DNA of 35,991 bases from Nitrospirota bacterium (GTDB lineage: Bacteria; Nitrospirota; Thermodesulfovibrionia; Thermodesulfovibrionales; JdFR-85): contig JAADGU010000011.1 in the NCBI GenBank assembly GCA_013152195.1, forward strand, positions 1 to 35,991, read 5' to 3'. Within the stretch, counting starts at the first letter, position 1. The number at the start of each line of letters is the position of its first letter. This document shows positions 1 to 35,991 of this stretch, in pieces. The notes under the pieces were generated by a model that saw nothing but the letters and a program-made list of their open reading frames with translations, was not told the DNA's origin and did no database searches. The translations under genes were made by a program, and so were the position numbers.

Positions 1-1557
1 TCAAGTCGCAGGAAGATCATGATTCTTGGCAGCGGGCCTAACCGTATTGGTCAGGGTATAGAGTTTGACTACTGCTGTGTCCATGCGGTTTTTGCCCTTA
101 AAGAGATGGGTTATGAGACCATAATGGTGAACTGCAATCCAGAGACCGTCAGCACTGATTATGACACATCAGACAGGCTGTATTTTGAGCCCCTCACGCT
201 GGAGGATGTGTTGAGTATAATCGAGGTGGAGAAGCCGGAAGGTGTTATCGTCCAGTTCGGGGGGCAGACCCCTCTGAAATTAGCCGTTCCGCTTGAGAGG
301 GAAGGGGTAAGGATTCTTGGTACCCCTCCGGATGCCATTGACAGGGCAGAAGACAGAAGGAGGTTTAAGGAGCTTCTGCATAAACTTGGTCTGAGGCAGC
401 CCAATAGTGGGACGGCCATGAGTCCTGATGAGGCCGTCAGGGTGGGAAGAGAGATTGGCTACCCGGTAATGGTAAGACCCTCATATGTGCTTGGTGGCAG
501 GGCAATGGAGATTGTCTATGATGAGGCCTCACTGCAGGATTACATGCAGAGGGCGGTGAAGGCTTCGCCTGAACACCCTGTGCTTATTGACAAATATATA
601 ATGGATGCCATAGAGGTGGATGTGGATGCGGTCTCGGATGGGGAAGTTGTTGTTATCGGCGGACTGATGGAGCACATTGAGGAGGCTGGAATTCACTCAG
701 GGGATTCAGCCTGCTCCCTCCCTCCCTTTTCGCTCTCCGAGGAGATAGTCGGGGAGATAAAGAGGCAGGCGAGGGCACTTGCCAGGGAGATCGGGGTTGT
801 GGGACTCATGAATATCCAGTTTGCTGTGAAGGATAGCGACATCTATATCCTTGAGGTAAACCCAAGGGCATCAAGGACTATTCCCTTTGTGAGCAAGGCA
901 ACAGGTGTTCCCCTTGCAAAGATAGCAGCAAAGGTGATGGCCGGCACGAGACTGGAAGAACTCGGTCTGGTCTCTGAGCCGGCGTTGGGACATGTAGCAG
1001 TAAAGGAGGCAGTCTTTCCCTTTGACAGGTTTTCCGGAGTGGATACCATCCTGGGCCCTGAGATGAAGTCTACAGGTGAGGTCATGGGTATTGACAGGGA
1101 TTTCGGCCTTGCCTATGCCAAGGCCGAGGCATCGGCAAACAATCAGATACCGCTTGAGGGTAAGGTCTTTATAAGCGTGAGGGATGAGGATAAACCTGCT
1201 GTCCTGCCAATTGCCACGACATTTATTGAACAGGGTCTTAAGGTTGTAACCACGAGGGGAACCGCTTCTTTTCTGAAAGAGCATGGTCTCAATGCAGGGG
1301 TTGTGAACAAGCTCAAGGAGGGAAGGCCGAATGTTGTTGACCTTATCAAGAACAAGGAGATAAGTTTCATAATAAATACTGTTGAGAGTGCTGCAGCCCG
1401 GAAGGATTCCTTCTACATAAGACAGAGCGCCCTGGAGTACAAGGTTCCCTATACTACGACAATCTCTGGTGCCAGGGCCGTTGCAAGGGCACTTAAGGGG
1501 CTGAAGGAAAAACGCCTGACCATACTATCCATACAGGAGTACCATAGCAAAGGTTAA
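1..1557 (+). CDS. carB: Carbamoyl-phosphate synthase large subunit, C-terminal half (5' part outside window)
   Basis: Frame is open from base 1. Contains ILGSGPNRIGQGIEFDYCCVH, ATP-grasp motifs (VRPSYVLGGRAM, HIEEAGIHSGDS, EVNPRASRT) and a C-terminal MGS-like domain. Confidence 0.97.
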   Translation, partial: SSRRKIMILGSGPNRIGQGIEFDYCCVHAVFALKEMGYETIMVNCNPETVSTDYDTSDRLYFEPLTLEDVLSIIEVEKPEGVIVQFGGQTPLKLAVPLEREGVRILGTPPDAIDRAEDRRRFKELLHKLGLRQPNSGTAMSPDEAVRVGREIGYPVMVRPSYVLGGRAMEIVYDEASLQDYMQRAVKASPEHPVLIDKYIMDAIEVDVDAVSDGEVVVIGGLMEHIEEAGIHSGDSACSLPPFSLSEEIVGEIKRQARALAREIGVVGLMNIQFAVKDSDIYILEVNPRASRTIPFVSKATGVPLAKIAAKVMAGTRLEELGLVSEPALGHVAVKEAVFPFDRFSGVDTILGPEMKSTGEVMGIDRDFGLAYAKAEASANNQIPLEGKVFISVRDEDKPAVLPIATTFIEQGLKVVTTRGTASFLKEHGLNAGVVNKLKEGRPNVVDLIKNKEISFIINTVESAAARKDSFYIRQSALEYKVPYTTTISGARAVARALKGLKEKRLTILSIQEYHSKG

Positions 1558-1560
1558 TGC

Positions 1561-2886
1561 ATGGGCAGAGAAGATGTTGATTTTATTATAAAGGGTGAGT
1601 ACGTTCTGACCATGACAGATGGGGGGCCTCTGCTTGGTGGTGCCGTGGCTGTAAGAGATGGTTACATTGTCGATGTTGGATTATCGGATGATTTAGAGGG
1701 CAGATATTTGCCGGATGAAGTCCTTGGTGGCAGTGCAAAGGCAGTAATGCCTGGCCTTGTCAACACCCATACTCATGCTGCCATGGTATTTTTCAGGGGA
1801 ATGGCTGATGACCTTCCTCTCAGGGTCTGGCTTGAGGATAATATATGGCCTGCAGAGGCAAGATGGCTGAGCCCTGATTTTGTCAGGGACGCAACTGAAC
1901 TGGCCTGCCTCGAGATGCTGAAGGCTGGAGTGACACTTTACAATGATATGTATTTTTTTGAGGATGCCTCTGCTGAGGGGATAAAGAGGCTCGGGATAAG
2001 GGCTGTTCTTGGAGCCGGCATCCTGGACTTTCCGACTGCCACTGCTCAGAATACTGCAGAGTATTTTGAGAGGGCCGAGGATTTTATAAAGAGATGGCTT
2101 GGAGATGAACTTATCACCCCCTCTATTGCGCCGCATGCCCCTTATACCTGCAGTCCCGGGACTTACCGGAGGGCCCTTGCTATAGGGGAGGAATATAACA
2201 TTCCTGTCCATACCCACCTCTGTGAAACCCGCTGGGAGGTGGAAGAGATAAAGAGAGTTTATGGCAAGTCCCCAATTGAGCACCTTGACTCCCATGGACT
2301 GCTCAATTCCCGCGTTGTTGCCGCCCATTGTGTCTGGCCCACAGAACGTGAAATAGAGATACTCGCTGAACGTGGTGTAAGTGTAGCACACTGCCTTGAG
2401 AGCAATCTCAAGCTTGCCTCAGGTATTGCCCCTGTGGTAAAGATGCTTGACGCTGGAATAAGGGTTGCCTTTGGCACTGATGGTGCAGCCAGCAATAATG
2501 ACCTTGATGTGATGAGCGAGATGTCAACAGCGGCAAAACTGCACAAGGCAGTCTCTGAAGACCCCACCGCACTCTCTGCACGTACTGCCCTGTTAATGGC
2601 CACCCTCCGGGGTGCTGAAGCCCTTGGCCTTGGAGAGAGGTTAGGGAGTCTTGAAAAGGGTAAACTTGCCGATATAGTGATAGTTGATCTTGATAAACCC
2701 CACCTTGCCCCGATTTATAATATCTATTCCCACCTTGTATATTCAGCAAAGGCCTCTGATGTGGAGAGCGTGATGGTTAATGGCAGATTGGTTATAAATG
2801 GTTATAAATCAATCATTACGCAGGAAGAGGAGATAATTTTTAAGGCCAGGGAGTGGAAAGACAGGATCGTGTCAGGGACGAGCTGA
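1561..2886 (+). CDS. mtaD: Amidohydrolase, 5'-methylthioadenosine/S-adenosylhomocysteine deaminase-like
   Basis: Metal motifs NTHTH, HTHLCE, AAHCV, GTDGAASNN; N-terminal RGMADDLPL..WL...IWP typical of the MtaD subfamily. Confidence 0.85.
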   Translation: MGREDVDFIIKGEYVLTMTDGGPLLGGAVAVRDGYIVDVGLSDDLEGRYLPDEVLGGSAKAVMPGLVNTHTHAAMVFFRGMADDLPLRVWLEDNIWPAEARWLSPDFVRDATELACLEMLKAGVTLYNDMYFFEDASAEGIKRLGIRAVLGAGILDFPTATAQNTAEYFERAEDFIKRWLGDELITPSIAPHAPYTCSPGTYRRALAIGEEYNIPVHTHLCETRWEVEEIKRVYGKSPIEHLDSHGLLNSRVVAAHCVWPTEREIEILAERGVSVAHCLESNLKLASGIAPVVKMLDAGIRVAFGTDGAASNNDLDVMSEMSTAAKLHKAVSEDPTALSARTALLMATLRGAEALGLGERLGSLEKGKLADIVIVDLDKPHLAPIYNIYSHLVYSAKASDVESVMVNGRLVINGYKSIITQEEEIIFKAREWKDRIVSGTS

Positions 2887-3112
2887 CAAGCGAGCAAGCT
2901 AACAAGCGAGCAAGAACAGGCTAACAAGCGAGCAAGCGAGCAAGCTAACAAGCCTAAAGCCTAAAGCCTAAAGCCTAAAGCCTAAAGCCTAAAGCCTAAA
3001 GCCTAAAGCCTAAAGCCTAAAGCCTAAAGCCTACAAGCCTACAAGCCTACAAGCCTACAAGCCTACAAGCCTACAAGCCTACAAGCCTACAAGCCTACAA
3101 GCCTACAAGCCT
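2886..3112. repeat. Compound short tandem repeat: degenerate RCAAGCKA units, then (AGCCTAA)x11, then (AGCCTACA)x10
   Basis: Read directly: degenerate 8-mers at 2886-2950, 11 perfect 7-mers at 2951-3027, 10 perfect 8-mers at 3028-3107, plus AGCCT. Confidence 0.97.
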
Positions 3113-3126
3113 TTTAATTTTAAAAA

Positions 3127-4374
3127 CTATCTCTTCAGATTTACAACCTCCTGAAGAAGGTCGTCAGTAGTGGTGATTATCCTCGAGTTTGCCTGAAAAC
3201 CCCTCTGTGCAGCTATCATTTTGATGAATTCCTCTGCAAGGTCAACATTGCTCAGCTCAAGAGAGGCACTCAGAACCCTGCCGATTCCGGCTGTGCCCGG
3301 CTCTCCTATTATCGGCTGCCCTGATGAAAAGGATTCGGCGTAGAGGTTTCTGCCTATCTTGGTCAATTCCGTAGGGGCCGTAAACTTTGCAAGAGAAAGA
3401 CGGGCTACCGGTTTTGTCTGTCCATTTGTAAATATACCTGTAATAGTGCCGTCCTCTGATACGCTTAGTGTCTTGAGTGAACCGGCAGTGAACCCGTCCT
3501 GACTGAGAAAGACCGTGGCAGAGGCAGAACCGTACTGGCTCATGTCAGATATGTTAAACCTGACACTCTGTGCGCCGGTTGCGCCCCAGGGAGAAAAATC
3601 AAAAGTGGCTGTGAATTCCGGAGGGTCAGGGGTTGTGAGGCTCCCGGTATCGTCAAACTGGAGGGCCTGCGTCTCGATTATGGAATATGTTGGGGGATCA
3701 GTAGCCGGGTCTGTGACTGTGACGACATTTGTCTCCCACTGGTTTGCGGCTGTCTTTGTAAAATATGTAGTCAGGAGATGGTCGTTGCCCAGGCTGTCAT
3801 AGATCGTCAGGGATGTGGAAAAGTTGGACGTGCCCGACGTGTTTGTGATATCAAAGGGGCCTGTCACTGCATCCCTTGAGTCAAGGTTTACTGAAAACTC
3901 GGCATTGGCTGTTGGCTGTGGAGCACTGTTGAGGGATGCAACCGAGATGTCCCCTACCACACCTGTAGCACTGCCTCCCGAGTCATAGAGATAACCCTGA
4001 ACTCTCAGATTATCGGGTGTTACGAGATAACCATCCTTGTCGAGGGTAAACTGTCCGGCCCTTGTGTAAAAGTTTGAATTATCTTCCTTGACCATGAAGA
4101 ACCCATCGCCGTCAATTGCCATGTCAAGGGCGCTTGCCGTTGTCTCAAAAGAACCCTGGGTGAAGAGGGGGGAAATATCACTCACTATAACTCCTCTTCC
4201 AATTTGTGAGTTGCCCGAAGTTCCTGTGATGGTCTGGCTTAAGACATCACCAAATGCTACCCTGCTTGCCTTGTATCCAACTGTGTTCATGTTTGCAACG
4301 TTGTCACCTATTACCGAGAGAGAAGTCCCGTTTGCATTGAGTCCGCTTATTGCTGAAAAAAGGGCGGTTAACAT
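3127..4374 (-). CDS. flgE: Flagellar hook protein FlgE
   Basis: N-terminal MLTALFSAISGL..IGDNVANMNTVGYK and C-terminal LELSNVDLAEEFIKMIAAQRGFQANSR. ATG at 4374 is preceded by AGGAGG. Confidence 0.96.
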   Translation of the reverse strand: MLTALFSAISGLNANGTSLSVIGDNVANMNTVGYKASRVAFGDVLSQTITGTSGNSQIGRGVIVSDISPLFTQGSFETTASALDMAIDGDGFFMVKEDNSNFYTRAGQFTLDKDGYLVTPDNLRVQGYLYDSGGSATGVVGDISVASLNSAPQPTANAEFSVNLDSRDAVTGPFDITNTSGTSNFSTSLTIYDSLGNDHLLTTYFTKTAANQWETNVVTVTDPATDPPTYSIIETQALQFDDTGSLTTPDPPEFTATFDFSPWGATGAQSVRFNISDMSQYGSASATVFLSQDGFTAGSLKTLSVSEDGTITGIFTNGQTKPVARLSLAKFTAPTELTKIGRNLYAESFSSGQPIIGEPGTAGIGRVLSASLELSNVDLAEEFIKMIAAQRGFQANSRIITTTDDLLQEVVNLKR

Positions 4375-4376
4375 TT

Positions 4377-4994
4377 TCAGACACCTCCTGCCCATATTTC
4401 TTTAATCTCACCGAGGGAAACCCTCGAGTTGTTGTCAAGCACAAGATATGTAATGCCGTCCTCAAAGCTGATGCCTGTAACCATTGACAGGGTCTCTGTG
4501 GAGACTGGTACCGAATTCCCGTTATTATCGGCGGCAGAGAAATTTACTGTATACAGGCCGTCGGGGAGGGGATTGCCGTTATTGTCTGTCCCATCCCAGA
4601 CGTATTTGCCGCCGCCGGCAGGCTGTTTCCCCAATTCAATGGCTCTGACGACCTCACCAGAGGAGTTATTGATGTTCAGTGTCATCTTTTCCACATTCTG
4701 TGAGACCTCGTAGGAGATCGCTGCAGAACCTTCAAGGTTTACACGATTGCCTTCAACCTTTACCATCTTACTCATAAGGTTTGTGGCAAGTGCGTTATTA
4801 AGGGAGTCCTGGTAGGAGAGGATTCCATCAAGGGTGTCTCCCATACTTATAAGTTGTTCGAGTGAACTGAACTGTGCAAGTTGTGCAGTAAACTCGGTAC
4901 TGTCCATAGGGTTTAGCGGGCTCTGATATCTCAGTTGGGTAGTAAACAGCCTTAAGAAATCGTCTTTTCCCACTGTTCCTGTCACTGGATTCAT
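4377..4994 (-). CDS. flgD: Flagellar hook capping protein FlgD
   Basis: KDDFLRLFTTQLRYQSPLNPMDSTEFTAQLAQFSSLEQ and the Ig-like WDGTDNNG..LPDGLY motif. Confidence 0.96.
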   Translation of the reverse strand: MNPVTGTVGKDDFLRLFTTQLRYQSPLNPMDSTEFTAQLAQFSSLEQLISMGDTLDGILSYQDSLNNALATNLMSKMVKVEGNRVNLEGSAAISYEVSQNVEKMTLNINNSSGEVVRAIELGKQPAGGGKYVWDGTDNNGNPLPDGLYTVNFSAADNNGNSVPVSTETLSMVTGISFEDGITYLVLDNNSRVSLGEIKEIWAGGV

Positions 4995-5017
4995 TTCTTT
5001 CCTCCTTCTGTCATGGA

Positions 5018-6232
5018 CTATACGCGGATACTGACCGTGTATAGTCCCTGGTTAGCATGGTTTGACCTCTGTGGATTTACTTCTATGTCCTTTATATCTT
5101 TCTGGTTATCCCCGGCCTTCATCGATTTTTTATAACCCCTGTTTTTCAGGAAGAGTGAAAAACCTCCGGGAGTTAATCCCGCTTTTGCAAGGCTGTCGAA
5201 AAGCTGGGGCATGTTGTTCTGTAAATCCATCAGGCTCTTTAGCTTCTCAACTCCCAGCTCAGCCCTCACCTCGCCGTCATGTACAGATACCTCGATATCT
5301 ATCTTCCCGAGGCCTTCGGGTTCTATTGTGAGTTCTATGGAGGGGTTTTTGTGGGAAGAAGTTGCCTTGTTTATCTGTGTGCCGGACGTTTCCGGGAGTT
5401 TTTCAGAAAGGATGGTCTCTCCTGTCTTGTGGGTGCTGGAGTTACGGTTTATGTGCTGGGATTCTGTTTCAGGAATATCAATTTTTTGAAAGACGAAAGA
5501 GTTTTCGTTGCTGGGTCTGCTCTCCGGCCGGGAGGATATATCAGCGTCTTTCCTGTTCTGATGAAGTCCGGTTTCAAGCCCGGAGGCATCCTCAGGTGTT
5601 TTGCCGTTTAATATTGGATTGACCGAGGCCGTTTTTCCCGGCGTTGCATTGTTTTTGCCAGGTCCTTCTGTTTTTGGAGGTGTTCTTTGCTGGCCTGTGG
5701 TATTGTTGATAACAGCTGATTCCTCGGGGTTTGCAGGTTTAAGCTTATAGATTGCATTAGAGCCGTTCGTGTTTGGGATCTCCTTCTGTGTCTGAAGCGA
5801 TGCAGTTGTGGTTGCCTTGCCGTTCCCGGTAGTTGTTCCAGCGGAGGTTTCCTGTGCCTTATTCCCGGCCTTGCCTATAATGTTTGCCTGGTTCGGGGTA
5901 TCCGTAACTCCTGTTTTGTCCTGAGAGTTTTCCTGGCTTTGGTTTGTGCCAAGGGCCGCTTTAATAATATCTGACAGTACCGGAGATTGCTTCTCTCCGA
6001 TACCGGTTTGCTGCTGCGCAGCGGTGTCCGGGGTTAGAGCTGTTCCCCCTGATTCAGCACTCTTCCGGCCTCCCAGAGCGTTTTCTGGGTTCGGTGTGGA
6101 GACAGTGGACATAAAAAAGGGCAGAAATACAGAAAATGTTGCTGCTGTATCCACTCCTTTTTCTCCGGAGGAGGGACCTTTTTTTTCAGTGTCCGGCGTG
6201 CCCGGGACTATATTTATCGATGGAAGCAGCAT
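5018..6232 (-). CDS. fliK: Flagellar hook-length control protein FliK
   Basis: Long T/S/P/G/N/K-rich low-complexity region followed by the T3S4-like C-terminal motif LTIEPEGLGKIDIEVSV; lies upstream of flgD. Start is placed at ATG 6232 because the longer ORF overlaps a sigma54 promoter; GTG 6154 is an alternative. Confidence 0.8.
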   Translation of the reverse strand: MLLPSINIVPGTPDTEKKGPSSGEKGVDTAATFSVFLPFFMSTVSTPNPENALGGRKSAESGGTALTPDTAAQQQTGIGEKQSPVLSDIIKAALGTNQSQENSQDKTGVTDTPNQANIIGKAGNKAQETSAGTTTGNGKATTTASLQTQKEIPNTNGSNAIYKLKPANPEESAVINNTTGQQRTPPKTEGPGKNNATPGKTASVNPILNGKTPEDASGLETGLHQNRKDADISSRPESRPSNENSFVFQKIDIPETESQHINRNSSTHKTGETILSEKLPETSGTQINKATSSHKNPSIELTIEPEGLGKIDIEVSVHDGEVRAELGVEKLKSLMDLQNNMPQLFDSLAKAGLTPGGFSLFLKNRGYKKSMKAGDNQKDIKDIEVNPQRSNHANQGLYTVSIRV

Positions 6233-6247
6233 TACAACGTTATGTAT

Positions 6248-6263
6248 AGCAAGTGATATGCCA
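6248..6263 (-). promoter_or_regulatory. Sigma54 (-24/-12) promoter for fliK-flgD-flgE
   Basis: Minus strand TGGCAT-ATCAC-TTGCT matches the TGGCAC-N5-TTGCW consensus. Confidence 0.85.
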
Positions 6264-6341
6264 GGCCCGGGCAGACCTTCCAGCCGGATAAAACCCTGTC
6301 TTTTCAATGTCTTCTGGTTTGCGGGTCTGGTGGTATAAGAA

Positions 6342-6372
6342 GATTTTTCCTTTGGAAGGGAATTTTTTTCTC
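6342..6372. promoter_or_regulatory. Candidate enhancer (UAS) for a sigma54 activator, copy 1
   Basis: GATTTTTCCTTTGGAAGGGAATTTTTTTCTC is 25/31 identical to 13015-13045; both lie upstream of flagellar sigma54 promoters. Confidence 0.6.
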
Positions 6373-6386
6373 AGTGAGGTTGTTCT

Positions 6387-6923
6387 TTATCGTTTCTTTT
6401 TCATCTTTACGATCAACTTTTCAAGTCCTGGTATCTCCGTAATCTTTTTAGTCAGCCTTGCAGCCTTTCTCGGGGCCATCATGGAGAGGATATTTGCGGC
6501 CTTTCGCGGTTTCATAAATGCAAGGACCTTTACGGCCGTCTTCTCATCAAGCTCTTCAAGTCTTATTGCCGCCTCTTCAGGCTGCATCTTCTCGTATGTC
6601 TTTACCACATGCTGAATTTTTTCCTCTTTTGTGTTGTCTATCTCTGCAAGTATTTTCTCAACTCTTTCAAGGATATATTCATATTCCTTTATCCTTGCCA
6701 TGATATCTTTTCCCAGCTCCTGAAGTGCCTTCTCCCTTTCCTGCAGCAGCTGCTCCTTCTGGTCAAGTTCAGCCCCCTTGGTTTGAAGATATTGAAGGAG
6801 ATCGTCCTGTGAATAAACAGGAGAGGGCGTTGCAATAATTATAATCAGCAATGATGTCAGGATGAATCCTGGAATAAGCAGTGCCGGGTAAAGCGACTTT
6901 AATATGCCCGGGAGTTTTTTCAT
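6387..6923 (-). CDS. MotE/FlbB/YlxF-like flagellar protein (MgtE N-terminal-like domain)
   Basis: N-terminal hydrophobic segment, coiled coil, and YEKMQPEEAA..LEELD...AVKVLAFMKPRKAANIL..M.P motif; usual position between fliJ and fliK. Confidence 0.8.
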   Translation of the reverse strand: MKKLPGILKSLYPALLIPGFILTSLLIIIIATPSPVYSQDDLLQYLQTKGAELDQKEQLLQEREKALQELGKDIMARIKEYEYILERVEKILAEIDNTKEEKIQHVVKTYEKMQPEEAAIRLEELDEKTAVKVLAFMKPRKAANILSMMAPRKAARLTKKITEIPGLEKLIVKMKKKR

Positions 6924-7354
6924 CTCTTTATCCTTGTGGTGAATATGAAGTCGAATTCTTTCTGTTCCTTACGGTTGTTTGCCCTTGTCTCATTCAAACA
7001 TAGCTTTCCCCTGAGTTTCTCAACGAGCATCTTCTCCTTATATGCCTCTATCAGCAGTTTCTGCGTTTCATCAAGCTCTGCTATCTTTTTTATGATTGCC
7101 TCCCTCTGCTGGCACATCCTTATGTTCATCTGTGAGAAGTAGGAATGGAAGGTCTTGAGGGAGCCTGGATCTATGACATCATGTATCTGGTGGTCTTTAA
7201 AGGTTTCGAGGTTACCGGAAAGCTCTGTTTCCATGGTTTTCAGGCGTGCCTCTTCCTGATTAATAATGCCCTGCAGACGGTTTATCTCCATCTCGATCTC
7301 TTCCTTGCGCCACTCCTTTAATTTCAGGAGGCTGTTTAATGAATCTGATTTCAT
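6920..7354 (-). CDS. fliJ: Flagellar export chaperone FliJ
   Basis: 144-aa coiled-coil protein with L..LLKLK..R.E start and EQKEFD end; directly after fliI. Confidence 0.85.
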   Translation of the reverse strand: MKSDSLNSLLKLKEWRKEEIEMEINRLQGIINQEEARLKTMETELSGNLETFKDHQIHDVIDPGSLKTFHSYFSQMNIRMCQQREAIIKKIAELDETQKLLIEAYKEKMLVEKLRGKLCLNETRANNRKEQKEFDFIFTTRIKR

Positions 7355-8673
7355 AGTTCTTCTGCCTCAAAGAGGAGATAGAGTCCCTGAAGGCTGTCTC
7401 CCATGTCCCGTCTGTCATTTATGCCCTGCTTCAGGTAGCCACGCAGTCTGTCTATCATCTTTATGGCCCTGTCAACCTTCGGGTTTGTGCCTTCCTTGTA
7501 TGCACCGATGCTTATGAGGTCTTCATATTTCTTGTATGTGGACAGGTTTTCAATAAACATCATTGCAAGCTCTCTGTGTCGTTCGTTAACTATATCCAGC
7601 ATTACCCTGCTGACACTCCTTAATATATCAATTGCAGGGTAGACCCCCTCCATTGCAAGGTCCCTTGACAGGACTATATGACCGTCAAGAACAGACATGG
7701 AAGCGTCTGCCACAGGGTCGGTAAGGTCATCGCCTTCAACGAGTACGGTATAAAGCCCTGTGATGCTTCCGTTGTCTGAAGAGGTTCCGGCCCTTTCAAG
7801 CAGCCTTGGCATCAGGGTAAAGACTGAAGGAGTGTATCCCTTGGTGGTGGGTGGTTCTCCAATGGCAAGACCAACTTCCCTCTGTGCCATTGAGACCCTT
7901 GTCAGCGAGTCCATCATCAAAAGCACATCCATTCCCTGGTCCCTGAAATACTCTGCAATGGCCGTTGTGGTGAAGGCAGCCCTTACCTTTGCCAGGGGAG
8001 GCTCCTGGGCTGTACAGACTATCACCACTGACTTCTTCAGCCCTTCCTCTCCGAGGTCTCTTTCAATAAACTCCCTTACCTCCCTGCTCCTTTCACCGAT
8101 AAGACCTATTACATTCACCGTTGCCTCGGTATATCTTGCAATCATTCCAAGCAACACACTCTTGCCAACGCCGGTTCCAGCCATGATTCCCACCCTCTGC
8201 CCCTTTCCGCAGGTGAGTAATCCATTTATGGCCCTGATACCGAGGTCCATAGGTTCGGATATCCGCTGCCTTTCAAGCGGGTTGATCTGTTCTCCAAAGA
8301 GCGGATACGCATGACCTTCAATCCTTCCTTTTCCATCTATGGGGTTTCCGAGTGCATCTATCACCCTGCCAACGAGGTGCGGCGATACATTTACAGAGAG
8401 CTTCCTGCCCACCGGCAGTACCCTGCTGCCCGACTTTATACCCTGAATATCACCGACGGCCATAAGTAGTGCCTTATCGTCTTTGAAACCAACCACTTCG
8501 GCATCAACTATTGCCCCCCCTTCAGAGTAGACCTTGCAGGCCTCTCCAATGCTTGCCTTCATGCCTGTGGCCTTGAGGATAACACCTGTGATTTCAACCA
8601 CCCTGCCATAGACCCTCATCGGGTCAATACCCTCAAGGCTGTCTATATATCTCTCAATCGTTACTGTTTCCAA
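7351..8673 (-). CDS. fliI: Flagellar export ATPase FliI
   Basis: Walker A GTGVGKS, MDSLTR..MAQRE.GL..GEPPTTKGYTPS, LDGHIVLSR. Likely TTG start at 8673 with GGAG upstream; ORF track gives 8694. Confidence 0.96.
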   Translation of the reverse strand: METVTIERYIDSLEGIDPMRVYGRVVEITGVILKATGMKASIGEACKVYSEGGAIVDAEVVGFKDDKALLMAVGDIQGIKSGSRVLPVGRKLSVNVSPHLVGRVIDALGNPIDGKGRIEGHAYPLFGEQINPLERQRISEPMDLGIRAINGLLTCGKGQRVGIMAGTGVGKSVLLGMIARYTEATVNVIGLIGERSREVREFIERDLGEEGLKKSVVIVCTAQEPPLAKVRAAFTTTAIAEYFRDQGMDVLLMMDSLTRVSMAQREVGLAIGEPPTTKGYTPSVFTLMPRLLERAGTSSDNGSITGLYTVLVEGDDLTDPVADASMSVLDGHIVLSRDLAMEGVYPAIDILRSVSRVMLDIVNERHRELAMMFIENLSTYKKYEDLISIGAYKEGTNPKVDRAIKMIDRLRGYLKQGINDRRDMGDSLQGLYLLFEAEEL

Positions 8674-9271
8674 TATCTTCTCCGAGGTCCTCAACCAGGT
8701 TTGTTAGTTGTGATTCAAAGTCAGTGATTACCTCTTCTTCAGGTCCAATCACCAGGGGACTGGCTGCCGGTATGGAGGGGTCTGTGTCAAATCTTATTTC
8801 AGGGTGTATGGCAAGCAGTTCAGGTTTGTGTTTTGAGATAAGTTCCTTAAGGGCAGGGTTTATCTTTATTGTTATTGTCCCTGTTCTTTCTATTTTTTCC
8901 ATTGCAGCTTTTATGAGGTTGATTATTACTTCAGGGTTTTGCCTGATTTCATCCCTGAGTATCTTCTTTGCCATGGCTACTGACAGGGTAAAAACCTGTG
9001 GTTGGACTTCTGTCAGGACCTTTTTTTTCAGATCTTTTATCTCTGCAAGTATCATTTCAAGCCTTTCCAGAAGCATCAATGCCTTTTCCTCTCCAACCAC
9101 GTATCCGGCTTCTTCACCCGCGCTGAACCCTTTTTCATATGCGGCTCTTTCAATGGCGGCTGTATTCTGGTTGAAGCTCCTCTCTGTAGTGTCCCCGGTC
9201 TGTTTATGTTCAAGAGAGGGCATACCGAACTCCGTGATTCTCTGATCCCGAAGGACTTTCGCTTTAGACAA
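8654..9271 (-). CDS. fliH: Flagellar assembly protein FliH
   Basis: AYEKGFSAGEEAGYVVG (AxxxG(xxxG)n repeat); lies between fliG and fliI; TTG start. Confidence 0.9.
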   Translation of the reverse strand: MSKAKVLRDQRITEFGMPSLEHKQTGDTTERSFNQNTAAIERAAYEKGFSAGEEAGYVVGEEKALMLLERLEMILAEIKDLKKKVLTEVQPQVFTLSVAMAKKILRDEIRQNPEVIINLIKAAMEKIERTGTITIKINPALKELISKHKPELLAIHPEIRFDTDPSIPAASPLVIGPEEEVITDFESQLTNLVEDLGEDIGNSND

Positions 9272-10250
9272 TTAGTTCCTCCTCTCCCTTGCCGGCAATA
9301 ATAATTTTGCCTTCCTCTTCCAGTTTCCGTGCCACCTTGACGATGTTCTGCTGAGCTGTTTCAACATCCGAGACCCTTACAGGTCCCATGGATTCGCTTT
9401 CCTCCTTAAGTATCTGCACTGCCCGTTTGGACATGTTTCTGAATATCTTGTCTTTAAGTTCATCTGATGCAGTCTTCAGTGCGAGGGCAAGGTCGTTTGT
9501 GCTGATCTCCTTAAGTATCGCCTGCATGCCCCTGTCATCAATCGAGGCAAGGTCATCAAACACGAACATCAGGGACCTTATGGATTCAGCCCTTGAAGGT
9601 TCCTGTTCTTCTATGAGTTCCAGAATCGTCTGTTCAGTTTCCTTGGTGGTATTATTGAGGATATCGGCTACTGTTTTTACCCCGTCAACCTTTCTCCCCC
9701 TTGATTCACCAATGCTGAGCTGTGTCTTCAAAACCTCTTCGATCTCCTTTAAGGCCTCTTCAGGGATTTTTTCAAGGTTTGCGATCCTCATTGCAACATC
9801 ACCCTTAAGGTGCTCCGGCAATTCTGAAAGCACCTCAGCCGACTTTTTTGGTTCAAGCAGTGACAGTACAAAGGCCGTAGTCTGGGGATGTTCACCGGAG
9901 AGAAACTTCACAATAAGGCGCGTATCTACAGTATTGAGTTTCTCTATGGGATTTGAACGTCGGGCTGATTCAATGAGCTCTTTTGCATTTTCATCACCCA
10001 ACCCCCTGTAAAGGATTCTTTTTACGTAATCCTCTCCTCCCATGGCGACAGTCCCTTTATCAATGCTCTTCTTTATCTCATCAAGCACTGCCTGCATCTC
10101 TTCTTCTTTCAGGGTTTTTAACTCTGAAAGTGCAGAGGTTATTTTCTCAATAGTCTCCTTGTCGAGCGCCTTGAGTATCTCGGACGCTGTTTCCTCTCCA
10201 ACGTAGCTGAGCATGATCGCTGCCTTTTCATGTCCTTTCAGTGCAGGCAA
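9264..10250 (-). CDS. fliG: Flagellar motor switch protein FliG
   Basis: EKAAIML, EHPQT, MFVFDDL, NMSKRA, GPVRVSDVE motifs; TTG start. Confidence 0.97.
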   Translation of the reverse strand: MPALKGHEKAAIMLSYVGEETASEILKALDKETIEKITSALSELKTLKEEEMQAVLDEIKKSIDKGTVAMGGEDYVKRILYRGLGDENAKELIESARRSNPIEKLNTVDTRLIVKFLSGEHPQTTAFVLSLLEPKKSAEVLSELPEHLKGDVAMRIANLEKIPEEALKEIEEVLKTQLSIGESRGRKVDGVKTVADILNNTTKETEQTILELIEEQEPSRAESIRSLMFVFDDLASIDDRGMQAILKEISTNDLALALKTASDELKDKIFRNMSKRAVQILKEESESMGPVRVSDVETAQQNIVKVARKLEEEGKIIIAGKGEEELIV

Positions 10251-11768
10251 TTATTTGTCTCCGGTCCATTTTTTTATTAGCGTTGCAGCCTGTTTGGGGT
10301 TGTTTCTGGCCCATTCAACTATCTCGTCCCGGGGTATCTCCCTGGGTGCAGGTTTCCCCTCAAGTTCCGTCGTGAGTGTCTGTGGGGCGGGTGATGCAGG
10401 CGGAGTGGTTTGCTGTTTGAGATAGGCAAGCAGGGGTCTTATGAGGAAGAGTAAGACAAGAACCGACAATATCAGTATTGTGCCATAACGTGCTGCCGGT
10501 ATAATGTATTTTGTATAATCCACCTGTTCCGGGGTTTCGATGACCTCCGGTTGTGCATGAAAGGGCATATTTATAACCTTTACCTCGTCACCCCTCTCCT
10601 CTGAATATCCCACGGCCTTCTTGATAATCTCTTCGTAACTCTTCAGATCTTCTTCTGTCCGGGCCACATACTTCATCTCCCCTGATTTCTCGTCCTTCAG
10701 GTATGTCCCGTCAATCAGGACTGCAACTGTCAGGCGTTTTATTGTGCCCGTGGGCTTTATAACATGACTTACTGTCTTGCTGATTTCGTAGTTTACTGTT
10801 TCCGTCTGTTTTCTCAATCCTGTTTTGTTGGCAGCGGACCTGCCAACACTTTTGTTGGGCATGTTTGACTGAACCCCCGGCACCCCGGCAACCATCCCTC
10901 CGGTCTTCTGTTCCGTTAATTTTTGCTGACTTCTGACAACCTGTCCATCAGGGTCATAAGTCTCCTGAGTCTCTTCCGTCCTTGTAAAGTCTATGCTCAT
11001 GCTCGCCTTTGCCTTTACCTTGTCCTTGCCCACAACAGGTTCGATGATGCTGATAATCCTCTTCTCTATGTCCAGCTCAAGCCCCTTTTGGTAATCACGC
11101 TGGGTGTTGTTGAGCTGCAGGCTTTCGTCCTCCTCAATAGTGAGGACGTTGCCCCTGTTGTCCACAATAGTTACGTTGTTCGGGGTGAGTGATTCCACGC
11201 TGCCTGAAACAAGGTGGACAATTCCCCGAATCTGGGACCTGCTCAGCGTTACACCGGGACGGAGTTTGAGGAGGACAGATGCCTTTGGTTTCTCGTCGGT
11301 GCTGGTAAATATCGACCTTTCCGGCATGGAGAGGTGCACCCTGCAGTCAGAGACCTCCTGCAGAGACCTTATGGTCCTTGAAAGCTCTCCCTGCAAGGCC
11401 CTTTTCAGATTCACCTTCTGGACAAATTCGGTTGTGCCGAGACCTGTTTTATCGAATATCTCGTATCCCATGCTTCCACCCTGAGGTAACCCCATGGCAG
11501 CGAGCTGGATTCTCAGTTCATAAACCTTGTCGGAGGGTACAAGGATGCCTGAGGGAGTTGTTTTGTAAGGGATCTTCATTTCCTTTAGTTTCTGCACCAT
11601 GAGTCCTGCATCCTCTGCCCGGAGGTTTGAATAAAGCACCTGGTAATCCGGTTTTTGTGCCCATGTGATCAGGAGTACTATTGAGGCAATAGTAAGGACA
11701 AGGAGGATGGATAATGTAATCTTCCTCTTTGTATCCCACTTGTTGACGATATCCAGTATGTTTGCCAT
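10251..11768 (-). CDS. fliF: Flagellar M-ring protein FliF
   Basis: Two TM segments, GYEIFD..G.TEF.Q.VN..RALQGEL.RTI, ASVLL, GVPGVQSN, NYEISK. Confidence 0.97.
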   Translation of the reverse strand: MANILDIVNKWDTKRKITLSILLVLTIASIVLLITWAQKPDYQVLYSNLRAEDAGLMVQKLKEMKIPYKTTPSGILVPSDKVYELRIQLAAMGLPQGGSMGYEIFDKTGLGTTEFVQKVNLKRALQGELSRTIRSLQEVSDCRVHLSMPERSIFTSTDEKPKASVLLKLRPGVTLSRSQIRGIVHLVSGSVESLTPNNVTIVDNRGNVLTIEEDESLQLNNTQRDYQKGLELDIEKRIISIIEPVVGKDKVKAKASMSIDFTRTEETQETYDPDGQVVRSQQKLTEQKTGGMVAGVPGVQSNMPNKSVGRSAANKTGLRKQTETVNYEISKTVSHVIKPTGTIKRLTVAVLIDGTYLKDEKSGEMKYVARTEEDLKSYEEIIKKAVGYSEERGDEVKVINMPFHAQPEVIETPEQVDYTKYIIPAARYGTILILSVLVLLFLIRPLLAYLKQQTTPPASPAPQTLTTELEGKPAPREIPRDEIVEWARNNPKQAATLIKKWTGDK

Positions 11769-11773
11769 GGATT

Positions 11774-12085
11774 TCAGACCTGCATTCTCATTATCTCTTC
11801 ATAGGCTGTCACAAGTTTGTTCCTCACCTCGATCATTACCTGAAAAGAGAGATCAGCCTTTTGCATGGCAACCATGGTTTCGACTATGTCTCCTCCGCCA
11901 TTGCCGATCTCTGCAATTGCCTTCTCTGTCTCTTTCTGCAGGGACGCCACCTTACCTATGGTCTCATCAAGAAGGACTTCAAAGCTTCCGCCGGTCTTGT
12001 CCTCGCCGGAAGGTTTAAGGTTTCCTGCTATATTACCTATTCCTTCTGCCCCCGGGGGGCTTCCGTTGACTGGATTAATCGACAT
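11774..12085 (-). CDS. fliE: Flagellar hook-basal body protein FliE
   Basis: MVAMQKADLSFQVMIEVRNKLVTAYEEIMRMQV. Confidence 0.96.
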   Translation of the reverse strand: MSINPVNGSPPGAEGIGNIAGNLKPSGEDKTGGSFEVLLDETIGKVASLQKETEKAIAEIGNGGGDIVETMVAMQKADLSFQVMIEVRNKLVTAYEEIMRMQV

Positions 12086-12122
12086 TCTTTATACCTCCTG
12101 ATTCATCATTCATTTTAGCTGT

Positions 12123-12530
12123 TTACCTCCCCAGTTCAAGTGCCTTAAGATACATTGATTTTGTTATGTTGAAGGCATTTACATTAGCTTCATACACCCT
12201 CGTTGCCATCATCATATTAACCATCTCCTCAATCAGGTTTATATCAGGCACAAGTACATAGCCCTTATCATCTGCATCAGGGTGGCTGGGGTCGTAAACT
12301 GCCTTGGGCGGCTTGTTGGAGGTCACAATATCGGCTATCCCGACACCTTCGAGCCGTTCATTTTCATCAAGCATATAGGAGCTGAAAACAACATCCCTTC
12401 GTTTGTAAGGACCACCTTCGGGTGTCCTCGTGGTGTTTATGTTTGCCATGTTGGAGGCAATGGTGTTCATCCTCTTCTTCTGTGCAACGAGTGCAGATGC
12501 ACTCACATCAAATGCCATCAGGATATTCAT
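12123..12530 (-). CDS. flgC: Flagellar basal-body rod protein FlgC
   Basis: SASALVAQKKRMNTIASNMANINTT, YDPSHPDAD..GYV, YEAN. Confidence 0.97.
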   Translation of the reverse strand: MNILMAFDVSASALVAQKKRMNTIASNMANINTTRTPEGGPYKRRDVVFSSYMLDENERLEGVGIADIVTSNKPPKAVYDPSHPDADDKGYVLVPDINLIEEMVNMMMATRVYEANVNAFNITKSMYLKALELGR

Positions 12531-12533
12531 GTG

Positions 12534-12902
12534 CTACCTCCCGCTAATCAGATTTCTATACGCTTTAAACCTGTTATTGATAAGTCTCAGGGTCGTCTGG
12601 TAAAGGAGTGCGTTTTCAGTAATCTTGGCCATCTCAACATCCTCCTCAACATTATTTCCATCAAGCCATGGAGATTCGGTGTCCATTTCAACCTCAATAT
12701 TCCCACTGATTTCAAGTGCCCTGATATGGGTGGGAGATGTGTTTTTAAGCCTGAGCCTCTCCTCTTCAAAAACGGACTCGAATTTTATGTCCTTTGCCCT
12801 GTACTGTGGCGTGTCGCTGTTTGCGAGATTGCTCAGAAGGAGACTGTGTCTCTGCATGGTGAACTTTATCATCTCCTCAAGCCGCTTAAGTGTAAAGTCC
12901 AT
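12534..12902 (-). CDS. flgB: Flagellar basal-body rod protein FlgB
   Basis: SNLANSDTPQYRAKDI.F and DGNNV...EM; AGGAGG ribosome-binding site. Confidence 0.96.
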   Translation of the reverse strand: MDFTLKRLEEMIKFTMQRHSLLLSNLANSDTPQYRAKDIKFESVFEEERLRLKNTSPTHIRALEISGNIEVEMDTESPWLDGNNVEEDVEMAKITENALLYQTTLRLINNRFKAYRNLISGR

Positions 12903-12950
12903 AATAACCTCCTGTTGTCTTTAACCTGAACTGATTTGACATACAACAAT

Positions 12951-12966
12951 TGCAAGTTTCATGCTA
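12951..12966 (-). promoter_or_regulatory. Probable sigma54 promoter of the flgB operon with a non-canonical -24 element
   Basis: Minus strand TAGCAT-GAAAC-TTGCA: correct spacing and -12 element, but AG instead of GG at -24. Confidence 0.6.
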
Positions 12967-13014
12967 GGGCAACTGTCCATGATTCTACTTTAACCACTGT
13001 GTCAGGGTATAGCT

Positions 13015-13045
13015 GATTTTTGCCTGGGGAGGAAATTTTTTCCTC
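13015..13045. promoter_or_regulatory. Candidate enhancer (UAS) for a sigma54 activator, copy 2
   Basis: GATTTTTGCCTGGGGAGGAAATTTTTTCCTC contains the dyad GGAAA-N3-TTTCC and is 25/31 identical to 6342-6372. Confidence 0.6.
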
Positions 13046-13055
13046 TCTCCGGGGC

Positions 13056-14336
13056 TCAGGCATTAAACCTGTATTCATTCAGTTTGTTTCTTAATGTCCT
13101 GACAGTTATTCCCAGGCACTTTGCTGTCCTGGTCCTGTTTCCGTTGGTTGCCCGGAGTGTCCTGAGAATGAGATCTTTTTCCATTTCCTTGATTGTCTTG
13201 CTGTTCTGTCTGACATTTCTGCTCTTCTCGATCATAAAGTCCCCGCTCTCTATAAGCTCTGAGCGGCTGAGCAGCACTGCCCTCTGGATAATATTCTCCA
13301 GCTCCCTGATATTGCCTCTCCATGCCTGGGTATAGAGAAAATCAAAGGCATCTTCCGAGAAGCCCGAGATATACTTTCCGTATTGAGAGGCATGTTTTTT
13401 CAGAAAGAATTCAGAAAGAATACGCACATCTCCGGGCCGTTCTCTGAGTGGCGGCAGCTCAAGGGGGAAAACACTTATCCTGTAGAAGAGATCTTCCCGG
13501 AAGTTTCCTTTTTCGACCTCTTCGGCAAGGTCCCTGTTTGTAGTTGTTATCACCCTGATATTTATGGGCAGGGGTTTTTTACTGCCAATCCTGTCTATTT
13601 CCCTTTCCTGCAGGACCCTCAGGAGCTTGGCCTGAAGCGGAAGCGACATTTCGCCGATTTCATCAAGCAGGAAGGTGCCCCCGTCAGCTATTTCGAATTT
13701 TCCGGTCTTTTTCTCCAGAGCACCGGTGAAGGCGCCTCTTTCATGACCAAATAGCTCGGATTCAAGCAGGTTCTCGGGTATAGCTGCGCAGTTAACGGCA
13801 ACAAAGTTTTTTCCCCGTCTCAGGCTCTGTCTGTGTATATACCTTGCGAGCAGCTCCTTGCCTGTGCCACTTTCTCCGGTTATGAGGACTGTGGTGTCGG
13901 TCCTCGCCACCTCGTATGCAATCCTGAGTAGTCGTTTCATTGACTCATCACCGGTAAGTATCTCGCCGTTTGCTGGTGCCGGCTCAATGAGTCCGGTTAT
14001 TGCCTGCCTGAGATTATCAAAAGAAAAGGGCTTCATGAGATAGTCCGAGGCTCCGAGTTTCATGCACTCGACTGCGTTTTCAACCGTACCAAATCCCGTG
14101 ATTACAAGGACTGGCAAGGTGCTGGAGAGCTTTCGTACATGTCTGATGAACTCCAGGCCATTCATGCCCGGCATCTTCATGTCCGTTATAAGCAGAGAGC
14201 AATCATTGTTTTTCAGCACCTCTATGCCCTCCGATGCCCTTTCTGCGACCATTACATTGAAGCCAAACCTTTTTACGGCCTCTTCAAGCGCGTTTCTCAT
14301 CTCCGGGTCGTCATCAACAACGACAATGGATTGCAT
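13056..14336 (-). CDS. Sigma54-dependent response regulator (REC-AAA+-Fis HTH), FleR/FlgR/FlrC-like
   Basis: REC domain (VVDDD, ITDMKMP), [39 protein letters not shown]; follows a histidine kinase and precedes flgB. Confidence 0.92.
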   Translation of the reverse strand: MQSIVVVDDDPEMRNALEEAVKRFGFNVMVAERASEGIEVLKNNDCSLLITDMKMPGMNGLEFIRHVRKLSSTLPVLVITGFGTVENAVECMKLGASDYLMKPFSFDNLRQAITGLIEPAPANGEILTGDESMKRLLRIAYEVARTDTTVLITGESGTGKELLARYIHRQSLRRGKNFVAVNCAAIPENLLESELFGHERGAFTGALEKKTGKFEIADGGTFLLDEIGEMSLPLQAKLLRVLQEREIDRIGSKKPLPINIRVITTTNRDLAEEVEKGNFREDLFYRISVFPLELPPLRERPGDVRILSEFFLKKHASQYGKYISGFSEDAFDFLYTQAWRGNIRELENIIQRAVLLSRSELIESGDFMIEKSRNVRQNSKTIKEMEKDLILRTLRATNGNRTRTAKCLGITVRTLRNKLNEYRFNA

Positions 14337-14348
14337 TATCGGCCTCCG

Positions 14349-15233
14349 TTAATAGTTTCGGGGTTTTTGGTGGTTAAATATTTTGAGACATGTGATGCTG
14401 TTTTTTCCGTCTGGCTCCCCTGTACCCTTTCCGCAGGAATCCTTTTGTAAAAAATGCTCCGGAGACAGGACAGATAGTGCGGTCTGCCTGTCTCCGGAGA
14501 TATCGGGGAGGAGGTGCTTATGAGGAAAGTATAATATGAATACACTGCCTGAGCCCGGCAGGCTCTTTGCCCGTATTGTTCCACCGTGGGCCTGCATTAT
14601 CTTCAGGGATATGGAAAGTCCAAGCCCAGTGCCTTCGTCCCTGGTAGTGAAAAAGGGGTCAAAGATTCTCTCTATATCTTCTGAGGTTATTCCACTTCCG
14701 GTGTCGGAGATGTTGAGGTGGAATCCTTTACTGTCTGTTTCTGAATGGATTGTGAGTATTCCGCCAGTTCCCATTGCCTGGACTGCATTGAGCAGGATAT
14801 TGAGAATTACCTGTTTTACGAGTCCTGAATCTCCGTTTATCGAGGTTCTGGATATTTGTTTTTCAACGACAATTCCCCGTGATTCAATGACGGGTTTAAG
14901 CAATGAAAGGGCATCATCTGTTAGTGTCCTTATGTCACAGGGTGTTGTCTTTGGATTTCGGGGCCTGGCAAAGTAGAGCATGTTGGAAAGGGAATTGTTC
15001 AGGTTTCTTACTCCCGTTGAAACACCCATTGCAAGGGATGCCTGGGGGGTATCCTCTATTTCCTTGTATAACATTGATGCATAAAGCTCAATGCTGCACA
15101 GCGGATTCCTTAATTCATGAACGATGCTGGCCATCATCTCTCCCATGGCAATGAGTCTCTTGTTCCTCTCTTTCTCTGCTTCAACCTCTTTTTGGGCGGT
15201 TATGTCCCTCAGCAGGATTACAAATCCTATCAA
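14349..15233 (-). CDS. FleS/FlgS-like histidine kinase, C-terminal part (end of PAS + HisKA + HATPase_c)
   Basis: GEMMASIVHELRNPL (H-box), QVILNILLNAVQAM, DTGSGI, IFDPFFTT, GTGLGL. Begins with a PAS-terminal strand IGFVILLRDIT; its TTG overlaps the TGA of the upstream ORF. Confidence 0.85.
   Translation of the reverse strand: MIGFVILLRDITAQKEVEAEKERNKRLIAMGEMMASIVHELRNPLCSIELYASMLYKEIEDTPQASLAMGVSTGVRNLNNSLSNMLYFARPRNPKTTPCDIRTLTDDALSLLKPVIESRGIVVEKQISRTSINGDSGLVKQVILNILLNAVQAMGTGGILTIHSETDSKGFHLNISDTGSGITSEDIERIFDPFFTTRDEGTGLGLSISLKIMQAHGGTIRAKSLPGSGSVFILYFPHKHLLPDISGDRQTALSVLSPEHFLQKDSCGKGTGEPDGKNSITCLKIFNHQKPRNY
14457..14499. repeat. Strong inverted repeat in the 3' tail of the kinase gene
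   Basis: CTCCGGAGACAGG (14457-14469) and CCTGTCTCCGGAG (14487-14499) are perfect reverse complements. Confidence 0.85.
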
Positions 15234-15646
15234 CCCGTCTCTCCGCCGTTGACCACATCGGAGAGACTGACAAGCAGGTTTTTCCTCTTCCCTCCTGTCT
15301 CTATCTCGATCTCCTGGTTATTCTGATTGATCTGGCTGAAATTATAACCGTATTCATCCGGTCTGTGACCTGTTGATGCTGAGAGGTCTATCATGAGGAG
15401 GTCTTCCGCGGCCCTGTTCATCATCAGTATCTTTCCGTCACTGTCCAGCACAATTATCGCCTCCTTAATTCCCTGAAGGACGGAGTTTAGAAAGCTGAGA
15501 GTCCGCTGAAGTTCTGAGTTTTTTCTCTGTACCTCCTCCGAGAGGTATGTCACCTGCTGCTGGAGATTCTGATAATATTCCCTCAGTGTTTCCGAGGCCA
15601 GGTTAAATGTCATGAATGCTTCGTTCAGTTTTCTAAGTTCTTCCAT
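15230..15646 (-). CDS. FleS/FlgS-like histidine kinase, N-terminal part (coiled coil + incomplete PAS)
   Basis: LNEAFMTFNLASETLREYYQNLQQQV resembles the FleS/FlrB N-terminus, followed by the PAS start AIIVLDSDGKILMMNRAAEDL; frame ends before the last PAS strand. Confidence 0.8.
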   Translation of the reverse strand: MEELRKLNEAFMTFNLASETLREYYQNLQQQVTYLSEEVQRKNSELQRTLSFLNSVLQGIKEAIIVLDSDGKILMMNRAAEDLLMIDLSASTGHRPDEYGYNFSQINQNNQEIEIETGGKRKNLLVSLSDVVNGGETG

Positions 15647-15647
15647 T

Positions 15648-17447
15648 TCACATCTCCAGGATATGTTTTTTTATTTCCTGTTCTTTTATCATCACCTTTG
15701 CCATAGAGCCATAAATTCCCTTTTTTTCTGAGAGGCGCTTTATGAGTGGAGCATTGGCATTGAGCCTGGCAAGCATAAACATTGCCTGTGCATTGTTCGG
15801 GTTAACCTTCAGTGCAAGGTTGAAGTATTTTATGGCCTTTTGTCTCATCCCTTTATCAGTAAGTAATCTCCCTGTTTCTGTGTATTTGAGCGGTACCCCG
15901 GCTGCCCTGGACATGGTTTTGTAGTTTTTAATGAAGGTCATTACAGAAGGTGCTCCTTCCTTTACCCTCCAGAGGAGATCAATGTCGTCATTAACCGGAT
16001 GTGAGATCCTTGTTATCTCGGAAAAGGCGCGGCTTTTCTTTTCTTTGAGATAATAGAGCCATGCCCTTGCCCTGAGGATTTCATCGCTCCCACGATTCAG
16101 TTTTTCAAGATTCGTGACCAGTTCCTCCACCCTTTCAACATCCGAAAGGCGGCTGAAGAAGATTGCGAGCTGGCTCAGGGACTTTGCCCTTATTGTTTTG
16201 GAGCCATTTTCTGTCAGATATGTGTATACCCTGATAAAGTCTCCCCCTGAATTCCTGAGCGCCTCTGCAACGTTAAGGAGGGTATCTTCTCTCGATGGTT
16301 CATAAAGCCATTGTCCGCTGTTGTTCCAGATATCCCTGAAGGCACTTGTATCGTTCTTTATACTCTCGTTTACCAGGGTATCAAGCTCATTCAGTGCCGC
16401 CTTCAGGGGTTTTCTTCCAAACAGTATCTCTCTCAGATATTTCTCTGCCTGCAGGTAATCCTTTCTTTTCCGCATCAATCCGGCGAGTAGTAACAGTGCC
16501 TTTTCCGATTCCGGGGTGTAGGCGTAATCTCTCTGAAGGGTCTTGAGGTATTCAATGGCACGGTCCTTCTGATCAATTGATATCAGTGTCCTGCCAAGAT
16601 TCAGCAGGGCTTGTCTCCTTATTACCCTGTCAGGGGATTCAGATGCCTTCTTGAGGTACATTTCGGCAGATTCCATGTTGTTCCTTGCGTACTCGATTAG
16701 TCCAAGCCCAAGGTAAGCCCTCTCCCTGAGGTAGGTATTCATCAACAGATAAAAGAGAGACTTTGCCTGTTTTGTCTTGCCAATAACCCTCAGGTTTTCT
16801 GCATAGTGGTAAAGGACGTCCGGATGCTTTTCGATATAGTTGTTATAACTTATCAGGCCGGTATTGTAGAGTTCATGAGCAGCGCTGAAGAGTCCAAGCC
16901 GTTGAAATACCTCTGCCTTGCCAAAGATTGCCTCCGGTGTATTACTTACCTTCCTGAAATAGGCAAGTGCCTCCACATAATTACCGGTCTTCAGTGAGGC
17001 CTGCGCATAATTGAGATATGCCTTCTGAATTAGTGTGGATTCAGGATAGAGGTTTATAAAGAGCCTGAAATTTGAAGCAGCTTCATAATGGAATCCGCTC
17101 ATCAGGTATGCCACCCCCCGCTCAAAGAGTGCATCTTCCCTGAGGGTCGTATCCTTTGCTGTTATATAGGCCCTGTTCAGATATCCTATGGCCTTACGGT
17201 GCCTCTTAGCCCCCTCAAGTGCCCTTCCCTTAAGGTAGTAGTAGCGGGGAAGTTCCTTTTCAGAAGGCCTGTATTGAGAGAGCAGTTTCATGGCCTCATA
17301 GTTCCTCCCCTCATCAATTGCCTCAAGAACCTTTTGCAGGGGTTCTGAAGCGTAACTCTCTGTGCAGATAAGGGAGACAGTCAGGACAATGCCTGCAGCA
17401 ACAAACCACTGAAAAATATTTGCCGGGAATATGACGGTTAGTTTCAT
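15648..17447 (-). CDS. Exported TPR-repeat protein of the flagellar regulatory operon
   Basis: Signal-peptide-like N-terminus from ATG 17447 (MKLTV...AAGIVLTVSLICTESYA) and many TPR helices (ALFERG..Y, AYLGLG, ALLNLG). The ORF-track extension to 17501 overlaps a sigma54 promoter. Confidence 0.8.
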   Translation of the reverse strand: MKLTVIFPANIFQWFVAAGIVLTVSLICTESYASEPLQKVLEAIDEGRNYEAMKLLSQYRPSEKELPRYYYLKGRALEGAKRHRKAIGYLNRAYITAKDTTLREDALFERGVAYLMSGFHYEAASNFRLFINLYPESTLIQKAYLNYAQASLKTGNYVEALAYFRKVSNTPEAIFGKAEVFQRLGLFSAAHELYNTGLISYNNYIEKHPDVLYHYAENLRVIGKTKQAKSLFYLLMNTYLRERAYLGLGLIEYARNNMESAEMYLKKASESPDRVIRRQALLNLGRTLISIDQKDRAIEYLKTLQRDYAYTPESEKALLLLAGLMRKRKDYLQAEKYLREILFGRKPLKAALNELDTLVNESIKNDTSAFRDIWNNSGQWLYEPSREDTLLNVAEALRNSGGDFIRVYTYLTENGSKTIRAKSLSQLAIFFSRLSDVERVEELVTNLEKLNRGSDEILRARAWLYYLKEKKSRAFSEITRISHPVNDDIDLLWRVKEGAPSVMTFIKNYKTMSRAAGVPLKYTETGRLLTDKGMRQKAIKYFNLALKVNPNNAQAMFMLARLNANAPLIKRLSEKKGIYGSMAKVMIKEQEIKKHILEM

Positions 17448-17462
17448 TGTGGAGAGAGAAAC

Positions 17463-17478
17463 AGCAACTAATGTGCCA
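17463..17478 (-). promoter_or_regulatory. Sigma54 promoter for the TPR-kinase-regulator operon
   Basis: Minus strand TGGCAC-ATTAG-TTGCT, a perfect consensus match. Confidence 0.9.
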
Positions 17479-17531
17479 GAATGTAACTGTTTGAATATCA
17501 AGGAAAAATCAAAGGCGGGGTCTTCTGGACG

Positions 17532-18941
17532 TTAGTCTTTTGACGTTATTGCTATTCCCTTTTTCTTCATCTTTTCAACAAGTGTTGTCCTGTTGAGTCC
17601 AAGGAGTGTGGCGGCCTTGCTCTTTACCCCGTTAGACTTTTCCAGGGCCTCAGTTATAAGTTTTCTTTCGATGGTATCAATGATGTTGTTGAGGTTTATG
17701 CCTTCAGGTGGAAGGGATAAATCCTCTGTGCCGGAAACAGCGGTTTGTGAATTCCGGCTGGCAGGAGCAAGGTTTTGAAACCTTTCAGGCAGGTCTTTAA
17801 TGGTAATGCTTTGTCCGGGGTTCAGTATCGTAAGACGTTCAATCAGGTTCTCAAGTTCACGGACATTTCCAGGCCATTTGTATTTGAGGAGGACCTCCAG
17901 TATGTGTTTTGGTATCTTGGGGGTTTGCCTCTTCTTTGCCTTTGCATGTTTTTTAAGGAAGTGTTCAATTAACACGGGTATATCTTCTTTCCTCTCCCTC
18001 AACGGGGGAATGTGAACGGGTATTACGTTTAATCTGTAATAGAGGTCTTCCCTGAACCTGCCCTCACTTGTGCGTTCTTCAAGGTTTCTGTTCGTGGCGG
18101 CTAATATCCTTACGTCCACCTTTATTGTTTTAGTGCTTCCGATCCTTTCAAATTCCCGCTCCTGAAGCACACGTAACAATTTGACCTGCAACGAGGGATC
18201 AAGTTCACCAATCTCGTCAAGAAAGAGTGTGCCGGCGCTTGCAAGTTCAAACCTTCCAATGCGAGTATTTATAGCCCCTGTGAATGCCCCTTTTTCATGT
18301 CCGAAGAGTTCCGATTCCAGAAGGTCTTTTGGTATGGCTGCACAATTCAGAGGCACAAAATTCTTGCCTGAGCGGTAACTGTTATAATGGATTACCTTAG
18401 CAATAAGCTCTTTTCCCGTGCCGCTCTCACCTGTAATGAGGACAGTACTGTCCGTATCAGCTATCTTCTCTATCAGGTCATAAACCCTCTGCATCTCAGG
18501 GGATGAGCCTATGAGGCCGTGAAATTCGTAACGCTTCCTGAGTTCTCTTTTGAGCCGGATATTTTCTTTTTTGAGTTTTGCTACCTCAAGAGCTTTTTTG
18601 ATGATTATTCCCAGCTCATCGAGTCTGAAGGGTTTTGTGACGTAATCGAATGCCCCGGCCCTCATGGCTTCAACGGCATTTTTAACAGTTCCATAGGCAG
18701 TAATGATGATGCAGGGAGTATCGGAGTTCTGGGTCTCTTTCATTGCCTTAAGTACATCCATTCCCCCCATTACAGGCATGGCGAGGTCAAGGAATATAAT
18801 ATCAAAGCTCTCTTTCCTCAACCTCTCAAGTCCGGTCTGGCCGTTTTCTTCGAGGGTGACCCGGTACTTTTCCGAAATTAAAAATTCGTTAAGGACATCT
18901 CTTACTGTAATATCGTCGTCTATGACAAGAACACTCTGCAT
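17532..18941 (-). CDS. Sigma54-dependent response regulator, FleQ/FlrA-like candidate master flagellar activator
   Basis: REC domain (VIDDD, FLDLAMP), [14 protein letters not shown], and the [21 protein letters not shown] typical of the FleQ/FlrA clade; heads the flagellar cluster. Confidence 0.9.
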
Positions 18942-18975
18942 GGTACAGTTAATTTACAGTATATGGGTGTCAGGT

Positions 18976-18989
18976 GTCAACAGATTGAC
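18976..18989. promoter_or_regulatory. Palindromic FleQ-box-like site upstream of the FleQ-like gene
   Basis: GTCAA-CAGA-TTGAC is a perfect dyad 35 bp upstream of the start codon; resembles Pseudomonas FleQ boxes (GTC-N8-GAC type). Confidence 0.55.
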
Positions 18990-19182
18990 TCCTTTTGGAT
19001 GGGAATTCGAACTCTTGTCATAAGGGCTGTAATCTGGTATGCTTTATTTATAGTCTGTGAAGAAAGTCGATAACCTGGTCCGGAGTTCAGAGTGACAGAA
19101 TACATTACTCCTGACGCCTGCTTCTTATGAGTTTGATCTGGAAATAAATCAAGGGGGCGTAAGCCTCAAAGGAGGAGACCAT

Positions 19183-19413
19183 ATGGCGAGGGTATACATG
19201 CTTGCAAATGTCCTTCCCGGCAAGGACAGGGACATACGGGATACCCTAAGGGGTATCAACGGAGTGGTGAATGCAGATGTAATTACAGGACAGTTTGATA
19301 TTGTTGCAGTGCTTGAGGCCAATGATATTAATGAGATATTTACAAGGATACTGAAGAAGGTCAGAAAGGTCAGGGGCATAACAAGGACAGAAACATTTAT
19401 AGCGGTCGAGTAA
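19183..19413 (+). CDS. Stand-alone Lrp/AsnC ligand-binding (RAM) domain protein
   Basis: VYMLANV.PG...I.GV..ADVITGQFDIVA...VRGITRTET; GGAGG ribosome-binding site. Confidence 0.9.
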   Translation: MARVYMLANVLPGKDRDIRDTLRGINGVVNADVITGQFDIVAVLEANDINEIFTRILKKVRKVRGITRTETFIAVE

Positions 19414-19427
19414 AAGGGCCCCGGTTT

Positions 19428-19880
19428 TTGCCGGAGGGGACTCAGGGTTTGGATATCGAAGACAGGAGGGCAGGACAGATACTTGAGGTCTTAAAGGACC
19501 TCTATGAGGTGAACAGGTTTGTTCCTGTCATTGTCGAGGGCAAAAGGGACCGCAGAGCCCTGAGGAGCCTCGGCATAACCGGTGAGATCATCCTTTTTCA
19601 TTGTGGCAGGACGGTTTATGAATTTTGCGAAGATATCCTGAAGCTCCACGAGAGGTTTATCCTGCTCCTTGACTGGGATGAAAGAGGAGAGGCTCTCCAG
19701 AATAGCCTTTCTTCTCATCTGAAAGGACATTATGAGGAGTTTTCTCTCTTTGGGAACAGACTTAAATCGCTGTGTCAGTCGGATATCAAGGAGATAGAGG
19801 ACCTGCCTGCCCTGTTGAGGAGGCTGATAGGGAAGACGGGATATAGGGGGATTTTTGAAACTATACAAACCGGTAAATAA
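19428..19880 (+). CDS. Small Toprim-domain protein (RNase M5/primase-like)
   Basis: VIVEGKRD and LLDWDERG (DxD) Toprim motifs; start codon uncertain. Confidence 0.85.
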   Translation: MPEGTQGLDIEDRRAGQILEVLKDLYEVNRFVPVIVEGKRDRRALRSLGITGEIILFHCGRTVYEFCEDILKLHERFILLLDWDERGEALQNSLSSHLKGHYEEFSLFGNRLKSLCQSDIKEIEDLPALLRRLIGKTGYRGIFETIQTGK

Positions 19881-19974
19881 GAAACAGGGTTTCTTGCAGT
19901 TAAGTGGTTGATATAGCAGACGAACAAGTTTCTCTGAATAGTAACCGGGATAATAGAAGGAAAAAAGAAAAGGA

Positions 19975-20136
19975 ACACACCCCTTAATCCCCTCTTGATT
20001 GAGGGGAAAATCCTTGACAGTTCCGGCCTTACCAGGAGGAACGGAACGAGGGTAGGGGCGGAGAGCAAGATAGAAAGAACAGTCTTGAGAAAGCAAGAAG
20101 TGTGTAACTCCCCTCTGAAAAGAGGGGTGTGTGTGT
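19975..20136. repeat. Pair of inverted REP-like palindromic elements between convergent genes
   Basis: ACACACCCCTTAATCCCCTC-TTGATT-GAGGGG at 19975-20006 and CCCCTCT-GAAA-AGAGGGGTGTGT at 20110-20132; outer 10 bp are perfect reverse complements. Confidence 0.65.
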
Positions 20137-20191
20137 AAAGGGCAGGAATATGGATTGTTGCTTCAAACCTTATTAAAAAATTAATCCGGGT

Positions 20192-20893
20192 TCAAAGATG
20201 CTTCAGCTCGTCTTCCTTTTCGGCCTCTCCCTTAAACTTCTTCTCCAGATACTCCTTGGCCACATCCTTTCCTCCAAGGCCGAAAGCAAGCGAGAGTGCA
20301 AATACAATCCCTCCAAAAATTACCGTGAAGGCAACTATTACTGTGTCACGGCCAATGCCGAGCTGTTCCAGGGACATTGTGAAGGCAAGCAGGAAGACGA
20401 TGGTTTTGACAGTCTTGCTTAATAATCCCGAGAATTTTATTCCTGAATTTACAGAAGCTATCAGTGTTGCCCTTCCTGCAAAGTTGCTGAGTATATAACC
20501 GACTATAATAAGCAGCGCTGAAACAAAGACATTGGGGAGGTAGAGGAAGAACTTTTCGAGAATATCTTCAATTGCCGGGATTTTCAGGGTGTAAAGTGAC
20601 ATTATAAAGAAAAGGATTACCACAAACCAGTAGGATATCTGGCTCAGGAGTTTTGTCGGTGGTATCTTTATGCCACCCCGTTCAAGTCCCTGGGTTATCC
20701 CCATTCTTTTGCAGAATCGGTCTGTATTTAATATCTCGAGTGTTTTCTGGATTATATTCTTGATAATCCATCCGGAGAGAAATCCCAGAATGAATATAAC
20801 CAGAGAACTGAGAAGGTTTGGCAAGAATTCGATAAGTTTCTGGAAACAGTCCGTCATAGGTGCTGTTACGATTTTATCGAATAAGTTTTCCAT
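20192..20893 (-). CDS. TM-helix repeat membrane protein (CmpX / small mechanosensitive channel-related)
   Basis: Duplicated FLPNLL / YLPNVF TM-helix repeats and C-terminal ALSLAFGLGGKDVA. Confidence 0.85.
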   Translation of the reverse strand: MENLFDKIVTAPMTDCFQKLIEFLPNLLSSLVIFILGFLSGWIIKNIIQKTLEILNTDRFCKRMGITQGLERGGIKIPPTKLLSQISYWFVVILFFIMSLYTLKIPAIEDILEKFFLYLPNVFVSALLIIVGYILSNFAGRATLIASVNSGIKFSGLLSKTVKTIVFLLAFTMSLEQLGIGRDTVIVAFTVIFGGIVFALSLAFGLGGKDVAKEYLEKKFKGEAEKEDELKHL

Positions 20894-20960
20894 AAAAACC
20901 CCTCCTTGAATTAGTCATTCGTTAATGGTCATTTTCTGTTGACCGTTGCCTGAATAAAAC

Positions 20961-22235
20961 TCACTCTTCTTCCTCAAACCATCTCTCAATCAGGTAGGGC
21001 TTTCCCTTTTCAAAGGCGATACAGAGTTCTTCAAGCCTCTGCTCTACCTCTGCAGCTGAGCTTTCCCACGTCTCTATCACAAAAGAGGCAACCTTGCCAA
21101 GATATAAAGGTGTAAGTGACTTTATTATATGCTCCCGGCTCATTAATTTTCTGTGGCACGCTAAGGCAAAATTATATACGATTTCAACCCATACGTTGTC
21201 GGGAATAGAGAACTTTTCTTTTGGCTTGTCTCCCACAGTTGCGAGAAACCACATCAGTTCTCCGGGCAAAAACGATTCGTACATGACGGAGAGTTCTTTT
21301 ACCCCGAGTTTGAACTTCTCTATCATACCATCAAGATTGACTTTTATGGGTTCCAGCCCTACAGAGTATACAAACCCAAAAGTAGGAACAGGTTCCGACC
21401 CCTTTATATCCTTCCATATTGTGGCATATTCTTCCATAAGATTAAAGACAGAGATTACCACCTGGTGGAGCATTGCGCTGAGGTCGGATCCCGGCTCCTT
21501 GGGGTCGTGTATCTTTGCTCCCAGGAATGCCTGACATACCTTGAAGGCATTTGCAACAGCCGTTGTTGTCATCCAGATATCAATGCCAAAACGGGCTACG
21601 TCTGTCTCCCATACATCTTTTTTCAGATAAAAAGCTGCAAGCTTGCCTGAGAGCCCGAAGTCTCCTCCTATAGGCTGACGGATTCTATGTCCGTACAATG
21701 CCCTGGTCATAGGATAAACTATTGTATTAGTGATAGTCCCGTCATATTTGTGCCTGTGATAATAGGGGGCTACGTAATCATATCCCGCATTGAGAACCGG
21801 TCGGATCAGGAGCTCGATCCATTCAGGTGTTATACTTCTGAGGTCAGAATCCACCACTGCGCAGGCCTTTACATTAAGTATCTTTGCAATCTCAAAGATG
21901 GTCCTGAATGCACTTCCTTTTCCTGGAATTCCATGATAGGGCGTGATAATCTTGTGGAGGTTTCCTACCCTGTGATGAAGCAGTATGGAGTCGAAATCAA
22001 CAGTGGTCTCCCTGACAACGTCCATGGTTCCATCAGTTGAGCCCCCATCAGAGTTTACAAGTACGGACTTTGAGTCAGGAAAGTATTTTGAAAGTCCCGC
22101 CTGAACAGCCTTCACAACATGTCCGATGGTTTTGGCATTGTTGTAACTTGGTATGCCAATAACTATGTCAGCCTCGCCAAGTTCATTAATCTTTTCCCGA
22201 ACATCCTTTCTCAGGGCTATTGTGTTTTCAGGCAT
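20961..22235 (-). CDS. GT2 glycosyltransferase, glucosylglycerate/mannosylglycerate synthase-like
   Basis: IGIPSYNN..TI, DGGSTDGT, GKGSA, VDSDL, KYDGTITN, RQPIGGDFG, FGIDIWMTT. Confidence 0.75.
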   Translation of the reverse strand: MPENTIALRKDVREKINELGEADIVIGIPSYNNAKTIGHVVKAVQAGLSKYFPDSKSVLVNSDGGSTDGTMDVVRETTVDFDSILLHHRVGNLHKIITPYHGIPGKGSAFRTIFEIAKILNVKACAVVDSDLRSITPEWIELLIRPVLNAGYDYVAPYYHRHKYDGTITNTIVYPMTRALYGHRIRQPIGGDFGLSGKLAAFYLKKDVWETDVARFGIDIWMTTTAVANAFKVCQAFLGAKIHDPKEPGSDLSAMLHQVVISVFNLMEEYATIWKDIKGSEPVPTFGFVYSVGLEPIKVNLDGMIEKFKLGVKELSVMYESFLPGELMWFLATVGDKPKEKFSIPDNVWVEIVYNFALACHRKLMSREHIIKSLTPLYLGKVASFVIETWESSAAEVEQRLEELCIAFEKGKPYLIERWFEEEE

Positions 22236-22510
22236 ATTTGTAATATTTGGTCAGGATACAGGTTTGTGAAAAACGCATCAAGTCCGTTACTTGCCAAAAT
22301 TCGCTCCATGTTGAGACCTGTTCAGATTTTTGCTGATAATATCATTGCCTGATGTTTGTTGCCTGCTTCGAATTGCGAGTAACAGCTATGCCCTGTGACT
22401 TGAAAATATTGACTAAGCAATCGAAATAATGGTTAAATTATTACTGTATTATCAACATTATATCATTCAGACGTACGATGATACAACCTTTATGATTTTG
22501 GGAGGGTACG

Positions 22511-22990
22511 ATGAAGAGAATCCCCATGACAGAACAGGGTCAGGGTTTCCGCAAAATGAAAGAAGAGCTGGAGCATCTTCTCAGGGTTGAGAGGCCAAAA
22601 AATATAAAGGATATTGAAGAGGCAAGGTCTCATGGTGATTTAAGCGAGAATGCAGAATATCATGCTGCCAAAGAGAGGCAGTCCTTTATAGAAGGCCGCA
22701 TACAGGAACTGCAGTCCAAGACAGCCCTGGCACAGGTTATTGACACTTCAAGAATTAAGAGCGACAGAGTTACCTTTGGTGCAAAGGTTAAGGTTTATGA
22801 CCTTGCAACAGATGAGGAGAGGTTGTTTCAACTTGTTGGGCCTGATGAGGCAGATGTTGGCAGTGGCAGGATATCAATCACCTCGCCCGTTGGCAGGGGG
22901 CTGATGAGTAAAGAGGTTGGAGATACAGTCGTTGTCAATGCTCCGGCAAAAACCATTGAGTATGAGATTATAGAGATTAGTTTTGAGTAG
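22511..22990 (+). CDS. greA: Transcription elongation factor GreA
   Basis: ARSHGDLSENAEYHAAKE and ISITSPVGRGL; GGAGG ribosome-binding site. Confidence 0.97.
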   Translation: MKRIPMTEQGQGFRKMKEELEHLLRVERPKNIKDIEEARSHGDLSENAEYHAAKERQSFIEGRIQELQSKTALAQVIDTSRIKSDRVTFGAKVKVYDLATDEERLFQLVGPDEADVGSGRISITSPVGRGLMSKEVGDTVVVNAPAKTIEYEIIEISFE

Positions 22991-23738
22991 ATTTTTCCAG
23001 GCAGAGGTTGCAGGAAATATCCACCTGTCTCAAACCCACAGTATTCTCAGGATTACCCCTATGCAACCTCATGTCAGGCCTGTTCCAGGGCAGTTTTATC
23101 TGCTGAGGGCATCTGAAACCCTTGATCCGCTTCTCAGGAGACCCTTCAGTATCTTAATGTGGGATGATACGCATCTGGAGTTTCTTATAAGGTTGAAGGG
23201 CAGGGGGACTCATCTGTTGAGAAACATGAGGGTTGGAGACAGAATCGACGTGTTGGGCCCCCTTGGTAACGGCTATCCTGATCCCCTCAAGGATGAGACC
23301 CCGATACTTGTTGCCGGAGGGGTTGGGATAGCATCTGTCTTCCCCCTCTTGCATGCTGGAACCCGTCTCTTCTATGGCGCCATGAATTCTGCGGAGCTTT
23401 ATCTCCTCGATGATATAAAGAAACTCACAGGGAATATCTTTATATGCACTGATGATGGCAGCAAGGGGTTTAAAGGCAATGCGGTTGAGAGATTAATTGA
23501 ATCCCTGGATGACCTTGCTGTTGCAAAGCCCACTATATATGCGTGCGGCCCTGAAGGGATGATAGCGGCTCTACTGAAGTTCCTGAGTGAGAGGGGTATT
23601 CCGGGCTATATCTCCTTTGAGGAAAGGATGGCCTGTGGTATTGGTGCCTGCCTCGGGTGTGTCATAAAGACGGTTCAGGGTTATAAGAGGGTATGCAAGG
23701 AAGGGCCGGTTTTTAATGTAAGGGAGATAGTGTGCTGA
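22983..23738 (+). CDS. pyrK: Dihydroorotate dehydrogenase electron transfer subunit
   Basis: PGQF, LRRPFS, GPLGNG, AGGVG, CGP and the [2Fe-2S] motif [19 protein letters not shown]. Confidence 0.95.
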
Positions 23739-23740
23739 AC

Positions 23741-24664
23741 ATGAACCTGTCAGTCAACATAGGAAAACTTGGACTTAAAAATCCCGTTATGACCGCATCC
23801 GGGACATTTGGTTACGGGGAGGAATATGCCGAGTTTGTTGACCTTGCCAGCCTCGGTGCAATTGTGGTAAAGGGGCTTTCCCTTTTACCCAGGGAAGGCA
23901 ATCCTCCTCCACGCATTGTGGAGACACCTGCAGGAATGCTTAATGCCATAGGGCTTCAGAACATAGGTGTGGAGAGTTTTATAGAGGAAAAACTCCCGTT
24001 CCTGAGGCAGTTTAATGTGCCTGTAATAGCCAACTTCTTTGGTGACTCCGTAGATGAGTATGTTGCAGCTGCAGAGAGGTTAAGCGATGTGCAGGGTATA
24101 GACGGCCTTGAGATGAATATATCATGCCCCAACAAGCAGGCGGGCTGGCTCGTTTTCGGTACAGACCCTGAGGTCACCTCTGAGGTTGTCAGTGCAGTGA
24201 GAAAGGTAACTGGCCTTCCCCTTATCGTTAAACTCTCACCGAATGTGACGGATATTGCTCTCATGGCAAGGGTTGCAGAGGATGCAGGGGCTGATGCAGT
24301 GTCTCTGATAAATACGCTTTCAGGGATGGCTATTGATATAAAGACGAGAAGACCGAAGCTGGCAAACATTACCGGGGGGTTGTCAGGTCCTGCTATCAAG
24401 CCCATAGGGATAAGGATGGTTTGGGATGTGTTCAGGGCGGTCAATATTCCGATCATAGGTTCGGGCGGTATTATGGACGGAGATGATGCAATCGAATATA
24501 TGCTTGCCGGTGCTGCTGCCGTGGCAGTGGGAACTGCAAACTTTGTAAGTCCGACAGCGACCGTGGATGTATTGTCAGGAATAAAGGATTATATGACCAC
24601 CAATGGAATTAAAGACATTTCCAGTATTAAAGGAGGCCTGATATGGGAACGAGAAGACCTTTAA
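23741..24664 (+). CDS. pyrD: Dihydroorotate dehydrogenase family 1B catalytic subunit
   Basis: [44 protein letters not shown]; GTG 23732 is an alternative start. Confidence 0.96.
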
Positions 24665-25446
24665 TTACGCTAACCTCTGATTTCGGAATGAAAGACCCCT
24701 TTGTGGGACAAATGAAGGGTGTTATTCTTAATACCAATCCTGACGTTGAAATGGTGGATATCACGCATAATATATCTCCCCATAACATAAGGGAAGGGGC
24801 TGTCCTTACGGGCCTCAGCTATCAGTACTTTCCTGTCAGGACAATACATCTGGTGGTGGTGGATCCGGGAGTGGGTTCAAGGAGGAGACCGATTATTGTG
24901 GCAACACAGAACCATTATTTTGTCGGGCCTGACAATGGTCTTTTCTCGATGGTATACAAAAAGGAAAAGGGTTCCTTTAGTGTTACCCATATAACTTCTG
25001 AGCATTACTTCCTCAGGAAAGACTCTGCAACATTTCAGGGCAGAGACATTTTTGCCCCAGTTGCGGCATGGCTTTCAAAGGGTATTCCCGTCAGTCACTT
25101 TGGTGCGGATATAGACGATTTTATGAATATCCACCTACCCGAGCCCGGAATGCCTTCCAGGAATACAATTGAAGGTGAGGTTATATATATCGATCATTTT
25201 GGTAATGCAATAACAAATATATCTTCGGATCTTCTCAGGGATTCCCTCAATGGAGGTGAAAGACTGAGGATTGTATTGAAAGGCAATGTGGTTTCATTCA
25301 AGAGGTGCTACTCGGAAGTGGAAGATAAAGATCTGTACTGTCTTATTAACAGTAGTGGTCTTCTGGAGTTTTTTATTTGCAGGGGAAATGCAGCAGAGAG
25401 TTTCGGGATCAGGATAGGTGATATTGTAGGCATTATAAAGAGCTAA
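24643..25446 (+). CDS. DUF62 SAM hydrolase / SAM-dependent halogenase family protein
   Basis: [55 protein letters not shown]. Confidence 0.92.
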
Positions 25447-26675
25447 ATTGAGGCATTTTTCACAGGTCCGAGAACCGTCAATGCGAATTTCCTGTCACTG
25501 AAGAGTCTGTCAGAGAGCTCCCTTACCTCAGAGAAGCGGACTCCGTCAATGGCCTTCATAATCTCTGAAGGAGATATATACTTTCCATAATAGATTTCCT
25601 GGCGTGCAAGGTTATTCATCCTTCCTGATGTGGATTCAAGGGCAAGAACAAGGTTTCCCTTGAGTTGTTTTTTTGCCCTCATCAGTTCATCTTCAGATAC
25701 TGTATCCTTGAAGGTGACGAGTTCATTCCTTATTATGTCTATTACCTGCTGGTATTTTTTCCTGCCTGTACCCACGTATACACCGAAAAGCCCCGAATCA
25801 TGGTAAGAGGAAGTGAAGGAATATACAGAATAAGCAAGTCCCCTCTGCTCCCGGATCTCCTGAAAGAGCCTTGAACTGACTCCGGCGCCGATAACGGTAT
25901 TCAGCAATAACATTGCATATCGCTCCGGACTTCCCTGGGCAATACCCTCTGCTCCGATACAGAGATGCACTTCTGCGCACTCTTTTGTTACCACATTTGT
26001 TCCGTGATGAAATTTCGGTTTTGAGTAAGTGTGGGGTTGGGAGCTGTTGCTGATTGTTCCGATGGAGCGGTTAAGCCCCTTTAAAACCTCTTCATGCTCA
26101 ATATTGCCAGCACATGATATGACAATGTTGTTGATGGTGTAATACTTTTTTATATGTTCAGCCAGGTCTTTTTTCGTGAAGGACCTTACTGTTTTTTTAG
26201 TGCCAAGTATACCCAGACCAATGCCTTCCCTGTTCCAGACATATTCACTGAACAGGTCGTGGATGTAATCGTCTGGGGTGTCTTCCACCATCTTTATCTC
26301 TTCAATAACAATTCCTTTTTCCTTCTCTATCTCGTCTTCAGGCAGCCGGGAGTGAAGAAAGATATCCATGAGCAGGTCAGTGCCCTTTTCAAGGTAATCG
26401 TCGAGCAGCTTTATGTAGAAAGTTGTTGTTTCCTTGGATGTGTAGGCATTGAGGTCTCCGCCAAGGGAGTCTATTTCAACGGCTATCTCTTTCTGTGAAC
26501 GTCTTTTTGTGCCTTTAAAGAGCATGTGTTCAAGGAAGTGGGATATCCCGTTTTTCTGCTTTGTCTCATACCTTGAGCCCACCTTTACCCATATGCCGAG
26601 GCATACTGAGCGAACACCCTTTATCCGTTCCAGCAGGACGGGTATTTTGTTATCGAGATATTCTTTTTTGAACAT
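25443..26675 (-). CDS. M16 family zinc peptidase
   Basis: Inverted zinc motif HFLEH, NAYT, SSRLFQEIREQRGLAYS; usual position after pnp. Confidence 0.95.
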   Translation of the reverse strand: MFKKEYLDNKIPVLLERIKGVRSVCLGIWVKVGSRYETKQKNGISHFLEHMLFKGTKRRSQKEIAVEIDSLGGDLNAYTSKETTTFYIKLLDDYLEKGTDLLMDIFLHSRLPEDEIEKEKGIVIEEIKMVEDTPDDYIHDLFSEYVWNREGIGLGILGTKKTVRSFTKKDLAEHIKKYYTINNIVISCAGNIEHEEVLKGLNRSIGTISNSSQPHTYSKPKFHHGTNVVTKECAEVHLCIGAEGIAQGSPERYAMLLLNTVIGAGVSSRLFQEIREQRGLAYSVYSFTSSYHDSGLFGVYVGTGRKKYQQVIDIIRNELVTFKDTVSEDELMRAKKQLKGNLVLALESTSGRMNNLARQEIYYGKYISPSEIMKAIDGVRFSEVRELSDRLFSDRKFALTVLGPVKNASI

Positions 26676-26815
26676 GGTCTTTGCTCCGGATGTTGTCTGT
26701 AAATAATCCTGTTTACCTTTCCCCGGCGTCTGCCTGTGTGTTGCCTGCAGACAGGGAAATAGAGCAGGGGAGCTGGAATTGAAGAAACAGGTTTATAGGT
26801 TGGAGGGTAAACTTC

Positions 26816-26842
26816 AGGGACCTGTTTTTTTAACAGGCCCCT
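26816..26842 (-). terminator. Hairpin downstream of pnp (possible terminator or stability element)
   Basis: Minus strand AGGGGCCTGTT-loop-AACAGGTCCCT, about 20 nt after the pnp stop; U-tract is weak. Confidence 0.5.
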
Positions 26843-26864
26843 AAAACTTCAGAGCTTGCTCTGT

Positions 26865-28982
26865 CTATCCCTTTGTCTTTCCTTTGGCCTCTTCCCGAAG
26901 GGCTTCTTTTCTGCTTAACTTGAGTCTTCCCATATCATCAATCTCTATGACCTTGACAGGGAATTCATCACCGTAATTAATCACGTCTGTAACCTTCCCA
27001 ACCCGTTCATCTGATATCTGGGAAATATGCAAGAGCCCTTCCACTCCGGGCAGTACTTCAACAAAGGCACCGAAGTCTACAACTTTTTTGACCTTTCCCA
27101 TATATATCCTGCCAACCTCTACATCCTGAACAATTCCTTCTATAATTTCTTTTGCCTTCATGGCGGATGCCTCGTCAGCAGATGCAATGTTGATAAGCCC
27201 TGTATCATCTATGTCGATTTTTACGCCAGTCTGTTCAGTTATTCCCCTGATTACCTTCCCCCCTACGCCAATTACATCCCTTATCTTTTCCGGCTTGATC
27301 TGCAGGGTATATATTCTTGGTGCATTGGGAGCGAGATTCTTTCGGGGCTCAGGCAGTGTCTCGTTCATCTTCTCCAGTATGTGGAATCTTCCAGCTCTTG
27401 CCTGTTCAAGTGCCGACTCCATTATCTCCCTGGTTATACCGCTTATCTTCACGTCCATCTGAAATGCGGTTACGCCTTTTTTTGTTCCTGTAACCTTGAA
27501 ATCCATATCTCCAAGGTGGTCTTCAAGCCCCAGTATATCCGAGAGTATTACGGTCTTGTCACTTTCGTGTATGAGTCCCATTGCAATGCCGGCCACAGGT
27601 GTTTCAATGGGTACACCTGCGTCCATGAGAGCAAGGGTTGCACCACAGACTGTTGCCATGGATGATGAACCATTCGATTCCAGGATATCAGAGACTATCC
27701 GTATGGTATACGGGAACTTTTCCTTGGAGGGTATCACCGGCTTCAGTGACTTCTCCGCAAGTGCGCCGTGACCGATCTCTCTCCTGCCGGTGAATCCCAG
27801 TCGCTTTACCTCACCGACACTGAAGGGCGGGAAATTGTAGTGGAGCATGAAGGATTTAAATGTTTCACCTTCAAGTGCGTCTATCCTTTGCTCATCCGCT
27901 GATGTGCCAAGGGTAACTGCCACAAGCGCCTGGGTCTCGCCCCTGACAAAGAGGGCTGAACCATGCACTTTTGGCAGGAAACCAACCTTGCCGTATATGT
28001 GTCTTATGTCCTCAGGCTTTCTTCCGTCGGTTCTCACACCTTCGTCTATGATCATCCTCCTGACGAGGTCTTTTTCAATGTCATGGAATATCCCTGATAT
28101 CTCTTTTGCCCTGTCCCCTTCTTCAGAAGTGAACTTTTCAATTGCTTCCTCAAGCAGGAGGTCCAGGATTTCCTGTCTCTTCATCTTCGATGGTATCCTG
28201 ACAGCCTCTTTCATCCTGTCAATTACAAAAGACCTGACGTTTTCTTTGAGTGTCCCGTCAATTTCTACTGGATTAATTTTCCTCTTGGGTTTGCCGCATA
28301 CCTCTGCAAGCTTTCTCTGAATTGTGTTTATCTTTTTTATCTCTTCATGCGCAACATCTATTGCCTCAAGAACAATCTCCTCTGATACCTCAATTGCGCT
28401 GCCTTCAACCATCATGACTGCGTCATCTGTTCCGGCTACAACAAAGTTCAGATCCATATTCTCAAGTTCTTCCAGGGATGGTAATACCACAAACTCTCCG
28501 TCGATCCTTCCGACCCTTACTGCTGATACAGGACCGTCAAAGGGTATATCCGATATCATAAGGGCAGTGGAGACCCCTATGATTCCAAGGATATCCGATA
28601 CGTTTTCATCACCAAACGAAATGACCGATGCTATACCCTGTGTCTCTGAACGGAAACCATCGGGGAAGAGTGGTCTGATGGGTCTGTCGATCAGACGGGA
28701 TGCAAGCACTTCTTTCTCGGAAGGCTTTCCTTCCCTCTTGAAAAATCCCCCTGGAATCTTTCCTGCTGCGTATGCCTTTTCCTGGTAATCAATTGTTAAC
28801 GGAAAGAAATCAAGGTCTTTTCTTTCCCTTTTCGAAGCTACTGCTGTAGCAAGAACCACAGTGTCACCGTAGCTTATTAAAGCCGAACCATCAGATTGTT
28901 TTGCAAGCTCCCCTGTTTCAATTATAAGCTGATGTTCTCTGATCTCATGTTTTTCTCTGTGTGGAGCGTCCATTCCTGACAT
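26865..28982 (-). CDS. pnp: Polyribonucleotide nucleotidyltransferase (PNPase)
   Basis: FFPLTIDY.E..YAAGKIPGGF, RREIGHG, ESNGSSSMA, GDMDFKV, KH and S1 domains. ATG 28982 follows GAGGTG; GTG 28994 is an alternative. Confidence 0.98.
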   Translation of the reverse strand: MSGMDAPHREKHEIREHQLIIETGELAKQSDGSALISYGDTVVLATAVASKRERKDLDFFPLTIDYQEKAYAAGKIPGGFFKREGKPSEKEVLASRLIDRPIRPLFPDGFRSETQGIASVISFGDENVSDILGIIGVSTALMISDIPFDGPVSAVRVGRIDGEFVVLPSLEELENMDLNFVVAGTDDAVMMVEGSAIEVSEEIVLEAIDVAHEEIKKINTIQRKLAEVCGKPKRKINPVEIDGTLKENVRSFVIDRMKEAVRIPSKMKRQEILDLLLEEAIEKFTSEEGDRAKEISGIFHDIEKDLVRRMIIDEGVRTDGRKPEDIRHIYGKVGFLPKVHGSALFVRGETQALVAVTLGTSADEQRIDALEGETFKSFMLHYNFPPFSVGEVKRLGFTGRREIGHGALAEKSLKPVIPSKEKFPYTIRIVSDILESNGSSSMATVCGATLALMDAGVPIETPVAGIAMGLIHESDKTVILSDILGLEDHLGDMDFKVTGTKKGVTAFQMDVKISGITREIMESALEQARAGRFHILEKMNETLPEPRKNLAPNAPRIYTLQIKPEKIRDVIGVGGKVIRGITEQTGVKIDIDDTGLINIASADEASAMKAKEIIEGIVQDVEVGRIYMGKVKKVVDFGAFVEVLPGVEGLLHISQISDERVGKVTDVINYGDEFPVKVIEIDDMGRLKLSRKEALREEAKGKTKG

Positions 28983-28996
28983 GTAAGTTGTCACCT

Positions 28997-29269
28997 CTAC
29001 TTTCTTAATCCTAAGCGCTCAATGAGCTTCTCATACCGCTGTTTGTCGCTGGTTTTCAGGTAGTTAAGGAGTTTTCTCCTCTGGGATACCAGCTTCAGTA
29101 ATCCCCGCCTTGAATGATGGTCCTTTTTATGGACCTTGAAATGCTCTGTGAGATAAGTTATTCTCTCTGTAAGCAAGGCTACCTGAACCTCCGGTGAACC
29201 AGTATCCTTTGCGTGTACCTTGAATGCTTCGATAATGCCGTCTTTTTTCTCTTTTGTGAGAGGCACCAT
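28997..29269 (-). CDS. rpsO: 30S ribosomal protein S15
   Basis: [31 protein letters not shown]. Confidence 0.98.
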
Positions 29270-29292
29270 ATCACCCCTTTCTTTAAATTATT

Positions 29293-29340
29293 AGAGAGCC
29301 GTGCACAAATTGTGAACAGAATAATTGTGTGACGGTCTCT
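29293..29340 (-). promoter_or_regulatory. Long imperfect hairpin in the rpsO 5' leader (candidate S15 autoregulatory element)
   Basis: mRNA AGAGACCGUCACACAAUU-loop-AAUUUGUGCACGGCUCUCU ends about 24 nt before the start codon. Confidence 0.5.
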
Positions 29341-29427
29341 TTATTGATTTTATTAACCTGAGTTAAAATAGTCTGCCTTAAAGGATAGCATAGTAGCTAT
29401 TGAGATGTAAAGGATATCAGGGGCGTC

Positions 29428-31401
29428 CTAAACCCTGTTCCTCACAAGCTCCTCTACAACAGAAGGATCAGCAAGTGTTGAGATATCACCAAGGTCCCCG
29501 GTCTCTCCGCCTGCAATCTTTCTGAGTATCCTCCTCATTATCTTGCCGCTGCGGGTCTTTGGCAATCCCGGGGTGAACTGTATCCTGTCCGGTTTTGCTA
29601 TTGGACCGATCAGCTTTCTTACATGATTCTTGAGTGATTCCTCAAGTGCCTTATCGGACTGGACCCCTTCCTGCAGCACAACAAAGGCATATATTCCCTC
29701 CCCCTTTATTTCATGGGGATAACCAACCACTGCAGCTTCTGCCACTTTTTCATGGCTTACAAGGGCTGACTCGACCTCTGCAGTCCCTATCCTGTGGCCT
29801 GAGACGTTCAGGACGTCATCTATCCTGCCCATCAGCCAGAAATCTCCGTCTTCGTCAATCCTTGCCCCATCTCCTGTAAAGTATCTGCCGGGGAACCTGC
29901 TGAAATAAACCTCTTTGAATCTTTTTCCATCAATATCTCCGAACATACCCCTTAATATGCCGGGCCAGGGTTTTTCAATGACAAGATATCCGCCTTCGTT
30001 TGTCTCGGCAGGTGTACCATCTTCTTTAAGTATATTCGGCACCACTCCGGGGAAGGGCCTGTTTGCAGAGCCGGGTTTCAGTGTCATGGCTCCCGGCAGG
30101 GGTGTTATGAGAATTCCGCCTGTTTCTGTCTGCCACCAAGTGTCCACAATGGGAAGCTTCTCCTTCCCCACATGGGTGTGATACCACATCCATGCCTCGG
30201 GATTTATCGGCTCTCCAACTGTACCAAGGAGCCTGAGGCTTGAGAGGTCATGCTGGTGTACCCACTGCTCTCCCTCCCTCATCAACGCCCTTATTACAGT
30301 GGGCGCAGTGTAGATTATGTTAACCTGGTGTTTATCAACTATATCCCAGAATCTGCCCGGGTCAGGATAGTTTGGCACTCCTTCGAACATAAGAGATGTA
30401 GCCCCGGCAGAGAGGGGGCCATAGACAATGTAGCTGTGGCCTGTTATCCATCCAATGTCTGCTGTGCAGAAATGAATGTCTTCATCGTGATAATCAAAGA
30501 TCCATTTGAAGGTGAGGTTTGTATATAAAAGGTAGCCGCCTGTTGTATGCAGGACCCCTTTTGGTTTTCCTGTTGACCCGGATGTGTAGAGTATAAAGAG
30601 GGGGTCCTCGGCATCCATCTGCTCGGGTTCACAGTAGTTGGAGATATCCTTTGCTGCCATTTCTTCATGCCACCAGTAGTCCCTTCCGGCCTCCATGCTC
30701 ACATCCCCGGATGACCTCCTGACAACTATTGTCTTTTCTACAGTTGGACAGTCAATCAATGCCTCATCAGCATTTGCCTTCAGTGGCACCTTTTTCCCGG
30801 CCCTTATTCCCTCGTCTGCAGTGATGACGAGCTTTGCCTCACAGTCGTTTATCCTGTCCCTGAGAGATTTGGATGAGAAGCCGCCAAAGACGATACTGTG
30901 AATAGCCCCGATTCTTGCGCAGGCAAGCATGGCTATTGCCAGCTCGGGAACCATGGAGAGGTAGATCGTCACCCTGTCGCCCCTGCCGATTCCGTGTTTT
31001 TTCAGGACATTGGCGAACCTGTTGACTTCATGGTAAAGCTGCTGGTACGTGTAGGTCCTGTAATGGCCTTCATCCGACTCCCAGATTATGGCTGCCTTAT
31101 TCCTCAAAGGGGTGCTGATGTACCTGTCAAGACAGTTGTATGAGGCATTCAGTTTTCCGCCGGCAAACCATTTTACAAAGGGTTTCTCAAAGTCATACTC
31201 AAGCACCCTGTCCCATTTTTTGAACCAGGAGAGATTTTTCTCTGCCATCTCTGCCCAGAATCCCTCGGGGTCTTCCACAGAGCGGCGATAGATAGCCTCA
31301 TATTCAGCCATGTTCTTGATATGGGCCTTACGTGAAAACTCCTCAGATGGTGGAAAAGTCCTCTGTTCATCAAGTAAGACAGAAATCCCCTTTTCTGACA
31401 T
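29428..31401 (-). CDS. acs: Acetyl-CoA synthetase (AMP-forming)
   Basis: [45 protein letters not shown]; GGAGG ribosome-binding site. Confidence 0.97.
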
Positions 31402-31728
31402 CGTGACCTCCTTGTTTAGTAAATCAGAGATATACTTTTTAATACTTTAGCAGAAATTACCGTTTGGTTCCTCTATTTTATAGGATGGATTTGTTTTTTT
31501 TCTCATTTTTTTGTTTTTTGTGATAAAATTTTTCTGTAGTACCGGTTCCAATAACCCTGCATATCTTGATTCGGGTTATAGAAAGGTATAACAGTCTGTG
31601 ATATAATCGAATTATGCGGTATGAGAGTCTTCTCCTGAGGGGGCACAGGGGGAAGGAGATTTCACTCGTGGTCATCTGTGAATGCGGTTAAAAAACAAGG
31701 AGCTTGCACGAGATCCTGGGGGGGTAGA

Positions 31729-32853
31729 GTGAACAGTGGTTTGAATCACAGGAAAAAAGGCTTCAGAATTCTCATTGTCGATAGTGATGAAGAAGATATA
31801 AAACTCTTGAGGTCATTTTGTGAAGATCATGGGTATGAAACAATTGTAGCCAGAAATAGCCATGAGGCCGTGGAGCAGACTCTTCAGCACTTACCAGACC
31901 TTATACTTATGGATGAGATGATGCCTGAAATGAAAGGGATTGAGATTGCGGAGAGACTCAAATCCCATGAGCTTACCGGGCATATCCCTATTGTTATACT
32001 CTCAACCCCTGATTCATCACTGGAACGCAGTGCAGGTATTGCCAGAGGTGTTGATGACTTTCTTTTAAAACCCGTCGATTCAGTTGAATTTACCCTGAGA
32101 GTGAAGAATCTGTTGAAGCTCAAGGAGTGCCGTGATTTCTTAAGACAGCATAAGCGGATACTTGAGGACCAGGTGGCAGAGAAGATAAAGGCTTTTGAGG
32201 GGGCGTTTGAGAGACTTGAAAAGGTATACAGGAGGATCAGGACAGGGTATGCTGAGACAGTTTTCAGGCTCACCCTTGCCTCTGAGTACAAGGATGAAGA
32301 CTCAGGAGCGCATATAAAAAGGATCAGTTTGTATACAAAGGTGCTTGCATCTGCTCTGGGTATGAGCAAGGAGTATATAGAGACTATTTATTATGCTTCA
32401 CCAATGCATGACATAGGGAAAGTGGGGATTCCCGAGAGAGTTCTTCTCAAAAAGGGAGGCCTCACTCCTGAAGAATGGGAGATCGTAAAGACCCACACCA
32501 CTATTGGAGCGCAGATTCTCAGGAATTCAAACTCCCCTTACCTGAGGATGGCTGAGGAGATTGCCCTTACCCATCACGAAAGATGGGACGGGAGCGGTTA
32601 TCCAAAAGGGCTTAAAGGTGAGAAGATTCCGGTATCAGGAAGGATAATGAACATCGTGGACCAGTATGATGCATTGAGGAGCAGAAGACCCTACAAGCCG
32701 GTAATGGACCATGAGAGCGTTGTCAATATCCTTACTGCCGGGGATGTCAAAAGCATGCCGAAACATTTTGATCCACAGGTTTTTGAGGCCTTCATGAGGT
32801 CATCCGAGATGTTCAGGGAGATTTATGAGGCACGCAGGGATGATCTTGGCTGA
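31729..32853 (+). CDS. REC + HD-GYP response regulator (RpfG-like c-di-GMP phosphodiesterase)
   Basis: REC domain (DLILMDEMMP, FLLKP), MHDIGK, HHERWDGSGYP, DQYDAL.S.RPYK. Start uncertain: GTG 31729 after a G-rich SD; ORF track gives 31678. Confidence 0.92.
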   Translation: MNSGLNHRKKGFRILIVDSDEEDIKLLRSFCEDHGYETIVARNSHEAVEQTLQHLPDLILMDEMMPEMKGIEIAERLKSHELTGHIPIVILSTPDSSLERSAGIARGVDDFLLKPVDSVEFTLRVKNLLKLKECRDFLRQHKRILEDQVAEKIKAFEGAFERLEKVYRRIRTGYAETVFRLTLASEYKDEDSGAHIKRISLYTKVLASALGMSKEYIETIYYASPMHDIGKVGIPERVLLKKGGLTPEEWEIVKTHTTIGAQILRNSNSPYLRMAEEIALTHHERWDGSGYPKGLKGEKIPVSGRIMNIVDQYDALRSRRPYKPVMDHESVVNILTAGDVKSMPKHFDPQVFEAFMRSSEMFREIYEARRDDLG

Positions 32854-32859
32854 AAAACA

Positions 32860-32883
32860 GGAGACATGAACCGGCTGTCTCCA
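32860..32883 (+). terminator. Possible terminator hairpin after the HD-GYP gene
   Basis: GGAGACA-N9-TGTCTCC followed by ATGTTTAT. Confidence 0.35.
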
Positions 32884-32936
32884 TGTTTATGATATAAATC
32901 ATGGGTCTTTCCCGGATATCATGGTATAATCAGACT

Positions 32937-33191
32937 ATGAGTAACTTTAATGAAGGATGTCCCGGCAGCGTAGAGATAAAGAGCCCGTTTCCCGAGGAGA
33001 TAATCTGCCTCTTTTGCGGCAGTACGGTCGAAATATGGTCGGACGAGACCGAGGCTGTATGTGGTAAGTGCGGGAAAGTTGTTACAAGGGATATGAGGCA
33101 AACATGTCTTGACTGGTGTCCTGCTGCGAAGGAGTGTGTAGGGGCTGAAAAGTACGAACGGCTCATGAAAAAGAAGAAGAAAGGCGAGTAA
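32937..33191 (+). CDS. Small 8-cysteine metal-binding protein (zinc ribbon-like)
   Basis: CPG, CxxC, CxxC, CxxxCxxxxxC and a basic tail; ATG 32937 (ORF track gives 32901). Confidence 0.75.
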   Translation: MSNFNEGCPGSVEIKSPFPEEIICLFCGSTVEIWSDETEAVCGKCGKVVTRDMRQTCLDWCPAAKECVGAEKYERLMKKKKKGE

Positions 33192-33222
33192 CTCCTCCAT
33201 TGTATAGACATATGTTCCTGTT

Positions 33223-33822
33223 TCAGGACCTTTCTTTTAACTCTTTTATCGCCTGTTTTACCTCCTGGGTGTCAGGGACATCAGGAGCGAGTTTGAGGTA
33301 TGTCTCAAACTCGGTGATTGCCTCCTCTGTCATGCCCAGATCATAAGCCAGCACAATACCGAGATTTCTGTGTGCATAAACGTTTTTGGGGTCATAACTC
33401 AATGCCTTTCTGTATTCCCCGGCAGCCCTCTCAGGGTCTCCCGAGTTTCTGTAGCATGTGCCCAGGTCTACCCTTACGTCTACATTCTCAGGGTTTATCT
33501 CGAGTATTTTTTCATAAACATCTATTGCTTCCCTGAACCTGCCTGTATCCATAAGGATGTTTCCAAGTTCGATCCGGACATTAAGGTCAGCAGGTTCTTT
33601 CCTTACGATCTCCCTCAGCCTTTTTATATCAGAGTCAACACTGACGGGTGAATGACTGAGCCCTTCCAGTGGAGGAATCTCTTTAGGTGTGTCAGACTTT
33701 TCCTTACAGGAAGATATAAACAGTATGATGACAAGGATGACTAAGAGAGGGAAACCCTTATGGCGCAAACATCCTTGTGCAGAAAATGGAACAGCAGGAT
33801 TTATCAGACCACTTTTACACAT
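33223..33822 (-). CDS. TPR-repeat lipoprotein
   Basis: Basic residues plus a hydrophobic stretch ending ISSC (lipobox-like); TPRs ELGNILMDTGRFREAI, DLGTCY, NLGIVL; start uncertain. Confidence 0.85.
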   Translation of the reverse strand: MCKSGLINPAVPFSAQGCLRHKGFPLLVILVIILFISSCKEKSDTPKEIPPLEGLSHSPVSVDSDIKRLREIVRKEPADLNVRIELGNILMDTGRFREAIDVYEKILEINPENVDVRVDLGTCYRNSGDPERAAGEYRKALSYDPKNVYAHRNLGIVLAYDLGMTEEAITEFETYLKLAPDVPDTQEVKQAIKELKERS

Positions 33823-33981
33823 TGGCAGAATATTATAACACAGTAAATTGTATTACGGCTATTTAACCGGATTCCTCAAACCTCCGGCCGGGAGTTTTCT
33901 TTATTTTTATTTTGTTTCGGGGTATAATTGTTATATACAGCAGTTTCTTCGGGGGTAAGTCTTGATTCAGGGGGGAGAAAG

Positions 33982-34737
33982 ATGAATCCGTGTTTTACAC
34001 GCTGCTTATCCAGGGAAGATGCCGTTTATCTTCTTGAGCTGATCCACGAGAGTCTTTCCTGTAATACAAAAGAGGAACTGGCGGAACTAATGAAGAAACT
34101 GGGAGACCTGGTTCCATACGACTTTGCCATTTGCCTGCTTGGTAAAAAGGAGGTTGGCGGTATGGTAAAGATATATAATCCTGTAAACATAAACTATCCT
34201 GCTGAATGGATTGAGCTTTACTTTGAGAGAAATTTTCAGGAGATTGATCCTGTTGCCAAAGAGAACTTTACCCATTTCAGGTTGCAGAGATGGTCTGATA
34301 CGTATAGACTAACTGGCCCTCCTCCGGAATTCCTCTCACTTGCTGAGGATTTTGGACTTGATGAGGGCTATACACACGGGGCGAGGAATTTCAATGCAAC
34401 CAAGGGAAGTCTGTTTTCTCTATCCGGCAGATCAATAGAACATAACAATCGCACTGATGCTATATTAGAACTTATTGTGCCACACTTTCATCAGGTTCTC
34501 GTACGTATTGTAGCCCAGGATGAGAGAAAGAACAGGATTGCTCTTTCTCCAAGAGAAAGAGAAGTGCTCAGCTGGATAAAAGAGGGGAAAAGCACGTGGG
34601 AGATATCAATAATTCTTGGTGTGAGTGAACGAACAGTAAAGTTTCATGTCTGTAATGTCATGCGAAAGCTCGATGCTGTGACCAGGACGCATGCTGTTGC
34701 CATTGCAATTGAGCAACGGTTGATTGATATTGAGTGA
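33982..34737 (+). CDS. luxR: LuxR-family AHL-binding transcriptional regulator
   Basis: Autoinducer-binding residues in NYPAEWIELY (W, Y), IDPV (D, P), RW and EGY (G), plus HTH LSPREREVLSW..EGKSTWEIS.IL..SERTVKFH; ATG 33982 after GGGGAG. Confidence 0.95.
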   Translation: MNPCFTRCLSREDAVYLLELIHESLSCNTKEELAELMKKLGDLVPYDFAICLLGKKEVGGMVKIYNPVNINYPAEWIELYFERNFQEIDPVAKENFTHFRLQRWSDTYRLTGPPPEFLSLAEDFGLDEGYTHGARNFNATKGSLFSLSGRSIEHNNRTDAILELIVPHFHQVLVRIVAQDERKNRIALSPREREVLSWIKEGKSTWEISIILGVSERTVKFHVCNVMRKLDAVTRTHAVAIAIEQRLIDIE

Positions 34738-35407
34738 ACCATCTCATCATTTCCGGCCGTTTTGCTGAACTCAGGATTTCAAATTCTCTCCAGTCCAATA
34801 CTACTGCCATGGCAGTAACACCGTCAGGCATTGCCTTTGGGCTGCCTATCAATTTGTATGGAAACCCCTTTGCACAAAATAGTCTGAAGACCTTCTCTTC
34901 TGTAACTGCATAAAGATATCGTATGCCATTCTTAATGCACCAGTGATAGATACCTTTAAAGAGAAATGTGCTGATGTCGTGGATTCCGTAATTGCCTTTA
35001 ACCTTGGCATTTCTGGCCTCAGGTGCTACGCAGAGTCTCGAGATTTCCGCCCTGTTGCTCTTCCTCTTGATCTTGTGATCAGGCCCAACGAGTGATAGAA
35101 ATTCCTTCTCCAGCATGAAAGGCTTTTCAGACGTTATTAGTCTGAGATATGCTAATAGCCTGTTCTCTCTGTCAAGTACACCAAAGAAGACTGCATGGTT
35201 ATCATATTCATCGATTTCCAGGAGCACTTCACTTTCACTTACCCACCTTAACTCCTGACAAAATATCCTGTATCGTAAGTGATGTGCCTGGATTTTCTCT
35301 CTCTCATATTCCAGGTTTTTGACAATAATATCCCCCTCGCAGATTAGGATAAAAGAGTCAGCCGGGTTTCTGGTGTTGTTCCAGCTGTTGCTTTTAAACG
35401 GTAATAT
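34658..35407 (-). CDS. luxI: LuxI-family acyl-homoserine lactone synthase (non-canonical or lost start codon)
   Basis: Manual translation: frame open from 35419 and includes LRYRIFCQELRW (R, F, W), EIDEYD, LRL, FML..EF, EISRL. The first canonical start (GTG 35227) lies downstream of the first motif; ATA at 35407 has a purine-rich SD. Confidence 0.9.
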   Translation of the reverse strand: MLPFKSNSWNNTRNPADSFILICEGDIIVKNLEYEREKIQAHHLRYRIFCQELRWVSESEVLLEIDEYDNHAVFFGVLDRENRLLAYLRLITSEKPFMLEKEFLSLVGPDHKIKRKSNRAEISRLCVAPEARNAKVKGNYGIHDISTFLFKGIYHWCIKNGIRYLYAVTEEKVFRLFCAKGFPYKLIGSPKAMPDGVTAMAVVLDWREFEILSSAKRPEMMRWFTQYQSTVAQLQWQQHASWSQHRAFA

Positions 35408-35445
35408 TTCTCCGCCCCCTCACCTTTATTGAGTATGAACGGGGG

Positions 35446-35485
35446 CATAAAAGTCACCTGTTCTTCTGGACAGGTGACTTTTATG
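35446..35485. promoter_or_regulatory. lux box (35456-35475) within a 40-bp palindrome
   Basis: ACCTGT-TCTTCTGG-ACAGGT matches the 20-bp lux box ACCTGT-N8-ACAGGT; arms extend to CATAAAAGTCACCTGT / ACAGGTGACTTTTATG (16 bp, perfect). Confidence 0.9.
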
Positions 35486-35534
35486 GTAAAACGTGGTACA
35501 TCTATAGGTAGAGCTGCAAAAGGGGGGCAAGAGT

Positions 35535-35991
35535 ATGGGGGAAGAGTTTTCTATATCGAAATCTGCAGTTATTGATGCGAGCACAGGTTCGGTTTGGAGG
35601 GTTGTGGCAGATCCATTAAATGCGGCTATTTATCTTGATTCTGTAATCAATGTTAGAAGAGTAGAGGGTAATCTATACCTGCTGAGAGAAGTTGTTGCCC
35701 CTGAAAGAGAGGGTAACTTGACAATGAGTGAATGTCTGATGGAGGTGATCGAGTATGAAGAGAAGAAGAGCCTGATGTTCCGTGTTTATCTTGACTCTGT
35801 CAGACGAAAGGAGTTTGGTTTCCGGCTGGAGCCAAGGGGGAGAGAAAAGACAAAGATTACCTGCCTGGTTAAAAGGAACTTTGTGAGCGCAAGGAACGGA
35901 GAGATCGGTAGGGAAATTAATTCAATAATAAATAAAATTGCACGGATGGCGATGAAAAGGCCATCCACCCGCAGGATTTCAAAATTTGAAG
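35535..35991 (+). CDS. SRPBCC/START (polyketide cyclase-like) domain protein, runs off the window end
   Basis: Absent from the ORF track (no stop in window). Manual translation MGEEFSISKSAVIDASTGSVWRVVADP...MEVIEYE..KSL.F...FRLEPRG.EKTKIT fits the SRPBCC pattern; G-rich SD upstream. Confidence 0.7.
   Translation, partial: MGEEFSISKSAVIDASTGSVWRVVADPLNAAIYLDSVINVRRVEGNLYLLREVVAPEREGNLTMSECLMEVIEYEEKKSLMFRVYLDSVRRKEFGFRLEPRGREKTKITCLVKRNFVSARNGEIGREINSIINKIARMAMKRPSTRRISKFE

Follow-up and report, generated by a model that had tools for sequence, protein, structure and literature searches.

The luxI gene on the minus strand of the window (the whole stretch of 35,991 nucleotides of Nitrospirota DNA analysed here) has no ordinary start codon, most likely because it is initiated at a rare ATA or ATC codon that is conserved in its genus behind a strong ribosome-binding site. 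From the comparison of sequences we put at roughly 0.8 the probability that the gene specifies a working luxI-type acyl-homoserine-lactone (AHL) synthase whose translation begins at this conserved AUA/AUC codon, downstream of a strong Shine-Dalgarno sequence. On the best reading of the orthologous loci the AUA/AUC start would be an inherited trait of a luxI clade in a hydrothermal-vent Nitrospirota genus and not a private mutation, and luxI would be a further case of the AUH-start genes already known from infC and pcnB.

Anatomy of the luxI start region

The luxI frame is open from a TGA at 35422-35420 to a stop at 34660-34658, and on the minus strand its beginning reads TGA GGG GGC GGA GAA ATA TTA CCG, with the ATA at 35407-35405 (Table 1). 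A first-pass annotation of this DNA had claimed that no in-frame ATG, GTG or TTG lies between the TGA and the GTG at 35227-35225, and a renewed reading of the frame bears this out: the GTG is the earliest canonical codon, an ORF begun there has 189 aa, and the LRYRIFCQELRW motif falls in the interval upstream of it. The same annotation had correctly placed the ATA at 7 nt from a Shine-Dalgarno sequence (AAGGTGAGGGGG at 35426-35415 of the minus strand is followed by CGGAGAA and then by ATA) and had correctly read ATT 35329, ATT 35326 and CTG 35314 as in frame. With the codon usage of this genome, in which ATG, GTG and TTG together account for 4.7% of codons, a run of 60-64 internal codons would be free of all three with a chance of ~5%, and the bare absence of a start from luxI is therefore not rare. 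The absence acquires meaning because homology puts the N-terminus of the protein upstream of the first canonical codon.

Lux boxes have a well-known consensus and a typical position of roughly -42.5. The palindrome ACCTGT-N8-ACAGGT occurs as a single perfect copy in the 1.58-Mb assembly, 49-68 nt upstream of the ATA, which leaves no room for a canonical start further upstream. A simple scan for promoters and terminators called no promoter at the lux box and no terminators; a putative -10-like hexamer, CATACT, can be read from the sequence and its alignment, in which the CTCAATA just downstream is invariant, and transcription might begin close to the out-of-frame RTG at 35423. The lux box lies in a 127-bp intergenic region that is common to luxI and a divergent SRPBCC/Polyketide_cyc2-like gene. 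At its other end luxI overlaps the 3' end of a convergent luxR gene by 80 bp (34658-34737), and the true start of luxR may be the ATG at 33982. The predicted RNA fold of the luxI leader and early coding region resembles that of shuffled sequences (z = -0.99, with 33 of 200 shuffles folding as well) and gives no support to a structured element, and no Rfam match was obtained in 34500-35991 at E-values up to 1.

Table 1. Positions of luxI, its start region and the neighbouring genes in the window
Feature	Position	Strand	Basis or remark
luxI-type AHL synthase CDS from ATA, 249 aa + stop	34658..35407	-	Pfam PF00765, homologues, AF2 model
Proposed non-canonical start ATA	35405..35407	-	Aligns with Met-1 of homologues; ATA/ATC in orthologues
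Shine-Dalgarno-like GAGGGGG, within invariant TGAGGGGGCGG	35415..35421	-	7 nt upstream of ATA; same in all 10 aligned sequences
In-frame TGA closing the luxI frame upstream	35420..35422	-	In frame except in L018 and L022 (7 of 9 distinct sequences)
Out-of-frame GTG (ATG in other species), 9-codon ORF spanning Shine-Dalgarno and ATA	35421..35423	-	RTG always present
ATT ATT, alternative start candidates, codons 27-28	35324..35329	-	In frame; inside predicted strand 27-31
GTG, first canonical in-frame codon	35225..35227	-	Yields the 189-aa call (IMG protein P0122)
-10-like hexamer CATACT, putative	35432..35437	-	Read from sequence and alignment; not called by promoter scan
lux-box palindrome ACCTGT-N8-ACAGGT, 20 bp	35456..35475	.	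Perfect match; conserved in all orthologous loci
Convergent luxR-type receptor	33928..34737	+	Pfam Autoind_bind 77.2 bits, GerE 70.7 bits
Divergent SRPBCC/Polyketide_cyc2-like gene	35535..35990	+	PF10604 23.3 bits, below cut-off of 27.4

Protein product, orthologues and selection

In the open frame of 253 aa the Pfam profile Autoind_synth matches residues 37-210 with 69.9 bits (cut-off 24), a match that begins well upstream of GTG 35227. We found 134 homologues of the product, the nearest of which has 249 aa and 91% identity, and in the closest of them Met-1 stands opposite the ATA. The LRYRIF motif is preceded by 36-52 residues (median 43) in 104 of 120 homologues and by 43 in the ATA-started product. 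Residues L44, R45, F49, L53 and W55 are invariant across 46 sequences and form a block that we take to have a role in substrate binding; a protein begun at the GTG would be deprived of R45, F49 and W55. The AF2 model (pLDDT 87.1) predicts a GNAT-like AHL-synthase fold, for which Foldseek ranks TofI, BjaI, RpaI, LasI, MesI and EsaI highest in the PDB (E-values 3e-12 to 7e-8). The NCBI annotation likewise begins luxI (protein P0121, 249 aa) and its orthologue in genome G006 (P0001) at the ATA, a call that is homology-driven and not experimental.

Comparison of the codon in close orthologues, which the first-pass annotation had proposed as a check, was carried out on nine distinct start regions from five genomes of the same genus and four metagenome contigs. 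All nine have a non-AUG codon at the ATA site: ATA in seven (the window, G006, G004, G001, L019, L020 and L022) and ATC in two (G007, and G002, which is the same as L021). In each case the codon is preceded by the invariant TGAGGGGGCGG with a spacer of 6-8 nt, below the conserved lux box, and the Shine-Dalgarno sequence is retained even in the ATC clade, whose upstream DNA cannot otherwise be aligned. The outgroup G044 has AAGGAGGG, 7 nt and then an ATG at the homologous place. The first 27 codons of the luxI frame are free of stops in 9 of 9 sequences, as compared with 0-4 stops in the other frames, and the single length difference between the ATA and ATC clades amounts to 3 nt. The first canonical codon, by comparison, shifts among the species, from a TTG at codon 21 through a GTG or TTG near codons 33-37 to the GTG at codon 61. 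The alignment with Met-1, the presence of ATA or ATC in all nine regions, the invariant Shine-Dalgarno sequence and the NCBI start thus all favour the suggestion of the earlier annotation that initiation is non-canonical and occurs at ATA 35407.

The body of the luxI gene is under purifying selection, with dN/dS for codons 61-249 of 0.069-0.200 in 14 of 15 pairs (the last pair being saturated) and dS >1 when the ATA clade is compared with the ATC clade. Decay of luxI has taken place in the genus: in G001 and G004 the same internal stretch, residues 52-186, is deleted, G003 has no residues 1-116, and the luxR frame is open in all three; G005 (86% complete) yielded no luxI. The signal-negative relatives with an intact luxR arose by deletions. 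A scan of the genome contigs gave nothing beyond a C-terminal piece from G002.

Alternative explanations for the absence of an ordinary start

Translation might instead begin downstream, at the ATT pair (35329/35326) or at CTG 35314, which would yield a protein of ~220 aa and turn the 26 upstream codons into a 5' leader. Residue 13 of LasI aligns with residue 33 of the query, so that the classical enzymes, which are ~20 residues shorter, begin near codons 21-27; the N-terminus of the ~220-aa form would match theirs, initiation near codon 27 would leave the catalytic domain whole, and a GAGGGGG precedes the ATT pair as well. Codons 1-26 show little constraint (pairwise dN/dS 0.14-1.8) and the model has residues 1-15 disordered, and selection alone is therefore no proof that these codons are translated. 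What makes a downstream start improbable to us is that the ATT and CTG codons put forward in the first-pass annotation have not been kept in the ATC clade, which has TTC GTC or TTT ACC in place of ATT ATT and in which the GAGGGG before this site encodes a conserved Glu-Gly. The migration of the first canonical codon between species and the openness of the frame in nine of nine sequences, across an indel of 3 nt, also weigh against it, as do the N-terminal extension shared with the great majority of homologues and a predicted strand at residues 21-24 (pLDDT ~95), upstream of every downstream candidate codon.

It is less likely still that translation begins at the out-of-frame GTG or ATG at 35423, whether followed by a programmed +1 shift or as a regulatory upstream ORF of 9-12 codons coupled to luxI. 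TGAGGGGG is preceded by a purine in each of the 10 aligned sequences, so that the triplet reads GTG or ATG; transcription might start near this RTG, and an AGGGGG just 3' of the out-of-frame start resembles the stimulatory Shine-Dalgarno sequence of the prfB shift site. A transcription start would, however, equally predict the purine, and the distance from the RTG to the ATA or ATC is 15 nt in L018, 16 nt in seven distinct sequences and 17 nt in L022, so that no single shift works. The 17-nt form recurs in a contig of run X1 at a depth of ~1170 and, judged by its N-terminal sequence, apparently in the intact, full-length P0126 of 266 aa. Whereas the prfB shift site of this genome looks like a classical CTT TGA, luxI has neither a fixed phase nor an evident prfB-like slippery codon with an in-frame stop, and no Shine-Dalgarno sequence precedes the RTG; the RTG is followed by the rare Arg codons AGG, CGG and AGA, with no CUU UGA-type site and no evident re-pairing.

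The first-pass annotation had also entertained an ATG>ATA signal-negative allele beside an intact receptor; on such a view luxI would be null through loss of its start, or a pseudogene in decay, and LuxR would be left as an "eavesdropper". ATA is indeed one transition away from ATG, and luxI does decay by deletion in the genus beside open luxR frames. A non-AUG codon is found, however, in all nine distinct sequences, six full-length genes among them, and is shared across species with saturated synonymous sites; together with the dN/dS of 0.07-0.20 over that divergence and the invariant Shine-Dalgarno sequence and lux box, this leaves the idea with very little probability. Its other suggestion, that base 35405 is wrong in the assembly or consensus and the true codon is ATG, has next to none. 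The assembly is a 78%-complete MAG in which the ligA frame shows apparent breaks and the frames of MutL, DnaE and a solute-binding protein look incomplete at the N-terminus, but ATA or ATC recurs in independent assemblies of eight other organisms or populations. Relatives' contigs from four public runs span the start site, and among the differences listed (40 of 364) there is no change at 35405-35407, the sole nearby one being 35404 A>C (TTA>GTA). In a search for the source reads no public run shared more than 0.14 of the sampled words, and none of the runs listed was an RNA run.

Proposed initiation at AUA/AUC and comparison with known systems

If luxI is initiated at the conserved AUA/AUC codon, the near-cognate AUA (35407-35405) would be read by the ordinary initiator tRNA, with the GAGGGGG 7 nt upstream positioning the ribosome, on a short-leader transcript driven from the lux-box promoter; the product would be the family-typical protein of 249 aa, with Met as its first residue. 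The weak codon might lower the yield of LuxI per transcript, or tie that yield to IF3 and ppGpp, and in either way restrain the positive feedback between LuxR and the lux box. According to the preprint of Hecht et al. (10.1101/063800), E. coli can begin translation at AUA, AUC, AUU and CUG with 1-2% of the output of AUG, and an N-terminal Met was shown for AUC. PMC5499595, by comparison, describes an mRNA with an optimised initiation region that was as active in vitro with AUA as with AUG at 20-40 degrees C, and therefore a throttle may be the wrong description. A more speculative proposal, which we consider possible but rather doubtful, is that selection maintains AUA/AUC as a gate on translation, whereby LuxI per transcript would follow the translational and metabolic state of the cell and set the threshold of autoinduction, since near-cognate starts are those that IF3 rejects and that are most depressed by nutrient limitation and ppGpp. 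If this were so, the repeated deletion of luxI in a genus that keeps luxR would make signal output an evolutionarily tuned variable in the vent Nitrospirota.

Other genes of the genus have starts of a similar appearance. In 6 of 6 genomes infC has GGAGGTG, 5 nt and then ATA, and a sensor kinase, which probably also has an ATA start behind a Shine-Dalgarno sequence, has GAGGTGTAGYC followed by ATA (6 of 6). A genome-wide screen by codon usage for start-less genes yielded 11 candidates, with luxI itself not passing; inspection with Pfam pointed to likely non-canonical starts in a histidine kinase and ksgA, recovered prfB as a known frameshift, showed four frames that looked broken or N-terminally incomplete (those of ligA, MutL, DnaE and the solute-binding protein) and left four compatible with a canonical start. 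A crude genome-wide count of Shine-Dalgarno sequences followed by ATA (24), ATT (25), ATC (20) or CTG (24) gave no enrichment over ordinary codons. Among the 25 tRNAs detected, no unusual initiator was found; three have the CAT anticodon, and one of these the initiator-like GGG/CCC anticodon stem.

The AUU-started pcnB of E. coli was reportedly found by Binns and Masters to be translationally limited, and by analogy a weak start codon may keep LuxI scarce, with the differences that the luxI codon is AUA/AUC and that the gene belongs to another class and another phylum. A further parallel is infC, the gene for IF3, which has an AUU, AUC or AUA start and in which, as in luxI here, a near-cognate AUH behind a good Shine-Dalgarno sequence is kept among relatives. 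According to PMC5499595, IF3 autoregulates infC through its AUU or AUC; luxI, in contrast, has no role in translation, so that any dependence on IF3 would be one-way gating and not autoregulation. These two genes, pcnB and infC, are given in 10.1101/063800 as the only confirmed non-canonical starts in E. coli. Among signal synthases, conserved ATT starts with a conserved RBS were proposed for Vibrio fischeri ainS, for which a canonical start could not be placed (PMC5601948). Like luxI, ainS is an acyl-HSL synthase gene with a proposed non-canonical start, but it is of the LuxM/AinS family and has ATT in place of ATA/ATC; among the papers listed in a literature search on AHL-synthase genes with unusual starts, none joined luxI to a non-canonical start codon and this proposal was the only related one. 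In lacI the choice of GTG as start fixes how much of a circuit component is made at baseline, and this choice is under selection (PMC11445065), although GTG is canonical in bacteria and its effect was shown by experiment. The palindrome upstream of the synthase gene and the adjoining LuxR-family receptor recall the LuxI/LuxR system of Vibrio fischeri; the present genes differ from that type in being convergent, in their 80-bp 3' overlap, in their occurrence in the Nitrospirota and in the N-terminal extension of ~20 residues.

Experimentally confirmed AUH starts in bacteria are very few. A conserved AUA/AUC start on a signal synthase driven from a lux box would represent a single-base restraint on positive feedback and might perhaps couple signalling to the state of growth. 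A more practical consequence concerns gene calling: programs that accept only ATG, GTG and TTG shorten members of this luxI family to 189-229 aa, with loss of the essential N-terminal block, so that surveys of AHL synthases in metagenomes can misjudge such genes as fragments. The expectation in the first-pass annotation that automated annotation would truncate luxI holds for IMG (189 aa) and for other callers (229, 217, 218 and 206 aa); NCBI, however, gives the full 249 aa. P0003 is the only member of the clade with a gene call that begins in Met at the ATA/ATC position.

Reading frame and predicted start of luxI

On the minus strand, the start region of luxI reads ...AATAAAGG TGA GGG GGC GGA GAA ATA TTA CCG TTT AAA..., and the luxI frame is open for 253 codons from this TGA to its stop. 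The first-pass annotation had stated that the frame contains no ATG, GTG or TTG between the TGA and an internal GTG, and we could confirm this: the GTG is the earliest such codon in the ORF listing, where it opens a 189-aa ORF, and the DNA ahead of it encodes ...HHLRYRIFCQELRWVSESE. The candidates proposed at the same time (ATA, two ATT codons and a CTG) all lie in the luxI frame. From the codon usage of this genome, a run of 60-64 codons free of canonical starts has an expected frequency of ~5%, so that the missing canonical start is by itself unremarkable. The significance of the case lies in the position where the protein must begin, and from the TGA up to residue 17 no codon except ATA differs from ATG by a single base.

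Within the open frame, residues 37-210 match Pfam Autoind_synth (69.9 bits, cut-off 24). A homologue search gave 134 relatives and, among the best 120 of these, most are 240-256 aa long; in a MAFFT alignment of the same 120, the Leu of the LRYRIF motif is preceded by a median of 43 residues, by 36-52 in 104 sequences and by exactly 43 in 23. Read from ATA, the luxI product also has 43 residues ahead of this Leu, and its ATA column coincides with or adjoins Met-1 of the long homologues in a 16-sequence alignment. Where relatives are shorter, the gene callers have truncated them: the call for P0002 (229 aa) begins with TTG at codon 21 in the same open frame, and P0004 and P0005 are called from GTG and TTG further inside it. 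In an AlphaFold model (46-sequence alignment, pLDDT 87.1), a disordered stretch (residues 1-15) is followed by two confident strands, 21-24 and 27-31, and a helix at 35-52, with which the invariant R45, F49 and W55 are associated. In the PDB, the model is matched best by the AHL synthases TofI, BjaI, RpaI, LasI, MesI and EsaI, and the N-terminus of this family is ~20 residues longer than those of the solved enzymes (LasI residue 13 aligns with query residue 33). Residues 1-26 are modelled as an N-terminal extension, in which the extra strand 21-24 is paired with the first classical strand.

The ATA start is already present in public annotation, where it was assigned by homology. The expectation that automated annotation would truncate the gene held for IMG, which gives the 189-aa form (P0122), but not for NCBI, whose protein for this contig has 249 aa and begins MLPFKSN (P0121). 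The orthologue P0001, from the same-genus genome G006, equals the translated DNA apart from one residue, Met where ATA encodes Ile.

Features of the luxI-luxR region (window coordinates)
Feature	Position	Strand or orientation	Remarks
luxI, read from ATA	34658..35407	minus	249 aa
In-frame TGA ahead of luxI	35422-35420	minus	
luxI stop codon	34660-34658	minus	
Predicted start codon, ATA	35407-35405	minus	
Predicted N-terminal extension	35330-35407	minus	residues 1-26
Other candidate starts	ATT 35329, ATT 35326, CTG 35314	minus	in luxI frame
First canonical codon, GTG	35227	minus	189-aa ORF
Shine-Dalgarno motif	35415..35421	minus	GAGGGGG
9-codon ORF	35395-35423	minus	GTG AGG GGG CGG AGA AAT ATT ACC GTT TAA
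Palindrome (lux box)	35456-35475		perfect ACCTGT-N8-ACAGGT
LuxR-family receptor	33928-34737	convergent with luxI	Autoind_bind and GerE domains (Pfam)
luxI/luxR 3' overlap	34658-34737	convergent	80 bp

Orthologous start regions and alternative readings

Among 61 genomes (the window's own and 60 relatives), close luxI orthologues were confined to the window's own genus; a further four start regions came from one metagenome scan. ATA occupies the start position in the window, three same-genus genomes (G006, G004, G001) and the metagenome contigs L019, L020 and L022, and ATC in G007 and in G002, whose aligned region does not differ from that of metagenome locus L021. Protein identity to the window's LuxI is 91% for G006, 68% for G007 and 53% for the outgroup G044. 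The comparison of this codon in close orthologues, which the first-pass annotation had suggested as a check, thus gave ATA or ATC in all nine distinct sequences and a canonical codon in none; in the outgroup, AAGGAGGG is followed after 7 nt by ATG at the homologous position, and G036 and G049 likewise have an in-frame ATG heading their luxI frames. The motif TGAGGGGGCGG is invariant in the nine sequences, 6-8 nt ahead of ATA/ATC. Upstream, a CTCAATA block is invariant and a palindrome, (C)ACCTGT-N8-ACAGGTGACTT, is conserved; beyond them the DNA of the ATC clade is no longer alignable. The established order is lux box, short leader, strong Shine-Dalgarno motif, 7 nt, AUA/AUC and a conserved 249-aa AHL synthase. 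The proposed ATA initiation is therefore supported by sequence comparison, in the broader form of a conserved ATA/ATC start across the genus. Selection may hold the codon away from ATG, but only two or three independent lineages bear on this, and P0003, whose gene call has Met at the ATA position, falls inside the luxI clade (support 96/93).

The consensus base error that had been offered as an option is excluded, since independent assemblies of relatives also give ATA/ATC. Contigs from four hydrothermal-vent runs cover the site, and among 40 of their 364 recorded differences the start codon is unchanged; the only changes listed there are 35404 A>C (TTA>GTA, as in the relatives) and an A-run that is one base longer in run X1. 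The other option, an ATG>ATA signal-negative allele, is rejected because a start-lost gene would not keep the constraint found by the Nei-Gojobori method in six full-length orthologues (window, G006, L019, L020, G007, L021): over codons 61-249, of 15 pairs, 14 have a dN/dS of 0.069-0.200 and one is saturated, and dS is above 1 when the ATA clade is compared with the ATC clade. Over the first 60 codons the ratio is defined for ten pairs; nine of them lie at 0.12-0.57, and the tenth, with only two synonymous differences, has 1.28. Constraint on the first 26 codons is weak (0.14-1.8), as fits a family whose N-terminal tail is variable, and this is the chief limitation of the case for translation from ATA. 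Such translation is favoured by the open frame (no stop within the first 27 codons in 9/9 sequences, against 0-4 in the other two frames), by a between-clade length difference of one codon and no other, by the sole near-ATG codon, by the structure model and by the longer N-terminus.

Were initiation further downstream, at ATT or CTG, the product would begin like a classical LuxI, to which enzymology raises no objection; we consider it quite improbable, as members of the ATC clade have TTC GTC and TTT ACC instead of the ATT pair, and the GAGGGG ahead of the pair codes for a conserved Glu-Gly. A different rival is a frameshift into luxI from an out-of-frame GTG/ATG one base ahead of the TGA, which is present in 10/10 aligned sequences, in varying phase, and in the window opens a 9-codon ORF spanning the Shine-Dalgarno motif and the ATA. 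Seven distinct sequences have this GTG/ATG at a distance of 16 nt from ATA/ATC, while G001 has it at 15 nt and L022 at 17 nt, and with three spacings no single frameshift fits. The 17-nt form also occurs in an abundant X1 contig and, judged by N-terminal sequence, in the intact 266-aa P0126, and the prfB gene of this genome has the classical CTT TGA site. A purine at the GTG/ATG position would be equally expected of a transcription start, which this codon may simply mark. The population variant of L022, P0126 and the X1 contig has one extra A ahead of ATA. With the TGA no longer in frame, luxI is open upstream as far as and through the lux box, and a GTG inside the box is where gene callers begin it (266 aa).

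Lux box, receptor and possible effects on signalling

The perfect palindrome occurs once in the 1.58-Mb assembly, which has eight one-mismatch sites (three for a control pattern). It resembles the Vibrio lux box, which is usually placed at -42.5; transcription would then start near 35418-35426, leaving only the Shine-Dalgarno-bearing leader before ATA. A simple promoter scan called no promoter at the lux box. Because the convergent 3' ends of luxI and luxR overlap, their transcripts would be antisense to each other's ends.

LuxR with its signal might activate the luxI promoter, the Shine-Dalgarno motif would hold the 30S subunit while AUA/AUC is matched by initiator tRNA at two positions out of three, and IF3 proofreading would make initiation inefficient. 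The published efficiencies differ. In E. coli, AUA, AUC, AUU and CUG initiated at 1-2% of AUG, with N-terminal Met on an AUC-started protein (10.1101/063800); older work cited in PMC5499595 arrived at 5-7.5% and, for an AUG>AUA mutant of phage T4, at a loss of ~85%. In the same source, an AUA mRNA whose initiation region had been optimised performed like AUG in vitro at 20-40 degrees C, and nutrient limitation and ppGpp strongly depressed all non-AUG mRNAs. The AUA/AUC codon may thus lower the yield of LuxI, make it condition-dependent, or both, and positive feedback would therefore be restrained.

Among the papers listed, we found none joining luxI with a non-canonical start codon, and none on AHL or luxI in Nitrospirae and hydrothermal settings that by title or abstract concerned this clade. 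The nearest case among them (PMC5601948) is ainS, likewise an AHL synthase gene with proposed conserved non-canonical starts (ATT); its synthase, unlike that of the window, is unrelated to LuxI. The ATA/ATC start offers a testable link between start-codon choice and quorum-sensing threshold, and a caution for metagenomic luxI surveys.

Three same-genus genomes retain only luxI remnants. Those of G001 (L018) and G004 (L017) share one in-frame internal deletion of residues 52-186 with an identical junction, and in G003 (L006) the leader (GGGE) is joined to residue 117; the luxR frame is open in all three (257-269 codons). No luxI match was found in G005 (86% complete). In this genus, genomes have thus lost the signal gene repeatedly while keeping the receptor.

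Other probable non-canonical starts in the genus

Sequence comparison suggests that AUA initiation in the genus likely extends to infC, the gene for IF3, and probably to a few other genes. In infC (G000:C32:1756, L027; L044-L048), GGAGGTG is followed after 5 nt by ATA in 6/6 genomes examined; some have an upstream TTG that lacks a Shine-Dalgarno motif. A PAS histidine kinase gene (G000:C4:17875, L028; L039-L043) has GAGGTGTAGYC and then ATA in 6/6 genomes, and in the window's genome its first canonical codon lies 132 codons in, past the start of the PAS domain; this case is less clean than infC because 4/6 genomes have TTG or ATG 3-4 codons further in. In ksgA (G000:C72:4007-4786, L035), the RrnaAD domain begins at residue 5 of the open frame, TAAGGAG is followed by no candidates other than ATC or CTG, and a canonical codon first appears 33 codons in. 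The initiator tRNA is ordinary-looking, with a CAT anticodon, and AUH was not enriched behind Shine-Dalgarno motifs in a crude genome-wide count.

The internal positive control for this screen of start-less frames was prfB (G000:C145:16450-16600, L029), with its classical programmed +1 frameshift site in the context AGG GTA TCT TTG A. The screen also met a frame break in ligA (G000:C4 ~9700, L033), with ...EEYDRLFF in one frame and RLKELEGKY in the next, and MutL, DnaE and solute-binding-protein frames (L030, L031, L036) whose N-terminal parts are missing; these defects are either indel errors of the MAG or pseudogenes.
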